From Thermodesulfobacteriota bacterium (GTDB taxonomy: Bacteria; Desulfobacterota; WTBG01; CAIYCZ01; CAIRTM01): a stretch of 64,000 nt of DNA. The stretch spans positions 2,886 to 66,885 of the forward strand of contig JAOAHH010000052.1 of assembly GCA_026415325.1 (NCBI GenBank). The letters run 5' to 3'. The notes under the pieces are model-generated. The model saw only the letters and a list, made by a program, of their open reading frames with translations. It made no database searches and was not told the origin of the DNA. The position numbers and the translations under genes were made by a program. How positions within the stretch are numbered: the first letter of the stretch is position 1; each line of letters starts with the position of its first letter. Positions 1-64,000 of the stretch are shown here, piece after piece.

Positions 1-19
1 CGTACACTTCACAAATATT

Positions 20-1375
20 ATGAGACGGATTCTTATCATCGCAGCATCTGATTCTGGCGGCGGCGCTGGCATTCAGGCCGATATCAAAGCGGTAACACTT
101 TATGGTTGTCATGCAATGACCGCAATCACCGCACTGACGGTACAAAATACCATCGGTGTGGAGAACGTGTTACCGGTTGCGGCCTCGTTTGTCGAGGACC
201 AGATCCGCGCGGTGCTTTCGGATATCGGCGCCGATGCGGTCAAAACAGGCATGCTGCTCAATACCGGTATTATCAGGGCAGTTGTCCAGATGCTCACGCG
301 TTTTCCGGTGCCCCGGGTGATTGTCGATCCAGTTATGAAGGCAAAGTCAGGACATAGCCTGCTCGACCCGGCAGCGGTGCAGTGCTTAAAGCGGGAGCTC
401 TTCCCGTGTGCCTTTATGGTAACACCCAATCTTGACGAGGCCGCCGAGCTCTGCGGTTTTGCGGTAGATTCCGATGACGCACTTCGGGAGGCTGCCCGCA
501 TGATCCATGCTCTCGGACCGCGATATGTATTGCTGAAGGGCGGCCATCGCCGCGGCGATTGTTGCGATGTGCTGTATGACGGATCTGTGTTTACCGAATT
601 TGACGGCGAGCGTATCGACACAAAGAACACGCACGGAACCGGCTGCACCCTTGCATCGGCAATTGCAGCCGGACTTGCCCAGGGCATGGACCCTTGTACC
701 GCAGTTCGCAGGGCAAAAGAGTTCGTCACAACCGCAATTCGATGCGCAGCGTCACTCGGTGCGGGGCATGGACCAACCAATCCATTTGCGAATGTTCAGC
801 GCGATGCCCAGATTATGGCCTGTGTTCGTGAGCTTGAGGCAGCGTATGCACAGCTCGAGCAGGCGCGCATCGGCACACTCATTCCCGAGGTGCAATCGAA
901 TTTTGGGTATGCGCTTGCCGGCGCGCAAACGCCCGATGATGTCGTCGCATTTCCGGGCCGTATTGTTCGGTTGCGTGACACCATCGCGCGCGTTGCAGCG
1001 CCTGAACCCGGCGCATCACGCCATATTGCAAAGGTCATTTTAACCGCCCATGCCGCAGACCCGTCGATCCGTTCGGCAATGAACATTGCCTTTTCCGATG
1101 CTCTCCTCAGAAGGTGCAGAGACCGGGGGCTGCGCATTGCAGAATTCAGCCGTACAGATGAGCCATCCGACGTGCAGCATATCGAGGGTTCAACGCTTGA
1201 ATGGGGCACACGGCAGGCGATTGATGCGTTCGGAGGCGTGCCTGATATCATAGCTGATCGCGGCGGGATGGGTAAAGAGCCGATGATACGCGTCCTCGGC
1301 ACCGATCCCAACGATGTCGCACGGAAGGTGATTAGGATACACGAACGGCAGCACAGGGCACAAGACAGGTGCTGA
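20..1375 (+). CDS. thiD: ThiD hydroxymethylpyrimidine/phosphomethylpyrimidine kinase fused to a C-terminal ThiN-type thiamine-phosphate synthase domain (ThiDN)
   Basis: N-terminal 270 aa match the ribokinase-fold ThiD pattern (GGGAGIQADIKA, DPVM, GTGCTLASAIAA). The C-terminal ~170 aa resemble the ThiN domain. ATG at 20 verified in sequence. Confidence 0.85.
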   Translation: MRRILIIAASDSGGGAGIQADIKAVTLYGCHAMTAITALTVQNTIGVENVLPVAASFVEDQIRAVLSDIGADAVKTGMLLNTGIIRAVVQMLTRFPVPRVIVDPVMKAKSGHSLLDPAAVQCLKRELFPCAFMVTPNLDEAAELCGFAVDSDDALREAARMIHALGPRYVLLKGGHRRGDCCDVLYDGSVFTEFDGERIDTKNTHGTGCTLASAIAAGLAQGMDPCTAVRRAKEFVTTAIRCAASLGAGHGPTNPFANVQRDAQIMACVRELEAAYAQLEQARIGTLIPEVQSNFGYALAGAQTPDDVVAFPGRIVRLRDTIARVAAPEPGASRHIAKVILTAHAADPSIRSAMNIAFSDALLRRCRDRGLRIAEFSRTDEPSDVQHIEGSTLEWGTRQAIDAFGGVPDIIADRGGMGKEPMIRVLGTDPNDVARKVIRIHERQHRAQDRC

Positions 1376-1426
1376 TGGCACGGTTTTGCTCAGCACGCAG
1401 ACCTCTACAGATGGAGAATTTTTAGT

Positions 1427-2710
1427 ATGCAGCACATTGAACAGGCGCGGCAATCGATCATTACGCCGGCGATGCGCGAGGTGGCCCGCACCGAAGGCGT
1501 TGATGAGCATTTTATATGTAGGGAGCTGGCGGCCGGACGCATCATTATTCCGCGCAACAGGCGACGGACCGGATGCAGGGCGGTCGGCATTGGGAATGGG
1601 CTTGCGACCAAAATCAACGCCAACATCGGCACCTCCAAAGATTGCGCCAGCCTTGACGAAGAGCTCCAAAAACTCGACGTTGCGGTGGGAGCAGGCGCGG
1701 ATACGATTATGGATTTGAGCACCGGCGGCGATCTTGACGGAATTCGCAAGGAAATCCTGCGGCGCTGCCCGGTACCGCTCGGAACCGTGCCGATCTATCA
1801 GGCGGCAATTGAAACGGTACGGTCAGGCAAGCAGCTCGTCGACATGGACGCAGAGGATTTGTTTCGGGTGATTCAGCGCCATGCCGAGGACGGCGTTGAT
1901 TTTATCACGGTCCACTGCGGATTAACTCGGCATGCTGTCGAACTGGTGCGACAGCAGGGGCGGCTTATGGATGTCGTGAGCCGCGGCGGGTCGTTTACCG
2001 TGGCGTGGATGCTCCATAACCAGAAGGAGAATCCCCTGTATGAGCACTACGACAGGTTGCTTGATATTGCCGCGGCATACGACATGACACTCAGCCTCGG
2101 CGACGGACTTCGACCTGGCTGTATTGCCGATGCAACAGACCGAGGACAAATCCAGGAACTCATCACGCTTGGTGAATTGGCACGACGAGCGCTTGAGCGC
2201 GGTGTGCAGGTTATGATCGAGGGACCGGGTCATGTGCCGATCCATCAGATTCAGACCAACATCCAGCTCCAAAAAAGCCTGTGCAGCGGCGCGCCGTTTT
2301 ACGTGCTCGGGCCGCTGGTGACTGATGCAGCGCCGGGATATGACCATATAACCTCGGCAATCGGCGGTGCGATCGCGGCGGCAGCAGGCGCTGATTTTCT
2401 CTGTTATGTAACGCCGTCAGAACATCTGCGGCTCCCGACGGTCGAGGATGTTCGGGAAGGGGTAATCGCTGCAAAAATCGCTGCCCATGCCGCAGATATT
2501 GCCAAAGGACGACCGCAGGCACTTGAACGTGACCGCAGGATGGCACAGTGCCGGAAAAAGATGGACTGGGAGGGCCAGATCCAAACGGCACTCGATCCCA
2601 ACCGTGCACGGCAGCTTCGGGAAAGCCGCATCCCTGCTGACCGTGATGTGTGCACGATGTGCGGCGAGTTTTGCGCGATAAAAGTGCTGAGCGCTGAGAA
2701 GAAGTGCTGA
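1427..2710 (+). CDS. thiC: phosphomethylpyrimidine synthase ThiC (radical SAM)
   Basis: Strong ThiC-like sequence over the full 427 aa. C-terminal CxxCxxxxC motif (CTMCGEFC) present. ATG at 1427 verified. Confidence 0.95.
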
Positions 2711-2906
2711 GTAGGCACTGCTCAACACCGATATTCGTGAAGCATAAGGCGTGAACGATAAAGCGTAAAACGGAGTTTGGGATGCGTGGTTTGTAAAGCG
2801 AATATCTCCTGACGAGTTCCTCCTCACGCCGTACCCCTCACGTTTTGTGCTCACTGTGGTATGCCTCACGCGCTTTAGGGAAACCTTGCAGTGATGTGGA
2901 TGACAC

Positions 2907-3461
2907 ATGGTTATAACCGTCCCCAATATTCTGTCGATTTTGAGAATCCTGTCGATTCCCGTATTTATCATTGTAATGAGTTACGGGATGATTCCTTTTG
3001 CCCTTGCAATATTCGTGTTTGCCGGCATTACGGATGCCCTTGACGGATTCATTGCGCGATGGTTTCATCAGAAAACCGCGTTCGGCGCCTACCTTGATCC
3101 GATTGCAGACAAGCTGTTGCTGGCAAGTTCTTTCGTGTGCTGCGCAGTGCTGCAACTCATTCCGAAATGGCTCAGCGTCCTTGTTGTCAGCAGGGATGTG
3201 ATCATCTCGACCGGTATCCTTTTGCTCTGGGTAAACGGATACCGCATTGAAATCAAACCAAGCGCAATCAGTAAATGCACGACATTTTTGCAACTATTGA
3301 GTATCAGTATGCGACTGCTCCTTGAAACAGTGGGGACCCAGCGTCCCGAGATCGTGGCTGTCTATTGGGTGACGGGACTGCTTACCGTGGTATCAGGCAT
3401 CCACTATATTACGGTTGGCTTGCGGGTGGTTAACGCGCGAGAGCCTATATCGGGGAGGTAG
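2907..3461 (+). CDS. pgsA: CDP-alcohol phosphatidyltransferase (CDP-diacylglycerol--glycerol-3-phosphate 3-phosphatidyltransferase-like)
   Basis: Polytopic membrane protein with the D-G-x2-A-R-x8-G-x3-D-x3-D motif (DALDGFIARW...GAYLDPIADK). Confidence 0.85.
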   Translation: MVITVPNILSILRILSIPVFIIVMSYGMIPFALAIFVFAGITDALDGFIARWFHQKTAFGAYLDPIADKLLLASSFVCCAVLQLIPKWLSVLVVSRDVIISTGILLLWVNGYRIEIKPSAISKCTTFLQLLSISMRLLLETVGTQRPEIVAVYWVTGLLTVVSGIHYITVGLRVVNAREPISGR

Positions 3462-3465
3462 GGGT

Positions 3466-4692
3466 ATGGCACAGCTTCGCGACAAACATATCGTGCTCGG
3501 GGTTACCGGTTGCATTGCCGCGTACAAAGCGGCTGAACTTGTCCGTCAGATCGTCAAAGAAGGCGGCAGAGTATATCCGATCATGACTGCGGCTGCACAG
3601 CAGTTCATTACGCCACTGACCCTTCAGACCCTGAGCGGTAATCCTGTGGCAACCGATTTATTTGTGTTGCAGCAAGAATCACGGATCGGCCACATATCGC
3701 TTGCCCAGCGTGCTGATCTGCTGGTAGTTGCGCCGGCAACGGCAAACTGCATCGGCAAGGTCGCTGCAGGCATTGCCGACGATCTGCTGACAACAGTGGT
3801 GCTTGCCACCCGTTCACCGGTGCTGTTTGCGCCTGCCATGAATCAGGGGATGTGGGAGAATCCGGTGCTGCAGCGTAATCTCGCGACGCTTCGGGAACTC
3901 GGGTACCATATTATCGAGCCGGGCTGGGGAGACCTTGCCTGCGGCGAGCAGGGTAAAGGGCGGCTTGCGGATATCGAGGATATTATGGATACGATCATCA
4001 CCCTCCTCTCGCCGCATGATTTTGAAGGGGTTTCGGCACTGGTGACCGCAGGTCCCACGCGCGAGCACATGGATCCGGTCCGCTTTATTTCCAATCCCTC
4101 AACCGGCAAGATGGGGTTTGCTATTGCCCGATGCCTAAAACGGCGCGGTGCACGGGTGACGCTGGTAAGCGGCCCTTCTGACCTCAGACCGCCTGCGGGT
4201 GTGACGGTGATACCAGTGCGCACGGCACAGGAAATGGCTGCTGCGGTCGAGCGGCACTTTGAAACAGCACATCTCATTATCAAATCGGCGGCGGTATCGG
4301 ATTACCGGCCAAAGGTCGTTGCAACCGATAAGATGAAAAAAAAGAACGGCCTCAAGGTCGTTGAGTTTGAGACAACAACCGATATCCTCGCAGGACTCGG
4401 AGCCCGCAAAGGCAACAGAATTCTTGTGGGGTTTGCCGCCGAGACTGCAGATCTCCTTGAGAATGCCCGCGAAAAACTGCGCAGCAAAAACCTCGATATG
4501 ATCGTTGTAAACGATGTGGGCAGACGTGATATCGGATTTGGATCCGACATCAACAAGGTAACCATTATCATGGCCGACGGCACCTGTATCGATGTCCCGG
4601 CACTGCCCAAAGACGAGGTGGCAGGGGTGATCCTTGACCATGTCGCATACATAATGCACAAACGCACCGCTATTCCCGATGAACCGGCCTGA
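3466..4692 (+). CDS. coaBC: bifunctional phosphopantothenoylcysteine decarboxylase / phosphopantothenate-cysteine ligase CoaBC
   Basis: N-terminal flavoprotein domain (HIVLGVTGCIAAYKA) and C-terminal CoaB domain. Start moved from ORF-track 3415 to the in-frame ATG at 3466, which is preceded by a GGGAGG Shine-Dalgarno. Overlaps the pgsA stop. Confidence 0.9.
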   Translation: MAQLRDKHIVLGVTGCIAAYKAAELVRQIVKEGGRVYPIMTAAAQQFITPLTLQTLSGNPVATDLFVLQQESRIGHISLAQRADLLVVAPATANCIGKVAAGIADDLLTTVVLATRSPVLFAPAMNQGMWENPVLQRNLATLRELGYHIIEPGWGDLACGEQGKGRLADIEDIMDTIITLLSPHDFEGVSALVTAGPTREHMDPVRFISNPSTGKMGFAIARCLKRRGARVTLVSGPSDLRPPAGVTVIPVRTAQEMAAAVERHFETAHLIIKSAAVSDYRPKVVATDKMKKKNGLKVVEFETTTDILAGLGARKGNRILVGFAAETADLLENAREKLRSKNLDMIVVNDVGRRDIGFGSDINKVTIIMADGTCIDVPALPKDEVAGVILDHVAYIMHKRTAIPDEPA

Positions 4693-5365
4693 TATCATTG
4701 CAGAACTCTCACGCGCCCTGATACACCTTGCTGCCTATCTCAAACTGGTGCGGCGTGCTGCATGGGGTTTGCCGCGGCGGCAGCGGCCTTCAAGCGAGGC
4801 GATGCTGGCGCAGATCCGCGAGGATCTTGGAGAATGCACGCGGTGCAAGTTGCACCGCACGCGCTCGACCATTGTGTTCGGGGAGGGCAACCCTGAGGCA
4901 CAGCTCATGTTTATCGGTGAAGGGCCTGGTGCAGATGAAGACGCGCAGGGTCGTCCGTTTGTCGGTGAAGCTGGCGGTCTGCTCACCCGGATGATCCAGG
5001 CAATCGGGCTTGAGCGACATCAGGTCTATATTGCAAACATCGTCAAATGCCGCCCTCCGGGCAACCGCGATCCGGAAGGCGATGAAATTGCCGCATGCCT
5101 TCCCTTTCTGCATCGGCAGATTGCCGCGATCCGTCCTCGCGTTATCTGTGCACTCGGCAGAGTGGCTGCCCAGGCACTTCTGGGCACCGATCGGGGCATT
5201 GCACAACTTCGTGGTTCTTTTTACTCCTTCGGCGATATCCTGGTGATGCCCACCTATCATCCTGCATATCTCCTGAGAACGCCGAGCAAAAAACGGGACG
5301 CGTGGATCGATCTCCAGATGGTGCAGCGGGAACTACAGGCAAGGGGTGCAAAGTTTAAATCGTGA
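4679..5365 (+). CDS. uracil-DNA glycosylase, family 4 (4Fe-4S type)
   Basis: CxxC...GEGPG...HPAYLLR motifs typical of family-4 UDG. Start overlaps the coaBC stop by 14 nt. Confidence 0.85.
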   Translation: MNRPDIIAELSRALIHLAAYLKLVRRAAWGLPRRQRPSSEAMLAQIREDLGECTRCKLHRTRSTIVFGEGNPEAQLMFIGEGPGADEDAQGRPFVGEAGGLLTRMIQAIGLERHQVYIANIVKCRPPGNRDPEGDEIAACLPFLHRQIAAIRPRVICALGRVAAQALLGTDRGIAQLRGSFYSFGDILVMPTYHPAYLLRTPSKKRDAWIDLQMVQRELQARGAKFKS

Positions 5366-5409
5366 GGAAATCAGCGCTGAATGCCAAGCGCCCAGTTTTT
5401 TCTCAGCAC

Positions 5410-5766
5410 TCACGCCTTTTTCCGGGTAGCGAGTTCCCGGTCGATTTTGTCTGCGTTTGGGGCGTTTAGTTGTACGATTCGTTTGAGGTGATAAAAAGCA
5501 TCTTCATCCATGGCGGTAAAATGAAGGGCCGCTTCGGTGGCAGAGGCGCGCACAATCGTTGCCGAAACATGGAAGCGAATACCGGCAGCAAGCACAAACT
5601 CGACGGTGCATACAGAATCCGCGGCAAACAGCGCATGCCCGGAACAGCGCATGCCTCGCATGCTAACATTATGTGTGGTAACCGGGATTTTTTTCCGTTT
5701 TATGCGTATCCACACATCAAATGTAACCGGAACCCGAGTGTGGCGTCTCCGTTCGCGTGCCATCAT
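5410..5766 (-). CDS. stand-alone PilZ-domain protein (putative c-di-GMP receptor), 119 aa
   Basis: RRRHTR ... NVSMRGMR matches the PilZ RxxxR / (D/N)xSxxG signature. Start set to the internal ATG at 5766 with a GGGAGG Shine-Dalgarno 5 nt upstream. Upstream part of the ORF-track call is T-rich non-coding sequence. Confidence 0.7.
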   Translation of the reverse strand: MMARERRRHTRVPVTFDVWIRIKRKKIPVTTHNVSMRGMRCSGHALFAADSVCTVEFVLAAGIRFHVSATIVRASATEAALHFTAMDEDAFYHLKRIVQLNAPNADKIDRELATRKKA

Positions 5767-5963
5767 GGCCTCCCGTATGCACTGATATACGCTCTGCAAG
5801 GTGATATTTTCGGTTTGATGTTCTCCGAACAGTAAACAAAGTAGCTCTGTTGTTTTTTTCGTTCGCTGCTCACGGTTTATTTTTTTATCCCTTATGCTTC
5901 GCGAGACATGCTTCCCATCGGCTTTTGGACAACCTGAAACGGTTTTTTTCAAACAATAGCCAA

Positions 5964-8288
5964 ATGATCATGGTGAATCAAGAAAAAAAGCGGATGGGTC
6001 CCGGCACGCAACGGTTTGTGCTCAGCGCGCTCTATTTCTGTGCGGGTGCAGGAGCGCTCATCACGCAGATTTATTGTTTTAGAGAGCTCCTCGTCGTCTT
6101 TTTCGGCAATGAATTGTTTCTCGGGCTTTTGTTTGGTTGCTGGTTTGCCGGCATCTGCACCGGATCGTGGTGCGTCCTGCGCTGGATGAAAGACAGGAAA
6201 ACCGCAGTGATGGTTTTTATCATCGGGATACTGCTGCTCGGCACTCTGCCGTTTGTGGCACTGGTGGCAGCACGGCTTTTGCGGTATGTCGTCAGTCTCC
6301 CGCTCGGCGGCAGCGCCTCGGTTATCCACATGCTCTGGGGGACCCTTCTGACCGTATTCCCGCCGGCATGTGTTATCGGATGTGTCTTTCCTGCAGCATG
6401 CCGCATGCTGCAGGAAACTGATACCTTGACGGGCAGGGCAATCGGATGGGTCTATTTTGGAGAATCATGCGGCAGTCTTGTTGCAGGGGTTGCCGTTTCT
6501 TTTTGGGTGTTGCCTGCATCCGTACCGACAACGGTAGTGCTCGGCTGGTGCGTCATGCCGTTGTTTGCCGGTGCTGCATGCATCGCGTTTTTTTCCTCAT
6601 TCCGCCTCTTTGGACTCTGTGCAATTCTGCTTGTGGTGGGAGATGCGGCTGCGATCGGCACTGGTTTTTGGCAGTGGGGCGACACAGTGCTCCGGGATAT
6701 GCAATGGCAGACGCTCGGCAACGGATTGCGGAAGGTGGCAGAAATCGATTCGCGGTATCAGCGGATTACGCTTGCGGAAGCCGACGGGCAGTACAGTTTG
6801 TTTTTGAACGGTACGCTGTGGTGTACGTATCCGGATCCTTCGCATGAGGCGGTCAGGGCGCATGTGCTGCTCACCCAACACCCAACGCCACGACAGGTGT
6901 TGATCCTCGGTAGTCCGGCGACCGGTATGCTTGCCGAAGTGCTTCACCATCCGGTTGCATCTGTTGATTGCGTAAGCCTTGATCCTGCCATCGACCACAT
7001 TCTTGCTCCGATCCTCCGCCGTGAAGACCGCACCGCATTGGATGATCCACGGGTTGTCGTTCATTATCAGGATGGCCGTCTGTTTGTCAAAACCACCCCG
7101 AAGCGTTATGATCTTGTTGTGGTCGATGTGCCGGATCCGGCAACGGCGTTTCTTAATCGGCTGTACACGGTCGATTTTTTTTCAGAAGTGCGCCGCATTC
7201 TGACCCCGCACGGAGTTGCGGCCATCGGGATGTCATCGGAGCAGCGGTATTTCAGCGCGGTGTCTGCATGGTATAACGGTTCGCTGTACCACAGCCTGCG
7301 CCATGTGTTCCCTGTGGTGCTTGTGGTGCCGGGCGAGCGCAATTATTTTTTTGGGGCGTTGCAGCCGGGGCTTGTGACCGAAGATGCTGACATCCTTGCC
7401 CGGCGCTATCAAGAGCGGAATATTGCGAGTGCCTATTTTTCAAAGGCACTGTTCCCGTTTCTGGTGCAGCGCGAAGCCATTGCCTTTATAACGAATGAAC
7501 TGGAAGCACGCGGCTACGGAGGGCGACACAACACCGATTTGTATCCAATAAGCTATTTTTACAACCTCGCGCTCTGGGATGCTGTTGCCGGAGGATCGGG
7601 GCTCCCGCAAGCACTGCTCCGCATGCGGGAATATTCTGTGCAAAACCGGTGGGTTGGTGCAGCGGTTGCACTGCTCGGTGTTGCAACAGCAATGCTCTGG
7701 ACAAAAAAGAGGCGGCAGGTGCGCCGGGCGGTGTTGTTTTTGATTGCCGTCACCGGTGGTTCGGTCATGGCGCTTGAAATCGTACTCCTGTACCTTTTTC
7801 AAAATTTCTACGGATATATCTACGAAAAGATCGGCATGCTCGTCGCTTTTTGTATGGTGGGGCTTGCATGTGGTGCAGGCGGTGCGCGAAGGCTTTTGGC
7901 AGGACGGGTACGTACCGAACCGTGGCTCTCTTACACGATAATCCTCATGACCGCGCTCCTTGGAGGTGGAGCCGGATGTGTTTTGTTGACCGGGGCACTG
8001 GCGGCGTCACCGGCCTTTTTCTTTTGCGGGCTGCTGTTTGTCCTCGGTCTGCTCGGCGGCGCCCTGTTTCTCTTGGGGTGCCACATGCTTGCACACCGGG
8101 GCATGGCGGAATCGTCGATTGCGGGATGGGCAAATGCCGCTGATCATGCGGGTGCATGTTTCGGGGCGGTGTTGACCGGTACGGTCTTGATGCCGCTTTT
8201 TGGCATTGCAATAACCTGTGGCACGATCAGTATGGTCGTCGCTGCAGCAGGGGTGATGTTTTGGTGGGCGATACGAGATAGTGCGTAA
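5964..8288 (+). CDS. polytopic membrane protein with embedded spermidine-synthase-like (aminopropyltransferase/SAM-MTase fold) domain
   Basis: Multiple hydrophobic segments at both ends. Central region (VLILGSPATGMLAEV...LVVVDVPDP...LYTVDFF) resembles SpeE. Start set to ATG 5964 because 5850-5963 looks non-coding and overlaps the PilZ gene. Start uncertain by about 30 nt. Confidence 0.7.
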   Translation: MIMVNQEKKRMGPGTQRFVLSALYFCAGAGALITQIYCFRELLVVFFGNELFLGLLFGCWFAGICTGSWCVLRWMKDRKTAVMVFIIGILLLGTLPFVALVAARLLRYVVSLPLGGSASVIHMLWGTLLTVFPPACVIGCVFPAACRMLQETDTLTGRAIGWVYFGESCGSLVAGVAVSFWVLPASVPTTVVLGWCVMPLFAGAACIAFFSSFRLFGLCAILLVVGDAAAIGTGFWQWGDTVLRDMQWQTLGNGLRKVAEIDSRYQRITLAEADGQYSLFLNGTLWCTYPDPSHEAVRAHVLLTQHPTPRQVLILGSPATGMLAEVLHHPVASVDCVSLDPAIDHILAPILRREDRTALDDPRVVVHYQDGRLFVKTTPKRYDLVVVDVPDPATAFLNRLYTVDFFSEVRRILTPHGVAAIGMSSEQRYFSAVSAWYNGSLYHSLRHVFPVVLVVPGERNYFFGALQPGLVTEDADILARRYQERNIASAYFSKALFPFLVQREAIAFITNELEARGYGGRHNTDLYPISYFYNLALWDAVAGGSGLPQALLRMREYSVQNRWVGAAVALLGVATAMLWTKKRRQVRRAVLFLIAVTGGSVMALEIVLLYLFQNFYGYIYEKIGMLVAFCMVGLACGAGGARRLLAGRVRTEPWLSYTIILMTALLGGGAGCVLLTGALAASPAFFFCGLLFVLGLLGGALFLLGCHMLAHRGMAESSIAGWANAADHAGACFGAVLTGTVLMPLFGIAITCGTISMVVAAAGVMFWWAIRDSA

Positions 8289-8420
8289 GGCGCGGGGCAT
8301 GAAAAACAACACAAAAAGAGATGGTGCAGGCTGTGTCCAGAGCGTTGAGAAAAAACGGACACGTGGCATCAGGTACCGGTATGCGAGGGAGACACCGAGG
8401 AATGGATCTGATGGGAGGGG

Positions 8421-9071
8421 TCAGTGGATGAGCTTGCCGATGCGCTGCCAGCGGAAATTGTAGAACGGTCGCTCCCAAGACCAGTAGATCAAAAAGGCTT
8501 TTCCCTTAACCTTGTTGATGTTCACAAAGCCCCAAAACCTGCTATCATAGCTGTTGTCGCGGTTGTCGCCCATGACAAAGACGCAGCCCTGAGGCACGGT
8601 CACGGGACCGTAGTTATCGCGGTGCAATGCAGTTCCGGACTGGTGCAGAATCGTCGGGCTGGTGAAGTGACCGTGTTCGTCGGGAATGGGAGTGCCGTTA
8701 ATATAAATTTTTTTCTCTTTAATGAGAACCGTTTCGCCCTCGACAGCGATCACCCGTTTGATAAAATCCTTACTCGGATCAACCGGATACACAAAAACAA
8801 TGACATCGCCGCGCGCCGGTTTTTTGAACTGGAAAAACTTACGTTCGACAAACGGGAGATTGATGCCGTAGATAAATTTGCAAACCAGAATATGGTCACC
8901 GATGAGCAGCGTCGGTTCCATAGAGCCTGAGGGTATTTTGAATGCCTGAACAACAAATGCCCGAATGACCAGTGCAAGGACGATCGCGATCAGGATTGCT
9001 TCAATATTTTCGCGCGTTACAACCGAGGCAATAATGCCTCGTCGTATGGTTGCGTTCCGCTGCTGTTTCAT
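8421..9071 (-). CDS. lepB: signal peptidase I
   Basis: SGSMEPTL and ...RIGK motifs, single N-terminal TM. Start set to the internal ATG at 9071 (MKQQRN...), verified on the minus strand. Confidence 0.9.
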   Translation of the reverse strand: MKQQRNATIRRGIIASVVTRENIEAILIAIVLALVIRAFVVQAFKIPSGSMEPTLLIGDHILVCKFIYGINLPFVERKFFQFKKPARGDVIVFVYPVDPSKDFIKRVIAVEGETVLIKEKKIYINGTPIPDEHGHFTSPTILHQSGTALHRDNYGPVTVPQGCVFVMGDNRDNSYDSRFWGFVNINKVKGKAFLIYWSWERPFYNFRWQRIGKLIH

Positions 9072-9161
9072 GTCCGACCCGTGGCGTGCTGTCTGTCTGC
9101 ATCCGTTTGTTCGCATAAGGGTTGTTTTATATCATACTTTTTAACGATTGCAAAAAAAAGA

Positions 9162-9189
9162 TTGACAGGTATTAACAAGATAGTATAAT
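9162..9189 (+). promoter_or_regulatory. consensus sigma-70 promoter for tRNA-Gly (TTGACA-16 nt-TATAAT) with A/T-rich UP-like region upstream
   Basis: TTGACA at 9162-9167 and TATAAT at 9184-9189, read directly. The tRNA begins about 16 nt downstream. Confidence 0.6.
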
Positions 9190-9204
9190 CACGATACAAT
9201 AAAT

Positions 9205-9280
9205 GCGGGCATAGCTCAGGTGGTAGAGTACAAGCTTCCCAAGCTTGGTGTCGCGGGTTCGAATCCCGTTGCCCGCTCCA
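9205..9280 (+). tRNA. tRNA-Gly (anticodon CCC), CCA encoded
   Basis: 76-nt cloverleaf folded by hand: acceptor GCGGGCA/TGCCCGC, anticodon stem CAAGC/GCTTG, loop TTCCCAA, T-loop TTCGAAT. Confidence 0.93.
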
Positions 9281-9317
9281 CTGGATAGCGCTGAACATGT
9301 TTTGTTGACCGTCGAAG

Positions 9318-9340
9318 GTGGGCATAGCCCACTTTTTTAT
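9318..9340 (+). terminator. rho-independent terminator after tRNA-Gly (GTGGGC-ATA-GCCCAC + T6)
   Basis: Perfect 6-bp GC-rich stem followed by TTTTTTATTTT. Confidence 0.7.
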
Positions 9341-9372
9341 TTTCAAGCTCTTGTTAAGAGCAGGAACGGTGC

Positions 9373-9858
9373 ATGTCCGGCATTGAGCAAAACATCATTG
9401 CGCGTGTTGAGCCGCTTGTCCGTGAAGTGGTTGAGCATGAAGGGCTGGAGCTTGTGGCAGTGACCTACCAACGTGAGCCACACGGATGGGTGTTGCGCGT
9501 CTTTATCGACCGGCAGGGCGGCGTGACCGTTGATGATTGCAGTGAGGTGAGCAGCCAGCTCGGTGACCTCCTGGATGTGCAAGACATCATACCCCATCGG
9601 TATCATTTGGAGGTATCATCGCCCGGCGTGAACCGGCCACTGAAAAACGAGCGCGACTTTCAGCGCTTTATCGGTGCAACGGTTCGCGTGACAACGCATG
9701 CCCCTCTTGACGGCAGACGCCGTTTTAAGGGGGTGGTGCGGTCCTGCGATCATGGTGCCATTACCCTCGAAGGCGAAGGACGGTTGTGGCGGATTCCGCT
9801 GCAGGCAATCCGCAAGGCACATCTTGAGCAAGAAGAAACCGGTGAGCATGCATCATAA
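9373..9858 (+). CDS. rimP: ribosome maturation factor RimP
   Basis: RimP-like sequence. Conserved position immediately upstream of nusA. Confidence 0.9.
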   Translation: MSGIEQNIIARVEPLVREVVEHEGLELVAVTYQREPHGWVLRVFIDRQGGVTVDDCSEVSSQLGDLLDVQDIIPHRYHLEVSSPGVNRPLKNERDFQRFIGATVRVTTHAPLDGRRRFKGVVRSCDHGAITLEGEGRLWRIPLQAIRKAHLEQEETGEHAS

Positions 9859-9914
9859 ACGCGGAGCGCTGGGCAATGTCGTTGCGCAGCGCCAAAGAGG
9901 AGAAGGGATGACAC

Positions 9915-10985
9915 ATGCTTTCAGAACTCGATAAAGTACTTGATGAAATCCAAAAAGACCGAGGCATCGACAAAGAGGTGCTCATTAGCGCACTTGAAAA
10001 CGCATTGGTGAAGGCCGCCCACAATAAATATGGGCACGGTCTTGACATCGAAGCGCGGTATAATGAAGCACTGGGTGAGGTGGAGCTGTTCCAGTTCAAA
10101 ATTGTTACCTCTCATGTACAGAACATTGCCAAGGAGATATCGCTTGAGGATGCACGCGCCATCGATCCCGAAGCGCAGGAGGGCGATGAAATCGGAGTCA
10201 AGATGGACACCTCGCAATTTGGCCGGATCGCTGCACAGACCGCCAAGCAGGTCATTATGCAAAATCTCCGCGAAGCAGAACGGGAAAGTGTGTACAGCGA
10301 CTATAAGGATAAAAAGAGCGAGCTGGTGACCGGATTTGTGCACCGGTTTGAAAAGGGAAACATTATCGTGATGCTGGGGAAACATGAGGCATTGCTTCCG
10401 GTACAGGAACAGATTCCCGGTGAGTTGTTTTCCCTGCGCGACCGCGTCAAGGGCTATGTGCTTGATGTGAAAAAAAATGCAAAAGGACCGCAAATCATCA
10501 TTTCACGCACCCATCCCGGGCTGCTGGTGAAGCTGTTTGAGCTTGAGGTTCCTGAAATTGCCGAAGGCATTGTCAGGATTCGCGGGGTTGCCCGTGAACC
10601 CGGAAGCCGTGCAAAGATAGCCGTTGAGTCCCTTGATCCCAAAGTCGATCCGGTAGGCGCTTGTGTGGGGAATCGCGGCGCACGGGTACAAAACATCGTC
10701 AATGAACTGCACGGCGAAAAGATCGACATTATTCCGTGGACAGATGATTTTATGAAATTCGTGTGTGCAGCACTTGCACCTGCTGAAATATCCGAAATTA
10801 TTGTTGACGAACAGAACCGCAGCATTGAAGCTATTGTTGAAGACAAGCAACTCTCTCTTGCGATTGGCAAGAAAGGACAGAACGTCCGCCTTGCTGCCAA
10901 ACTGACCAACTGGAAAATCGATATCCGCACCCGGTCATCTTATGACGAAGACGAGAAAAAATCCGGAGATGAGCAGCAGCAATGA
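9915..10985 (+). CDS. nusA: transcription termination/antitermination factor NusA (short form, no C-terminal AR repeats)
   Basis: N-terminal domain, S1 and KH1/KH2 regions recognisable. Shine-Dalgarno GGAGAAGGG upstream. Confidence 0.95.
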   Translation: MLSELDKVLDEIQKDRGIDKEVLISALENALVKAAHNKYGHGLDIEARYNEALGEVELFQFKIVTSHVQNIAKEISLEDARAIDPEAQEGDEIGVKMDTSQFGRIAAQTAKQVIMQNLREAERESVYSDYKDKKSELVTGFVHRFEKGNIIVMLGKHEALLPVQEQIPGELFSLRDRVKGYVLDVKKNAKGPQIIISRTHPGLLVKLFELEVPEIAEGIVRIRGVAREPGSRAKIAVESLDPKVDPVGACVGNRGARVQNIVNELHGEKIDIIPWTDDFMKFVCAALAPAEISEIIVDEQNRSIEAIVEDKQLSLAIGKKGQNVRLAAKLTNWKIDIRTRSSYDEDEKKSGDEQQQ

Positions 10986-13678
10986 GAGTGTATGAACTGG
11001 CAAAAGAACTGCAGATGAGCAGCAAGGCGCTGATGGAGCATCTTGCCGGTATGGGAATCGCGGTCAAGATGGCCTCAAGTGGGTTGACCGAGGAGCAGGT
11101 CGAGGCCGTGCGCCGGTCGCTGCACGCACCATCCCCTGCGGAACCAGCGCGAGTGCGCCGCGACGAACCGGTTGCCCCAAGCGCAGCACCACCCGAGCCA
11201 GAGGTTCAAGAAACCGTCCGCGGGGATCTTGTCGAGCGTCGTATCGGGATGCGGGTCATCCGGCGCCGTAAAATGGCCGAGCCTGAACCGGTCACTCCAG
11301 CTGAGCCAGAAGGAGCGCCCGAGCAGCTGCCGGCAGTGGAACAGGTTACGCCGGCACCGGAACCGGAACCATCGGTTGCTGTATCGGCTGAACCTGCTGC
11401 GATACAGCCGGAACCTTCCGGAGCGCCGGAGGCCGAAGCCGAAGCGCCGCCTTCTTCGGGTGTGGCACCGCAGGAAACCGTACCGGAGACGACACCGTTA
11501 CAAGAAGCGCCTGCTGCACCACCCATAAAAAAGATCCGTATTACCGAAAAAGAACGCACGCCGGCGCGGGTTATTTCTCGTATTGATCTGGGTAACCGAA
11601 TCGCCAAAACGGACGAGCATCAGGGTGTCGGGGCACTTCCTCAGGACACGACCATTTCGATAGCGGCCTTAACCCGCGAGCAGGAGGAGACGCGGGAGCG
11701 TATCAAACGGGCATTAAAAGACAAAGACAAGGGCGGCCGCAAGAAATTCCGGTGGCAGGAGGAGCTCGATGAGGAGGATGAGCTGGAGACGCCTGCACTT
11801 CCATTTGTGGGGCAACGGGTCCGGTATAAGATAAAGGATCGTCCTCCGGCGAAGGTGAAGAAACACCGCGGAGAGAGCATTGCTGTTGCAGAGAAAAAGG
11901 AGCCTGAGAAGACCGTTCCCAAAGCCATCAAGCGGAAGATTAAGCTGCATGAAGGTATCACGGTCAGCGACCTTGCCCGTCGCATGGGCGTCAAAGGTAC
12001 GGAAGTGATTAAAAAGTTAATCGCGCTCGGCATTATGGCAACCGTCAACCATATGCTGGATACGGATACCGCAACGCTGGTGGCTGCGGATTTTGGTTAT
12101 GAGGTCGAGACCGTCCCCATTGAAGAGGAGATGGTATTTGAAGACACAGCAGGAGATGTCGCCGCGACCGGAACGCAGCGCCGGCCAGTGGTCACGGTCA
12201 TGGGACATGTCGATCACGGGAAAACGACACTGCTCGATGCAATCCGCAAAACCAATGTTGCCGGAGGCGAAAAAGGCGGCATCACCCAACATATCGGTGC
12301 GTATCGCGTAACGACACCGCACGGTGAGATTACGTTTATCGATACCCCCGGCCATGAAGCATTTACGACCATGCGGGCGCGCGGCGCAAAGGTCACCGAT
12401 ATCGTTATTTTGGTTGTTGCTGCAGAAGAAGGCGTGAAGCCCCAGACCATCGAGGCACTCAACCACGCCAAGGCTGCCGGCGTGCCGATCATCGTTGCGG
12501 TGAACAAAATCGATAAGCCCGATGCAAATCCCGACAAGGTGCGGCAGGAACTTTCTCAGTACGGTCTTGTCCCCGAGGAATGGGGTGGTGAGACTATTTA
12601 TGTGAACGTATCCGCCAAAAAGAACCAGGGCATCGACCGGCTGCTCGAGATGGTGCTGTTGCAGGCAGAAATGATGGAACTTAAAGCAGATCCTGACCGT
12701 CAGGCGCGGGGCGTCATCATCGAAGCACGGCTTGACCGCGGCAGAGGGCCGATTGCAACGGTTTTGGTGCAAGAGGGGACGCTGCGCGTGGGTGACTCGT
12801 TTGTATCGCGGCACAACTTCGGGAAGGTGCGCGCCCTCATCGATGACACCGGCGCATTGATCCGCGAGGCAGGTCCGGCAACACCGGTCGAGGTTGTGGG
12901 GTTCTCCAGCGTCCCAGAAGCAGGGGACAAATTTGTGGTGATCGATGAGAAGAAGGCACGGCAGACCAGTCTGTACTGGCAAGAAAAGCGGCGCAAGGAG
13001 GAATTGCGTCGAGACGTCAGAGTGTCACTGGAAAACTTTTATACGACGCTTGCCGAATCTGAGATCAAAGAGCTGCGTCTTGTCGTCAAAGCAGATGTTC
13101 AGGGCTCGGTCGAGGCGCTCAAACAGTCCCTTGAAAATCTCAGCACCGACGAAATCAAGGTGCGAGTTATCCATGCATCCGTAGGGGCCGTGAGCCTGAA
13201 CGACGTGATGCTTGCCGCAGCATCACAGGCCATCATCATCGGTTTTAATGTCAAGACCGAACCAAAAGTCGATGATGCGGCTACCCGCGAGCAGGTTGAC
13301 ATACGGCTCTATGGGATTATCTACGATGTCGTCGACGACGTGAAAAATGCGATGAGCGGCATGCTGGCACCCGAAGTTGTCGAACGGGTGCTCGGCAAAG
13401 CAGAGGTGCGGCAGGTGTTTACGGTATCAAAAATCGGAACGGTTGCCGGCTGCTTTGTTGTTGAGGGCAAGATCGCCAACGATGCACGCGTCAGGATCAT
13501 GCGCAGCGGTTCCCTTATCCATGACGGTACTATTCTCTCGCTGAAGCGCTTTAAGGATGATGTCAAGGAAGTACTGGCGGGGCAGGAATGCGGTATCGGC
13601 GTGAGCGATTTTCGGCAGTTTGAGGCTGGTGACATCATCGAATGTTACACAACCGAAGAGGTCAGGCGACGGCTGTAA
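10982..13678 (+). CDS. infB: translation initiation factor IF-2
   Basis: [10 protein letters not shown]... N-terminus, G-domain ([24 protein letters not shown]), C-terminal beta-barrels. Start overlaps the nusA stop (ATGA). Confidence 0.95.
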
Positions 13679-13681
13679 GCC

Positions 13682-13975
13682 ATGGTTGTCGGGGTCTGCC
13701 AGCTCCAACTTGCGCTGCAGGATGTCTTCTCCCTTAAGGAGAAGCGCAGCATTGTCAAACGGCTTACCGGAAGGGTACGGGAGCGATTTCCAGTATCGAT
13801 TGCGGAGGTCGGCGACAACGACCTTTGGCAACGGTCGCGCATTGGGTTTGCGGTAGTCGGGAACGACCGCGCGTTTGTTAACGAGGCGATCGACAAGATT
13901 ATCGATGCGATTGAGGATATGTATCTTGCTGACATCGTGGATCAGCAGATCGAAATTATCAGTTTTAATCTGTAA
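13682..13975 (+). CDS. DUF503-family protein (YlxP-like), conserved between infB and rbfA
   Basis: 97-aa protein in the conserved infB-DUF503-rbfA position. Confidence 0.75.
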   Translation: MVVGVCQLQLALQDVFSLKEKRSIVKRLTGRVRERFPVSIAEVGDNDLWQRSRIGFAVVGNDRAFVNEAIDKIIDAIEDMYLADIVDQQIEIISFNL

Positions 13976-13985
13976 TGCGTGATGT

Positions 13986-14384
13986 ATGCGTTCGGGTTAT
14001 TCACGGGTTGACCGTGTGTCTGACAGTATCAAAAAAGAGGTTGCCGATATTTTGAACCGGCACGTAAAAGACCCGCGCCTTGCTTTTATGACGATCACTT
14101 ATGTACGCGTGGCGCGTGATTTGCGGCACGCCCGCATTTATTTCACCAGTATGCGGGAAGATGCGGATCTGGAAGCGGTGTTTGAGGGATTGCGTCGGGC
14201 AACAGGATTTGTGCAGCGCAAGCTCGGTGAGCGGCTGCACCTGCGGTATACGCCACACCTCAGCTTTACCTATGATACCTCGGTTGCCCGCGGTCTTCGC
14301 ATGACCAGACTGCTTGCCGAGATCGAACACGAGATCGATGAAATTGATGAGATCAATGGAGATGACTCACCAACCGTGCCGTGA
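13986..14384 (+). CDS. rbfA: ribosome-binding factor A
   Basis: RbfA KH-like pattern (R..RV...IK.E...IL...DPRL). Conserved operon position. Confidence 0.9.
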   Translation: MRSGYSRVDRVSDSIKKEVADILNRHVKDPRLAFMTITYVRVARDLRHARIYFTSMREDADLEAVFEGLRRATGFVQRKLGERLHLRYTPHLSFTYDTSVARGLRMTRLLAEIEHEIDEIDEINGDDSPTVP

Positions 14385-15339
14385 GAGCGGCGTGCTGGTC
14401 ATCAACAAAACGGTGGGCATGACCTCACATGATGTATGCGCTGCTGTGAAACGGCACTTTCGTGTGGCCAAGGCAGGTCACGTGGGCACGTTGGATCCAC
14501 TGGCAACCGGCGTGTTGCCGGTATGCGTGAATGAGGCCACAAAGCTGGTGCAGTTTCTCATGCATCAGGACAAAGAATACCGGTGCACCATGGAGCTCGG
14601 CGTAACGACCGATACCCATGACCGTGAGGGAGCGGTAATCGCCCGGTGCACCGATATCCCTGAAGATCCGGCATTGATTCAGCGCACGCTGATGGCACTG
14701 CGCGGTGATCGGTGGCAGATACCACCGATGTTTTCCGCGCTCAAACAAAACGGTATTCCCTTGTACCGGCTGGCGCGGTCAGGCGCAACGGTCCAACGGC
14801 AGCCGCGCCGCATCAGCATCAAAGAAATTGATGTGATCGCCATCGAGGTGCCGCATGTCGTGTTTCGGGTGGTCTGTTCAGCGGGCACGTATGTGCGGAC
14901 ATTGTGCCACGAGATCGGTGATCTCTTGGGATGCGGTGCCCATATGGTTGCGCTGGAGCGGGTTCGCAACGGATCGTTTCATATCAAGAGGGCAGTTTCG
15001 TGTGAAGAGCTTTTTGCGCTCCCCCGCAGCGAGGCGCTTTCGCGATATCTGATTCCGATGCCGGCGGCACTGTACGGCATGCCGGAAATTACGGTCTGCG
15101 ATAGTGTTGCTCGCAAGCTGCAGAGCGGTGCGCCGGTTACTCGGGGCGATATAGGGGACCTGCAGGTGCCACCCTGTGCGACAGGGCAACAGGTGAAAGT
15201 ATTGTCCCGAACCGGCCAGCTTATCGGTATTGTGACACCACTTCCTGACGGAGCACAAGAATGCATGCCGGCGTGGAAAACGATCAGGGTGTTTGCTTCG
15301 CGGGAGGAATGCGGCAGCGCAAGACGTATCTATCAGTAA
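14362..15339 (+). CDS. truB: tRNA pseudouridine(55) synthase TruB
   Basis: GVLVINKTVGMTSHD...GTLDPLATGVL catalytic-Asp motif. Exact start uncertain: ATG 14356/14362, or GTG 14392 which has a better Shine-Dalgarno. Overlaps the rbfA 3' end. Confidence 0.85.
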   Translation: MTHQPCRESGVLVINKTVGMTSHDVCAAVKRHFRVAKAGHVGTLDPLATGVLPVCVNEATKLVQFLMHQDKEYRCTMELGVTTDTHDREGAVIARCTDIPEDPALIQRTLMALRGDRWQIPPMFSALKQNGIPLYRLARSGATVQRQPRRISIKEIDVIAIEVPHVVFRVVCSAGTYVRTLCHEIGDLLGCGAHMVALERVRNGSFHIKRAVSCEELFALPRSEALSRYLIPMPAALYGMPEITVCDSVARKLQSGAPVTRGDIGDLQVPPCATGQQVKVLSRTGQLIGIVTPLPDGAQECMPAWKTIRVFASREECGSARRIYQ

Positions 15340-15366
15340 CCATAAACGTAAGGAGAGAGACACGAC

Positions 15367-15636
15367 ATGGTATTACAATCAGCACAGAAACAGCAGATTA
15401 TCGCTAAGTTTCAAACGCATGAGAAGGATACGGGATCGACCAAGGTGCAGATTGCATTGCTTACCGAGCGGATTAATTATCTGACCGAGCACTTCAAAAT
15501 GCATAAAAAGGATTTTCATTCCCGGCGCGGGCTGTTGAAGATCGTCAACAAGCGGCGCAAGTTGCTGGAATATCTCAAGCAGCGGGATTATCCAACATAT
15601 AAGGAGCTGATTCAGCAGCTCAACATCCGAAAGTAA
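15367..15636 (+). CDS. rpsO: 30S ribosomal protein S15
   Basis: 89-aa protein with the [26 protein letters not shown] signature. Confidence 0.95.
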
Positions 15637-15693
15637 TGGATGTACAGCGGCAGCACGCCGCACGTGCAGACAGGACAAGAAAGGTTATCACAC

Positions 15694-17790
15694 ATGAAAG
15701 AAGTTGTCACAACACAATGGGGGGGGCGAACCCTGTCCATCGAAACAGGTCAACTCGCCAAGCAGGCGAACGGTTCGGTATTGGTGCGGTATGGTGAGAG
15801 TGCGGTGCTCGTTACCGCTACCGCAGCGAAGACGCCGCGCGAGGGCATCGATTTTTTTCCGCTGTCGGTCGATTATCTCGAGATGACCTATGCTGCGGGA
15901 AAGATCCCGGGCGGATTTTTCAAACGAGAAGGACGCCCCAGCGAGCGTGAAGTACTGGTATCGCGTTTTATTGACCGACCGCTGCGGCCGCTCTTCCCCG
16001 AACATTTCAGAAACGACGTGCAGATCATCGCAACAGTCTTATCGGCAGACGATGAAAACGACCCTGATGTAGTCGCCATTGCCGGGGCCTCGGCAGCGCT
16101 GGAAATTTCCGATATCCCCTTCAACGGGCCGATTGCCGGTGTGCGCATCGGGAGGATTAACGACACGTTTGTCATCAATCCGCCGCTGAGTATCATGAAA
16201 GACAGCGACATAGACCTTATCGTTGCCGGCAGCGAGGAAGCGGTTGTCATGGTGGAGGGCAGCGCACGGGGGGTCCCTGAAGCGGTCGTGCTTGATGCAA
16301 TCATGTTCGGGCATCGCAGCCTGCAGGATGTCATTCAGTTGCAGCGGGAACTGCGGGCAAAGGTCGGCAAACCAAAGCTGAGCGTTGCAGCACCGGACAT
16401 GCCGCAAGACCTTGTTATTCAGGTGCGGCAGCGTGCTGAGCCAGCGATCAGGCAGGCACTGTCGATTTCGACGAAGCTTGATCGCAACGCGGCGCTTAGA
16501 GCGGTGATGCAGGAGATTGTCGAAGAGTTCACCCACACTGCAGGAGAAGCGATGCAGCCGACGGTGCGCTCGATTCTCGAAGCGCTCCACGAAGAGATTA
16601 TCCGCAGCATGATCTTAGAGCAGGGTAAACGCATAGACGGACGCTCGCCGACGGATATTCGTCCTATCAGTTGCGATGTCGGAGTGTTGCCACGGACACA
16701 CGGATCGGGGCTGTTTACCCGTGGCGAGACCCAGGTGATGGTGACCACGACGCTCGGAACGGCGCAAGACGAGCAGCGGATCGACTCACTCATCGGTGAA
16801 AGCTCAAAAGCTTTTATGCTGCACTATAATTTTCCGCCGTTCTGTGTCGGTGAGGTGCGGCCGCTGCGCGCGCCCAGTAGACGCGAAATCGGCCACGGCA
16901 ATCTTGCAGAGCGGGCAATTATCCCTGTGCTCCCATCCGCGGATACGTTTCCGTATACCATCAGGATTGTCTCCGAAGTCCTTGAATCAAACGGATCCTC
17001 TTCAATGGCAACGGTCTGCGGCAGCATTTTGTCGTTGATGGATGCCGGGGTGCCGATCAAAGAACCGGTGGCGGGTATTGCGATGGGCCTTGTGAAAGAG
17101 GGGGAGCGTTTTGTCGTTTTGTCTGATATTTTAGGCGACGAAGATCATGTGGGTGATATGGATTTTAAAGTCGCAGGAACCAGAACCGGTGTGACCGCGA
17201 TCCAGATGGACATTAAAATAGCGGGGCTTACGCGTGACATTCTCACAACGGCATTGGAACAGGCACGTATCGGACGACTGCACATCCTGGATATTATGAT
17301 GAACACCATTGCAGCGCCACGGCCCGAGATTTCTCCGCGGGCGCCGCGCATCGCTACCCTGCAGGTAAAGCCTGATAAAATCAGCACGATTATCGGACCC
17401 GGCGGCAAGACCATCAAAGGCATTATTGCGCAGACCGGCGTGAAGATCGATGTTGAGGATGACGGCAAGGTCACGGTTGCTTCGCCGGACAAGGCATCCA
17501 TCGAGCAGGCGATACAGATGATCCGCGGGCTTATCGAGGAAGCCGAAATCGGCAAGACCTATCTGGGCACTGTACGGCGCATTACTGATTTCGGAGCTTT
17601 TGTTGAAATACTGCCTGGCATCGACGGTCTTATTCATATCTCGCAACTTGATACCAAGCGGGTTAACAATGTGCGGGATATTCTCAAGGAAGGCGATGAG
17701 GTATTGGTCAAAGTGCTTGATATTGATGCCCAAGGCAAGATCAGACTAAGTAGAAAAGCCGTGCTTGCCGAAAAAAGCCCGCGATCATAA
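15694..17790 (+). CDS. pnp: polyribonucleotide nucleotidyltransferase (PNPase)
   Basis: Two RNase PH domains, KH and C-terminal S1 domain. Start set to ATG 15694 (MKEVVTT...) with GAAAGG Shine-Dalgarno. Confidence 0.95.
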   Translation: MKEVVTTQWGGRTLSIETGQLAKQANGSVLVRYGESAVLVTATAAKTPREGIDFFPLSVDYLEMTYAAGKIPGGFFKREGRPSEREVLVSRFIDRPLRPLFPEHFRNDVQIIATVLSADDENDPDVVAIAGASAALEISDIPFNGPIAGVRIGRINDTFVINPPLSIMKDSDIDLIVAGSEEAVVMVEGSARGVPEAVVLDAIMFGHRSLQDVIQLQRELRAKVGKPKLSVAAPDMPQDLVIQVRQRAEPAIRQALSISTKLDRNAALRAVMQEIVEEFTHTAGEAMQPTVRSILEALHEEIIRSMILEQGKRIDGRSPTDIRPISCDVGVLPRTHGSGLFTRGETQVMVTTTLGTAQDEQRIDSLIGESSKAFMLHYNFPPFCVGEVRPLRAPSRREIGHGNLAERAIIPVLPSADTFPYTIRIVSEVLESNGSSSMATVCGSILSLMDAGVPIKEPVAGIAMGLVKEGERFVVLSDILGDEDHVGDMDFKVAGTRTGVTAIQMDIKIAGLTRDILTTALEQARIGRLHILDIMMNTIAAPRPEISPRAPRIATLQVKPDKISTIIGPGGKTIKGIIAQTGVKIDVEDDGKVTVASPDKASIEQAIQMIRGLIEEAEIGKTYLGTVRRITDFGAFVEILPGIDGLIHISQLDTKRVNNVRDILKEGDEVLVKVLDIDAQGKIRLSRKAVLAEKSPRS

Positions 17791-17804
17791 ACATCCATCG
17801 AGCA

Positions 17805-17837
17805 GGCTGCGTCGGCACTGCCAATGCCGGTGCAGCC
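17805..17837 (+). terminator. GC-rich 13-bp hairpin immediately 3' of pnp (possible 3' stabiliser or partial terminator; T-run only ~20 nt further)
   Basis: GGCTGCGTCGGCA-CTGCCAA-TGCCGGTGCAGCC paired by hand (two G-U wobbles). Confidence 0.35.
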
Positions 17838-17920
17838 GGTCATTGCACGTACCACCACATTTCTTTTGAACCATGCCGGACACGCCGCCGGCGGTTTAGG
17901 GCAGAGGGGTTCTGTATTCC

Positions 17921-19180
17921 ATGATTGAGAAAACGGTTCTCTCTAACGGCGTTCGCATCCTGACCGAAACGCTCCCGGAGATGCATTCGGTTGCCATCGG
18001 GATTTGGATCGCAGCCGGTTCGCGCCACGAGCAGGAGCACGAAAACGGTCTTGCCCATTTCATCGAACACATGCTGTTTAAGGGTACAGCCCGTTATAGC
18101 GCTGCAGATATCGCCCGGATGGTCGACGCTGTTGGCGGCGTATTCAATGCGTTCACTGCAAAGGAGTATACCTGCTTGTACATCAAGGTTCTGCATCAGC
18201 ACAGCGCACGTGCCATGGAAGTGCTGTGCGATATCTTTTTTCACTCGCTGTTTCATGAGGCAGAGATCGAAAAAGAGCGGAACGTCATTCTGCAAGAAAT
18301 CAGCATGGTCAGGGACACGCCCGATGATTATATCCACGATCTCTTGGGGCATGTCTATTTTGGACGGCATCCGCTCGGACGGGCAATTTTAGGCAACCGC
18401 AAGAGTGTCTGCGCGTTTTCACGGCAGCATATCGTGGATTTTTATGCGCGAGAGTATCTTGTTCCCGAGCGCATTATTATTGCTGCTGCCGGAAGGATCG
18501 AGCACAGCAGAATGCTTGACTGGTTCGGAGGTCGCTTTGAACATCTCTCGGGCACTGCAGTCCCCTATCGACCCGCCCCGCCTCCCCGGTTTAAAACCGT
18601 CTTCTACTACCGCAATCTCGAGCAAGTCCATATCTGTTTTGGAATTCCGGGCGTATCCCATCAGGACCCCGGCAGATATGCGTTTGCTGCGGCTAATGCG
18701 ATTCTTGGCGGGAGTATGAGCTCCCGCCTGTTTCAAGAGATACGCGAAAACCGAGGATTGGCCTATGCCGTGTATTCCTGTATCGCATCGTTTCACGATG
18801 CTGGCGTGCTCTGTGTCTATTTGGGCATTCCGCCCGCTGCATTGCCGGAGGCACTGCCGATCGTGCAGCGGGAGCTTTCCCGGATGTGCGATGAACAGGT
18901 GTCTGTCGAGGAACTCAACACCGCTAAAGAACAGTTAAAAGGAAATTTGCTCCTGGGGCTTGAGAGCACCGACAGCCGCATGAGTCGCCTTGCCAAATGT
19001 GAGCTGTATTACGGCATGCACCTCAGCGTTCAGGAGATCATCGCCAGCATCGATGCGCTGACAGCAGAAGATTTGCAGATGCTTATGCGAATGCTTTTTG
19101 ACAATGGGCGCTATGCCTGTGTTGTGCTCGGGCCGGTCAAAAAGGATGACGCCGCAGCGCACGCACTGCTCACGCAATGA
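17921..19180 (+). CDS. M16-family zinc peptidase (insulinase/pitrilysin-like)
   Basis: HxxEH inverted zinc motif (HFIEHMLFKGT). Conserved position after pnp. Confidence 0.85.
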   Translation: MIEKTVLSNGVRILTETLPEMHSVAIGIWIAAGSRHEQEHENGLAHFIEHMLFKGTARYSAADIARMVDAVGGVFNAFTAKEYTCLYIKVLHQHSARAMEVLCDIFFHSLFHEAEIEKERNVILQEISMVRDTPDDYIHDLLGHVYFGRHPLGRAILGNRKSVCAFSRQHIVDFYAREYLVPERIIIAAAGRIEHSRMLDWFGGRFEHLSGTAVPYRPAPPPRFKTVFYYRNLEQVHICFGIPGVSHQDPGRYAFAAANAILGGSMSSRLFQEIRENRGLAYAVYSCIASFHDAGVLCVYLGIPPAALPEALPIVQRELSRMCDEQVSVEELNTAKEQLKGNLLLGLESTDSRMSRLAKCELYYGMHLSVQEIIASIDALTAEDLQMLMRMLFDNGRYACVVLGPVKKDDAAAHALLTQ

Positions 19181-19203
19181 TCTTTCCCCGCCGCTGGATA
19201 TGT

Positions 19204-19956
19204 TTACAGCCCTCCATGCGTGTATGCATAGATAAAAAATTCACGGTTGCCCTTTTTGCCGGGAACCGGTGACTCCACAATGCCGCCTACCATCATGTTG
19301 AGTGAGTGCATCAGCGCGACAATTCGGTGCTGCACCTCCTGATATCGGGCGCGATCACGAACAATGCCGCCTGCGGGCACTGCATGCCGGGGCACTTCAA
19401 ACTGTGGCTTCATGAGACACAGTACCTGTGCGGGTTGCACGAGGAGCGTGATGACATGCGGCAACACACGGCTGAGCGATGTAAAGGAAACATCGATGAC
19501 GGCAAGCTCAGGTTGCGGATCGAGGTCTTGGGGGGTAATATCTCGAATATCGGTTCTGTCGTAGCGCACTACCCGTGGATCATGCTGGAGCTTCCATGCA
19601 AGCTGCCCGTATCCGACGTCAACTGCATAGACACGGCGCGCACCGTGCTGCAGCAGACAATCGGTGAAACCGCCCTGTGATGCACCGACATCAAGTACGA
19701 CCTTCCCTGCAACCGGTACCTGAAAGATAGCAAGCGGCAGTGCCAGCTTCATGCCGCCTCTCCCGACATACGGTGCTGCAGGGTGTTTGATGCGGATATC
19801 CGCATCCGGGGGAACAAGGGTGCCTGGTTTGTCGATCCGGTGATCGCCAACAACGATGTTGCCTGCCATGATGAGCGCGCGTGCTTCATGCAGCGATATG
19901 GCAACGCCACGCCTGACCAGAAGGTTATCGAGACGCTCCCGATGCTTGCGCGCCAT
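19204..19956 (-). CDS. tlyA: TlyA-family rRNA 2'-O-methyltransferase (S4-like + FtsJ domains)
   Basis: MARKHRERLDNLLVRRG (S4-like) then a VLDVGASQGGFT methyltransferase motif. Start set to the internal ATG at 19956, verified. The longer ORF-track N-terminus is antisense to dxs. Confidence 0.85.
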   Translation of the reverse strand: MARKHRERLDNLLVRRGVAISLHEARALIMAGNIVVGDHRIDKPGTLVPPDADIRIKHPAAPYVGRGGMKLALPLAIFQVPVAGKVVLDVGASQGGFTDCLLQHGARRVYAVDVGYGQLAWKLQHDPRVVRYDRTDIRDITPQDLDPQPELAVIDVSFTSLSRVLPHVITLLVQPAQVLCLMKPQFEVPRHAVPAGGIVRDRARYQEVQHRIVALMHSLNMMVGGIVESPVPGKKGNREFFIYAYTHGGL

Positions 19957-21838
19957 GGGCTGCGTGCTGTGCCGAGAAGAAGTTTTGGACCGCGGCTGCG
20001 ATGCCGTGTGCATCGATGCCGTATCGGGAACGGAGCAGTGTTTGCGAACCGTGCTCGACGAAGACGTCCGGAATGCCGAGCCGCACCACCGGCGGCAGCG
20101 GACCAGAGGCTGCGAGGGCTTCAAGTACCGCAGAGCCAAATCCGCCGTGCAGCACGTTTTCCTCAACGGTGACAATGACCTTGACCCGATGCGCATACGA
20201 GCACAACGTATGGGTGTCAAGCGGCTTGATATATCGGCTATTAATGACTGTGCAGGTAATCCCTGTTTCTGCAAGAATATCGGCGGCGCCGAGTGCCGGC
20301 ATGACAGTGTTGCCGATTGCAACCAGTGCGGCATCAGTACCGTGTCGCAGCACCTCGGCGAGGCCGACGGGGATCATCGTGAACTCAGGATCGAGGGGCA
20401 CTCCGATACCGGTGCCACGCGGATACCGGATTGCAACAGGCCTGCCGAGCTGCACGGCGGTATAGAGCATGTGCTGGAGTTCGTTTTCGTCTTTGGGCGC
20501 CATAAATATAAGGTTCGGGATGGAGCGAAGATATGCGATGTCAAAAAGGCCATGGTGCGTGGCGCCGTCCTCACCGACAATACCGGCGCGGTCAAGGACC
20601 AGCACGACCGGGAGATTTTGGAGGCATACATCGTGGAGCACCTGATCATAGGAGCGCTGCAAAAACGTTGAATAAATTGCTGCTACCGGTCGGAGCCCCG
20701 ATGCCGCCATCCCTGCTGCAAACGTTATTGCATGCTGTTCGGCAATGCCCACATCGAAAAAGCGTTCCGGAAACATCTGCGCAAATCGGTCGAGCCCTGT
20801 CCCACTGGTCATGCCGGCGGTTATTGCAACAACCCGCTGATCCATTGCCGCGATGCGGGTCAGCGTGCTCCCAAATACATCGGTATAGGAGGGAATGTCA
20901 GCGTTTTTGCGGGGCGTTCCGGTTGCTTTGTCAAATGGCCCTACACCATGAAACAATACAGGATTTCGCTCGGCAGGCTCATACCCTTTCCCCTTTTTTG
21001 TGACGACATGCAACAGCACGGGCCCGCGGAGGTTTTTGATATTATGCAGATCATCGATCAGCAGTTCAATTTTATGCCCCAGCACCGGACCGATGTACTT
21101 AAACCCAAGCTCGTCAAACAGCAGACCCGGCACGAACAAACTTTTGAAAAAGTCCTCAGAATGGCGCGCAAACCGGTATGCTGACGGACCGACAAGGGGC
21201 ATATTCTTGAGAAAGGTTTTCAGCTCTTCCCTGAACCGGTTATAAATTTGTCCTGAAATCAGGCGTGACAGGTATGAGGAGAGCGCACCGACATTTGGGG
21301 AGATGGACATCTCGTTATCATTGAGAATGACGATGATGTCTTCTTTGATATGGCCTGCATGATTGAGCGCCTCGAATGCCATGCCGGCGGTGAGGGATCC
21401 ATCGCCGATTACTGCAATAACGTTGTACTGTTCGTGCAAAAGCGCACGAGACCGCGCCATGCCGAGAGCCGCCGAAATCGAGGTGCTGCTATGACCGGTA
21501 TTGAAACAGTCGTACGAACTTTCCTCACGCTTGGGAAAACCGCTCAAGCCGCCGAATTGCCGGAGGGTATGGAATGCCTGGCGGCGCCCGGTAATGATTT
21601 TGTGGGCATAGGTTTGATGACCGACATCCCAAATGATCTTGTCGCGCGGCGTATCAAACACATAATGCAGTGCAATGGTCAGTTCAACAACGCCAAGGCT
21701 AGCGGCAAGATGACCGCCGGTGCGCGATACTGTGTCGATGATCAGATCGCGGATTTCCTGTGCAAGGACGGGAAGATCTTTCACGGACAGATGTCGCACA
21801 TCTTCCGGTGAAGCAATTGTTTCAAGCAATGTCCCCAT
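19925..21838 (-). CDS. dxs: 1-deoxy-D-xylulose-5-phosphate synthase
   Basis: Full-length DXS-like sequence with TPP-binding GDG...N motif (IGDGSLTAGMAFEALNHAG). Confidence 0.95.
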   Translation of the reverse strand: MGTLLETIASPEDVRHLSVKDLPVLAQEIRDLIIDTVSRTGGHLAASLGVVELTIALHYVFDTPRDKIIWDVGHQTYAHKIITGRRQAFHTLRQFGGLSGFPKREESSYDCFNTGHSSTSISAALGMARSRALLHEQYNVIAVIGDGSLTAGMAFEALNHAGHIKEDIIVILNDNEMSISPNVGALSSYLSRLISGQIYNRFREELKTFLKNMPLVGPSAYRFARHSEDFFKSLFVPGLLFDELGFKYIGPVLGHKIELLIDDLHNIKNLRGPVLLHVVTKKGKGYEPAERNPVLFHGVGPFDKATGTPRKNADIPSYTDVFGSTLTRIAAMDQRVVAITAGMTSGTGLDRFAQMFPERFFDVGIAEQHAITFAAGMAASGLRPVAAIYSTFLQRSYDQVLHDVCLQNLPVVLVLDRAGIVGEDGATHHGLFDIAYLRSIPNLIFMAPKDENELQHMLYTAVQLGRPVAIRYPRGTGIGVPLDPEFTMIPVGLAEVLRHGTDAALVAIGNTVMPALGAADILAETGITCTVINSRYIKPLDTHTLCSYAHRVKVIVTVEENVLHGGFGSAVLEALAASGPLPPVVRLGIPDVFVEHGSQTLLRSRYGIDAHGIAAAVQNFFSAQHAAHGAQASGASR

Positions 21839-21852
21839 GAACAGGTCCTCTG

Positions 21853-22743
21853 CTATGATGAGCGCTCGACGATAACGCGGGCAATATGGCGCAACGGATC
21901 GGCTTCTTCTTGAAAGACGTCAAGCGCCGTGAGCGCCTTATGGTAGAGCCGTTTTTGTGCAATCCGCGCCTCTTCAAGTCCGATGATTGAGGGATAGGTT
22001 GCCTTGCCGCGCTTTTGGTCAACACCCGCTGTTTTCCCCATTGTTTCTGACGTCCCCGTGACATCGAGAATATCATCGGTGATTTGAAAGGCAAGCCCAA
22101 TTGCATCGCCGTAGGTTTTAAGAGCGTCGAGATACCGGGCAGGTGTTGTCGCCGTACTGGCAAGCAGGGCACCCAACATCACAGATGCGGTGATCAGACA
22201 CCCCGTTTTGTGGTGGTGAATGTATTCGAGTGTTTCCCGGGATACGGTTTTGCCTTCAGAAAGAATGTCGACAACCTGTCCCCCAACAATGCCGCGCGGA
22301 CCGCATGCTTCGGCAAGCATATGGATAACCTGAAGCAGTTTCTCAGGCCGGTGGCGGGTGCTGCCGGCAAGCACGGCAAACGCTTCGGCCTGAAGTGCAT
22401 CACCGGCAAGTATAGCGATTGCTTCACCGTACACCGTATGCATGGTCGGGCGGCCACGCCTGAAATCGTCATCGTCCATCGACGGCAGATCATCATGGAC
22501 CAGCGTATAGGTATGGATGAGTTCGAGCGCGCATGCTTCCCGCACTACATCATCCGGCCTGCCACCGAGTGCCTCGGCGGCAGCAAGCGCAAGGATCGGT
22601 CTGATTCGTTTTCCACCGGCAAACACACAGTACCGCAGCGCCTCGTGCAGCTCGGGTGGCGTTGTCGCGCAGTGCCCCAGCAGACGATCGAGCTCTGCAT
22701 CGACCATCTGTTTTCTGTCATTGAGATAACGTGCGCCGTCCAT
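21853..22743 (-). CDS. ispA: polyprenyl (farnesyl/geranylgeranyl) diphosphate synthase
   Basis: First and second aspartate-rich motifs (LVHDDLPSMDDDD, FQITDDILD). Confidence 0.9.
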   Translation of the reverse strand: MDGARYLNDRKQMVDAELDRLLGHCATTPPELHEALRYCVFAGGKRIRPILALAAAEALGGRPDDVVREACALELIHTYTLVHDDLPSMDDDDFRRGRPTMHTVYGEAIAILAGDALQAEAFAVLAGSTRHRPEKLLQVIHMLAEACGPRGIVGGQVVDILSEGKTVSRETLEYIHHHKTGCLITASVMLGALLASTATTPARYLDALKTYGDAIGLAFQITDDILDVTGTSETMGKTAGVDQKRGKATYPSIIGLEEARIAQKRLYHKALTALDVFQEEADPLRHIARVIVERSS

Positions 22744-22979
22744 TACAACGATTCCGGCTCGTCGTCAAAGGGTCGTTCATAGGAATTGCCCTGTTCGTCC
22801 TTGAGCAGCACGGCAACCTTTTTTTCGGCTTCTTCGAGTTTTGCCGAACAGAAGCGTGACAGCTTCATGCCCTCCTCAAAAAGGCTGATCGCCTCTTCAA
22901 GCGGCAGTTTTTCATCTTCAAGCCGCCGCACAATCGCCTCAAGTTCGGCAAGGGCGTCTTCAAATTTCTTCTTTGCCAT
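22743..22979 (-). CDS. xseB: exodeoxyribonuclease VII small subunit
   Basis: 78-aa coiled-coil protein with the FEDALAELEAIVRRLE signature. Confidence 0.9.
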   Translation of the reverse strand: MAKKKFEDALAELEAIVRRLEDEKLPLEEAISLFEEGMKLSRFCSAKLEEAEKKVAVLLKDEQGNSYERPFDDEPESL

Positions 22980-23025
22980 ATTATGCTCGCTTGGTTGTTG
23001 TAGAATGACGTGCGACCATCTTGTT

Positions 23026-24348
23026 TTACTGTACCACTCTTTTTACAAGACAGTCAATGCTTCCGCGTGACAAGGTTATCCTGACCATATCGCCTGGCTG
23101 GAGAACATCAGAGGAGCGGACAATCGTCATCGACGGCAACAGCCGCGTGATACTGAACCCGCGGTCAAGAATTGCAGCGGGGCTTAGGGCACTGAGCCGT
23201 CCCGCTACCTGCGCAACATGGTTTGCCCGTGCCAGCAGGAATGTTCGGATGGCATTGCGGAGGCGGTGCATGGTGTGCGAAAGAGTGGCGATCTCTGCCT
23301 GACAGATACGGTGCGGTGACCGTGAGCGGAGAATGCGTTGCAGGGCGGTCAGTCGGACGTGATCGCTGAGCACGACATGCCGGAGCGCGCGGGAGAGTCG
23401 AGCAGCGAGCTCATCCTGTCTGATGAGCAGGGTGGCAAGGTTTTGAGGCCATCGTGAGAGGACGCGGATATGATAACAGATGAGATCCCGTTGCCGAGCG
23501 ATGTGCCGATTGATTGCAGTGTGCATCCGATTGTCCAGCATCCCGATCAGCGAAAAAAGCTCTTTTTTGTCACGCACAACCAGTTCGGCTGCAGCAGAAG
23601 GGGTCGGCGCACGCAGATCGGCAACAAAATCGGCAATGGTCACGTCGGTTTCATGACCGATCGCCGAAATGACCGGCAGCGTTGATGCAGCGATCGCCCG
23701 AGCGACCTTTTCAGTATTAAAGGGCTGAAGATCTTCAAGCGAGCCGCCGCCGCGGGCAAGGATAATCACATCGGCGCAGCGCAGACGATTCACTGTTTCT
23801 ATTGCGTCAACAATCTCATCGGGAGCCTCTGCGCCTTGGACCCGTACCGGTACGACAAGAATCGCGACCGTATTACAGCGGCGCTGCACGATGCGGATAA
23901 TATCATGCACAACGGCACCGGTCGGGGAACTGATGACAGCGATTTTTGCAGGCAACATCGGCAGGGGCTTTTTTCGTGCAGCGTCAAACAGCCCTTCCTG
24001 TGCAAGTTTGTGCTTTAATTGTTCAAAGGCGCGCTGCAAGGCACCGATACCGTGTGGCTCGAGCGACGAAACGATCATCTGATATTCGCCGCGGGGTTCA
24101 TATACGCTGATGCTCCCGCGGCAGAGCACATGCATCCCCTCTTCAGGAGCCATGAGCAGCGCTCTACTTTGCAAGCGGAACAGCACCGCTCTGATCTGTG
24201 AGGCATTGTCTTTCAATGTGAAGTAGCAGTGGCCCGAAGCCGGTATGCGTACGTTTGATATTTCGCCCTCAACCCAGATGTCAGGATACAAGGGTTCCAG
24301 TGATTGCCTGATGTGACGGTTTAGCTCTGAAACAGTAAATACCATCAT
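23026..24348 (-). CDS. xseA: exodeoxyribonuclease VII large subunit
   Basis: OB-fold N-terminus (VSELNRHIRQSLE...VWVEGEISN) and catalytic core. Start set to the internal ATG at 24348. Confidence 0.9.
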   Translation of the reverse strand: MMVFTVSELNRHIRQSLEPLYPDIWVEGEISNVRIPASGHCYFTLKDNASQIRAVLFRLQSRALLMAPEEGMHVLCRGSISVYEPRGEYQMIVSSLEPHGIGALQRAFEQLKHKLAQEGLFDAARKKPLPMLPAKIAVISSPTGAVVHDIIRIVQRRCNTVAILVVPVRVQGAEAPDEIVDAIETVNRLRCADVIILARGGGSLEDLQPFNTEKVARAIAASTLPVISAIGHETDVTIADFVADLRAPTPSAAAELVVRDKKELFSLIGMLDNRMHTAINRHIARQRDLICYHIRVLSRWPQNLATLLIRQDELAARLSRALRHVVLSDHVRLTALQRILRSRSPHRICQAEIATLSHTMHRLRNAIRTFLLARANHVAQVAGRLSALSPAAILDRGFSITRLLPSMTIVRSSDVLQPGDMVRITLSRGSIDCLVKRVVQ

Positions 24349-24476
24349 GTGCAGCCTCACAACTCGTAATACACGTTGCTCGGAGCGTAGCATAGACCCG
24401 GACATCAGTTCAAACAAAAATTAAGGACATCATCGTTCCGGTATGGAATGCTGTGCGGGCACACCCCAGATGAGTA

Positions 24477-24504
24477 CTTGACAAACCATGAATTCATTCT
24501 ATAT
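24477..24504 (+). promoter_or_regulatory. near-consensus orphan sigma-70 promoter (TTGACA-16 nt-TATATT), no protein gene downstream for ~550 nt
   Basis: TTGACA at 24477-24482 and TATATT at 24499-24504, read directly. Confidence 0.5.
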
Positions 24505-24511
24505 TTGAAAC

Positions 24512-24660
24512 CGGAAGGAGGTGGATAACAGCTCAATAGAATTTGAGCAGGGCAAAAGGTAGTACGGGGAACCCCAGAGAAAACGATTGATATACCCAAG
24601 CAGGGAATAACAGAGGAAACTTTATAAAGCATTTTTTTGATAATCCACCTCCTTCCTTTT
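24512..24660 (+). ncRNA. candidate ~150-nt structured small RNA or leader-like element
   Basis: Predicted TSS coincides with the 5' arm GGAAGGAGGTGGAT (24512-24525). That arm is perfectly complementary to ATCCACCTCCTTCC (24642-24655), which is followed by TTTTT. Internal hairpins GCTCAA-TAGAAT-TTGAGC and GGGGAACCCC. No Rfam-type identity could be assigned by eye. Confidence 0.3.
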
Positions 24661-24837
24661 TGATGTGAAAATATTATTAATGTCTGGGATGTGCGAGAGC
24701 CGTCAGAAAGGGCAAAATCCATCATAATAAGGCATAAGCTCTTTGGTCACTGCGACCCGTGGTAGAGCTAAGGTCGTGCAGGCCTCTTTAATAGTAAGGG
24801 TTTTTTGCCATATGACGGATCGGCATTCCGGATCTTA

Positions 24838-24877
24838 CAAAAGCCCTTTAAGGATGCCCTTAAGGGGCTTTTGCTTT
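24838..24877. terminator. bidirectional rho-independent terminator (AAAAGCCCTTTAAGG-ATGC-CCTTAAGGGGCTTTT, flanked by A-run and T-run)
   Basis: 14/15-bp stem with A4 upstream and TTTTGCTTTT downstream. Confidence 0.6.
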
Positions 24878-25056
24878 TCACCACACCCCTCCATTATCGG
24901 ATCGCCGGTTTAGCACTCTGTGGTTGAATTTTTTAGTGCCACACCGTATGATGCAACAACAATAACCACGCCACCAGACGTAGCCATTGCGTATCCCCAT
25001 TATGTTATGTAATGTGGCTGTGGAAGAGTGTAGGCTGATCGATTTCCATTGGGCTC

Positions 25057-28000
25057 ATGGACGCTACGGATAAACGCTCACCGATGTGGATTAAACTGCT
25101 TGGCTGGTATGTGGCATGTATGCGACTTTTGTTGTGGGTCACGCTGGTCGGGCTGGTTGCCTATGAATTGAAGACATCGCGGATCCAAGCAGCGTTTTTC
25201 TCACACCTTGCGCCCCATCTTACGTTCTGGGTTGGCCCGGGGGCTAGCACGGCGGTGCGGTTTCCTGCAGCCGGTCCCTCTGATGAGCGGCGCGGTTATG
25301 TGCATATTCCCCGCATGGTGCGATCGTTGCAAGAACAGGGATATGCAGTTGCAGCGCAGGCACGGTTTTCTCCATTACTTATCAACGTGACGGATGCAGG
25401 CCTGTTTACCCCGTATCATGAAAAAGATCAGGCTGGCCTCCAGCTCTTTGACCGACACGGACGGAATATTTTCAGTTTCATGTGCCCGTCCCGAATCTAT
25501 CCTTCATTTGAAGCAATTCCCTCTACACTGGTCAAATCACTGTTGTTTATCGAGAATCGAGAACTGCTCGATTTTCGGTATCCCTATCGCAATCCTGCAA
25601 TCGACTGGCGACGGCTTGCCAATGCAGCGATCCACCATCTGCTCATAAATGGCAACGGCAGGGGGCCGGGCGGCAGCACACTTGCGACGCAGATCGAAAA
25701 GTTTCGGCACTCGCCGGAAGGGCGCACCAGCAGCGTGAGCGAAAAATTTTTGCAAATGGGATCCGCCACGCTTCGCGCCTATCTTGATGGTCCCGTGACC
25801 CTTGACAGTCAGTGTCGTATTATCCGGGAATATGTCAACACAATACCGCTTGGCGCATTTCCTGGTTACGGTGAAATCATTGGTCTGGGTGACGGATTGT
25901 GGGCATGGTACAGCGCTGATTTCGACGCCGTCAATCGTTATCTCTCATGCCGGCTTCACGAACATAACGATCCCCGACGGAATGCTTGGGGTCTGGCGTT
26001 TAAACAGGTACTCAGCCTGTTTATCGCACAGCGCCGTCCGAAGAGTTACCTTCGTGACAATCTTGAAGCGCTTGAGTCACGCACGGAACAGTATCTCGGA
26101 CTGCTTGAGCGGGAAGGTATTATCAGTACCGCAGAATATGATGCAGCACTTCGGGCACGGTTGGAGTTGCGGCGTAGCATCCCACGTCAGTATGAGGGAT
26201 CGTTTCTTGAACGCAAGACCGCCTATACCCTCAGATCGCGGCTGCTCTCTTTGCTCGACATACCGCAGTTCTACGTGCTTGATCGGTGTGATATAGCGGC
26301 AACCAGCAGCATCGATGCAGGGGCACAAGAAGATATCACGTGGTTTCTCCATCAGCTGAAAAACCCATCGATTGCACGGGATAGCGGGTTGTATGGCGAG
26401 CACATGCTGCAGGAGCAGGATCCCAACAATATTGTTTATAGTTGCACCCTCTATGAACGCACCGATACCGGCAACATGCTTCGTATCCAGACTGACAATT
26501 ACGAACAACCGCTCAATATCAATGAAAGCATCAAGCTGGAGCTCGGCTCCACCGCAAAGTTGCGCACCCTCATTACCTATCTGGAAATTATAACAGAACT
26601 GTATCGGAGCTATGTCGGCAGAGATTCCGATGAACTCATGGCGCTTGCCGGCGATGATGTTGATGATCTCACACGCTGGGCAACAACGTGGCTCGCGCGC
26701 GCCGGGCAGGTTCCGCTTAGCACGATGCTCGATGCAGCGCTTGACCGCATGTATTCAGCACATCCTGGCGAGTCATTTTTCACCGGAGGGGGGCTGCACC
26801 GGTTTGAAAATTTCAACCCGCACGACGATAACCGGACGATGACGGTACGCGAAGCCTTTCATAAATCGGTCAATTTGGTATTCATCAGGATTATGCGAGA
26901 CATTGTTCGGTACTATATCGTGCAACGACATGCGTCACTGCATGGGCTCCGCAAAGACCACCAGATTTCTGAGCGTCGCGACTATCTGGTTCGGTTTGCC
27001 GAGCAGGAAGGGAAAAAATATCTGACACGGTTTTATCAGAAATACCGTTCGCTGCCGACGATGGCGGCACTGCAGGCGCTCGTGAGCACCATACAACCTT
27101 CGCCGATCCGGCTTGCCGTCATCTTCAGGTCGGTTTTACCGGAAGCAGATATGCAGAGGTTTGCCGCATTTGTACGAGACAATCTTCCGCAATCAGAGTT
27201 GTCGGAACAAACGCTTGCAACGCTGTACCGACGCTATACCATCGATGCCTATTCATTGGTTGATCGCGCGTATCTCGCACGGGTGCATCCCTTGGAGCTC
27301 TGGACAGTCGCCTATCTGCACCGCTCTCCCCAGGCAACGCTTAGCGATATCATCCGGGACAGCACAGAAGAGCGACAGGCAGTCTACCAGTGGCTTTTTA
27401 AAACCCGCAACAAAGAAGCTCAGGATGTGCGCATCCAGATTGTGATGGAAAACGAGGCATTTCAGGAGATTCACCGAAGCTGGAAACGTCTTGGCTATCC
27501 GTTTGATTCCCTTGTGCCCTCATACGCAACCGCTATCGGCAGTTCGGCAGACCGGCCTGCCGCACTTGCAGAACTTGTCGGTATCATCCTGAATGACGGT
27601 GTTCTGCTCCCTACGTTGAGTATGCAACAGATTCATATTGCGCCGCACACACCGTATGAAACGCTGGTGGTGCCGGCACCCCGGCATGGCGAGCAGGTGC
27701 TGGTACCTGAAATTGCCCGAGCCGTACGGCGCGAGCTTCAAGGTGTTGTCCAGCGGGGAACGGCAACGAAACTGCGGGGAGTGTTTTGCGCACCGGACGG
27801 CACGCCCTACCCAATTGGTGGCAAGACCGGCACTGGTGATAACCGCTATGATGTGTATAACAGTGAAGGAGTGCTCGTAAAATCACGCGTTGTCAACCGG
27901 ACTGCGACATTTGTTTTTTTCATCGGCGATCGTTTTTTTGGAACGATAACCGCATATGTTGAAGGCCCTGATGCAGCGCGCTACCGCTTCACCAGCTCTT

Positions 28001-28173
28001 TGCCGGTGCAGGTGTTAAAAGCCATGGCGCCAAAGCTGATGCCATTGCTGTCGGGCAGCACGATCACCTCCTCCGACGATTACGATGTACGTACAGCGGC
28101 TCCACGCAGTTTGCCTTCGGAGATGAACGATTCGATCAACAGCAGGAGGAGCGCGGCTGCAACAAACCACTGA
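25057..28173 (+). CDS. class A penicillin-binding protein (GT51 transglycosylase + transpeptidase), atypically long (1038 aa)
   Basis: N-terminal TM. GT51 motifs (FIENRELLDFRY, GGSTLATQIEKF, RIIREYVNTIPLG). Transpeptidase SxxK (GSTAKL) and KTGT motifs. Long low-similarity linker between the two domains. Confidence 0.8.
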   Translation: MDATDKRSPMWIKLLGWYVACMRLLLWVTLVGLVAYELKTSRIQAAFFSHLAPHLTFWVGPGASTAVRFPAAGPSDERRGYVHIPRMVRSLQEQGYAVAAQARFSPLLINVTDAGLFTPYHEKDQAGLQLFDRHGRNIFSFMCPSRIYPSFEAIPSTLVKSLLFIENRELLDFRYPYRNPAIDWRRLANAAIHHLLINGNGRGPGGSTLATQIEKFRHSPEGRTSSVSEKFLQMGSATLRAYLDGPVTLDSQCRIIREYVNTIPLGAFPGYGEIIGLGDGLWAWYSADFDAVNRYLSCRLHEHNDPRRNAWGLAFKQVLSLFIAQRRPKSYLRDNLEALESRTEQYLGLLEREGIISTAEYDAALRARLELRRSIPRQYEGSFLERKTAYTLRSRLLSLLDIPQFYVLDRCDIAATSSIDAGAQEDITWFLHQLKNPSIARDSGLYGEHMLQEQDPNNIVYSCTLYERTDTGNMLRIQTDNYEQPLNINESIKLELGSTAKLRTLITYLEIITELYRSYVGRDSDELMALAGDDVDDLTRWATTWLARAGQVPLSTMLDAALDRMYSAHPGESFFTGGGLHRFENFNPHDDNRTMTVREAFHKSVNLVFIRIMRDIVRYYIVQRHASLHGLRKDHQISERRDYLVRFAEQEGKKYLTRFYQKYRSLPTMAALQALVSTIQPSPIRLAVIFRSVLPEADMQRFAAFVRDNLPQSELSEQTLATLYRRYTIDAYSLVDRAYLARVHPLELWTVAYLHRSPQATLSDIIRDSTEERQAVYQWLFKTRNKEAQDVRIQIVMENEAFQEIHRSWKRLGYPFDSLVPSYATAIGSSADRPAALAELVGIILNDGVLLPTLSMQQIHIAPHTPYETLVVPAPRHGEQVLVPEIARAVRRELQGVVQRGTATKLRGVFCAPDGTPYPIGGKTGTGDNRYDVYNSEGVLVKSRVVNRTATFVFFIGDRFFGTITAYVEGPDAARYRFTSSLPVQVLKAMAPKLMPLLSGSTITSSDDYDVRTAAPRSLPSEMNDSINSRRSAAATNH

Positions 28174-29096
28174 AAGCGCTCTTCCCATCGTTTTGTGCGG
28201 GTTGCGGAAAGCTCGGTGCGCTCCATGCCGGCGCGGATGTTTTCGCGGTATATGGTGTGTAAATCCATATCACCCGTCACCGAGCGCACATAGGTGCCCC
28301 CTGTTTCCAATGCTATCTGTTGCAGCATCTGCTCGTTGAGTTTGCTGACCACGACATTGCCGCGCTGGTCTTTGAGAAATCCACTCCCTTCAGGCTGCGG
28401 CACTGGTGCGCCGGTATCGCTGCCGATACCGATGGTGAAAATCTTAATCCCGCGTTTTTTTGCTTCCCGTGCAACCGCGAGCGGATCGGTGTCGTGGTCT
28501 TCGCCGTCGGTGATCAGTATAACGGCCTTTGATGTGCGTTCGTGTCGGGTGAAGGCGGTGATCGATGCGCGCAGCGCATCGCCGATCGCGGTGCCGGGCA
28601 CCGGAATGAGATCTGGACCGAGATGCTCCAGAAACATCCTGCAGGCACCATAGTCAAGCGTGAGTGGACACTGCACGAACGCAGTGCCTGCAAAGGCAAC
28701 AAGGCCGATGCGGTCTCCTTCAAGCATGCCGATCAAATCATGAATCTTTCGTTTGGCGCGCTCAAGCCGATTCGGTTCGATATCGGTTGCCAGCATGCTT
28801 TTTGATACATCAACCGCTATGATGATATCGACGCCGCTGCGCTGCACGGTTTCCCAATGGAACCCCCACCGTGGCCTCATCAGAGCCCCGGCAATGCACA
28901 GGACGGCCATAAGCATTAATACTGCTTTGCACTGTTGTCGGCGCCGCGTACCGGCAGGGACGAGCCGTTCGGCTAATTCTTCACCGCACAAGGCCTTCAG
29001 GGCAGCATCTTTCTTTAAGAATGCATAGAGGTACAGCATGATAAGAGCCGGAACAATCCAGAGGATATGGATATATGCAAGATTGCCGAACGTCAT
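28080..29096 (-). CDS. vWA-domain membrane protein, BatB-like
   Basis: TM - vWA (DVSKSM MIDAS motif) - C-terminal TM. Start set to the internal ATG at 29096 (MTFGNLAYIHILW...), verified. Confidence 0.8.
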   Translation of the reverse strand: MTFGNLAYIHILWIVPALIMLYLYAFLKKDAALKALCGEELAERLVPAGTRRRQQCKAVLMLMAVLCIAGALMRPRWGFHWETVQRSGVDIIIAVDVSKSMLATDIEPNRLERAKRKIHDLIGMLEGDRIGLVAFAGTAFVQCPLTLDYGACRMFLEHLGPDLIPVPGTAIGDALRASITAFTRHERTSKAVILITDGEDHDTDPLAVAREAKKRGIKIFTIGIGSDTGAPVPQPEGSGFLKDQRGNVVVSKLNEQMLQQIALETGGTYVRSVTGDMDLHTIYRENIRAGMERTELSATRTKRWEERFQWFVAAALLLLLIESFISEGKLRGAAVRTS

Positions 29097-29136
29097 GATC
29101 GTGTGCCTCGCTGTGTTTTGATTGACCTGTTTGAGG

Positions 29137-30135
29137 CTACGGTATTTTCCGGAGCCATGTTTGCGCAAGAACGATTTCTGCCACAATGAGCAGGAGCGCA
29201 GGGATCAAAAACCACGGAGCCAATTCATGATATTCCCTGTGCTCGAGCGCGGTCACCTCTGTTTTTTCCATTGCATCAATTTGGCGGTAAATCATCTCGA
29301 GCGCCTCGGTATTGGTTGCCCGGAAGTAAGCGCCACCGGTTGTTTCGGCGATTTTTTTCAGGGTTTCCTCGTCAAGATCTACCTTCTGGTAGACATACTG
29401 TTTGCCAAACAGCGAATCCACCAGAAACGGCGCTTCGCTTTCTGTCCCCACGCCGATCGTATAGACTTTGATGCCATAGGCGCGGGCAAGGTCTGCCGCA
29501 ACACCGGGGCCGATCGATCCAGTATTGTTCCTTCCGTCGGTGAGCAGGATGATGACTTTTGATTTTGACGGGCTGTCTTTCAAGCGTTTTACCGAGAGTC
29601 CGAGCCCCGACCCGATCGCCGTTGTGTCACCAGCCATACCGATGTCGAGGCGTTCAAGGAAACTCAACAGTACACCGTAATCAAGGGTAAGGGGGCATTG
29701 GGTGAATGCCTCCGCTCCGAAGACCACCATGCCGATCCGGTCGCTCGTGCGTCCCCGAATGAACTCACCGACAACCCTTTTCACAACCTGCAGCCGCGTA
29801 ACACGGGTATCGCCCTCCGTGAAATCCAGTGCCCGCATGCTCCCGGAGGTATCAAGACACAGCATGATGTCGATGCCTTCGGAGGGTATATCAGTGGTTT
29901 TTTCCCCTGCCTGCGGTCGTGCAAGCGCAATGACGAGGAGCACCAGTGCAAGATAACGCATCAGACGGAGACCGCGCTGCAATACAATCTTTCGTGTGCG
30001 CGGGATTTTTTCGATAACCTCAAGCGATGAAAAACGCACGGCGCTGGTTGCCCGTCTCCGGATGTCCCAATACACAAGGGCAATAACCGCACATACTGCA
30101 AGAAGCAACCATGGAGCCTGCAACCGAACCATCAT
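29137..30135 (-). CDS. vWA-domain membrane protein, BatA-like
   Basis: TM - vWA (LDTSGSM MIDAS motif) - C-terminal TM. Start overlaps the upstream stop by 4 nt. Confidence 0.85.
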   Translation of the reverse strand: MMVRLQAPWLLLAVCAVIALVYWDIRRRATSAVRFSSLEVIEKIPRTRKIVLQRGLRLMRYLALVLLVIALARPQAGEKTTDIPSEGIDIMLCLDTSGSMRALDFTEGDTRVTRLQVVKRVVGEFIRGRTSDRIGMVVFGAEAFTQCPLTLDYGVLLSFLERLDIGMAGDTTAIGSGLGLSVKRLKDSPSKSKVIILLTDGRNNTGSIGPGVAADLARAYGIKVYTIGVGTESEAPFLVDSLFGKQYVYQKVDLDEETLKKIAETTGGAYFRATNTEALEMIYRQIDAMEKTEVTALEHREYHELAPWFLIPALLLIVAEIVLAQTWLRKIP

Positions 30136-31298
30136 ATTCCTCCGTGACCGAACCGGTTTGGATTGGGTTGGGAAGTGGAAGCATCGGGAGCCACGTGCTG
30201 GCCAATGGGTTCGGTTATGGGTTTTGTCTGGTTGATGATCTCCATAATATTATTCCAATGGCTTTGGATTTCGTCTGAAGCCGGCATGTATTTGGCAAAT
30301 TTCACCATATCTGCCTGCGCGAGGACTTCTCGGATCAATGACTTTGTCTTTGCCGAAATTTCCGGACAGCTCATGATAGCAGGTATGAGTTCCTGGGTAG
30401 TCTGCTCGACTGCAGGAATCGAGAACCTGTGCTCAATATAATGCCTGAAGATCTCTGAGAGCTTAAAATAGTATTCCCGCACCTTCCCACGCTCTATCAG
30501 ATTTTCGCGCTGAAGCCGTTCAAGGGCTTCATAAACGATTTCATGGGGTGTTTTGTTGATTGCCTGTCTGTGGCGATTCCTTCTGCGGATAAACCATGCG
30601 ACGGTCATACCAGCCACTCCAAGGGTAAGCACTGCTGCAGCAGCGATGATCCAGGGGAGGAGCTGGCGCGGAATCGAATATTGCGGTTTAATGTCATAAA
30701 TATCGTTTTGCCGGGGCGGCGCCGATGGAGCGGTGATTTCGATAAATAATTGCGGGGTGGTGGCCTCCCGTTGGGTGGCGTTATCTGTTGTGCACCAAAG
30801 AAATGAAAACGACGGAATAAGGTATGAGCCAGCACGATCGCCTTTGAGCGAAAACCATTTCGTATGGCGTATGCGCGCTTGAGACCGATCGGGTCCCTGT
30901 TCCCCGAAGTCAACAATCCGCAATCCGACAATACGGTTTCCGATATCGGGCATCGTCACTTGCACGTCATGTCGATGGTCAACCGTCACCGTGAGCGTAA
31001 TTGTTTGGCCGACGGTTGCCGTGGCGGGTTCTGCCTTTGTAGAGACTTCAATCGGCGGCACTTTCGGTTGCGGCGCCGCCATCCGTGTGTCCCGGTGTGA
31101 GCAGCAGTTAAGGCAGAGGATCACACCGAGACAGAGGAGCACGGCTGCCCATGGTGGTTTTTTACAGATATGCCATGTCCGGCGGCAGTGGTTTTGAACC
31201 AATGTGTTTTTGGGTGCGTGCATCGGGAAACGATATGCATTACAGTTGGTTATCGTACGGTTGCGGCAGGGCGGCTCAAGCTCTTGAGCCGTGTGCAT
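30132..31298 (-). CDS. membrane protein of the MoxR/Bat module (BatD-like N-terminal beta-rich domain + single TM)
   Basis: Hydrophobic signal-like segment, VGQTITLTVTV beta-rich region, TM around residues 215-235. Tightly coupled to the flanking genes. Family assignment tentative. Confidence 0.5.
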   Translation of the reverse strand: MHTAQELEPPCRNRTITNCNAYRFPMHAPKNTLVQNHCRRTWHICKKPPWAAVLLCLGVILCLNCCSHRDTRMAAPQPKVPPIEVSTKAEPATATVGQTITLTVTVDHRHDVQVTMPDIGNRIVGLRIVDFGEQGPDRSQARIRHTKWFSLKGDRAGSYLIPSFSFLWCTTDNATQREATTPQLFIEITAPSAPPRQNDIYDIKPQYSIPRQLLPWIIAAAAVLTLGVAGMTVAWFIRRRNRHRQAINKTPHEIVYEALERLQRENLIERGKVREYYFKLSEIFRHYIEHRFSIPAVEQTTQELIPAIMSCPEISAKTKSLIREVLAQADMVKFAKYMPASDEIQSHWNNIMEIINQTKPITEPIGQHVAPDASTSQPNPNRFGHGGI

Positions 31299-32203
31299 TA
31301 CATCCGCCGTTCCCGCATTCTAAAAAACTTCATGATCGGATCGATATACGGCCGATCGGTGCGGATCTCGATCACATCGATTCCTGCTGCTTTGAAGCGA
31401 TCAAAGCGTTCCTGATGTGTCTGCCGGGCAATCTGGGCATAAGCAGCGCGGACGGTAGCATTGGCGGTGTCGATGACCATGGCATGGCCGCGCTCGGCAT
31501 CCCGAACCTCAACGATACCGGCAGACGGCAACTCGAGCTCCCGCGGATCCATTACCCATACGGCAATAAGATCATGCATCCGTGCGGTTATTCGAAGCGC
31601 GCGATCATAGTTATGCGCAATGAAATCAGAGATGAGAAAAGCAACGCAGCGTCGTCGTGCCACTTTGTTCAAATAGCCGAGTGCGCCTCCGATATCGGTC
31701 TGGGTAGACAGCGGCTGATGGTCGAGTACGTTTTTAATGACGCGCCAGACATGAGTCTTCCCTTTTTTGGGCGGTATGTATTTCTCTACATGGTCGCTGA
31801 AGATTATCAGACCGACTTTGTCATTGTTCTTGGTTGCCGCAAACGCAAGCACAGCAGCAAGCTCCGCGGCAAGTTCTTGTTTGAAGCGCGAGCACGTCCC
31901 GAAGAAGCACGATGAGCTGACGTCAACGAGGAGCATGATCGTCAGTTCGCGCTCTTCATGATAGACCTTGATAAACGGGTGACCGAACCGTGCGGTGACG
32001 TTCCAGTCGATATCACGGATATCGTCGCCCGGAGTATATTCCCGCACTTCTTCAAACTCCATCCCGCGGCCGCGGAATGCGCTTTCATATTCGCCCGCAA
32101 AGATGTCATTGACGAGATGATTGGTACGGATATGAATGGTTTTGATCTTTTTGAGAACGTCCTTCGGGATCATGGGTCGTGGCATGTCGTTTTCGACGGT
32201 CAT
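31298..32203 (-). CDS. DUF58-family protein (MoxR-associated vWA-like)
   Basis: DUF58-like sequence (DWNVTARFG...LLVDVSSS) immediately downstream of the MoxR ATPase gene. Confidence 0.85.
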   Translation of the reverse strand: MTVENDMPRPMIPKDVLKKIKTIHIRTNHLVNDIFAGEYESAFRGRGMEFEEVREYTPGDDIRDIDWNVTARFGHPFIKVYHEERELTIMLLVDVSSSCFFGTCSRFKQELAAELAAVLAFAATKNNDKVGLIIFSDHVEKYIPPKKGKTHVWRVIKNVLDHQPLSTQTDIGGALGYLNKVARRRCVAFLISDFIAHNYDRALRITARMHDLIAVWVMDPRELELPSAGIVEVRDAERGHAMVIDTANATVRAAYAQIARQTHQERFDRFKAAGIDVIEIRTDRPYIDPIMKFFRMRERRM

Positions 32204-32283
32204 GGTGCAGGGCGTGCAACGGATTGCAAATTCTACTGCCGCGTTGTGCTTTTTTGTGTTCCGATGTCAGAACACCGGCACCT

Positions 32284-33270
32284 TTACGGCACCTCGACAC
32301 GTTCGAATATTTTTGTAATGATATCATCCGAGGTCAGATCCTCAGCCTCTGCTTCATAGCTGAGCACCACCCGGTGGCGGAGCACATCCATGCCGATGGT
32401 TTTGATATCTTGCGGGATGACATATCCTCTGCCCTGTAAAAAGGCGTATGCCTGCGCTGCCCGGGCAAGATAAATCGAAGCACGGGGGGATGCTCCATAG
32501 TGAATAAGATCCTTAATATCGATGCCCGCCCCCTGCGGTTCGCGGGTTGCAAAAACAATAGCCACAATGTAATCGAGCAGTTTCTCATCAATATAGATAC
32601 TGCCGACAACCCTGCGTGCCTGACGGATATCTTCGGGTGTTGCGACGGGAACCACCGTTGCAATGCCGCGGCCGGCAATGCGCTTAATGATTTCCTTCTC
32701 TTCTGCTTTGGTTGGATACTTAATTTTTACTTTTAGCATAAACCGATCGACCTGTGCCTCGGGAAGCGGGTAGGTGCCTTCCTGCTCGATCGGGTTTTGG
32801 GTTGCCATGACCAGAAACGGATCGCCGAGGGCAAATGTGGTTTCACCGATGGTGATGTGTCGTTCCTGCATTGCTTCAAGCAGCGCGCTTTGGACCTTTG
32901 CAGGTGCCCGGTTGATTTCATCGGCAAGGATGATGTTTGAGAACAAAGGCCCTTTTTTTATAGAGAACTGGTTTGTTTTCGGGTCGTAGATCTGGGTGCC
33001 GATAAGATCGGCGGGCAACAGGTCGGGAGTGAATTGAATGCGCTGGAAGCTTGTGGAGATGGTTTGCGCGAGTGTCTTGACGGCGGTTGTTTTCGCAAGT
33101 CCGGGCACCCCCTCGACCAGAATATGACCGTCGGCCAAAAGGCCGATCAAAAGCCGTTCGATCAGATCATCCTGGCCGACGATAATCTTTTTAATCTCTG
33201 CGGTAATTGTTTTGGTCAGCGCACTGTATTTCTCCACTTCTCTCGTTATTTCCTGTACATTCGGCTGCAT
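32284..33270 (-). CDS. MoxR-family AAA+ ATPase
   Basis: Walker A GVPGLAKT, Walker B ILADEINRA. 328 aa, typical MoxR. Confidence 0.9.
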   Translation of the reverse strand: MQPNVQEITREVEKYSALTKTITAEIKKIIVGQDDLIERLLIGLLADGHILVEGVPGLAKTTAVKTLAQTISTSFQRIQFTPDLLPADLIGTQIYDPKTNQFSIKKGPLFSNIILADEINRAPAKVQSALLEAMQERHITIGETTFALGDPFLVMATQNPIEQEGTYPLPEAQVDRFMLKVKIKYPTKAEEKEIIKRIAGRGIATVVPVATPEDIRQARRVVGSIYIDEKLLDYIVAIVFATREPQGAGIDIKDLIHYGASPRASIYLARAAQAYAFLQGRGYVIPQDIKTIGMDVLRHRVVLSYEAEAEDLTSDDIITKIFERVEVP

Positions 33271-33365
33271 AATTTCCTCCGGATGCTGTTATGATAGGAT
33301 GACAGGTACGCTCGCCCTTATCGCTGCGCCTTCATACTCCCCGATACACCGCTCATAAACGCTTG

Positions 33366-33384
33366 TGACACAGCGCGTGTGTCA
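33366..33384. promoter_or_regulatory. perfect 7-bp inverted repeat TGACACA-GCGCG-TGTGTCA, ~95-115 nt upstream of the moxR start
   Basis: Read directly from sequence. Candidate operator. Confidence 0.3.
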
Positions 33385-33466
33385 GTGAAACCGTAATCAT
33401 GTATTTGGAAGAGGATCCCGCCGTCCAGTCCCATTTGGCAGGAAGACGGGAAGAGTGCAGCGCTTA

Positions 33467-34567
33467 CTAGTGCAAGAGGTTTTTTATGAAGCCTTTTTTA
33501 TCTGCGCTTTCTTCGAGCGCTGCAAGTTGCCGGAAAAGTTCTTCTTGCTGCCGCGTCAGCTTTGTGGGTGTCTTGACAATGACCTGGACAAGCTGATCGC
33601 CTTTCCCGCGGCCGTTGATATATGGAATGCCGGCGCCGGGAATCCGCAACACATCGCCGGATTGAATGCCGCGCGGAATCTTTAGGGTTTCTTCACCATA
33701 CAGCGTCGGTACACGAATTTCGGCCCCCAACGCGGCCTGAGAAAACGAAATCGGCACCTGGCAGACGATATCGTTATTGTGTCGCTGGAAAAACGGGTCA
33801 TCTTCAACATGGAGAAAAACATAGAGATCGCCCGGTGGCCCGTTACGTTCCCCCGGTTCTCCTTCTTTGCTCAATCTGAGTTTCATGCCGGTTTCTACAC
33901 CTGCAGGCACTTTGACTTTAAGTGTTTTGGTCTGCAGCTCACGACCGCTGCCGCGGCATTGTTTGCAAGGCTTCGCAATGACGGTGCCGGCACCGCGGCA
34001 GCGAGGACAGGTTGTGGTAATGCTAAAGAACCCCTGCTGTTGCACAACTCTGCCGGCACCACGGCACATGCCGCAGGTTTCCGGGTGTGTTCCGGGAGCA
34101 GCGCCGGTACCAGCACAGGACGAACACTGAACTGTTTTTTCAACCTCAATCGTTTTTTCAACACCGAATGCCGCATCGCGCAACGAGATTGACAAGTCAT
34201 AGCGAAGATCGGAACCGCGACGCGGCGACGTTCTGTCGCGCCGTCTTCCCCCAAAACCGCCAAAACCAAAGAACTCTTCGAAAATATCGCTGAACGATGA
34301 GAAGATGTCCTCAAAACCGGTGAACCCAGAAAACCCTGAATTGCGGAGTCCATCGTGACCGAACCGGTCGTAGAGGCTTCGTTTTTCCGGGTCCCGCAGT
34401 ACTTCGTAGGCTTCGCTCGCCTCCTTGAATTTTTCCTCGCACTCTTTATCGCCGGGGTTGCGGTCAGGATGGTATTGGAGGGCAAGTTTTCGGTATGCTT
34501 TTTTTATGTCATCTGCTGAGGCGTTGCGCGGCACGCCAAGAATTTCATAGTAGTCTCGTTTTGTCAT
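33467..34567 (-). CDS. dnaJ: molecular chaperone DnaJ
   Basis: J-domain (HPD), G/F-rich region, four CxxCxGxG zinc-finger repeats. Start set to ATG 34567 ([12 protein letters not shown]), verified. Confidence 0.95.
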
Positions 34568-34837
34568 GGTATCAACCGCCATTTCGAAGCATCAGATGCA
34601 ATAATCGACGCTTTATAAGGTAAAAAGAGGCAATGCCAAAATCCACTGAATATGGCACAGCTCAGCGATAATGCCAATGCCAAGAAGAAAAGCATATGCT
34701 GCAAGGAGTGCCAAAAATACCATATTATTGAATCCATTATTGCCGGACACGGCGTGCTCTCTCTCGATGGCAGAAAAATTCGCATGTTAATGTAATCATC
34801 AACCGGCATGGTGTCAAGAAAGCCCACGAAAAAAACG

Positions 34838-35794
34838 TCATTCATCAGAAGGGGTCGGCAACTCAAGGCGTTTGAAATCAGGAAGCTGCTGCTCCATGTA
34901 CTGCCTGATTTTTTTTATGAGTCTATTTTCAACCTGTCGCACCCGCTCCTTGGAGATGCCGTATTTGTCACCGATCGCCTGGAGGGTTACCGGTGTGTCG
35001 GACAATATGCGTGTTTCCAAAATGTCCCGCTCTTTGTCATCAAGGGACTCCTTGAAATCGCTCAGTTTTTCGTTGAATATCTGCTGCAATTCACGATCAG
35101 CGATGGCAACATCAAATACCTCTGTGTCGGCTGACAGCAGATCGCCCCGCGTTTCACGCCAGTCATCACCAACCGGATGATCGAGCGACGGTTCCCAGTC
35201 ACCGAGTCGCTGCTCCATTTCAATGATTTTATCCTCATCTGTGTCCAGCGCTTGTGCAAGCCGCGCCGGGCCGGGATAGAATCCCATCTTTTCGAGTCGC
35301 GCTTTTTCTTTTTGCAAGTTGAAAAAGAGTTTCCGTTGCATCTGGGTGGTGCCGATTTTGACAAGACGCCAGTTGTCCATGATAAATTTCAGGATATATG
35401 CCTTGATCCAGTATGAGGCATAGTAGGAAAGTTTAACGCCGCGGTAGGGGTCAAAGTTTTTCACCGCCTGCATGAGGCCGATGTTGCCTTCCTGCACTAG
35501 ATCCAGAAGATTGAGCATCCACTGGCGCTGATATTCAAGGGCGATTTTTACGACAAGGCGCAAGTTCGCGGTAATCAGCCGGTAGGCGGCTTCCATATCG
35601 CCTGTTTCGCGGTACCGGATGGCAAGTTCGCGTTCTTCCTCAGGGGTGAGGAGCGGGATTTTTCGCACTTCTGCAAGATATGCCTGCAGGGCATCATAGG
35701 ATATCGGGAGCTGACTCTGCGAAGCAGGTTCGGTTTCCTGAAATCGATCATCGTGCTCGGTTTCGTGCAGATGTTCCTCGAGGTGTTCTTCCAT
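34838..35794 (-). CDS. rpoH: RNA polymerase sigma-32 (RpoH)
   Basis: RpoH box QRKLFFNLQKEK, regions 2 and 4. ORF-track start at 35896 is a TTG lying inside the uvrB 3' end. The ATG at 35794 is more plausible but unproven. Confidence 0.8.
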   Translation of the reverse strand: MEEHLEEHLHETEHDDRFQETEPASQSQLPISYDALQAYLAEVRKIPLLTPEEERELAIRYRETGDMEAAYRLITANLRLVVKIALEYQRQWMLNLLDLVQEGNIGLMQAVKNFDPYRGVKLSYYASYWIKAYILKFIMDNWRLVKIGTTQMQRKLFFNLQKEKARLEKMGFYPGPARLAQALDTDEDKIIEMEQRLGDWEPSLDHPVGDDWRETRGDLLSADTEVFDVAIADRELQQIFNEKLSDFKESLDDKERDILETRILSDTPVTLQAIGDKYGISKERVRQVENRLIKKIRQYMEQQLPDFKRLELPTPSDE

Positions 35795-35873
35795 ATCGGT
35801 ATCGTGTATGCGTTCCAGTCTATTATTTTCTGTTTGCAAACTCTTGTCAATTCGGAAAACAGCGTATAACCAG

Positions 35874-37874
35874 TTAAGAACGAATGTTGAGCTCAAGGAC
35901 TAATTTTTCAAGTCTGAAGATACGGTCGCGGATTTCCGCAGCTTTTTCGAACTCAAGCCGCCGCGCAGCGGTTGCCATCTGTTTTTTTAATTTTTTTATC
36001 TGCCGTTCTATGTCTTTGGCGCTTCCGTACACCTCCGGTTCTTCGGCGGCCAGCGGCACCGTCACATAATCCTTTTCATAAACGGTATTCAAGATGCCTG
36101 AGATGTTTTTCTTGATGGATTCCGGCGTAATGCCGTGTTGGCGATTGTACTCCTCCTGGATTGCACGTCTGCGCTGTGATTCGCGCAGGGTATTGCGGAT
36201 ACTCTGCGTCATAACATCGGCATAGAGAATAACTCTGCCGTCAATGTTGCGGGCAGCACGGCCGCAGATCTGAATCAAGGAACGCTCTGACCGGAGAAAA
36301 CCCTCCTTGTCTGCATCAAGCACTGCTACCAGCGACACTTCGGGCAAATCGAGTCCTTCGCGCAAAAGGTTTATGCCGATCAGCACATCGAATGTGCCGC
36401 GTCTCAAATTGCGCAGGATATCGAACCGCTGGAGCGTATCAATGTCTGAGTGCAAGTATTCAACACGCAGACCCATGTCCCGATAATGCTCGGACAGGTC
36501 TTCGGCCATGCGCTTGGTCAGCGTTGTCACCAGTGTGCGTTGTTTGCGGGTAGCCTGCCGCCGCAACTCTCCGTAAAGGTCATCGACCTGTCCCGCGGTC
36601 GGGCGAACCTCAATGATCGGGTCCATTAAACCGGTCGGCCGAATCAGTTGTTCTACCACGTGATTGCCGGCCCTCTCGAGTTCATATTCGGCCGGCGTTG
36701 CAGAGACATAAATGACCTGCCCGACCTTGTTTTCGAACTCCGAAAAGCTGAGCGGTCGGTTGTCGAGTGCCGAGGGGAGGCGAAACCCGTATTCGACCAA
36801 CGTGGTTTTGCGGGAACGGTCGCCATGGTACATGCCGCGGATCTGCGGAATTGAAATATGACTTTCGTCGATAAAGAGCAGAAAGTCATCAGGGAAATAA
36901 TCAAGCAGCACCCACGGCGGATCCCCTGCCTTTCTGCCGTCGAGATGGCGGGAATAATTTTCAATACCGTTGCAGTATCCCATAGTTTCCAACATCTCAA
37001 GATCGAGCAGCGTGCGCTCTCTAATCCGCTGGGCCTCGACGAGCCGGTTATGTGCCTGAAAAAAAGCGATCCGCTCGCGGAGTTCTTCCCGGATGTCGCG
37101 GAGTGCCCGGACAAGATTGGTGCGGCTGGTGACGTAATGGCTGTTGGGATAGAGATGGAGATGCTTTATCTGCCGCAAGACGGTGCCGGTGAGTGCATCG
37201 ATGTGCATAATCGCTTCGATCGAGTCGCCGTCAAACTGAACGCGGACCGCTGTTGTGTCTTCATAGGAAGGAAATATCTCAACAATGTCGCCCCTGACGC
37301 GGAATGTGCCGCGATGGAAGTCAAAATCATTGCGTTCATACTGCAGTTCGACAAGTCGGGCAAGAAAGGCGTCGCGGGGCATATCCGCCCGATCCTGAAT
37401 CAGAAGGAGCATCCCGGAATATTCCTGTGGAGAACCGAGGGCATAAATACAAGACACGCTGGCGACCACAATCACGTCCCGTCGCTGAAAAAGTGACGCG
37501 GTTGCAGCGTGTCTTAACCGATCGATCTCATCATTGATTGAGGAATCCTTTTCAATATAGGTGTCGGTTGACGGGATATAGGCTTCCGGCTGGTAATAAT
37601 CATAGTAGCTTACGAAGTATTCAACGGCATTATGGGGAAAGAGCTCCTTGAATTCTGCGTAAAGCTGTGCTGCGAGCGTTTTGTTCGGCGCTATTACCAG
37701 GGTAGGTTTTTGCACTTGGGCGATTACATTCGCCATCGTAAACGTTTTTCCCGAGCCGGTGACACCGAGCAGCACCTGATGCCGGACACCGTTGCGAACC
37801 CCCCGGACGAGCTTTTCGATTGCCTGCGGTTGATCGCCTTTGGGGAGGTAATCTGACGTTAAGACAAATTGCAT
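35874..37874 (-). CDS. uvrB: excinuclease ABC subunit B
   Basis: Walker A GVTGSGKT, helicase motifs, C-terminal UVR domain. Start set to ATG 37874 (MQFVLTSDY...), verified. Confidence 0.95.
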
Positions 37875-37980
37875 AGTTTTGTGTCGTGTTGCCCGGTGCG
37901 TAACAGGCGCCAGGCATGTAGCCATGGGGTTATGGATCGGCGTGTTGCGGAGACAATACGGTCATGCACATTGGCAAGGG

Positions 37981-39456
37981 TTACGAACTTTTAAAGCTCC
38001 ACTCAGTGCCCTGCGGTGTGTCTTTCAGGACGATGCCCCGAGCGGCAAGCTCTGCCCGAATCTGGTCTGCACGCGCCCAATTTTTATCTTTTCGTGCCTG
38101 TGCGCGCTCGGCAATCAGACGCCCGATTTCGTCAGGTGATATCCCACACTCCTGCACGGCGCTGAACTGCTGTCGGGCAAAATACGCTTCGGGATCTTCG
38201 TTGAACAACCCGAGCACTGAACCGACATCGCGAAAAACGCTTTGAGCGGCAACAGCGATATGCGCCGGGATCGTCCGGTTCCCGTCTTTTTTGCACCGGT
38301 CAATAAGTCCGTTAAGCACACGGGTCAAGCTATGGAGATACCCGAGTGCTGCAGCGGTATTGAAGTCATCATCCATCGCGCTCTTGAATCTTTCTGGAAA
38401 TGCTTCGAGTTCCTGCATGGCTTTGCGTTCCAGATCATCGCATGCAGCAGTGCCTTTTTCAGTTTTCGGGACGGTGTGCAGGTCACGTTGGATCCCGTAC
38501 ATGCGATCCAGACCGATACGGGCTTCTGCGATATTTTTATCCGAAAAATCGACCGGACTGCGATAGTGGTTTGAAAGGAGGAAGAGTCTGACCGCTTCAG
38601 GATGATAGTGTTTGAGTACATCCCGGATAGTCAGAAAGTTTTTGAGTGATTTGGACATCTTTTCGTTGTTGATATTCACAAACCCATTATGCATCCAGTA
38701 ACGGGCAAAGGGTTTTCCGGTCGCAGCTTCGGCCTGGGCAATTTCATTTTCATGGTGCGGGAAAATAAGATCCATGCCGCCGCCGTGAATGTCGAAGGTT
38801 TCGCCCAGATACTTCTGGCTCATGACCGAACATTCGATATGCCAGCCCGGTCTGCCGTGCCCCCACGGGCTGTCCCAGAACGGTTCATTAGGTTTGCTTT
38901 TTTTCCACAGCGCAAAGTCGAGCGGATTGCGTTTGCGCTCGTCAACATCGATCCTGGCACCTGCCATCAGCTCGTCAAGATGCTTGCCCGATAGCTTCCC
39001 ATAGCCTGAGAAACGCTCAACGCTGAAATAGACATCGCCGTCAATTACATAGGCGATTCCTTTGGCGATGAGGGTTTGAATCATGGCAATCATATCCGGG
39101 ATATGCTCTGTTGCACGCGGTGCATGTGTTGGCCGTTCTACGCCGAGCGCGGCCATGTCCTGGTCAAATGCTTCGATAAACCGCTCCGCAACGACGGTGT
39201 AGGGAACGTTGTCATGGTTGGCGCGATTAATGATTTTGTCGTCGATGTCCGTATAGTTACGGACAAACACAACACGGTAGCCGCAGGAACGAAGATATCG
39301 CTGCACGACGTCAAAAACTACCATGGCGCGTGCATGACCGATATGTGAAAAGTCATAGACCGTCACGCCGCAGGCATACATGCCGACCTGCCCTTCGTGC
39401 AGTGGGATAAAGTCTTCCTTGCGTCGGGTCATGGTATTATAGATTTTCAGGCTCAT
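37981..39456 (-). CDS. cysS: cysteine--tRNA ligase
   Basis: HIGH (HIGHAR) and KMSKS motifs, zinc-binding Cys. Confidence 0.95.
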   Translation of the reverse strand: MSLKIYNTMTRRKEDFIPLHEGQVGMYACGVTVYDFSHIGHARAMVVFDVVQRYLRSCGYRVVFVRNYTDIDDKIINRANHDNVPYTVVAERFIEAFDQDMAALGVERPTHAPRATEHIPDMIAMIQTLIAKGIAYVIDGDVYFSVERFSGYGKLSGKHLDELMAGARIDVDERKRNPLDFALWKKSKPNEPFWDSPWGHGRPGWHIECSVMSQKYLGETFDIHGGGMDLIFPHHENEIAQAEAATGKPFARYWMHNGFVNINNEKMSKSLKNFLTIRDVLKHYHPEAVRLFLLSNHYRSPVDFSDKNIAEARIGLDRMYGIQRDLHTVPKTEKGTAACDDLERKAMQELEAFPERFKSAMDDDFNTAAALGYLHSLTRVLNGLIDRCKKDGNRTIPAHIAVAAQSVFRDVGSVLGLFNEDPEAYFARQQFSAVQECGISPDEIGRLIAERAQARKDKNWARADQIRAELAARGIVLKDTPQGTEWSFKSS

Positions 39457-39547
39457 AAACGATCCTAATTTCCAAAAAATTATTACTCAGCGCTTGGTAC
39501 GCAGTATTCAGCACGTTCCGCGGTGTCTCTGCCGTTGTATGCTGTTT

Positions 39548-40039
39548 TCACGGTTTACGCTTGACTCGTCTTTTGCGCAGCAACACCACTGCCTGCGCAG
39601 CTATACCCTCACCCCTTCCTTCAAAACCCATGCCTTCAGTGGTGGTAGCCTTGATATTGACGACCGCCGGGCTGATACGAAGACACGTGGCAATGTTCTT
39701 TTGCATGGATTCAAGGTACGGCGCAAGACGGGGTGTCTGACATATTACGACGGCATCGACATTGCCGCAGACAAATCCGCGCTGTAATGCCATATCGCCG
39801 ACCCGTTCCAGGAGCACAGTACTGGCAATGTCTTTGAACGCATTGTCCGAATCCGGAAAATGGCGTCCGATATCGCCGAGGCCTGCTGCGCCAAGAATTG
39901 CATCACACACAGCGTGCAGAAGCACATCTGCATCGGAATGACCAAGGAGCCCTTTGTCAAACGGAATCCTAACGCCGCCGATAATCAGCGCTCTGCCAGC
40001 AACCAGCCGGTGGGCATCATATCCAGTACCGATTCTCAT
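39548..40039 (-). CDS. ispF: 2-C-methyl-D-erythritol 2,4-cyclodiphosphate synthase
   Basis: IspF signature GYDAHRL...GHSDADVLLHA, with a short basic C-terminal tail. Confidence 0.9.
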   Translation of the reverse strand: MRIGTGYDAHRLVAGRALIIGGVRIPFDKGLLGHSDADVLLHAVCDAILGAAGLGDIGRHFPDSDNAFKDIASTVLLERVGDMALQRGFVCGNVDAVVICQTPRLAPYLESMQKNIATCLRISPAVVNIKATTTEGMGFEGRGEGIAAQAVVLLRKRRVKRKP

Positions 40040-40731
40040 AGTAATCCCTGTTCCAGCAGTGCCGCTGCAATCGCAAGGTCTTCCTGCGTTGTGATTTTGA
40101 TGTTACTATAGGCTCCGGGCACAACGGCTACGGGAATTCCCAACCGTGAAACAAGTGATGTATCGTCGGTTGCCGTCACACCATCTACAACGGCCGCGCG
40201 GTGTGCTTCTCGGAGCAGATCTTTTGCAAAGGTTTGCGGTGTTTGAATGCTCACGAGCCGCGACCGATCCGGTATTTCGTCAAGCACCGTCCATGCCGGA
40301 TCAACCGTGGCGATCGTATCTTTGACCGGGACGGCAAGCGTGGTGGCGCGATGCGTGCGAGTGGCTGCAATTGCCGTTTGAATCAGCGCGCAGGTGACAA
40401 GCGGGCGTGCAGCATCGTGCACCAGCACCGTATCGCACGTGTCAGGCACTGCGGCAAGTCCATTGCGTACCGAATCCTGACGCTGCGCGCCGCCGGCAAC
40501 GATCACAACTGGCGTACGCAAACCGAGCGGATCGACGATCTCCTGTTTACAGCGCATCTCATCACCCGGACAGACGGGGATAATGATGCAATGCACTTCG
40601 GGTGTTTTATCCAAAACAGCGAGCACCCATGCAAGGAGCGGTTTCCCGAGCAGGTGCAGATACGGTTTTTTCTCCTGCTGCTCCATCCGCCGGCCGGAAC
40701 CGGCAGCAGGAACGATCGCCGCAACACTCAT
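40036..40731 (-). CDS. ispD: 2-C-methyl-D-erythritol 4-phosphate cytidylyltransferase
   Basis: AIVPAAGSGRRM P-loop-like motif. Start set to ATG 40731, verified. Overlaps the ispF start. Confidence 0.9.
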   Translation of the reverse strand: MSVAAIVPAAGSGRRMEQQEKKPYLHLLGKPLLAWVLAVLDKTPEVHCIIIPVCPGDEMRCKQEIVDPLGLRTPVVIVAGGAQRQDSVRNGLAAVPDTCDTVLVHDAARPLVTCALIQTAIAATRTHRATTLAVPVKDTIATVDPAWTVLDEIPDRSRLVSIQTPQTFAKDLLREAHRAAVVDGVTATDDTSLVSRLGIPVAVVPGAYSNIKITTQEDLAIAAALLEQGLL

Positions 40732-40819
40732 CGCCGGCACCTTTGCCCAGCAACATTGAAACAAAATAAGCAGGCCGTGACAGTGGCCTGCTTATATGAA
40801 AGAGAGGTAATGGGCGCCA

Positions 40820-41308
40820 TCAGTTTTCGAAAATCGAGGTGATATTGCGTTCAACATGGTGCTCAGGAAGTTTCTGTGCAATCGCAAGCTCTTTGACAAG
40901 CAGGTTTTTTGCAATATCCATGAGCCGGCGCTCACCAAAAGACAATTCTTTCCCGACTTTCAGCAAAAACAGATCCCGCAGGACCGACGCAACTTCGTAC
41001 ACTGATCCCGTTTTTATGCGCTCCATGTATTCACGGTATCGTCTGTTCCATGTCTGAGAATCGACAGTTTTTGTTTTTTTGTCCTTGAGGATTTTATAGA
41101 CTTTCAGCGCTTCTTTTGTCGAAATGACGCTCCGAAGTCCGACCTGATCAACTTTATCCGTAGGGATCATGATGGTCATGCCGTTCCCGAGAATGCGAAG
41201 GACATAAAATTTTTGTTTTTTGTCTTTTGCAAGCTCACGCTCTTCGATCGCTTCAATAACGCCGACGCCGTGTGTTGGATAAACTGCTTTATCGCCGACC
41301 TTAAACAT
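40820..41308 (-). CDS. carD: CarD/CdnL-family RNA polymerase-binding transcription factor
   Basis: MFKVGDKAVYPTHGVGVIEAIEE N-terminal RNAP-interaction (Tudor-like) domain, 162 aa. Confidence 0.85.
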   Translation of the reverse strand: MFKVGDKAVYPTHGVGVIEAIEERELAKDKKQKFYVLRILGNGMTIMIPTDKVDQVGLRSVISTKEALKVYKILKDKKTKTVDSQTWNRRYREYMERIKTGSVYEVASVLRDLFLLKVGKELSFGERRLMDIAKNLLVKELAIAQKLPEHHVERNITSIFEN

Positions 41309-41534
41309 GCATACCTCCCCTAAATGCTGTGGATGATACGCGGTGCCCTTGAACCCTTATACGATAGGTCATGCCGTATGCATATAAAAACGCTGTGCCC
41401 CTACACAAGGCGGCATGGTACATTGAGAATAAACTATATATCAAAAAAACAGACAAATGACAAGCACTTTATTTTGTTCGCATATCCATCTGGCATAAAC
41501 ATCGCATAATGAGGGAAAGGCTGTGGTTTCAGGG

Positions 41535-41549
41535 AACACATGCTGTGTT
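41535..41549. promoter_or_regulatory. 15-bp palindrome AACACA-TGC-TGTGTT abutting a TTGACT/TTGACC -35-like element in the carD / c-di-GMP-module divergent promoter region
   Basis: Read directly. It lies ~65 nt upstream of the ATG at 41615. Confidence 0.25.
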
Positions 41550-41614
41550 GACTTGACCTGTTATGTCTGATATCTTGATAAACGCTATGATATAGCTGGA
41601 AGGTAGAGACCTTT

Positions 41615-41932
41615 ATGCAGCGGATTTCGATTGAACAGGCCCGGCCGGGTATGACGGTTGCCAAGCCGGTTATGAACGAAGCAGGTGTTGTACTGGTCGG
41701 TGCCGGCACACCTCTTACCGATTCGACCATCGAACGGCTAAAACATCTTGAGATTTCTTCTATTATTGTTAAAGGCCGACCCCTTGATATCGGTGTTCAG
41801 GACAAGCCTTTTGAGCAGGTATGTGCAGAGCTCGATGAACGTTTTTCTCTTGTGAGTGACGACAAGCTGTGCGGGCAGATTAAAGAAATCATCCGGAACG
41901 ATCTTCGACGCCGCCGTGAAGAAGAAGGGTGA
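41615..41932 (+). CDS. small protein resembling the N-terminal accessory domain found in front of HD-GYP/c-di-GMP signalling proteins (DUF3391-like)
   Basis: Pattern ARPGMTVAKPVMNEAGVVLVGAGTPLTDSTIERLKHLEI. Assignment from memory of the family pattern only. GGAAGG Shine-Dalgarno upstream. Confidence 0.5.
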   Translation: MQRISIEQARPGMTVAKPVMNEAGVVLVGAGTPLTDSTIERLKHLEISSIIVKGRPLDIGVQDKPFEQVCAELDERFSLVSDDKLCGQIKEIIRNDLRRRREEEG

Positions 41933-41974
41933 TTTTGGCGTCCCATGCGGAGGTATGGATAAACGAAGCGCATT

Positions 41975-42823
41975 ATGGATATCGAAAAAGAAAAGATTCG
42001 CAGGAAGATACGGTCTATTAAAAGTTTGCCCACCTTGCCTGCTGTGGCGCAAAAGGTGAGTAAACTCGCCGAAAGCGATACAACCTCGGCATCGCAACTC
42101 AGTACCATTATTTCTCAGGATCAGGCGCTTTCGGGCAGGGTGTTGCGACTTGTCAATTCATCCTTTTACGGATTTCCCGGCAGGATTTCCAATATTTCAA
42201 ATGCCATTCTGTTGCTCGGGTTCGATGTAGTAAAAAGTCTGATCATCAGCGTGTCGGTTTTTGAGATGATGGAAAAGGGCATTATCGGGCTCTGGGAGCA
42301 CTCGCTGGGCTGTGCGGTGGCGGCACGGATTATTGCGCGCCGGGTCAAAGAGTGCGATCCGGAAGAACTGTCGGTTGCAGGACTTTTGCATGATATCGGT
42401 AAAGTTGTTGTCAGCGTGCAGATGAACGACAGTTATGAGGATATCAAACGGGTGATCAGCGAACAGAAGGTCATTTTTTACGAGGCTGAGAAGCAGGTGC
42501 TGGAATTTACCCATGAGGATATCGGATCATGGCTTGCAGAATCGTGGAATCTGCCGGTGAACTTGCTTGAACCGATTTCCTATCATCATCAGCCGGTAAA
42601 AGCTCCAAAGGCGAAACTGCCTACGGCAATCGTGCATGTAGCTGATTTCTTAACGCGCGCTGTCGGATTCGGATCGGGCGGTGATCCATGGGCACCGCCG
42701 CTCAACCATAAGGCATTTGAACGCATTGGGTTGACGCTGCAGACCATGGAAGATATCGTCCGTGAATTCAACGATGAGCTTGAAACACTTGAAGCACGCA
42801 GTATGTTTGAAGGGACGGGATGA
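41975..42823 (+). CDS. HDOD-domain protein
   Basis: HDOD-like sequence (LPTLPAVAQKV...LLHDIGKVV), 282 aa. Confidence 0.85.
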   Translation: MDIEKEKIRRKIRSIKSLPTLPAVAQKVSKLAESDTTSASQLSTIISQDQALSGRVLRLVNSSFYGFPGRISNISNAILLLGFDVVKSLIISVSVFEMMEKGIIGLWEHSLGCAVAARIIARRVKECDPEELSVAGLLHDIGKVVVSVQMNDSYEDIKRVISEQKVIFYEAEKQVLEFTHEDIGSWLAESWNLPVNLLEPISYHHQPVKAPKAKLPTAIVHVADFLTRAVGFGSGGDPWAPPLNHKAFERIGLTLQTMEDIVREFNDELETLEARSMFEGTG

Positions 42824-43782
42824 GGATGGTAAGCGGGAGTCGGGAAATCTTTTTGATTGCACAGGACGACCAGCTTACCTGGAACATTACAAGAATACTC
42901 GTTGCCCATGATTATCGGATTACAACGTGCCGTACCATTACCGAAGCCCTTGGAAAGGTCTATGAAACACCGCCCCTGCTTATCATTATCCACGAACCCC
43001 TTGTCAGTGGTAAAGGTTTGAAACAACTCAAGAGTTTCAAAAAGGATAATCTTTTTTTTCATATCCCGGTGGTGCTTTTGGTGAGTCCTGCCTGGGAGAA
43101 ACAAAACATAGATTGGGATGAATATCCAGTTGAAGAGTATCTGACGACCGCGTTCCGCAGCGATGAGCTCGTCAACAGAATCTCGCTGTGCGTGACCCGT
43201 TTTTTCAGGGCTCTTGACCCAAACCCCCTGACCCGCCTTCCAGGAAACACCTCGATTCTGCGTCAGATTCAGCATTGCCTTGATCTCGGAAAAAATGTGG
43301 CAATCGCCTATCTTGATATCGACAATTTTAAGGCGTTTAACGATCGGTACGGTTTTTCCCGCGGTGACGAGGCACTTCGTATGGCAGCACGGATTTTGTC
43401 AAACATTATCAAAGATTACCGCAGCGAAGATTCCTTTGTGGGGCATGTGGGAGGAGATGACTTTGTGTTCATTGTACCAACCACCGCGATCGATGAGGTA
43501 TGCAACCGGGTGATTGCCAATTTTGATGCGATCATTCCAAGCCTCTATGATGAAGAGGACAGACGGCGGGGATGCATTGTGGCAAAAGACAGAAGCGGGA
43601 AAAAACAGACCTTTCCGCTTATGAGTGTTTCAATCGCTGTGGTGAGCAATGAAGGCAGACGCCTTTCCCATTATGGAGAGGTCAGTGCGATCGCCTCACA
43701 GGTCAAAAAACACGTCAAAAAGCTCTCCGGAAGCAATTACCTCGTTGACCGTCGGAAAGCAGCGCCGCAGACACAGCAGTGA
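42820..43782 (+). CDS. pseudo-receiver + GGDEF-domain protein (non-canonical GGDDF motif, RxxD I-site present)
   Basis: REC-like N-terminus without a phospho-acceptor Asp (LLIIIHEP). GGDEF domain (YLDIDNFKAFNDRYG...RSEDSFVGHVGGDDFVF). Start overlaps the HDOD stop (ATGA). Confidence 0.8.
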   Translation: MRMVSGSREIFLIAQDDQLTWNITRILVAHDYRITTCRTITEALGKVYETPPLLIIIHEPLVSGKGLKQLKSFKKDNLFFHIPVVLLVSPAWEKQNIDWDEYPVEEYLTTAFRSDELVNRISLCVTRFFRALDPNPLTRLPGNTSILRQIQHCLDLGKNVAIAYLDIDNFKAFNDRYGFSRGDEALRMAARILSNIIKDYRSEDSFVGHVGGDDFVFIVPTTAIDEVCNRVIANFDAIIPSLYDEEDRRRGCIVAKDRSGKKQTFPLMSVSIAVVSNEGRRLSHYGEVSAIASQVKKHVKKLSGSNYLVDRRKAAPQTQQ

Positions 43783-43871
43783 TATCTGCGGTACACTGGC
43801 CATGGGTTTTCCTCATCTCATCCTAATTGATTGCTTTTTTTGCTCAGGAAGCACGTTACGTGTGAGTATTA

Positions 43872-44138
43872 TCAGGGGGTTTTATGGGCTGCGGTGCGTT
43901 CCACCGTTTGGCGCAGTCGTTTCAATTCGCGTCGCAGTTTGAACCGCTGGATCATATCAAGCGCATTGCCGATCACCACACCGACCAAAAACGGCACCAT
44001 GATTACCGACCAGAGGGAAACACGCATGGAGTAATATGGTGAAATGTTCACGAGCACGGTCTGGGCATTATTTGTTGCAAACCACACAAGCGAAAAGAGG
44101 ATAACGACGACTGCACAGGTATTAATAAAGAGTCTCAT
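43872..44138 (-). CDS. small two-TM membrane protein, LapA/YciS-like (DUF1049-like)
   Basis: Two hydrophobic helices followed by a basic coiled tail (KLRRELKRLRQTVER). Confidence 0.5.
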   Translation of the reverse strand: MRLFINTCAVVVILFSLVWFATNNAQTVLVNISPYYSMRVSLWSVIMVPFLVGVVIGNALDMIQRFKLRRELKRLRQTVERTAAHKTP

Positions 44139-44186
44139 GGTATGTGTTTAGGATAAGAAAGCGGATAAACAGGCTTTTCCAATTCT

Positions 44187-44387
44187 CTATTTTACCGAAT
44201 CTTGTGGCCGCTGTCGTAATATTATGTCATAAATATCTTCCTTTCTGAATCTCCACGAATTGCCGACGCGGAATCCGGGAATTTGCCCCTTTTTCACCAA
44301 TTTGTACACGGTGATTTTAGAGAGTTTCAGGAATTCGGCGACCTCTTCAACGGTCATAATCTGAGATGTTTCCTTACTCTGTTCCAT
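44187..44387 (-). CDS. excisionase-family helix-turn-helix DNA-binding protein (66 aa)
   Basis: MTVEEVAEFLKLSKITVYKLVKKGQIPGFRVGNSWRF is the MerR-superfamily/Xis-type HTH_17 pattern. Confidence 0.7.
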   Translation of the reverse strand: MEQSKETSQIMTVEEVAEFLKLSKITVYKLVKKGQIPGFRVGNSWRFRKEDIYDIILRQRPQDSVK

Positions 44388-44399
44388 GTTGAACCCTCA

Positions 44400-44736
44400 A
44401 ATGTTTTTAATTATGCTATTAACTTAATAGTTAACACCTTTTTATTAGTCTGCTGATATCAAAACTGTTTTGTTTATATTTTTAACATAAATAAAAAATA
44501 TTTCAATCAATTTTTTTAATAAAATTAAAAAACATCATGATGGAAGATTTTTTCATTAACGAGTTAGATTTTTAATAAAAATTTTTGTCTGATAGTATGA
44601 TCAAAGGGATTTATTTATCGGGAAATCAATCGCTGTTGGATAATCGCTCAATAAAAGGAAGGATATTAAAAAAAGAATAAGATAACGTGCCGCGTCCTTT
44701 GGTGAAAAGATTACTGCATCGGAGACAAACAAAGAA
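44400..44736. other. ~330-bp extremely AT-rich (roughly 25-30% GC) non-coding island with long A/T tracts in an otherwise ~58% GC region
   Basis: Read directly, e.g. aaataaaaaatatttcaatcaatttttttaataaaattaaaaaac. Confidence 0.6.
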
Positions 44737-44737
44737 A

Positions 44738-44766
44738 GCAGGACAGATTGTCCTGCTCTTTTTATT
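44738..44766. terminator. bidirectional rho-independent terminator (GCAGGACA-GATT-TGTCCTGC + TCTTTTT) immediately 3' of tRNA-Pro
   Basis: Perfect 8-bp stem, T-rich on both strands. Confidence 0.6.
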
Positions 44767-44769
44767 CTA

Positions 44770-44846
<77 letters not shown>

Positions 44847-44940
44847 ACGTATGCTGAAGGTGTGGTGCCCGTAGCTGTCGACTGCTCCTGCATAGCACAA
44901 TCGAGGCTGAAAAACAATGGAAAAACAAAACACGACTTTT

Positions 44941-45537
44941 TCACTGCCGGATGATATGGTGTAAAAGTTTTTTAAGTTCCTGCATTGCTTTACCACGATG
45001 GCTGATGCTGTTTTTCTGCTGAGCCTCCATTTCGGCAAACGTAAGCCCAGACTCCTCATCAAGAAACACCGGATCATAGCCAAAACCAGCCGTGCCTCGA
45101 GGCGCCTCGATGATCCGACCGTGACATACCCCTTCAACGGTATATTCATGCGTGCCGGGTATGACAAAAGCGATCACACATCTGAAACGGGCAGTTCGCC
45201 GCTTCTCAGGGATGCCTTTGAGTTCTTTGAGCAGCCGCGCTATGTTTCTTTGCGCATCGCCTTCAACGCCACCGTAGCGGGATGATATCACCCCCGGTGC
45301 CCCACCGAGCGCATCAACCTCAAGCCCAGAGTCGTCTGCCAATGCAGGCAGGCCAGTACATGTTGCAACGGTGCGTGCTTTTTTGAGTGCATTCTCCACA
45401 AGAGTTGCTCCATCCTCGTGCACCTCAGGGCATCCGGGAAAGTCAGTGCAGCAGAGCACCTGTACCGGTAGATCAGAAAGCAATTCCTTCAACTCTTTCA
45501 CCTTGTTATGATTTCTGGTCGCAAGTACGATGTTCAT
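44941..45537 (-). CDS. rdgB: non-canonical purine NTP pyrophosphatase (RdgB/HAM1 family)
   Basis: Ham1-like sequence (IVLATRNHNKVKE...FGYDPVF). Start set to ATG 45537, verified. Confidence 0.9.
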   Translation of the reverse strand: MNIVLATRNHNKVKELKELLSDLPVQVLCCTDFPGCPEVHEDGATLVENALKKARTVATCTGLPALADDSGLEVDALGGAPGVISSRYGGVEGDAQRNIARLLKELKGIPEKRRTARFRCVIAFVIPGTHEYTVEGVCHGRIIEAPRGTAGFGYDPVFLDEESGLTFAEMEAQQKNSISHRGKAMQELKKLLHHIIRQ

Positions 45538-45574
45538 AATCGCTGCCTTTTTAGCACGTTGCGTCTCACGATTT

Positions 45575-46372
45575 TTAATGTGGAATTTCCGGAGATATGA
45601 TAACCCGGTCAATTGGTGATGTTTTGAGCTGGTCGGGAACCGTGGTGTTTTTATAAAAAATAGTATTGCCGCGCCGAATCAAAAGTGTTGTCATGACGGC
45701 ATTGTCAAGATAAAAGGTATAGGTCCGACATTCTTTTCCGCAGGGAAACACACCGATAAACCCCTTTTTTTCCGGATTATCGCAGTTTGCAACTAGACAG
45801 AATCGGGTGGTCGTTACATACACAAACGGAATATGCAGCGACAGGTGCAGCTCCTGCGGCACATCTGATATGTCAAGACCATGCAGCGGATTGTCGAGCT
45901 CCGCCCGCTCAATCCCCTGTTCAAGCAGAAACCTGACATAGTGCGGAACACCCAAATTTGTGCTCCGGAGATGCCGGAGGGCGTCGGGCGGCAGCCGATC
46001 GAGGAAATTCATGATGCGCGGTCCTCGTTTTATTTTTGTCATAAGCCGACCGAGTACGGGCTTGAGATGCGGATATCGGTTTTTCATGACGCGGAACACA
46101 CCCCAGTCGTTAAAAACAACTTCGGTTCCCGTTGGCAATATGTCCAAAAGTTTTTCAACCGCAGCAAGCCCTGTCTGGGTAACATACGGGGTGACCAGCG
46201 TGAAGGCACATCCCCGTTCCGCAACCTGATCCATTATGTCTTTGAGTATTGGGGGTGAGGGGAGCAACCGCTCACAGAACTCATCGCCGAAATATACCCG
46301 CTGGTAGTCCGCGCTGAGATACTTCAGGTTTTCCGGTATTGCAATAAACAGGGCACGTTCCCGTTGCATCAA
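45575..46372 (-). CDS. short U32-peptidase-family-like protein (TIM-barrel core only, 265 aa)
   Basis: N-terminal pattern FIAIPENLKYLSADYQRVYFGDEF...TLVTPYV...NDWG resembles the U32 core. No C-terminal domain. Confidence 0.55.
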   Translation of the reverse strand: MMQRERALFIAIPENLKYLSADYQRVYFGDEFCERLLPSPPILKDIMDQVAERGCAFTLVTPYVTQTGLAAVEKLLDILPTGTEVVFNDWGVFRVMKNRYPHLKPVLGRLMTKIKRGPRIMNFLDRLPPDALRHLRSTNLGVPHYVRFLLEQGIERAELDNPLHGLDISDVPQELHLSLHIPFVYVTTTRFCLVANCDNPEKKGFIGVFPCGKECRTYTFYLDNAVMTTLLIRRGNTIFYKNTTVPDQLKTSPIDRVIISPEIPH

Positions 46373-46643
46373 TGCTCCTTGATGAATTGTTTTTTACATG
46401 GCATAAATATCCGGCAAAGTCAAAGAGTATCGCCACGATGGCCTCTGTGCTAGAGAGGTAAACTACTCTGTCGTCCGGAATACGATATAAACAGCTCAAG
46501 TCTCACGGTACAGTGCAGACGACGTAACTCGGAGGTCAAGGCTCGTTTCTTCAATGGTTAGAGATTATGTTATGCAACCCGAAGCCCGTTTTGCTGTTGT
46601 CATTTGTTCGTTATTTTCTGATGTTTTCAATGGAGGATACCGT

Positions 46644-46997
46644 ATGCCACATGTTGTCCTTGAGGGTGCTGTTGACCTGCAACGATTTTGCTCTGAGTAT
46701 TGCCCGTCAACCCATCCGATTGCCGGCGGACTTGTGAAACTAAAGCGCGCCTATGTCAGCACAACCGCTGATGAAATATTGATAGAAGCTGTTGCCATCG
46801 AAGAAGGCCATGCCCAGCGTTTTCTTGTGCAGATTCTCGTGCGGGAGAGCCGTACCACGGTTAAGCTCTATTCCGGCATAGACCCTGAAAAAACAGAAGG
46901 CGTGAAAACCACTGTTGCGCTTGTAGCGCGTCAGCTCAAAGCGTGCAGCCCTTATGCACATTACGGCGCCACAAATCTTGGCGACCTGCTACTGTAG
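46644..46997 (+). CDS. hypothetical protein (117 aa), no family recognised
   Basis: Start moved to ATG 46644, which has a strong GGAGGA Shine-Dalgarno 7 nt upstream. The ORF-track N-terminal 30 codons are A/T-rich and likely untranslated. Confidence 0.55.
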   Translation: MPHVVLEGAVDLQRFCSEYCPSTHPIAGGLVKLKRAYVSTTADEILIEAVAIEEGHAQRFLVQILVRESRTTVKLYSGIDPEKTEGVKTTVALVARQLKACSPYAHYGATNLGDLLL

Positions 46998-47780
46998 GAC
47001 AAAGGCGCGCCTGCCTTCCTCAATATCCCTCAATTCTTCCCATGCTTTTTGGGCAAACAAGGAATGTTCAGGGCTTTGGAGGCACAATTTATAGGCATAA
47101 ACTGCTTTGGTGCGGTAGTGCTGTGCTTTGTCGGAATCGCGCGGTTGTGGGGGGGGTGAAAACGCGTATATTTCGTACAGCAACCGACAGCGCCGGGCGA
47201 TGGTGTAGAAAATTTCAGGCCGCAGAGATGTCGTGGGATAGTGTTCAATGACTGCTTCGAGGCTGCGGATGTCCTCTTCGATCGCCGCGGGGTTAGGGAG
47301 GGTTTCGTCCGAGAGCGTGATCAGACGGTACTGGGCTTCATCGGCAATAGGGCTATCCGGAAATTTTTCAATGACCATTCGATAATGACGTTTGTCGTAG
47401 TGCAACGTTCCATTGTGTTCTGTCCAAACGCCGTATCTGCCGTAGCGGTTGAGAAAATCTTGGGTGACCCGTTCACGGGCTTCCCCACGCTCAATGCGTC
47501 TGCGCCAGGCAACATCGAGCAACCCCTCAAACGACTCTCCAAGTCGCTGCAGCGCCCATGAATATTTCGGCGACTTCGGAAACCGATCGAGAAACAGAGA
47601 GAATTTCTCGATCGCATCCTCGTAATCGCGCGCGTCAAGCGCTTTTTGTGCTTCATTAAAGAACATAATGTCGCCTTGGTTGGCGCGATCGTATTGAGGT
47701 GCACTAATGCATCCCACACTGAGTACTATCAGGAATGCAATAGTGCCAAAAATTTCCCTACGGTTCAGCATGCCATGCAT
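46989..47780 (-). CDS. TPR-like lipoprotein (possible BamD/YfiO-family)
   Basis: Signal peptide with lipobox LSVGC, then helical repeats. Confidence 0.65.
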   Translation of the reverse strand: MHGMLNRREIFGTIAFLIVLSVGCISAPQYDRANQGDIMFFNEAQKALDARDYEDAIEKFSLFLDRFPKSPKYSWALQRLGESFEGLLDVAWRRRIERGEARERVTQDFLNRYGRYGVWTEHNGTLHYDKRHYRMVIEKFPDSPIADEAQYRLITLSDETLPNPAAIEEDIRSLEAVIEHYPTTSLRPEIFYTIARRCRLLYEIYAFSPPPQPRDSDKAQHYRTKAVYAYKLCLQSPEHSLFAQKAWEELRDIEEGRRAFVLQ

Positions 47781-47792
47781 AGCCTTTTCCTT

Positions 47793-48812
47793 TTATGACC
47801 CAGCGAAAGCACGTTGAGCAGCAGCGATTGCGCGTACCCGCTGCATGAGCTGTTCAAATTGGTGGGGAAAGAGCGACTGGGGACCGTCGGAGAGTGCGTG
47901 TTTCGGGTCATGGTGCACTTCTACCATAATGCCATCAGCACCAACGGCAATGGCTGCGCAGGCAAGCGGAATCACCTGATCGCGTTTTCCAGCGGCATGG
48001 CTTGGGTCAACGATAATCGGGAGGTGGCTTAGGGTTTTGACCGCAGGAACCGCGCTCAGGTCCAAGGTGTTGCGGGAATGATCAGCAAACGTACGAACAC
48101 CGCGTTCGCACAGGATAATGCGGTGATTGCCCTCGGCAGCAATATATTCTGCAGCCATGAGAAACTCCTCAATGGTTGCCGACATACCGCGTTTGAGCAG
48201 GACCGGTTTGGTGCATTTCCCTACTCTGCGCAGCAGGCTGAAATTTTGCATGTTGCGGGCACCAATCTGGATGATATCAGCAACCTCTTCAACCAACGGC
48301 ACAACCTCATGGTCAACCGCTTCGGTCACAATGCCAAGCCCTGTTTCAGCACGTACCCGTGCAAGGATATCGAGACCTTGTTGCCCCAGTCCCTGAAAAC
48401 TGTAGGGCGAGGTGCGTGGTTTAAAAGCCCCTGCTCGAAACAGGTGTGCACCTGTTGCTTTGACCGCATGGGCAATCTGCAGACACTGATCGAGGCTTTC
48501 GACAGCGCATGGTCCTGCGATAATGACGGGATCGGGACCTCCGATACCGACCGTGCCGACAGCAACAATCGTGTTTTCGGGTTTTACCTCCCTGCTCACC
48601 AGTTTATACGGTTTTGAAACCCGGATGGCTTCTTTGACGCCGTCAAGCGCCAAAAATATCGAAGGATCAAGCGGTCCGGCATTGCCGAGAATGCCGATCG
48701 CGGTGCGCTGTGAACCGGGGATCGGGGCTGGTGTATAGCCAAGCTGTTTGATCGTGGCAATAACATTGTCGATCTGTTCCTGCGATGCTTCATGTTCCAT
48801 AACAATGAGCAT
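47793..48812 (-). CDS. 3-deoxy-7-phosphoheptulonate (DAHP) synthase, type I-beta with N-terminal regulatory ferredoxin-like domain
   Basis: KDO8PS/DAHPS-I-beta-like core (GPCAVES...KRGM...DPSH), ~80-aa N-terminal extension. Confidence 0.85.
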   Translation of the reverse strand: MLIVMEHEASQEQIDNVIATIKQLGYTPAPIPGSQRTAIGILGNAGPLDPSIFLALDGVKEAIRVSKPYKLVSREVKPENTIVAVGTVGIGGPDPVIIAGPCAVESLDQCLQIAHAVKATGAHLFRAGAFKPRTSPYSFQGLGQQGLDILARVRAETGLGIVTEAVDHEVVPLVEEVADIIQIGARNMQNFSLLRRVGKCTKPVLLKRGMSATIEEFLMAAEYIAAEGNHRIILCERGVRTFADHSRNTLDLSAVPAVKTLSHLPIIVDPSHAAGKRDQVIPLACAAIAVGADGIMVEVHHDPKHALSDGPQSLFPHQFEQLMQRVRAIAAAQRAFAGS

Positions 48813-48881
48813 ACCAAAACCTCCGTGAGAACGTGGCTAAGTTCTATGGTATCACGAACCCGATTGGTTTTCAAACTGCTT

Positions 48882-51800
48882 CTAAATGGTCTGAACAAGA
48901 TGGGATCGGAGCTCTAAGGCTTTGCGGACAAGATCAAACACCTGGTGCATTTGGAAGGGTTTGTTGATGACAAAATCAATGCCAGCCTCGGTCCGCTGCT
49001 CCGCGGTAAGCGGTACTTCCCACCCCGTAATAAGGCACACGGGAATGGAACGATCGGCTTTTTTGATCTGCTCGGCAATCTGATAACCCGACATGCCGGG
49101 CATGCCAAGATCTGTGAATACCAGGTCAAACCGTTGCTGGGTAAACAGTTTCAAACCCTGCGGCCCTGATGCAGCGGCGACTGCCGTATGGCCGCCTGCC
49201 TCAAGAATATCGACTAGCGTATCGCGAACATCCTTTTCATCGTCGATGACAAGCACTGTTGCTGACGACGTTGTGGAGGGAACGGTCGGCTGTTCGGCAG
49301 GTGCTGCAGAATCTCGTGCAACGGGGAGTCGTATCAGAAAGGTGGTGCCTTTTCCCTCCTCGCTTTCAAACGTGATAGCTCCCTGATGTCGGTTGATAAT
49401 ACCGTAAGACACACTCATTCCTAGGCCGCTTGCCTGCGGGCCTTTTGTGGTGAAAAACGGATCAAAGATTTTGGTGCGATGCTCTTCAGGAATACCGAGG
49501 CCGGTATCACGAACCGTAATAAGCACATGGTTCGGCTCTGCTGCAGTCTGAATGACGATGTCGCCGCCGTGGGGCATTGCTTCAACGGCGTTTTTGATCA
49601 GGTTAATAAAGACTTCGCGAAGCTCTGTGGCGCTGCCCCGAATTGGCGGCACGGGCGTTTGATTTCTGATGATCCGTACTTTGACCCCCTGCGATTCGGC
49701 AGCGTCTTTCCAGAACGATCGGGTAAATTCAATGGCATCGGTGATAATATCGTTGATATTCAGCGCGGTGAATAGTCTATCCTCATCGCGGGTGCGGGAA
49801 AACTCCTGAATCCGTCGCACGGTTTCCGCTGCATCCAGTGCTGCCTTTTCAATAATATGCAGGCCTTTTTTCAATTCAATCCACGATGCCCGTCGCTCAG
49901 GGCCGCTGCCGGGTCGCTCCAGGAGTTTCAGCAGAAGCTGGGTCCTACCAAGGATGGCGGCAAGGACATTGTTGAAATCATGCGCCACGCCGCTTGCAAG
50001 TTCGCCCAGCGAGCGGAGCTTTTCGGCCTGCACCAATTGCCGTTCCATTGCCCGGCGCTGGGTCACATCGCGGATGATGGCAACGCCGGCGGTATATGCG
50101 CCTGATGCATCCCGGATCATGGAGGCATTCCACTCAAGCTCGACATAGCTTCCCTGAGGGGTTTTAAAAAAGGATTCATAGGTGACAAATCCTTTTTCCA
50201 TCAGTTCCTGAATTCGTTCCTGCACCATGCGGCGCATTTCGCGGTCATCAACGGTCAGCATGCTTGAGTGTTTGCCGATCAGTGATTCCCGCGGTAGCCC
50301 CGTGATCCGTTCCATTGCGCTGTTTGCCGACAGGATCTCACCGCCAAGCGAGGTGATGATAATACCGTCGCGGCTGCTTTCAATGATGCTTTCCATGAAC
50401 TCTTTTGCTTCCCGAATTTCACGCTCGGCCTTGCGCCGCTCGGTGATGTCACGCATGATGCCGACCGAACCGATGAGCTCGCCGGTTGCGGTTTTGTTCA
50501 GCACGGCGCTCAGCTCCACTGGCACGACAGTGCCTTTTTTCGTGTATAGATAGGTCTGCCAGTTGATAAGTTTATTTGTTTCAAACAGCTCATCCACATG
50601 AATCTGTGCATCCTTAAAATATTCCTCATCAATCACGAGTTCCTCACCGCTGCTCAAGCGGTAGGTTCCAGGCTCGGTGACCATAAATGTATTCAATCTC
50701 TTTCCGATAATTTCCGCGTCGCTTTCGATACCGTACAGATCGAGAAAATATCGGTTGACCTTTATAATATGACCGGTGCTGTCGCAGGCGACGATGGCAT
50801 CCTGGCTGCTTTCGATAATGTTGTTTAGTGAATCGCGTGTTTCGAGCAGCTCCTGAAGCATACGGTGCTGCTGGGTGGTGTCGCGCGATACACAGATGAC
50901 CGCGTTTACCGTGCCATCTTCCATAAGGGGCGAAAAGCTGGTATCGAAAAACTTTGCGGTGCCGTCGTGGGTAATGAATATATATTCGACCGCACCGACC
51001 CGCTCACCGTTGAGCGCCCGGTGAACCTGTTGCCGGAAATCCTCAAGATGCTCTGGTGCAATGATACCGGCTGCATCGATCGCTTTGCCGATGATGTCCT
51101 GTGCGTTGTAGCCGAGCACCGGCAGAACAGAGGGCGACATGCTGGCTACGGTATAGTCTGGCCGAACGGCATAGATGAGGTCTGAAACGTTTTCAAAATG
51201 GAGGCGGTAGGTATGCTCTGACTGTTCGAGCTGGCTGACGATAAGTTGCAGTCGCTCTGACATTTCGTTAAATGCGGCCGACAACCTGCCGACTTCGTCA
51301 CGCGAGGTCACCGGAATTCTGCGGCTGAAATCACTGCGGGCGATTTGCAGTGCTGCATTAATGAGTTGGTTTAAGGGGCGGGTGATGAGGGTGCCGATAA
51401 AGGCGAAGAAAATGAGCAGCATCGCAATGATCGCACTGCTTGCAGCAGCAGCCACAAGAACCGTCTCCTGTACCATGTGGATGATATGGACAAGGGAGAC
51501 GCAGACGACCAATGTGCCGATCCGGCTGCCGCGATACATGACCGGCATGCTGATGAATGCTCGCTCTTTTTCAAGCGTGAACCCCTCATCAAGTTGTTTA
51601 TGCTCGGCAAGGATACGTTCACCACGCGGCGCATTGACGGCAGCCACGATGGTGCCGTGTGCATCGTACACGATGGCAAAAACAAGCGTTCTATTTCTCC
51701 GCATCTCATCGATCTTTTTCTGCACTTCAGCCGTATTTCCCGCAGCAAGGTCCGCTCTAATCGTTGCTGCGGCAAAACCGACCACCTGCAGTGCTGCCTG

Positions 51801-51938
51801 CCGGGTGACGTACATGATCTGCTGTTGCAGATGGTAGGCGAAAAACAGCGTGATGAATAATCCGATACCAGCGCCGGCAACGGCAGTGCCGAGAAGGAGC
51901 TTTTTCCTGATGCTGAGATTCTTAAAAAACCCAACCAT
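48882..51938 (-). CDS. hybrid sensor histidine kinase (TM-HAMP-3xPAS-HisKA-HATPase-REC)
   Basis: H-box ([10 protein letters not shown]), N/G boxes, C-terminal receiver with DLGMPGMSG. Confidence 0.9.
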
Positions 51939-52171
51939 GGTATATGGCTCTCCAAATCAACTCAGTTGTATTTCGGCTTGAAGCACACCGGTGTTTAATC
52001 TATTTTGCCGTATGTTGCTGCATCCTTTATAGTCGATGATCACGGTTTTTGCCTGGACCCGGCATTTTGGTTCATCTTGACGGCTATGATCACGACAAGT
52101 TTCCGGTTGCGTTTTCCGGAAGAGCGTTATATAGACAAAGACCATAAGGGCACCACACGGGGGGAATGCCT

Positions 52172-52366
52172 ATGAAAATCAACGAGATACGTGCAAAGGC
52201 AAAGGCTCTTGGGCTGAATATTGCTCTTGGGATGAAAAAACCAGACATCATCAGGGCGATTCAGATCCGGGAAGGTAATACACCCTGTTTTCAAACCAAT
52301 CCCGATCAGTGCGGCCAAAGCGGATGCCTCTGGCGGCAGGATTGTTTAAAAGCGTGCCGGAAATAA
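52172..52366 (+). CDS. small protein with Rho_N-like helical domain and Cys-rich tail (6 Cys in the last 25 aa)
   Basis: INEIRAKAKALGLNIALGMKKPDIIRAIQ resembles the Rho N-terminal/SAP-like motif. Start set to the second ATG (52172) for GGGGGG Shine-Dalgarno spacing. Confidence 0.5.
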   Translation: MKINEIRAKAKALGLNIALGMKKPDIIRAIQIREGNTPCFQTNPDQCGQSGCLWRQDCLKACRK

Positions 52367-52393
52367 CATAATGTGAGATAACGGTAGTCGGAT

Positions 52394-52960
52394 ATGATAC
52401 GGGCTTTTGTTGTGTGCTGTGCAACGATCTTTTTAAGTGTAGGCCACGGTATGTCTGCCCTTGCGCAGGAGCGCCCATGCGTTGTTCTTGAAACCAATAA
52501 AGGGAATATTACGATCGAGCTCTATCCTGACAAAGCACCGGTCACGGTTAAGAACTTTCTTGCCTATGTGGATGCCGGATTTTACGACGGCACCATCTTT
52601 CACCGCGTGATTCCGAACTTTATGATCCAAGGCGGAGGGCTGACGCCGGATATGCGTCAAAAGCAGACGTTGCCGCCGATCAAGAACGAAGCAGACAACG
52701 GTCTGCGCAACAGCCGCGGTACGGTGGCAATGGCACGTACGCAGGAGATCAACAGTGCAACATCGCAGTTTTTTATCAATGTTGTCGACAATGCCTTCCT
52801 CGATCACGGGGTCAGAGATTTCGGGTATGCCGTATTCGGCAGAGTGACATCAGGGATGGACGTTGTCGACCGCATCGCCAGTGTTCGCACTGGAACTGTC
52901 GGCACATTTCGTGACGCCCCGCTGGAACCGGTACTTATTCTCAGGGCGCGTCGTCAATAA
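52394..52960 (+). CDS. ppiA: secreted cyclophilin-type peptidyl-prolyl cis-trans isomerase
   Basis: Signal peptide, then [21 protein letters not shown]...[13 protein letters not shown]. Confidence 0.9.
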
Positions 52961-53002
52961 GACTGCTGCCGGACATCCAAGGGTATCCTGAGGATATACC
53001 GT

Positions 53003-54070
53003 ATGGCATCACGCCCGCCTTTTTCAGCACCGCTTGCTGCAGACAGTGTTGCGGTGTTTTATCACGCCATTCCCAAACTCCTTGTTTTTATCAGCGATAA
53101 GATACTGCTCGACAGCCGATTTCAGGAACCATGTTGTTCGGAACATGCAGAAACGATCGCTGAATTCAACCGGCGTTTGAGCGGTCTGCTGCTTGCGGCA
53201 TACGGTTTTGGCCTCTATGATTGTCTTCATGAAGCCTTTCCGGAGTGTATCGCATTGCTTGCAGGTCGTGGGGTTCCTGTTGACAGGGTTCCGATGCTGT
53301 TGCAGACGTGGATTATCGGTATTGAGTGCCTCATCCGACGCTCTGTTGCTGAGCAGCTTGTTCCTGCACTCCACCGGCTGACCTCATGCAGTGCGGGGTT
53401 GTCACAACAGGCGCTTGCCCCTGACCCGCCGCTTGAAGGACATGCCGGAGCTTTTTACGATTTACTGGCAGCACGGAACAGAAAGTTTGCTGCCGAATAC
53501 ATCCTATCCCGCATTCGTGAAGGCACCTCAATTGAAGACGTCTACGGCCGGGTACTGCTTCCTGCCCGCGAGCGCATCAAGCGCCTGTGGTGTAAAAACC
53601 GCCTCAGTGCGGCTGATGTGCAGACGGCAGAGGATATCTGCCGCTATGTCATGTTTCGCGTTATCGACAGTGTGTTCGGCGAGCGACGGTATCCTTTTAA
53701 GGCAATGGTTGCCTGTGTGCAGGGCGAGGAAGATCCCTTAAGCGCCGAGGTGCTGGCAAATTTTCTTGAAATCAAAGGGTGGTCTGTTTTGTTCCTCGGA
53801 CACGATGCTTCAGATGAGGATGTTCTCCACGCAGTCAGCGTGAACACACCGAACGTTGTGGTACTCTCGGTCGCATCGGTTTCACGCCTTTATGAAGGAC
53901 GTGCCCTGCTTATGCGACTCAAATCGGAGTTTCCTGGCATGCAGGTTGTTGGCTACGGGTCGGCAATAATGCGCGCGCGCGATGCGTTTGAACCATTGAC
54001 AAACGCGCTGATTACCGGATTTGAACAGGGACATGCTGCGATGCTCCAATTGGTTATAGCGCATGCGTAG
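53003..54070 (+). CDS. cobalamin-binding-fold protein (B12-binding_2 helical bundle + Rossmann B12-binding-like domain) lacking canonical His ligands
   Basis: C-terminal domain aligns to the DxHxxG...GG Rossmann pattern but reads GEEDPLS (no His). The upstream helical domain has W...AEDI instead of W...EH. Confidence 0.65.
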   Translation: MASRPPFSAPLAADSVAVFYHAIPKLLVFISDKILLDSRFQEPCCSEHAETIAEFNRRLSGLLLAAYGFGLYDCLHEAFPECIALLAGRGVPVDRVPMLLQTWIIGIECLIRRSVAEQLVPALHRLTSCSAGLSQQALAPDPPLEGHAGAFYDLLAARNRKFAAEYILSRIREGTSIEDVYGRVLLPARERIKRLWCKNRLSAADVQTAEDICRYVMFRVIDSVFGERRYPFKAMVACVQGEEDPLSAEVLANFLEIKGWSVLFLGHDASDEDVLHAVSVNTPNVVVLSVASVSRLYEGRALLMRLKSEFPGMQVVGYGSAIMRARDAFEPLTNALITGFEQGHAAMLQLVIAHA

Positions 54071-55184
54071 TCTGGTTGCACTTAAGATTCTCCTCCATGA
54101 CCGGGCGACCACACTGGGATCGCTGATCGGCGTTATTGCCATTGTGTTTCTCGTGGGGCAGCAGCTTGCCGTGCTGTTCGGGCTGTTTACCTTTATGTCA
54201 GTACTGGTCGATCACAGCGGTGCGGATATCTGGGTTTGCTCAAAGCACACCAGCAATGTCAACAGTGCAGGACTTATCCCCGAGCGATACCTTGATCGGA
54301 TCAGCGGGCTTCCCTTTGTTGTGTGGGCAGAGCCGCTGCTTTTTGGGAATGGTACGTTCGTGACCGCACAAGGAACCAATGAGTCGGTGCAGGTTGTGGG
54401 ACTGCGCATGCCGCGGGCTGCTGCAGGACCGTGGCGGTTTTTTAAAGGCGGATCCGAGGGGTTACTCGATCATGAAGGTATTACCCTTGACCGACTCGAC
54501 TTGCGGATGTTCGGGAACCCAGAATACGGCAAGGTTTATGAAATCAACTCGGTCAGGGTCAGGGTCAGCGGTATCACACAGAGCATCAAAGGATTTGCCG
54601 GCAGACTGGTCTTTACCAATATGGTCAAGGCACGTGAGATTCTCAAAACGCCACCCGGACGCTGCAGGGCAATATTGGTGAAACTTGCCGATGGCATTGA
54701 CCGTGCCGCGGCAATCACGCAGCTTCAGGCAATGCTGCCCGCCGCCGAGGTTATTGCTGCTGCGGATCTCTCTGCGTTAACCCGCATCTATTATGTCAAG
54801 AACACGGGTATGGGAGGCAGTTTTGGGTTTTCAACCATTGTGGGTGCACTCGTTGGCATTATCATTATTACGCTGACGATGTACACGGCGGTTTTGCAGC
54901 GCCAGAAGGACTTTGCTGTCCTGCGGGCGCTCGGTGCCAGGAAAAGAGATATTTTGATTATTGTGTTGTTGCAGTCGCTGATGATCGGTGTGGCAGGGAT
55001 TTTTATCGGTTTTCTTCTGCTGTCACTGTTTTTGCAGGCAACACTCGATACGCCGCTGCCAAGCTATATGCCTCTTGCTGCAGCACCTGTGCTTGCCGTT
55101 GGGACGCTCCTGCTGTGCATACTCGGGTCGGTGCTTGCCATGCGGAAAGCGGTGAGTATTGAGCCGGCATCAGTGTTTCGATAA
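54063..55184 (+). CDS. ABC transporter permease, FtsX/MacB/DevC-like
   Basis: N-terminal TM, large periplasmic domain, C-terminal FtsX-like 3-TM bundle (LRALGARKRDIL). Confidence 0.85.
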   Translation: MRSLVALKILLHDRATTLGSLIGVIAIVFLVGQQLAVLFGLFTFMSVLVDHSGADIWVCSKHTSNVNSAGLIPERYLDRISGLPFVVWAEPLLFGNGTFVTAQGTNESVQVVGLRMPRAAAGPWRFFKGGSEGLLDHEGITLDRLDLRMFGNPEYGKVYEINSVRVRVSGITQSIKGFAGRLVFTNMVKAREILKTPPGRCRAILVKLADGIDRAAAITQLQAMLPAAEVIAAADLSALTRIYYVKNTGMGGSFGFSTIVGALVGIIIITLTMYTAVLQRQKDFAVLRALGARKRDILIIVLLQSLMIGVAGIFIGFLLLSLFLQATLDTPLPSYMPLAAAPVLAVGTLLLCILGSVLAMRKAVSIEPASVFR

Positions 55185-55275
55185 ACCCGGGGTGCGTTCT
55201 GAGTACTGAGTCTTCAAGTATTATTTACTCGGCACCCTGTATGCAACACGCAGTACTCCTTATTACAGGCGCAAT

Positions 55276-55989
55276 ATGCCCCAACCCATCCTTCAGCTTG
55301 AACGCGTTGCCCGGGATTTTTTTGACGGCAAGACGCAGCGTCGGGTGCTTTATGAAACAGATCTTGCGTTGTATCCTGGTGAGCTGACGATTCTTGCAGG
55401 GCCATCGGGCAGCGGCAAAACGACCCTGTTGACCATTATGGGGCTCGTGCTGAAACCGTCGGCTGGCGATGTTGTTGTTGCCGGCGAACGGGTGACCCAT
55501 TTACCCGAACACAAACTCGCATCAGTGCGCCGGATGCGGTACGGATTTGTGTTTCAGCTTGCCGAGTTGCTTCCTGCGCTGTCGGTTGTCGAAAATGTCA
55601 TTGTTGCCGCAGGCATCCAGGGTGGGCAGGTGTCTGCTGACGTGCGTGCACGCGCTCTTGCCTTGCTTGAGAGCTTTGGCCTTAGCGATTGTCTCGGGCT
55701 TAAACCGCTGCAGCTTTCCGGCGGGCAGAAACAACGCGTTGCGATTGCGCGCGCCTTGATCAACGATCCGTCAATTCTGCTCTGTGATGAACCAACGTCG
55801 GCGCTTGATGCAGAATCCAGTACCATCGTGCTCGATACACTGAAACAGCTCTCCCGGGATACGCACCGGGCACTCTTGCTGGTTACTCATGACCCCCGTG
55901 TGTTTCCGTATGCTGATCGACTGTTAAAGATTGACAACGGCCGCATTATCTTCGATTCCCGACATCCGTTGCCGGAGGAGAACCTATGA
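55276..55989 (+). CDS. ABC transporter ATP-binding protein (MacB/LolD/DevA-like)
   Basis: Walker A GPSGSGKTT, signature LSGGQKQRV, Walker B LLCDEPTSALD. Confidence 0.9.
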   Translation: MPQPILQLERVARDFFDGKTQRRVLYETDLALYPGELTILAGPSGSGKTTLLTIMGLVLKPSAGDVVVAGERVTHLPEHKLASVRRMRYGFVFQLAELLPALSVVENVIVAAGIQGGQVSADVRARALALLESFGLSDCLGLKPLQLSGGQKQRVAIARALINDPSILLCDEPTSALDAESSTIVLDTLKQLSRDTHRALLLVTHDPRVFPYADRLLKIDNGRIIFDSRHPLPEENL

Positions 55990-56849
55990 AACGCATGCGC
56001 CTCGCCGTTCTTGTTGCAATCATCGCTGCAGGAAGCATGGTTATTGTTATCAGCCTTAAAAAATCTTCGGCACCGCCACAGGTTGCGCCGCCGCCAGCGC
56101 TCGAAAAGGCACCGGTTCGGGTGTACGGCACAGTCGAGCCAGCGGGCAGGGAAGTGGTGGTGAGTCCGCCGATGAGCCGGCGCGTAGTTGAGGTGTTTGT
56201 GAGGGAAGGCGACCGGGTGCATATTGGGCAGCGGTTGTGTGAACTGGAGAGCACGGTTGAACAGGCACAAGTTGAGCTTGCACAGGCACGGGTTGCAACG
56301 GCACAGAAATCGCTTGAGATAAGCTTTGACGAACTCACGCGAAGCAAAAGTTTGTTTGCACGGCAGGTTGATTCGGACTACAAATTCACGCAGGCCAGGC
56401 TGCAACACGAGCTCGAGCTGCGGCGTCTCAAAGCAGCGATCAGCGAGCTTAATGTAGCACAGGCACAGCGCGAACAGTGCGTGTTACGCTCCCCGCTTGA
56501 AGGCATCGTGTACAAGTTTGACGTGCGGGTCGGCGAAACACTGCAGGCCGGCGACAATACCAAAATAATCCTCGGCTCGCCTGATCTGTGGGTGCGACTT
56601 GCCGTAGAGTCCTTCTGGAGAAACCGGGTGCACGACAATGCGACCTGTGAGGTGTTCGATTCAGAAACACAAGCGTTTCTCGGCACCGGAACCGTGTGCT
56701 CCCGTGTGTACGTTATGGGAAGGCGCAATTTTAGAACCGAAGATACTCAGGAGCGTTTTGATACCAAGTTTCAGGAGGTAATTGTGGCACTGCGACCTGC
56801 ACAGAGAGAAATTCCACTTGGGCTGTCGGTTGTAGCGGTTTTTAAATAG
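55986..56849 (+). CDS. HlyD-family periplasmic adaptor (membrane fusion protein, DevB-like)
   Basis: N-terminal TM, coiled-coil hairpin, beta-barrel. Start overlaps the ATPase stop. Confidence 0.8.
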   Translation: MKRMRLAVLVAIIAAGSMVIVISLKKSSAPPQVAPPPALEKAPVRVYGTVEPAGREVVVSPPMSRRVVEVFVREGDRVHIGQRLCELESTVEQAQVELAQARVATAQKSLEISFDELTRSKSLFARQVDSDYKFTQARLQHELELRRLKAAISELNVAQAQREQCVLRSPLEGIVYKFDVRVGETLQAGDNTKIILGSPDLWVRLAVESFWRNRVHDNATCEVFDSETQAFLGTGTVCSRVYVMGRRNFRTEDTQERFDTKFQEVIVALRPAQREIPLGLSVVAVFK

Positions 56850-56873
56850 AACGGTTCTGCAATGGAGGGGGGG

Positions 56874-57830
56874 TCAGTTGATTTCAATATATGCTTTTGC
56901 CTTAAGCCCTTCAAGATAGTCCCGCACGCGCTTTTCAAATTCAATGCCGTAGAGAATGCCTCTAATTTCGCGCGACCGATCCTGCAATGAAGCATTGTCG
57001 CTCTCGGACGCATCGCGGTCAATAACCTTGATAATATGGAACCCGAGTTCTGTTTTGATGACCGGGCTTACCTGTCCCGGTTCGAGGGAAAACACCGCTG
57101 TTTCGAGCTCGGGCATAAGCTCGCCCCGGTAAAAATACCCCAGATCACCGCCTTGCTGTGCACCCGCTCCCTGCGAATACTTTGCTGCAAGGGCACCGAA
57201 GTCCTCACCGGCAAGAATCCGGTCACGCAGCGATGATGCAGTTCGCTCGATTTCGGTTATTTTTTTCGCAGTCGCATCTTTGGGAATCAGCAGCAGAATC
57301 TGCTGGATGCGTACCCGCGGACCTTTTTTTTCCTGTTGGCGCATGGATTGATTATAATAATCCTGCACGTCTTTATCCGTGATGGTAATTTTAGAATGAA
57401 CCTGCCTGCCGATGACATGCGATTGCATGATTTCATCATGGAGGAGGCTGCGATAGGCGGCAAGCGTGAGCCCCTGTTTGTTAAGCTCTGCTTCAAGCTG
57501 CGCAAGGGTCAGGTTGTTGCGTTTGAGAATGTCGCTGAGCGCAGCATCGATTTCCTTCTCTTTGACCTCGATCTCGAGTTTTTTTGCTTCCTGCAGGATG
57601 AGTTTTCGCTCGATCAGACTTTCAAGAAGCTGCCGGTCAACGTCTTTGCCCATAGGTTTTTCCGGAGAACCGAAAAAGAGCATGGTTTTATAGCGGGTCA
57701 ATTCTGATTGGGTAATGATCTCTCCATTGACGGTTGCGAGAATGCGGTCGATAACCTCTGCGCCCACATGCGAAGGCAAGATGATATGTGCTGCACATAT
57801 AAGTATGGAGAGAAAAGATGCAATCTTCAT
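56874..57830 (-). CDS. periplasmic parvulin-type peptidyl-prolyl isomerase (SurA/PrsA-like)
   Basis: Signal peptide, SurA-like N-terminal chaperone region, parvulin domain (GGDLGYF...GFHIIKV). Confidence 0.8.
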   Translation of the reverse strand: MKIASFLSILICAAHIILPSHVGAEVIDRILATVNGEIITQSELTRYKTMLFFGSPEKPMGKDVDRQLLESLIERKLILQEAKKLEIEVKEKEIDAALSDILKRNNLTLAQLEAELNKQGLTLAAYRSLLHDEIMQSHVIGRQVHSKITITDKDVQDYYNQSMRQQEKKGPRVRIQQILLLIPKDATAKKITEIERTASSLRDRILAGEDFGALAAKYSQGAGAQQGGDLGYFYRGELMPELETAVFSLEPGQVSPVIKTELGFHIIKVIDRDASESDNASLQDRSREIRGILYGIEFEKRVRDYLEGLKAKAYIEIN

Positions 57831-57910
57831 AGACCATCACCACGACTGTGGAGAGGTTTATAGCATGATTGCCGAGTCTATGAAAAGAGTTTTCGACCAA
57901 TGCGGAGCAG

Positions 57911-60900
57911 CTACACTCCTGTGGTGCTCTCAAGGGCGGTGCGCACGGTAGCGGCAAGCTCAGCGCGGTTGAACGGTTTAAGAACAAATCCTCTGATGCC
58001 GATTGCTCGGGCTTTGTCCTCAGATACAGTTTCGCTGTAGCCCGTGCAGAGGATGATCGGCATACTTGGCCGCACGGCAAGTATCTTTTGCGCAAGATCA
58101 AAGCCGGTCATGCCCGGCATGGTTTGATCCGTGATGACAAGATCGAATGATTCCGGACGTTTCAGGAACATCCCCAGGGCTTCGGCACCGGTATGGGCAG
58201 CGGTGACCCGATAGCCAAGCGAGGTGAGGATGCCGGAACACACTGTGAGCAAATCCTCCTCGTCATCAACCAGCAACACTGATTCGGTACCATGTGGTAC
58301 AAGGGGAGTTTCTTCGGTCTGGCGCGAAGTACTGTGATGGATCTTCGGGAATATGATAAAAAACGTTGTGCCCTGTCCCACGTGACTCTCAACCCGCAGC
58401 GCTCCATTGTGGCTTTTGACAATGCCGTGGACAACCGCTAGCCCCATACCGCTTCCCTGTCCAACTTCTTTTGTGGTGAAAAACGGATCGAAAATTCTGT
58501 CGATGATATCAGGACTGATCCCGGTGCCGGTATCGCTGACTGTGAGCTGTACATACTCGCCGGGAGCGGTTTCGGGAAACAGGGCAGCCTGTTCAGCATC
58601 AAACAGCACCGTTTCAACAGCTAACGTGAGCGTGCCGCCGGTGTCCCGCATGGCATGGGCGGCATTGGTTGCAAGGTTAATCAATACTTGTTGTATCTGT
58701 GTCGGGTCGCCCATGATTGCGGCATTCTCGTCAATGATACGGGTAGTGATCGTAATTGTTGACGGCAGGGTCGGGCGCAGCAATTTCAGTGCTTCGGTGA
58801 TGATCGCAGCGAACACGAGCGGCTGATGCCCGATTTGGCTTTTCCTGCTGAATGCAAGGATTTGCTGGACAAGGTTCTTTGCGCGATCGGCTGCCTTCAA
58901 AATTTGCGCTAAATTGTAGCGCAGGTTGCCGGTCTCCGGAGCGTATTCTGCGGCAAGCTCGGTATAGCCGATGATAGCACTGAGGATATTGTTGAAGTCG
59001 TGGGCAATGCCGCCGGCAAGGGTGCCAATCGCCTCCATTTTCTGCGCATGCCGGAGCTGTTGTTCAAGGGTGAGTTCTTTGGTAATGTCGCGGCCGAGAG
59101 AGACATAGCCGACAACAGCACCACCTGCATCACGGATCGGCGAAATCACGGTATCGAGTTCATAATGTTTGCCGGTTTTATCGACATTCGTCATCTGACC
59201 CCGCCAGACATTGCCGCTTTGGAGGGTTTCCCAAATGCTGCGGTAAAAGTCTGAGGTGTAGATGCCGTGGGTGGTAAAAAAAGGATTTTTCCCCATCACC
59301 TCTGCGTTGGTGAAACCGGTCAGCTGTTCGATTGCAGGATTGATATATTGAATGCTTCCGTCGGCAGCCATGATCATCACGGTTTCCGCAGCATGTTGGA
59401 TTGCAGCAGCAAATTGCTCAAGCTGATGCTCCATTTTCCGTTGCTCGGTCACGTCCTGCAGAATGCCGTACACCCGAACTGGCTTGTTAGTGATGTCACG
59501 TTCGATGATCGCGCGTGTTGTAAACGTTCGAAGCTCCCCATTTTTTCTGATAATCCGGCGTTCATCTTCCATTTCTCTGGGCATCTGCTCAACGGCATGC
59601 TGATGGAGCTGGAGTAAGGAATTGCGATCCTCTTCATGGACATGCCACAGGATGCAATCAAATGACGGAGACACTTCGCCCGGTGTATAGCCGAGCAGGC
59701 GGTAGAGCTCGTCCGACCAATAGAGTGTGCCGGTGGCAAGGTCGAGCTCCCAGCTCCCAAGCTGGGCAATAGACTGCGCACGGTCGAGAAGCTGCTTGCT
59801 TCGCGCAATGGCCTCTTCGGCCTGTTTGCGCTCGGTAATATCGCGCATGACGGTTGAAAGATAGAGCAAGGTGCCGTCGCTGCTTTTATGGGACATGATA
59901 TACTGAGATACGGGAATCTCTTTGCCGTTGCGATGCAGCAGGGCGGTTTCCCCTGACCATGAACCATCGCGGATTGCCGCGGGAACACCTTCCTGCATAA
60001 TTTTGCTATAGGCCCATGCCGGATGCAAATCCTTAATGAATCTGCTTGTTACCGGTGTATCCTCATCCCACCCGACAAGTCTTTTGCCGGGGGCATTGAT
60101 GTATTGCAATCTGCCGTCGGGCAGCGCGGTTGAGATGAAATCAAGGGTTGCGTCAAAAATTGCAAGCAGACGTTCACGCTCGGCCTCTGCTTGTTTTCGC
60201 TCGCTCAGATCGCGGACAAATGCCCAGTACCCGATGTGATTGCCCTGAGTATCTTTTTTGATATATGCCTGCAGCTCAATCGGAAAGACGTGACCGTCTT
60301 TGTGGCGGTATTCTTTTTCATAGGGTGCGGAATAGCCGTGCACGGCAACCTGATTGAGTAAAATCGCACGCTCCATCTCGTGCCATTTCGGCGGCGTCAG
60401 GTCTTCATAGCGCATCCATAGCAGCTCATCACGGGTATAACCGGTAATGCGTTCGAATGCAGGATTGCATTCAATAAAGCGGCCTTGCAGGTCGATGGCG
60501 CAGCATCCGTCCCGAAGCTCCTGATAGAAGGTACGGTACCGCTCCTCACTTTCCCGCAGGCTTTCTTCGCTTGCCTTAAGCTGTTGCACGGTTGCCATCA
60601 GTTCTTGATTGAGACCGATGAGCTTCTGCTCTCGTTCAGAAAGTTCTGCCACAGCCCACTGCAATTTAAGCTCTGCTTCCCTGCGGGCGGAAATGTCACG
60701 AACAAATTCAACGACGGCGACAACGGCGCCGGTATCGTCTTTCATGGGATAGCTGTACACTTCAAGCCACGTTACCGCAGAACCCTGAGGGCCGGGTACG
60801 ATATCGGATTCAAGCATGCCGGATGTCAGACAGCGGACGCTCGGGCAGGGATTACAGGGATGATCGGAGTGATGATAGCACTGAAAACATTTTTTGCCTT

Positions 60901-61141
60901 CAAGCGGCAGGGAGGCGGCATACCATGCTTTCATCGTGTCGTTGGCAAAAAGGATTGTCAGATCAGGGGCAAGAACGGAAATGCCGTCCTGTATGCAGGC
61001 GAGGACGCTATGGAGAAAGCGATTCTCCTCTTTCAAAATCGAGGGGATGGGGTGAGGATCGTTGGCAGAGGGCGACTGGTGCGGTGTGCTTTTCGGTGAA
61101 GAACCATGTTCTGTTGTGGGGTTGTTTCTGCGCATAGACAT
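57911..61141 (-). CDS. hybrid sensor histidine kinase with ~5 PAS/PAC domains, HisKA, HATPase and C-terminal receiver
   Basis: H-box HDFNNILSAI, REC with DQTMPGMTG. Start set to ATG 61141, because the first 32 ORF-track codons are A/T-rich, promoter-like sequence. Confidence 0.85.
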   Translation of the reverse strand: MSMRRNNPTTEHGSSPKSTPHQSPSANDPHPIPSILKEENRFLHSVLACIQDGISVLAPDLTILFANDTMKAWYAASLPLEGKKCFQCYHHSDHPCNPCPSVRCLTSGMLESDIVPGPQGSAVTWLEVYSYPMKDDTGAVVAVVEFVRDISARREAELKLQWAVAELSEREQKLIGLNQELMATVQQLKASEESLRESEERYRTFYQELRDGCCAIDLQGRFIECNPAFERITGYTRDELLWMRYEDLTPPKWHEMERAILLNQVAVHGYSAPYEKEYRHKDGHVFPIELQAYIKKDTQGNHIGYWAFVRDLSERKQAEAERERLLAIFDATLDFISTALPDGRLQYINAPGKRLVGWDEDTPVTSRFIKDLHPAWAYSKIMQEGVPAAIRDGSWSGETALLHRNGKEIPVSQYIMSHKSSDGTLLYLSTVMRDITERKQAEEAIARSKQLLDRAQSIAQLGSWELDLATGTLYWSDELYRLLGYTPGEVSPSFDCILWHVHEEDRNSLLQLHQHAVEQMPREMEDERRIIRKNGELRTFTTRAIIERDITNKPVRVYGILQDVTEQRKMEHQLEQFAAAIQHAAETVMIMAADGSIQYINPAIEQLTGFTNAEVMGKNPFFTTHGIYTSDFYRSIWETLQSGNVWRGQMTNVDKTGKHYELDTVISPIRDAGGAVVGYVSLGRDITKELTLEQQLRHAQKMEAIGTLAGGIAHDFNNILSAIIGYTELAAEYAPETGNLRYNLAQILKAADRAKNLVQQILAFSRKSQIGHQPLVFAAIITEALKLLRPTLPSTITITTRIIDENAAIMGDPTQIQQVLINLATNAAHAMRDTGGTLTLAVETVLFDAEQAALFPETAPGEYVQLTVSDTGTGISPDIIDRIFDPFFTTKEVGQGSGMGLAVVHGIVKSHNGALRVESHVGQGTTFFIIFPKIHHSTSRQTEETPLVPHGTESVLLVDDEEDLLTVCSGILTSLGYRVTAAHTGAEALGMFLKRPESFDLVITDQTMPGMTGFDLAQKILAVRPSMPIILCTGYSETVSEDKARAIGIRGFVLKPFNRAELAATVRTALESTTGV

Positions 61142-61184
61142 GCGGGTCAAAATAATAATTCCCGATAATCCACTGGTAACAAGT

Positions 61185-64000
61185 TTAGTTAAAAATCCGT
61201 CGTATTTCCATAAAAATATTGGTATCTGACTGCCCATGATACGTTACGAGTAATTTATTATCAGGCGTGAAACGGAACCGACCGGGATCAGATGCAACCA
61301 GTGTAAGGATTTTATCAAGGTGTTCGCCTGCCTGTTCGTGGAAGGTGAAGACAAGGTGGTGCTGGGTCTGATCGACCGAAAGGATCATCCAGCGGCGCAG
61401 GATATGTTTTATCCGTGCCACGTCAAGCAGCGCTGCCACCTCAGGCGGCAACCTCCCGAACCGGTCTTCAAGCTCCTCGGCAATATCCTGCAGTTCTTCT
61501 ACGCCTGCACCAGCAATGCGCCGATACAGCACCAAACGCTGATTGACATCATCAATATAAGAATCGGGGATATACGCCTGAACCCGCAGATTGATTTCTG
61601 GTTCAAGCGCAATGGGTTGCGGCTCGCCTTTCAGTTTTGCAATTTCTTCAGTGAGCAGCTCCAGATACATATTCATGCCGACCGCTGCAATGTGGCCAGA
61701 TTGCGCATGCCCGAGGATGTTGCCGGCGCCTCGTATCTGCAGGTCGCGCGTTGCAAGCCGGTATCCTGAGCCGAGTTCGCTGAACTCTGAGAGTGCTTCA
61801 AGTCGTTTTTTGGCTTCGGGATTTAAAAGGTCTGCCGAAGGAACCAGAAGATATGCATAGGCGCGTATCTTCCCTCTGCCGACTCTGCCCCTGAGCTGGT
61901 ACATCTGGGCAAGCCCGAGGCGGTGGGCATTGTTGATGATGATGGTGTTTGCCGTAGGAAAGTCGAGTCCCGATTCAATAATGGTTGTGCAGAGCAGCAG
62001 GTCGATCTCGCGTTTGAGGAATTGCATCATCGCATGCTCCAGTTCGCGCACGTTCATCTGACCGTGGGCAATGCCAAGCCGTGCTTCTGGCACGAGCTTT
62101 TTTAAATATCCTGCCAGCGCATGGATTGACCTAACGCGGTCATGCACGAAAAATATCTGGCCGCCCCGCTTCAGCTCACGGAGGATTGCATCCCGAATGA
62201 TCATGTCGTCAAACCGGGTGATAATGGTTCTGATCGCAAGCCGGTCTTCGGGCGGTGTTTCGATCAGAGAAAAATCCCTAATGCCTGAGAGCGAAAACTG
62301 AAGCGTGCGCGGAATAGGGGTTGCCGTCAAGGTAAGCACGTCGACCGTGGCGCGGAGTTTTTTGAGATGTTCTTTGTCCTTGACGCCAAATCGGTGTTCT
62401 TCATCGATGACAATGAGACCGAGATCTTTAAAGTGCACGTCGCTTTGCAGCAGGCGGTGGGTGCCGATGATGATGTCGACCGTTCCTGCAGCAAGATCAC
62501 GCAGAATCATCTTTTGATCTGCTCTGGTTCGGAATCGGCTTAAAATTTCAATACGAATGGGATAGGGTTTGAAGCGTTCGGTAAATGTCTGGTAGTGCTG
62601 TTGGGCAAGGACGGTGGTCGGGACAAGCACCGCAACCTGTTTCCCGTCCATTGCAGCACGAAATGCAGCACGGAGTGCAACTTCGGTCTTCCCATAGCCG
62701 ACATCGCCGCAGATTAAGCGGTCCATGGGCATCGGGCGTGACATATCCCGCATCACATCCTCGATCGCTGCGAGCTGGTCGGGCGTTTCTTCGTATTGAA
62801 ACGAAGCTTCGAATTCGCGGTAATAATGGTCGGGAGGTGAAAACGCGTGACCGGTAAACACTTTCCGTGCCGAATAGAGTTCGATCAGATCGCGCGCTAT
62901 TTTCTCGATAGCCTCTCGTACCCGTGTCGTTGTTCGCACCCATGTCGTGCCGCCCAGCTTGTCGAGGTTCGGCACCGCGCCTTCGGTATGCACGTACTTA
63001 TTGATCAGATTGATGCGATCGACCGGTAGATACAGTTTGTCGCCGTCGCGATATTCGATTTTGAGATAATCTGCCCGCATGCCGCCTGCTTCAAGCGAGA
63101 CAAGCCCCCGGTACACGCCGATACCGTTGTCCCGGTGCACCACATAATCACCTTCAGCAAGATCGCCGAAGTCGGCTATCGCAATGCCCTCACGAATTCG
63201 TGAAGGCACAACGCGCCGTTTTTTCTCACCGAATAGTTCGTCTTCAGTGATGATGACGCGTAGGGTGTCCTCGCACCGGAATCCTCGTGCAAGTTCACCT
63301 TTGCAGATAATAACGGTGCGTGTGGCGGTGTCGCTTTCGGTGTCAATTTCAGCGAGGCACACTCGGGATGCAACGCCATAATCGGCAAGGAGCATCTTGA
63401 CGCGTTCGCACTGGCTGGCGGTACGGCAGATCAGCATAATAGCCATGCCGGCGTTCTTCCATTGTTCAAGTCTTGCCGCAAGCGATGCAAGGAGACCAGA
63501 TCGTGAATCACAGGCAATGAGTTCCGCGCGCACATCGTCATTTGAACGGGTGGTAAACGACACAGAAGGCAGATTGGGCTGCTCGATGTTCCACGATTCA
63601 ACAAAGACTTCCCGATAGTGCCGTGTCAGCTCTTTGATGCTGGTTGCCGGTACAAACACCTCTTCTGGCGGCGGCACAATTCGGCGTTCATCACAAGCCT
63701 CTGCATAGTGCGTAGAAACCTCCTCAGTAAAATCTGCCATGGCTTGTTCGATTGCTTGTCGGTCGTGCCAGCATATAATCGTCGTGTCCGGAAGATAGTC
63801 GTATAATGTGGCAAGATGCGGATAAAGGAACGCAAGACAGTAATCGATACCCGAAGGCAAAAAACCTTTATCGATGCAGTCGAACAGGGTTCTCCCTTTG
63901 GCTGAGGAAAACAAGTCGGCATATGGCGGTGTCAGTGCACGACGCCGAAACCCCTCGAGCACTGCTTCGCTCATAATGGCTTCTCTGACTGGGATAAGCG
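61185..64000 (-). CDS. mfd: transcription-repair coupling factor Mfd (5'-truncated by the window edge)
   Basis: RecG-like helicase motifs ([17 protein letters not shown]), TRG motif and C-terminal D7. The N-terminal UvrB-homology region lies outside the window. Confidence 0.9.

Follow-up and report, generated by a model that had tools for sequence, protein, structure and literature searches.

In a 64-kb stretch of DNA from a Thermodesulfobacteriota bacterium (hereafter referred to as the window), a conserved non-coding RNA whose 5′ and 3′ ends are complementary to each other (referred to as the clamp RNA) lies immediately upstream of a 6S-like RNA. Here we describe the architecture of this locus, the conservation of the clamp RNA in related genomes and the likely relationship between the two RNAs. 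The explanation that we favour, with a probability of roughly 55% on the basis of the sequence comparisons presented below, is that the clamp RNA is a conserved module that is co-transcribed with the 6S-like RNA from one promoter.

Organization of the locus

The two RNAs occupy a 708-nucleotide (nt) gap between xseA (positions 23026–24348, minus strand) and a PBP-like gene (25057–28173, plus strand). The gap contains no conserved open reading frame (ORF), in agreement with a preliminary description of this DNA, which had noted a non-coding interval of about 700 bp. That description had also reported a near-consensus sigma-70 promoter, which we find at 24478–24505 on the plus strand (TTGACA-16-TATATT); it has 11 of 12 consensus matches and is the top promoter-like site of the region. 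Every sequence feature that had been listed is present, but all positions had been given 1 nt too low and are raised by one here. All seven loci that share this gene order have the same two hexamers, the same 16-nt promoter spacer and the same 7-nt interval before G24513 (G1), and transcription would start at about this G. The promoter had been regarded as an orphan. However, a 6S-like RNA without a recognizable promoter of its own starts 15–25 nt past the 3′ arm of the clamp RNA in all seven syntenic loci. Because this RNA lies directly downstream, the promoter is not an orphan, and it most likely drives the entire clamp RNA–6S-like RNA unit.

Structure of the clamp RNA

The clamp RNA comprises a 5′ arm, a short hairpin (P2), a variable middle section and a 3′ arm, all read on the plus strand. 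The 5′ arm (GGAAGGAGGTGGAT, 24513–24526) begins 7 nt past the −10 element, at the predicted 5′ end of the transcript, and is a polypurine, Shine–Dalgarno (SD)-like stretch with three GGA motifs. It is followed by P2 (24531–24548; GCTCAA, loop TAGAAT, TTGAGC) and by an A-rich middle section (24549–24642), which is 94 nt long in the window and is poorly alignable even between syntenic relatives. The 3′ arm (ATCCACCTCCTTCC, 24643–24656) is polypyrimidine and anti-SD-like, is the perfect complement of the 5′ arm in the window and is directly followed by a T5 run (24657–24661). The arms thus form a perfect 14-bp inverted repeat 116 bp apart, which is the sole perfect inverted repeat of at least 14 nt with far-apart arms among the repeats reported by a window-wide scan. 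The 14-mer is found at just two sites in the 64-kb window, even with two mismatches allowed, as compared with a chance expectation of 0.39.

An RNA of about 150 nt with paired ends had been proposed, and the predicted fold supports it: the 150-nt RNA, including the closing helix, folds at −46.9 kcal/mol (z = −4.9), and none of 200 shuffled sequences folds as well. The helix had been described as a perfect 14 bp, which is true in the window but only there; in the relatives, it usually consists of 9 bp, a U·U mismatch or a bulge, and 3 bp.

Searches of Rfam 15 at gathering thresholds returned no match for the clamp RNA, and a permissive search gave a single chance-level match that overlaps it (snoZ105, E = 9.4). 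The stand-alone copies of the clamp RNA described below also have no Rfam match for this element. The earlier statement that no known RNA family could be recognized therefore holds for the element of about 150 nt, but not for the sequence directly downstream, in which Rfam detects the 6S-like RNA.

Conservation of the clamp RNA

The clamp RNA family consists of 11 distinct sequences of 144–195 nt, which occur in two genomic contexts. In the first context (group 1), the promoter, the clamp RNA and the 6S-like RNA are kept together upstream of xseA in a further six uncultured relatives from the Thermodesulfobacteriota clade, in which they lie between xseA and the PBP-like gene (loci L029, L032, L033, L035, L037 and L064); XseA is 58–67% identical to that of the window in the five of these six relatives that were scored. 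In the second context (group 2), a different lineage carries the clamp RNA alone, as four distinct sequences (L045, L054, L065 and L082) that adjoin a YfcE-like phosphoesterase gene and are followed by differing genes. Each stand-alone copy has its own terminator, a GC-rich hairpin with a run of 6–8 U located 10–21 nt past the clamp. A profile built from the 6S-linked copies alone recovers the stand-alone copies at full length, three with E values of 1e-10 to 1e-12 and L082 with an E value of 0.004. A local 6S model detected no 6S-like RNA within a few kilobases around L045, L054 and L065. As the clamp RNA is also found alone, with its own terminators and in a second lineage, it represents a separate family; and as this non-coding element is conserved and has no Rfam match, it is a genuine new RNA family, in line with the option of a novel small RNA (sRNA) in the preliminary description. 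Both RNAs are absent from the xseA loci of P0014, P0020 and P0007, and an XseA scan of a genome collection without the source species returned distant relatives only (at most 57% identity in the best segment), with no clamp RNA. A literature search with the clamp 12-mer and 13-mer returned eukaryotic primer sequences only.

Across the 11 sequences, there is hardly any variation in the 5′ strand (GGAAGGAGG(U)GGA) or in the hairpin next to it, whereas the middle varies freely. The first 13 nt of the 5′ arm are invariant in ten members, with L082 carrying GGAAGGAGGCAGGA. P2 is present in the minimum-energy fold of every member, and its stem is invariant in ten sequences and reads GCUCAA/UUGGGC, with a U·G wobble, in L082. 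For the middle section, RNAalifold yielded one weak common 3-bp hairpin only, and A makes up 37% of the whole element. The closing helix is also part of the minimum-energy fold in all 11 members. The pairing probability of its outer 9 bp is 0.98 in nine members and 0.81 in L065, and an A·C mismatch interrupts these 9 bp in L045. The base opposite U10 of the clamp is A, U or absent; in L082, an A·U pair and a bulged C replace the usual U·U mismatch, which is compatible with RNA pairing.

The terminal CCUCCUUCC of the 3′ arm is kept in 9 of 11 members, and L045 and L064 have one substitution each (CCACCCCC and CCACCUUC, respectively); the match of the 3′ arm to the anti-SD core, to which attention had been drawn, is therefore not conserved. 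Among the 11 sequences, the closing helix shows no compensatory covariation, and 10 of its 14 pairs never vary, so the case for the clamp pairing is one of complementarity and thermodynamics. All clamp substitutions fall on the 3′ strand, which suggests that it is the sequence of the 5′ strand that is recognized. An alternative pairing in group 2, between GGUGGAC of the 5′ strand and an internal GUCCACC, appeared in the RNAalifold consensus but was rejected, as it is lost in L082 (GGCAGGAC, GAUCCACC).

The perfect 14-bp inverted repeats, as well as P2, which is a perfect palindrome in 10 of the 11 sequences, could in principle be features of the DNA rather than of an RNA, such as the ends of a MITE or an invertible segment, or a GCTCAA-N6-TTGAGC operator. 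The conservation pattern makes this very improbable. Terminal inverted repeats are indeed present, but the element occurs once in the 64-kb window and once per locus, at the orthologous site in seven lineages despite divergence of the middle section, a pattern indicative of vertical descent, and in the same orientation in all 11 members. Its flanks (AAACC and TTTTT) show no target-site duplication, as had already been remarked, no recombinase or transposase gene adjoins it, and no matches were found in plasmids, phages or viral contigs. Moreover, the U·G wobble in P2 of L082 keeps the RNA helix and breaks the DNA palindrome, and therefore fits the former.

The downstream 6S-like RNA

The 6S-like RNA (24682–24833, plus strand) starts 25 nt past the 3′ arm in the window. 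The Rfam 6S model (RF00013) matches positions 24678–24838 with 38 bits (E = 5.4e-6) in a full-length alignment (model positions 1–187), below the gathering score of 46.4. This match was recovered by small-range searches only, in which 6S was the only significant match (E values of 5e-6 to 1e-4), and was missed by whole-locus Rfam searches owing to search-space and filter effects. For two of the three orthologues tested, 6S was the top match (L035, 31.6 bits; L037, 37.5 bits), and the third, L029, gave no RF00013 match. A model built from the seven 6S-like orthologues scores each of them at 144–165 bits. The consensus fold consists largely of one long stem with irregular pairing; it has 44 conserved pairs, 6 of which show compensatory changes. 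The minimum-energy fold and the RNAalifold consensus agree on a closing stem, two internal stems (GGGCAAAAUCC/GGGUUUUUUGCC) and an apical domain, and the fold leaves single-stranded stretches of 18 and 13 nt. The region thus has the 6S architecture, namely a length of about 150–200 nt, a closing stem, internal stems and a central single-stranded region, and it is probably a 6S RNA gene (ssrS). An intrinsic terminator detected by a terminator scan follows it (24838–24879, plus strand; a 16-bp hairpin and a U-tract, −25.1 kcal/mol, z = −5.7), and an equivalent terminator hairpin lies past the 6S-like RNA in all relatives.

The clamp RNA is similar in size to a 6S RNA and has closed ends, and co-transcribed tandem 6S genes exist, as in the ssrSA–ssrSB pair of the Bacillus cereus group (PMC7726162). 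It could therefore be considered a second, diverged 6S paralogue, but neither 6S model matches it: Rfam 6S gives no match to the clamp RNA at E values up to 10 in a 901-nt search, and the local 6S model finds no second match in the window or in the group 2 loci. Furthermore, the predicted clamp RNA folds have a closing helix with an open or multi-branched interior, and lack a rod with a central bubble. We therefore reject a tandem 6S paralogue as very unlikely. Pairing between the clamp RNA and the 6S-like RNA, of the anti-6S or pRNA-like kind, also found no support, as the duplex energies were no better than those of shuffled sequences for all seven pairs.

Probable transcription through the clamp

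The spacer between the two RNAs (24657–24681, plus strand; T5 then GATGTGAAAATATTATTAAT) is unstructured in the window, folding at −2 kcal/mol, and is U/A-rich and 15–25 nt long in all seven syntenic loci. We propose that this spacer is a zone of read-through and endonucleolytic processing. The preliminary description had instead placed the end of the transcript at the T5 run. If so, the clamp RNA would be a free-standing sRNA of about 150 nt that ends at the helix and T5, and the 6S-like RNA would be a separate gene with an unrecognized promoter of its own. A T5–T6 run does directly follow the helix in the window and in L029, and the clamp RNA exists as an independent gene in the second lineage. 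In addition, AT-rich −10-like hexamers (TATTAT, TTAAAT and TGTAAT) lie a few nucleotides upstream of the 6S-like 5′ end and may mark a weak promoter without a −35 element just upstream of this RNA. However, none of the seven loci, in which the two RNAs are so closely spaced, has a −35/−10 pair from which transcription could begin at the 6S-like 5′ end, and the U-run is broken in L033 (ATTTTGTTG), L035 (ACTTTGTTTTG) and L064 (TTATTTGTGG). The closing helix also differs from an intrinsic terminator, a GC-rich, short-loop hairpin with a U-tract: it encloses 116 nt, and the terminator scan of the region did not report it. Finally, the stand-alone copies carry a separate canonical terminator downstream, and so the clamp itself seems not to end transcription. 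The helix and T5 are probably not the terminator, and we consider a free-standing sRNA rather unlikely, although a sizeable share of transcripts could end at the T5–T6 run that follows a stable helix in the window and L029.

A regulated variant of termination can also be envisaged, in which the clamp RNA is an attenuator leader for the 6S-like RNA. A 30S subunit or another factor on the nascent, strongly SD-like 5′ strand would block the helix and permit read-through, whereas the unbound RNA would form the helix and stop transcription; 6S synthesis would then be coupled to the supply of idle ribosomes. Such a device would make sense of the near-invariance of the 5′ strand and its high complementarity to the 3′ tail of 16S ribosomal RNA (rRNA), and of the U-rich tail that immediately follows the helix in 11 of 11 members, and a 6S-like RNA without its own promoter must depend for its level on passage through the helix and U-run. 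In the fold of the window RNA, moreover, the middle section offers no competing partner for the 5′ strand. Nevertheless, we regard attenuation as improbable, as several members have a poor U-tract, there is no conserved alternative pairing that could serve as an anti-terminator, and the stand-alone copies, with differing downstream genes and a real terminator each, have nothing to attenuate. Long-range helices are not known to work as intrinsic terminators.

Co-transcription and processing, as we favour them for the clamp RNA and the 6S-like RNA, resemble arrangements described for other 6S genes. In the present locus, the leader is a conserved module that is clamped at its ends and has an invariant 5′ strand and hairpin, whereas the Escherichia coli ssrS leader is not known to be a conserved, structured RNA. 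The maturation that we propose is otherwise similar, in that E. coli 6S RNA is cut by RNase E and RNase G from a long precursor with extra 5′ sequence (Kim and Lee 2004, as cited in PMC7726162). In the Bacillus thuringiensis/B. cereus group, 6S-1 and 6S-2 (ssrSA–ssrSB) share one promoter, the second RNA having neither promoter activity nor a start site of its own, and the precursor is proposed to be processed at A/U-rich spacers (PMC7726162). The present locus likewise has head-to-tail non-coding RNAs, a promoter before the first only and an A/U-rich spacer. It differs in that its upstream RNA is not 6S and also occurs alone elsewhere, and in that co-transcription is deduced here from the sequence.

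The SD-like 5′ strand

The 5′ arm has nine contiguous Watson–Crick matches to the canonical 3′ tail of 16S rRNA, among the longest in the window, and GGAAGGAGGUGG at +1 to +12 forms nine Watson–Crick pairs, and three more if G·U is allowed, with the same tail, which may differ from that of the host. No member has an ATG, GTG or TTG 4–13 nt past the GGAGG, as the P2 hairpin fills that position. The sole in-frame start, a TTG within P2 21 nt on, opens peptides of 15, 23 and 8 amino acids in the window, L029 and L032, respectively, which are mutually dissimilar. On the minus strand, a 106-amino-acid ORF has no significant Pfam match (best E = 0.11) and is unconserved, being reduced to an 11-amino-acid peptide in L029. 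We found no conserved ORF on either strand, which bears out the earlier impression that no plausible ORF follows the SD.

These results bear on the possibility of a small mRNA that masks its SD with an anti-SD at its own 3′ end, as in icaR or type I toxin mRNAs. In Staphylococcus aureus icaR mRNA, an anti-SD-like pyrimidine motif at the 3′ end pairs with the 5′ SD region and blocks ribosome access (PMC3868564), and the clamp RNA is similar in that a 3′ anti-SD-like motif pairs with a 5′ SD-like region to form a double-stranded segment. However, icaR has a coding region between the motifs, and its pairing controls translation and RNase III cleavage, whereas the clamp RNA has no ORF. With no start codon at initiation distance, unrelated peptides of 8–23 amino acids and no conserved ORF, we reject the small-mRNA reading, which is the least probable of those considered here.

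A further parallel is the STAB-SD, in that GGAAGGAGGUGG is 5′-proximal, SD-like and complementary to 16S rRNA but has no start codon at initiation distance. The STAB-SD sequence is presumably GAAAGGAGG, and its counterpart in the clamp RNA is GGAAGGAGG. Both are strong SD-like sequences near a 5′ end that do not direct translation and can pair with the 16S 3′ end. The STAB-SD of cry3A mRNA is a 5′ stabilizer (Agaisse and Lereclus 1996, in the account reviewed in PMC4113751); it is accessible, lies in an mRNA leader and blocks RNase J1. By contrast, the clamp RNA is non-coding, and its SD-like strand pairs with a 3′ partner, with a predicted pairing probability of about 0.98 in the full-length fold; this strand would be free only before the 3′ strand is transcribed.

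The GGA motifs raise the further possibility that the clamp RNA is a decoy or sponge for a CsrA-type protein, similar to CsrB/RsmZ, or for the 30S anti-SD, with titration as its main task, and that its linkage to the 6S-like RNA reflects co-regulation. Each member contains 4–6 GGA motifs, three of them in the 5′ strand and thus within the clamp helix and, in most members, one or two in loops. Group 1 members carry a small ACCU/AGGU hairpin with GGGAA in its loop, and group 2 members share a second invariant site, GUA(C/U)A(A/G)GGAGGUGAG, which resembles what we take to be the CsrA SELEX consensus (RUACARGGAUGU) and is complementary to the 16S tail over 10 nt. The restriction of clamp substitutions to the 3′ strand would also fit a protein or ribosome that reads the 5′ strand. 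Like CsrB/RsmZ, the clamp RNA is non-coding, has several GGA/SD-like motifs and ends in a terminator-like structure. However, known Csr sponges expose many GGA motifs in hairpin loops, whereas about half of the 4–6 motifs here are buried in the clamp, at a pairing probability of about 0.98, and outside the 5′ strand GGA is hardly more frequent than base composition predicts (about three expected). A sponge is therefore an unlikely function. A resemblance of 24557–24580 in the middle section to 16S rRNA helix 45, which we take to be AAGGUAGCCGUAGGGGAACCUGCGG, was also considered and rejected, as this stretch is unconserved in every relative.

Proposed mechanism and implications

In the mechanism that we favour for the clamp RNA and the 6S-like RNA, the near-consensus promoter would start the transcript at about G24513, and its first 145 nt or so would fold with the extreme 5′ end (GGAAGGAGGUGGAU) paired to the 3′ end (AUCCACCUCCUUCC). 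RNA polymerase would mostly pass the weak U-run and the 25-nt spacer into the 6S-like RNA, the strong terminator at 24838–24879 would end the transcript, and an endonuclease cut in the spacer would separate the two RNAs. The clamp buries both ends of the RNA and should thereby protect it from end-dependent nucleases; it would also mask the 5′ strand, a near-complete complement of the 16S rRNA 3′ tail.

We suggest, with low confidence, that the clamp RNA is a self-masked SD mimic. Its SD-like 5′ end would be exposed only during synthesis; contact with a 30S subunit or a GGA-binding protein at that stage could stabilize or escort the untranslated transcript. The 3′ strand would then lock the SD-like end and thereby keep ribosomes from being tied up by an abundant non-coding RNA. 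Because the folded RNA keeps the SD-like strand about 98% paired, a ribosome or protein would have to bind during transcription or after opening of the helix. A more far-reaching and quite doubtful reading is that the clamp RNA is a ribosome-binding-site mimic that captures idle 30S subunits through their anti-SD and acts as either a decoy or a ribosome-sensing switch that sets 6S read-through. 6S RNA mimics open promoter DNA and sequesters RNA polymerase; if this reading were true, a single promoter would yield one decoy for the translation machinery and another for the transcription machinery, thereby coordinating their shut-down.

The clamp RNA and the 6S-like RNA together fully account for the seemingly empty 708-nt gap. 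Our findings add a new structured-RNA family, absent from Rfam, and a new layout for the 6S locus: in this clade, the 6S-like gene seems to be promoterless and is always preceded by the conserved clamp module, the hallmark of which is a ribosome-binding-site look-alike at the first transcribed base, clamped to the 3′ end of the same RNA. If the SD-like strand contacts ribosomes or a CsrA-type protein, this arrangement would link translation capacity to the 6S–RNA polymerase circuit.

A single intergenic region with two predicted RNAs

In the window, xseA (positions 23026–24348, minus strand; TIGR00237, E 1e-139) and the gene for a 1,038-residue transglycosylase/PBP-like protein (25057–28173, plus strand) are separated by a 708-nt gap, the complete contents of which are the xseA upstream region, a promoter, the clamp RNA, a U/A-rich spacer, a 6S-like RNA, a terminator and a second promoter-like site. 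The promoter is TTGACA-16-TATATT (24478–24505, plus strand), which matches the sigma-70 consensus at 11 of 12 positions, the best score in the region. The clamp RNA, a predicted transcript of about 145 nt closed by pairing of its ends, starts with the 5′ arm GGAAGGAGGTGGAT (24513–24526, plus strand), 7 nt past the −10 hexamer, and ends with the 3′ arm ATCCACCTCCTTCC (24643–24656, plus strand), the exact complement of the 5′ arm, followed by a T5 run (24657–24661, plus strand). The promoter, both arms and the T5 run had been recognized in the preliminary description, relative to which every coordinate is shifted by +1, and the 14-bp closing helix that it proposed is included in the predicted fold of the 150-nt RNA (−46.9 kcal/mol, z = −4.9).

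The 14-nt arm does not recur in the 64-kb window, even with up to two mismatches (chance expectation 0.39), and, among the repeats reported by a window-wide scan, the clamp arms are the sole perfect inverted repeat of at least 14 nt with distant arms. The element had also been considered as a possible MITE; we reject both this reading and that of an inverton, as it is present once in the window and once per locus, at an orthologous site and in constant orientation, has no target-site duplication and has no matches in mobile-element collections. A small mRNA is ruled out by the absence of a conserved ORF, in agreement with the initial view that no plausible ORF follows the Shine–Dalgarno (SD)-like strand.

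Two further sites flank the unit. TTGAAT-17-TATGAT (24924–24952, plus strand), about 105 nt upstream of the PBP-like gene, is probably the promoter of that gene, and a block TTGAA(A/T)TTTTT...ATATGATG occupies the same position in L029, L032, L033 and L064. On the opposite strand, the short conserved motif CAGTTCAAAC(A/G)AAAAT (24380–24420) lies just upstream of the xseA start and has equivalent sites in L029, L032 and L033. It probably belongs to the promoter or 5′ untranslated region of xseA, which points away from the clamp-RNA promoter at a distance of about 130 bp.

A probable 6S RNA lies downstream

At curated thresholds, an Rfam search of the whole window returned two tRNAs only. A permissive search of 24250–25150 yielded one significant match, a full-length alignment to 6S RNA (RF00013) at 24678–24838 on the plus strand (E 5.4e-6; its 38 bits fall short of the gathering score, 46.4). 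The 6S-like RNA begins 25 nt past the 3′ arm, folds chiefly into a long, irregularly paired stem and is directly followed by a terminator (16-bp hairpin and U-tract, −25.1 kcal/mol). Its orthologues are strongly conserved, with 44 consensus pairs, 6 of them showing compensatory changes, and each of the seven scores 144–165 bits against a model derived from them. When loci were tested singly, Rfam 6S was the top match in L035 (31.6 bits, E 1.4e-4) and L037 (37.5 bits, E 9e-6), and not in L029. We therefore refer to the RNA as 6S-like, probable ssrS, and not as a certified RF00013 member. A promoter-like hexamer pair positioned to start at the 6S-like RNA was found in none of the seven loci. The Nitrospirota MAG locus L008 offers a useful contrast: its canonical 6S RNA (1624–1804, plus strand; 103 bits), located about 4 kb away from xseA, is immediately preceded by the promoter-like TTGCCA...TATATA and lacks an accompanying clamp element.

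The clamp RNA itself has no Rfam match and is thus not a known family, in line with the first description, which could not match it by eye; the adjacent 6S-like RNA had been overlooked. A tandem 6S paralogue is rejected, as the clamp RNA is unmatched by both 6S models, and so is pairing of the two RNAs with each other, which is not better than that of shuffled sequences.

The unit is conserved, and the clamp RNA also occurs alone

The XseA protein of the window is identical to MCX8043248.1 from a Desulfobacterota/Thermodesulfobacteriota MAG, and the species-representative genome collection contained distant relatives only. Contigs with XseA proteins 58–67% identical keep the order PBP-like gene, large gap, xseA-xseB-ispA-dxs. 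The unit recurs in the gap of L029, L032, L033, L035 and L037, and also in that of L064, which came from a metagenome pattern scan: an identical TTGACA-16-TATATT, a distance of exactly 7 nt to GGAAGGAGGTGGA, the hairpin GCTCAA-N6-TTGAGC (P2), an A-rich section of low conservation, a 3′ arm of pyrimidines, a 15–25-nt U-rich spacer, and the 6S-like RNA with its terminator. The xseA loci L039, L040 and L081 are without both RNAs. A non-coding block about 280 nt long (for example TTCCACAGCAGGTGTTCACTGCCTGTGGAAAAGACTGTTGAAAC...GAATTCAACAGGATAG) is conserved between xseA and the clamp RNA on the minus strand of L035 (~5530–5810) and L037 (~760–1040), and is kept on the minus strand of L081 (~2650–2800) despite the lack of the clamp and 6S-like RNAs there; it is absent from the window. 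Rfam gave nothing convincing for this block beyond a weak, sub-threshold STnc310 match inside it (E 0.058); the block could represent a further RNA or a regulatory sequence.

Comparison with relatives, suggested at the outset, recovered the six syntenic copies and also four stand-alone (group-2) copies, three from the metagenome scan (L045, L054 and L065) and the more divergent L082 through a neighbour-protein route. The group-2 RNAs share the 5′ strand, the hairpin and the kind of 3′ strand with the 6S-linked copies, and have a longer, more structured middle section. They are flanked by a YfcE-like phosphoesterase gene on one side and varying downstream genes on the other, with no 6S-like RNA in the few kb around L045, L054 and L065. 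In every group-2 copy, a GC-rich hairpin with a run of 6–8 U follows 10–21 nt past the 3′ strand, and therefore the clamp itself does not end transcription there. Across their four sequences, group-2 RNAs also contain additional invariant SD-like and anti-SD-like segments at internal positions ~50–135 (ACUCACC, a CCACAG/CUGUGG hairpin, GRUCCACCAA and (U)AAGGAGGUGAGUU).

A profile built from the 6S-linked copies only matches the group-2 copies over their full length (E 1e-10 to 1e-12 for three, 0.004 for L082) and gives a single hit in the window. The clamp RNA is an RNA family of its own. The original interpretation, a novel non-coding RNA whose ends form an SD/anti-SD clamp, is partly right; it had missed the key context of the element as the conserved front half of a 6S-like locus and, elsewhere, a stand-alone RNA. 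Both the family and this layout for a 6S locus are new.

Variation in the closing helix

Ten of the 11 distinct sequences have the identical 5′ strand GGAAGGAGGUGGA; L082 has GGAAGGAGGCAGGA. The helix of those ten varies in the 3′ strand only: the base opposite U10 is A in three, U in six and absent in one, C lies opposite A7 in L045, and U opposite G6 forms a G·U pair in L064. The usual helix comprises 9 bp, a mismatch and 3 bp, the perfect 14 bp being peculiar to the window. As 10 of the 14 pairs are invariant and there are no compensatory changes, covariation speaks neither for nor against the helix. All 11 minimum-energy folds contain the helix, and the pairing probability of its outer 9 bp is 0.98 in nine of them and 0.81 in L065; an A·C mismatch interrupts it in L045. 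L082 has an A·U pair and a bulged C in place of the usual U·U mismatch, and its P2 contains a U·G wobble, which is tolerated by an RNA helix but not by a DNA palindrome; these substitutions support the helix. The middle section, between P2 and the 3′ arm, is hardly alignable among 6S-linked members. Within it, window positions 24557–24580 (plus strand; AAAAGGTAGTACGGGGAACCCCAG) resemble the 16S helix-45 region, AAGGUAGCCGUAGGGGAACCUGCGG; this likeness, kept in none of the ten relatives, was treated as chance.

Proposed biogenesis and role

The 6S-linked loci combine one strong, conserved promoter with an RNA module that has no ORF and begins at the predicted +1. A 6S-like RNA with no recognisable promoter of its own follows 15–25 nt further on, and a strong terminator occurs only after it. 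We infer that the promoter would yield both RNAs as a single precursor, with most polymerases passing the short run of U that comes after the long-range helix, and that an endonuclease would cut in the U/A-rich spacer, which is unstructured (−2 kcal/mol). After cleavage, both ends of the clamp RNA would be buried in, or abut, a stable helix, as is usual for small RNAs with a long lifetime. One precursor for two RNAs, subsequently cut, would resemble ssrSA-ssrSB of Bacillus thuringiensis (B. cereus group), where co-transcription, inferred here, was shown experimentally (PMC7726162). For Escherichia coli, that paper cites the release of 6S RNA from a long precursor through cleavage by RNase E and RNase G.

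The 5′ strand has 9 contiguous Watson–Crick matches, or 12 with G·U pairs, to the canonical 16S 3′ tail, and P2 sits where a start codon would be. The conservation of the 5′ strand could also reflect constraints imposed by the initially transcribed region, a ribosome-sensing attenuator, a CsrA-type sponge or a two-tier G-quadruplex. Group-2 RNAs have a second invariant site, (U)AAGGAGGUGAGUU, and additional anti-SD-like stretches; this site resembles the CsrA SELEX consensus. We tentatively favour a self-masked SD mimic, with low confidence. The 5′ strand, unpaired only before transcription of the 3′ strand, could bind a 30S subunit or GGA-binding protein while the RNA is being made, and would then be silenced by the internal anti-SD. 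STAB-SD, which binds the 30S subunit and does not direct translation, offers a precedent for such engagement by the 5′ strand (PMC4113751), and the icaR 3′ untranslated region, which silences icaR's own SD, offers one for the internal masking (PMC3868564).

Follow-up and report, generated by a model that had tools for sequence, protein, structure and literature searches.

This locus raises the question of how a GGDEF protein is controlled, and whether it is a working enzyme at all, when both its receiver domain and its active-site motif depart from the usual form. In the window, i.e., the whole 64,000-nucleotide stretch of a Thermodesulfobacteriota bacterium that was analysed (contig JAOAHH010000052.1), three genes referred to here as p1, p2, and p3 encode a small free-standing protein, an HDOD protein, and a receiver-GGDEF protein. 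An earlier note, made from the sequence, had taken them for one c-di-GMP sensor/effector set in which catalysis may be degenerate and the proteins may act as binding scaffolds. HDOD domains are widespread, and to our knowledge neither a ligand nor an enzymatic activity is established for them. The operon joins the open question of what the HDOD domain does with that of how a pseudo-receiver is switched without phosphorylation, which was called a mystery in a 2025 perspective (PMC12632262). We see about an even chance that the operon encodes a working cyclase that converts GTP to c-di-GMP, in which p1 and the HDOD protein, co-transcribed with it, have taken the place of a kinase as the means of control.

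The three open reading frames lie on the plus strand exactly where the earlier note had placed them (Table 1), and its identification of the second and third genes was borne out. The p2 protein matches Pfam HDOD (PF08668) over the complete profile (210.6 bits, E = 2e-62, profile positions 1–196 of 196) and also Pfam HD (E = 1.4e-12), while p3 exceeds the cut-offs of both Pfam GGDEF (PF00990; 60.0 bits, cut-off 23.8) and TIGR00254 (63.5 bits, cut-off 37.4) and does read GGDDF. The overlapping stop and start codons that had been described are found between p2 and p3, which share an ATGA, but not between p1 and p2, which are 42 nt apart. A consensus scan placed a putative promoter, possibly that of the operon, 39 nt upstream of p1; as nine sigma-70-like matches were observed in the region and 4.7 expected, this is weak evidence. 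An Rfam search returned no riboswitch or other Rfam element upstream of or inside the operon, and no convincing terminator was found 3' of it.

Table 1. Features of the operon (positions are those of the window).
Feature	Position	Strand	Basis
Candidate promoter, sigma-70-like, TTGACT-17-TATCTT with TG	41548..41576	+	Consensus scan; weak match
p1, 105 aa, small beta module and two helices	41615..41932	+	ORF; AlphaFold model
p2, single-domain HDOD protein, 282 aa	41975..42823	+	ORF; Pfam HDOD 2e-62
p2 stop codon (TGA) within the ATGA overlap	42821..42823	+	
p3, receiver-GGDEF protein, whole ORF, 320 aa	42820..43782	+	ORF
p3 start codon (ATG) within the ATGA overlap	42820..42822	+	
p3 residues 1–132, pseudo-receiver	42820..43215	+	Response_reg 19.3 bits; AlphaFold model
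p3 His58	42991..42993	+	Aligned with PleD Asp53
p3 residues 133–320, GGDEF-fold domain, GGDDF subfamily	43216..43782	+	Pfam GGDEF 60 bits
p3 RSED string, residues 201–204	43420..43431	+	
p3 GGDDF motif, residues 211–215	43450..43464	+	

Relatives of p3 were found in at least 595 species genomes, in two kinds of context. In Omnitrophota, Planctomycetes, Clostridia, and others a histidine kinase gene precedes that of the GGDDF protein, the receiver of which is usually canonical, the order in loci without HDOD being FIST, GAF-histidine kinase, GGDDF regulator. In Desulfobacterota, Nitrospirota, Geobacteraceae, and others the GGDDF gene instead follows p1 and HDOD; a genome scan found the order p1, HDOD, GGDDF in 38 of 40 HDOD-linked loci, and three look-ups begun from distant p1 homologues all gave the same order. 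In one locus (L010) the p1-HDOD pair is duplicated in tandem. The grouping is not due to chance, as it recurs in many genomes with different neighbours, and the treatment of the three genes as a single unit was thereby upheld. It is extremely unlikely that p1 and HDOD merely happen to adjoin p3 and that p3 is an orphan response-regulator cyclase of the ordinary kind: the gene order is kept while the flanking genes change completely, stop and start codons within the module are overlapping or closely spaced in different taxa, the 40 HDOD-linked sequences all fall into a single clade when a neighbour-joining tree is built from the GGDEF domain only, and decay of the receiver goes in step with the linkage to p1 and HDOD.

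The GGDEF fold of p3 is complete in the AlphaFold model of the whole protein (pLDDT 89.6), with TM-scores of 0.7–0.8 normalised to solved GGDEF domains. The best structural matches are DgcR, WspR, and PleD (6zxb/6zxm, 3bre, and 1w25; Foldseek E = 1e-18 to 1e-16), which have the same receiver-linker helix-GGDEF architecture, and the 318-residue chain of DgcR is similar in size to p3. The match to Pfam GGDEF covers only profile positions 6–101 of 161, and HMMER alignments to this profile and to solved cyclases stop near residue 227 even when a family profile is used. The motif, part of GHVGGDDF at residues 208–215, departs from the canonical [G/A/S]G[D/E]E[F/Y] by an Asp at the fourth place, and the domain further contains NPLTRLPGN (residues 135–143), D166, and D168. 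The segment DIDNFKAFNDRYGFSRGDE of p3 aligns with DIDFFKKINDTFGHDIGDE of PleD, and the guanine-reading residues, N174 and D183 by this alignment to PleD, are canonical; in PleD we take the guanine-specifying Asn and Asp to be N335 and D344. In both clades D166, D168, F170, K171, N174, D175, G182, D183, G208, H209, and G211 to D214 are invariant or nearly so, and GGDDF is present in 118 of the 120 closest homologues. Judged by this conservation GGDDF is not decay and appears to be the nearly invariant hallmark of a large receiver-GGDEF subfamily, in which a conservative Glu-to-Asp change at motif position 4 appears to be the sole catalytic-site change fixed family-wide. GGDDF would thus be a fixed, widespread active-site variant and no sign of a dead enzyme, which matters for the annotation of c-di-GMP networks.

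The RxxD product-inhibition site was said to be retained. A string of this kind, RSED, is present, but it is placed six residues before GGDDF and not five, and with HMMER it aligns with RAID of PleD only across a gap. Moreover, only 3 of 41 HDOD-linked sequences have RxxD, namely p3 and the two relatives nearest to it (L001 and L002), and none of the 45 family members without HDOD linkage does, so the GGDDF family appears to have no conserved site of this type. Whereas PleD has GGEEF and a correctly spaced RxxD, p3 has GGDDF, no conserved I-site, and a diverged C-terminal half. A catalytically dead GGDDF domain in a set of c-di-GMP- or partner-binding scaffolds would fit the departure from GG(D/E)EF and the RSED string in front of it. 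It is nevertheless a very improbable explanation, as the catalytic, metal-binding, and guanine-binding residues (D166, D168, N174, D183, and GHxGGDDF of the A-site) are invariant or nearly so across phyla while RxxD is neither conserved nor correctly spaced in p3. This is the reverse of the pattern in known receptor-type GGDEF domains and leaves the scaffold idea unsupported. The kinase-linked sister lineages, in addition, look like ordinary signalling enzymes.

Experiments on related proteins bear on the same question. The first GGDDF domain reported to be active in vivo is that of the Hypr protein GSU1937 from Geobacter sulfurreducens, which made c-di-GMP and cGAMP and was inactivated by mutation of the motif to GADDF (PMC8835794). 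GSU1937 shares the GGDDF variant with p3 but is a membrane protein with the Hypr Ser at the base-specificity position, where p3 has Asp183 as well as a pseudo-receiver. A point in favour of inactivity is PA3258, a GGDDF/EAL protein that PMC8835794 cites as having no cyclase phenotype. Another comes from DVU2067 of Desulfovibrio vulgaris Hildenborough, for the operon of which a figure legend names TPR, DprA, "uk", HD, regulator, and XerC elements (Rajeev et al., 2014, PMC4114195). Four Desulfovibrionales loci (L004 and L086–L088) have exactly this gene order around p1-HDOD-GGDDF and, judged by operon layout and not by sequence or motif, DVU2067 is a probable orthologue of p3. Its activity in vitro was very low, with a small peak co-migrating with c-di-GMP (PMC4114195). 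This near-inactivity of a protein assigned by layout counts against a working cyclase, the peak itself for one. The earlier note had allowed that GGDDF variants might be routinely active and the module an ordinary cyclase operon; the first part agrees with a variant that is fixed in a very large family and active in GSU1937, whereas the input side of the module is unusual.

The same observations were weighed against the idea that c-di-GMP is not the product of the GGDDF subfamily, which would instead make, for instance, a linear (oligo)nucleotide or another cyclic one, by a chemistry altered through the replacement of Glu, the catalytic base, by Asp and through the divergence of the C-terminal half. 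The fixed Asp and the failure of sequence alignment beyond about residue 227 are compatible with this, as are a weak Cas10 palm match of p3 in the Pfam search and the Congo-red colonies of DVU2067, which were orange and not pink while very little c-di-GMP was made (PMC4114195). However, what little product DVU2067 gave behaved as c-di-GMP, c-di-GMP was among the products of GSU1937, the predicted fold of p3 superposes on ordinary GGDEF domains, and Asn174 and Asp183 are canonical. The residue diagnostic for Hypr cGAMP synthases is a Ser, which p3 does not have; Asp183 is found in 100% of the HDOD-linked clade and in 91% of the other sequences. We have here taken PleD D344 as the equivalent of the diagnostic Hypr Ser348. 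All in all a different product is improbable. A role in defence, prompted by the Cas10 match, was unsupported by PADLOC, the models of which gave p2 no more than an unspecific, weak resemblance to HD/Cas3 and gave no meaningful match to p1 and p3.

If p3 is a working cyclase its input must be considered. The N-terminal domain scores 19.3 bits against Pfam Response_reg (PF00072), below the cut-off of 30.2, which more distant family members pass, and the p3-family profile matches receiver 1 of PleD (E = 1.8e-10). Its predicted fold is (beta-alpha)5, with strands at residues 9–13, 33–37, 54–58, 84–88, and 106–109 and helices at 17–28, 40–47, 64–75, 90–94, and 114–132. DgcR, WspR, and PleD use a phosphorylatable Asp, Asp53 in PleD, with which His58 of p3 aligns, and Thr110 takes the place of the conserved receiver Lys. 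The receiver-like domain without phospho-acceptor Asp that had been proposed was thus recovered, and p3 has a pseudo-receiver that has lost the phospho-acceptor chemistry. The loss is not restricted to p3: the full acidic/Asp/Ser-Thr/Lys set is present in none of 40 HDOD-linked proteins against 27 of 45 in other lineages, and Asp58 is kept in 17 of 41 HDOD-linked proteins against 44 of 45 in loci without HDOD. Phosphorylation may accordingly persist in the part of the clade that retains Asp58. The HDOD-linked clade has gained P51, W99, and L123 and lost D58, G66, G103, and Y107, Trp99 being specific to it. The GGDDF family thereby offers a clean comparison, as it is driven by histidine kinases in some phyla and tied to p1 and HDOD, with a decayed receiver, in others.

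The solved structure closest to p2 is 3HC1 (E = 2e-32), a Geobacter protein in which five His and one Asp hold two irons (PMC12075610). H109, H138, D139, H180, H203, and H204 of p2 align with the metal ligands of 3HC1, and across an alignment of 40 HDOD proteins from the module these ligands show at least 90% conservation. By this alignment p2 keeps the complete ligand set of a binuclear metal site. Retention of all the metal ligands is as compatible with an enzyme as with a sensor. 3HC1 was considered as a solved p2 orthologue and rejected; an HDOD protein from a Geobacteraceae module is only about as close to it as p2 is (E = 2e-30 and 2e-32, respectively), which makes 3HC1 a paralogue. Among other HDOD proteins SadB, an adaptor in proteolysis, lacks three of the His ligands, unlike p2, while GsmR and DVU0330 are receiver-HDOD fusions and p2 has the single domain. 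We know of none of these four, 3HC1 included, as partner of a cyclase.

The 105-aa p1 protein had been described as a free-standing relative of DUF3391, the accessory domain of HD-GYP phosphodiesterases. It is free-standing and has relatives among HD-GYP-associated modules, but it has no match in Pfam, DUF3391 (PF11871) included, and the link to that domain is weak. With the p1-family profile, 665 cluster representatives were found at E ≤ 1e-3. Among the 150 that scored best almost every one is a free-standing protein of about 100–160 aa, and p1 and nearly all of its relatives are without HD-GYP fusion and have HDOD as neighbour, p1 lying directly upstream of it in related loci. The AlphaFold model (pLDDT 88.7) has a beta module (residues 1–55) and helices at 66–76 and 84–104, and this predicted layout of strands followed by two long helices may correspond to the published description of DUF3391. 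Three modules at the N-terminus of the HD-GYP protein P0245 match the p1 family (E = 4e-12 to 4e-9), i.e., p1-type modules are there fused in front of an HD-GYP domain, and p1 matches the C-terminus of a model for NosR-type HD-GYP regulators (E = 2e-4). Matches to DUF3391 itself are weak and confined to 4 of 70 family members (best E = 3.4e-4), none of the retrieved loci was found to contain a DUF3391 protein, and fold searches with p1 pointed to small beta modules of MoeA and RNA polymerase beta/beta', the DUF3391-HD-GYP protein Bd1817 (3TM8) not being among the matches listed. It appears that p1 belongs to a family absent from Pfam, almost always free-standing, and related to accessory modules fused to HD-GYP; kinship to DUF3391 itself is likely but remote. 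As DUF3391 is almost always fused to HD-GYP (Galperin and Chou, bioRxiv 2021.11.05.467447), the architecture was rightly called non-textbook. The Bd1817 family pairs a module of strands and two long helices with a domain of the HD superfamily, as the predicted layout of p1 may do, but in one fused protein and with HD-GYP, whereas here the proteins are separate and the partner is HDOD. The one apparent p1-HDOD fusion, P0258, was rejected because a low-complexity Arg/Ser/Gly stretch between its parts is typical of a frameshifted gene call, so that no real fusion supports contact between p1 and HDOD.

It is possible to see in these proteins a pair for synthesis and degradation, in which the HDOD protein is an active metal-dependent c-di-GMP or pGpG hydrolase regulated in trans by p1, in the way that DUF3391-type modules go with HD-GYP in cis, the operon sets the local c-di-GMP level, and the pseudo-receiver is regulated otherwise or constitutive. 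This would agree with the complete His and Asp ligands of a binuclear HD site that HDOD retains, with the fusion of p1-like modules to HD-GYP phosphodiesterases, and with the weak activity of the isolated HDOD domain of DVU0330 on bis-pNPP (PMC4114195). In three loci of the kinase type (L060, L072, and L046) HD-GYP phosphodiesterase genes also lie beside that of the GGDDF regulator, a hint that the HD-family neighbour could be a degrading partner and not an input. We still find such a pair unlikely, since c-di-GMP hydrolysis has been shown for no HDOD protein and was negative for DVU0330, and HDOD has no GYP motif (PMC4114195). It also leaves unexplained why loss of the phospho-acceptor tracks exactly and only the clade that acquired p1 and HDOD.

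Returning to a working cyclase under the control of p1 and HDOD, p3 would synthesise c-di-GMP from GTP as a member of a distinct GGDDF receiver-GGDEF subfamily. In this reading the sensing element would be a binuclear centre, probably of iron, in the HDOD protein, which may respond to redox state, a gas, or a nucleotide. The module of beta strands and two helices that is fused to HD-GYP enzymes would have in p1 a free-standing relative, which would do together with HDOD what the fused module does in cis. Both proteins may dock on the pseudo-receiver, Trp99 near alpha4-beta5 being a candidate contact, and docking would switch dimerisation of the GGDDF domain, and hence c-di-GMP synthesis, on or off without phosphorylation. 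Control of a cyclase by a separate partner has precedents in SiaC-SiaD (7e6g, which is among the structural matches to p3) and in the contacts of RpfG with GGDEF proteins, although the partner proteins there belong to other families and were not found to be related in sequence to p1 or HDOD. That p1 and HDOD together succeeded a histidine kinase as an input device that works without phosphorylation, made up of a di-iron sensor for redox state or a gas and the adaptor of that sensor, and that they switch the pseudo-receiver cyclase by direct binding, is put forward tentatively, as a possibility to which we give less than an even chance. If true, the HDOD domain would for the first time have a defined biochemical role, and there would be a natural, phylogenetically paired example, kinase-driven and partner-driven, of pseudo-receiver activation.

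The module is present in tractable organisms, i.e., Desulfovibrio and Geobacteraceae. A possible link to EsnD (GSU3376) of Geobacter was considered and not adopted. In Desulfovibrio DVU2067 is the most conserved receiver-GGDEF regulator, and its "uk" and HD neighbours and its motif variant were left unanalysed in the study that described it (PMC4114195). Acetyl phosphate does not stimulate DVU2067, and a transposon mutant of this probable p3 orthologue has a growth lag (PMC4114195).

The small protein p1, the HDOD protein p2 and the receiver-GGDEF protein p3 are encoded on the plus strand exactly where the earlier note had placed them. Database entries 100% identical to p1 and to p3 trace the sequence to a metagenome-assembled genome of Desulfobacterota (Thermodesulfobacteriota). 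The overlapping stop and start codons also claimed are found at p2/p3, where an ATGA joins the p3 ATG (42820-42822) to the p2 TGA (42821-42823), but this is the single overlapping junction, because p1 and p2 are separated by 42 nt. The operon is flanked by a divergent CarD-type gene on one side and a convergent LapA-domain gene on the other, an arrangement shared with the loci of close relatives, and a search of Rfam gave no RNA elements within or upstream of it. Coordinates in the window and in homologous loci (L-numbers) are collected in the table. The LapA-domain and HTH_17 genes are matched in position in the close relative L001, and the 265-aa ORF, an uncharacterised conserved protein, has in L001 and L002 a 264-aa counterpart for which no Pfam match is on record.

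Table. Features of the operon and its surroundings in the window, and of homologous loci
Feature	Location	Strand	Remark
Weak sigma-70-like site	41548-41576		upstream of p1; sequence scan
p1 ORF	41615-41932	+	105 aa
p2 ORF (HDOD)	41975-42823	+	282 aa
p3 ORF	42820-43782	+	320 aa
GGDDF motif of p3	43450-43464		residues 211-215
Small LapA-domain membrane protein	43872-44138	-	directly downstream of operon, opposite strand
Excisionase-type HTH_17 protein	44187-44387	-	66 aa; downstream of operon
GC drop to about 0.38-0.40	44000-45000
tRNA-Pro(TGG)	44770-44846	-	downstream of operon
265-aa ORF	45575-46372	-	adjoins Ham1/RdgB-type gene
Six-gene row	L004:1210-6967, L086:1952-7066, L087:2024-7023, L088:1865-7336		Desulfovibrionales
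Tandem p1-HDOD pair before GGDDF gene	L010:1506-4942		Nitrospirota
Extra HDOD gene upstream of trio	L030:1928-4927		Nitrospirota-type
GAF-HD-GYP or receiver-HD-GYP gene adjoining regulator	L060:1845-3857, L072:1912-2979, L046:1991-3223		kinase-type group
FIST-kinase loci	L021, L022, L033, L040-L042, L045, L049, L053, L054, L058, L059, L068		Omnitrophota and Planctomycetes

Relatives of p3 occur in at least 595 genomes (pattern scan, one genome per species) and span Desulfobacterota, Nitrospirota, Omnitrophota, Planctomycetes, Elusimicrobia, Gemmatimonadota, Clostridia, Actinomycetota, Chloroflexota and others. Gene context was surveyed in the 80 best loci and in five loci from metagenomes, whose called ORFs were scanned with p1 and HDOD HMMs. 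In 40 loci the gene directly before the GGDDF gene encodes an HDOD protein, and in 38 of these the HDOD gene is itself directly preceded by a p1 homologue, the exceptions being one contig edge and one locus in which p1 was undetected. When distant p1 homologues (30-36% identity) were taken as the starting point the trio was recovered in three cases out of three. The genes around the trio are completely different between lineages. Its own members always follow one another closely, either overlapping or a short distance apart, and the junction that overlaps varies. These data show that the trio is genomically coupled, p3 being obligately accompanied by p1 and HDOD, and a gene order conserved amid changing flanks bears out the sensor/effector unit proposed in the earlier note. 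That the three are mere neighbours without a functional link is the least probable of the explanations considered here. The pair has also been duplicated in tandem in one Nitrospirota locus, and a Nitrospirota-type locus carries an extra HDOD gene; these extra copies suggest that p1-HDOD is the unit that evolves.

In the non-HDOD lineages the HMM search of the surveyed loci found neither p1 nor HDOD. A histidine-kinase-like gene directly adjoins the GGDDF gene in about 20 non-HDOD loci, with a FIST-like gene before the kinase in 13, and example proteins of kinase-linked loci matched FIST_N/FIST_C and GAF-HisKA-HATPase in Pfam. Omnitrophota and Planctomycetes have an operon of FIST protein, GAF-histidine kinase and regulator, with a canonical receiver and the regulator gene last. 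In sister lineages a kinase occupies the position of p1 and HDOD. The Gemmatimonadota members (L052, L063, L071, L074, L077, L078, L081) form a separate branch in which HPSTRLPGT replaces NPLTRLPGN, and in L052, L063, L071 and L077 a zinc-ribbon protein gene followed by a release-factor-like gene is found immediately downstream.

The N-terminal part of p3 scores 19.3 bits, below the receiver cut-off of 30.2, and His58 takes the place of the PleD phospho-acceptor Asp53 (HMMER alignment), confirming the earlier observation that this Asp is lacking. In the AlphaFold model of p3 (50 homologues, pLDDT 89.6) both the (beta-alpha)5 receiver and the GGDEF fold are complete, and a long helix links them; Foldseek matched the model to WspR, DgcR and PleD (E 1e-18 to 1e-16) and to isolated GGDEF domains (target-normalised TM 0.7-0.8). 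The N-terminal domain is a pseudo-receiver. Asp58 is present in 44 of 45 proteins from lineages without HDOD and in 17 of 41 HDOD-linked ones, Lys110 in 35/45 and 6/41, and the full set (acidic residue 16, Asp58, Ser/Thr88 and Lys110) in 27/45 and 0/40. In a neighbour-joining tree that is independent of the receiver, as it was built from the GGDEF domain alone, all 40 HDOD-linked sequences fall in one clade, whose sole other member (L023) has its upstream region lost at a contig end. The clade has conserved receiver residues of its own (P51, W99 and L123), and conservation is relaxed at G66, G103 and the switch Tyr107. The simplest reading is that a kinase-controlled GGDDF regulator acquired p1-HDOD once, after which selection for phosphotransfer chemistry weakened and a new surface became selected.

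The cyclase part of p3 is above the curated GGDEF cut-offs of Pfam and NCBIfam, the aligned span being the first ~100 profile positions only; column statistics show strong conservation of the C-terminal half of the family too. The motif counts of the genome pattern scan are biased, because one search pattern itself contained GGDDF, and the count free of this bias comes from the 120 closest homologues, of which 118 have GGDDF and one has GGDQF. Invariant columns comprise NPLTRLPGN, D166, D168, F170, K171, N174, D175, G182, D183 and GHxGGDDF. The Glu at motif position four is the catalytic base, but the in vivo activity of the GSU1937 GGDDF domain, which a GADDF mutation abolishes, shows that Asp can substitute (PMC8835794). 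On these grounds the variant motif, earlier suspected to be degenerate, is a family hallmark and not decay. Judged from the alignments, the predicted catalytic site is intact and of the guanine-specific GGDEF type with a fixed Glu-to-Asp change. The RxxD formerly thought to be a retained I-site does not stand up: the RSED of p3 is six residues before GGDDF, not five. Among 41 HDOD-linked proteins RxxD is confined to three, namely the query together with L001 and L002, its two closest relatives, and all 45 others lack it; the family has no conserved I-site. Here the A-site is conserved and the I-site is not, the reverse of what is seen in degenerate, receptor-type GGDEF domains, and the dead scaffold of the earlier note seems very improbable. 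Slightly less so is a different nucleotide product of the GGDDF subfamily; the guanine-reading Asn and Asp of p3 are canonical in the PleD alignment, which rules out a Hypr (cGAMP) enzyme. Homologues L012 and L027 have GGDDY in place of GGDDF.

The HDOD protein p2 matches its family over the full length (Pfam E 2e-62), and an HD match lies within it. Among solved structures the nearest is 3HC1, a Geobacter HDOD protein (E 2e-32) that is a paralogue, not an orthologue, of the module proteins and holds two iron ions in a pocket of five His and one Asp (PMC12075610). The aligned p2 residues (H109, H138, D139, H180, H203 and H204) are each at least 90% conserved among 40 module HDOD proteins, and p2 is thereby predicted to have a complete binuclear metal site. 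The main rival explanation is that HDOD is a hydrolase and the operon a pair for synthesis and degradation. It gains some weight from HD-GYP phosphodiesterase genes that adjoin the regulator in three kinase-type loci, so that neighbours of the HD superfamily are not restricted to the HDOD clade; the clade-specific receiver decay is however left unexplained. Catalytic activity is proven for no HDOD protein (PMC4114195, PMC12075610): DVU0330 hydrolysed bis-pNPP only (PMC4114195), and SadB, a proteolysis adaptor (PMC12075610), is not a c-di-GMP-binding protein in P. aeruginosa (PMC4114195, PMC12075610). We consider the hydrolase unlikely, though it ranks ahead of a different product, a dead scaffold and mere neighbourhood.

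The earlier description of p1 as DUF3391-like survives only as a remote relation, p1 having no Pfam match. Its sole library match covers the C-terminal ~45 positions of a NosR-type HD-GYP regulator model (E 2e-4). A word-based search gave seven close relatives only, and a profile run against 1.8 billion cluster representatives gave 665 at E<=1e-3, of which the best 150 are nearly all free-standing and about 100-160 aa long. Among the best 120 profile matches in a large protein database no Pfam domains were found, and nearly all named entries are 'hypothetical protein'. In the AlphaFold model (pLDDT 88.7) residues 1-55 form a small beta module, after which come two helices; DUF3391 has four strands, then two long helices, and is almost always fused to HD-GYP (Galperin & Chou, bioRxiv 2021.11.05.467447). 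The HD-GYP protein P0245 carries three tandem p1-like modules N-terminal to its HD-GYP domain (the last spanning HMM positions 5-98, E 1e-10), and four of 70 family members match DUF3391 weakly. On this evidence p1 is no more than a distant, free-standing relation of HD-GYP accessory modules of the DUF3391 type, only possibly a member of DUF3391 itself, and its place upstream of HDOD agrees with the unusual split architecture noted before. P0258 (197 aa), from the representative search, was rejected as a p1-HDOD fusion, since Arg/Ser/Gly-rich nonsense joins its parts and forms its end; a frameshift in the gene call of a poor assembly is the likeliest explanation. The p1 family members P0210 (237 aa) and P0235 (242 aa) have an extra N-terminal ~120 residues without Pfam match, the only non-HD-GYP extension among the best 150 relatives.

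The trio represents a subfamily of receiver-GGDEF cyclases whose input would come from two proteins in place of a kinase, and is not a new class of system. The most likely mechanism, with the chances about evenly balanced, is that p1 and HDOD have replaced the kinase as input device. HDOD would sense a signal, e.g., redox state, a gas or a nucleotide, at the putative metal centre, p1 would serve as accessory or dimerising module, and the pair would bind the pseudo-receiver, with Trp99 as candidate contact, and so control dimerisation of the GGDDF domains and, through it, c-di-GMP synthesis. The literature search found no paper analysing a p1-HDOD-GGDDF module. The module opens the roles of HDOD domains and of pseudo-receivers to direct tests in species amenable to culture and mutagenesis.

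The Desulfovibrionales loci place the trio within an invariable row of six genes (TPR/YfiO-like protein, DprA, p1, HDOD, GGDDF regulator and Xer-type tyrosine recombinase), outside which order its flanking genes differ; the row may point to a connection with DNA processing or the cell cycle. It matches the operon elements 'TPR, DprA, uk, HD, ... XerC' listed for D. vulgaris response regulators (Rajeev et al., 2014; PMC4114195). From its size, the operon layout and a conservation remark in that paper, the regulator concerned is probably DVU2067. In vitro DVU2067 yielded a very small peak of c-di-GMP; it was not stimulated by acetyl phosphate, formed orange rather than pink colonies on Congo red, and was the only one of eight regulators tested with a planktonic growth defect (PMC4114195), results that would be compatible with an enzyme needing partners and not phosphorylation.
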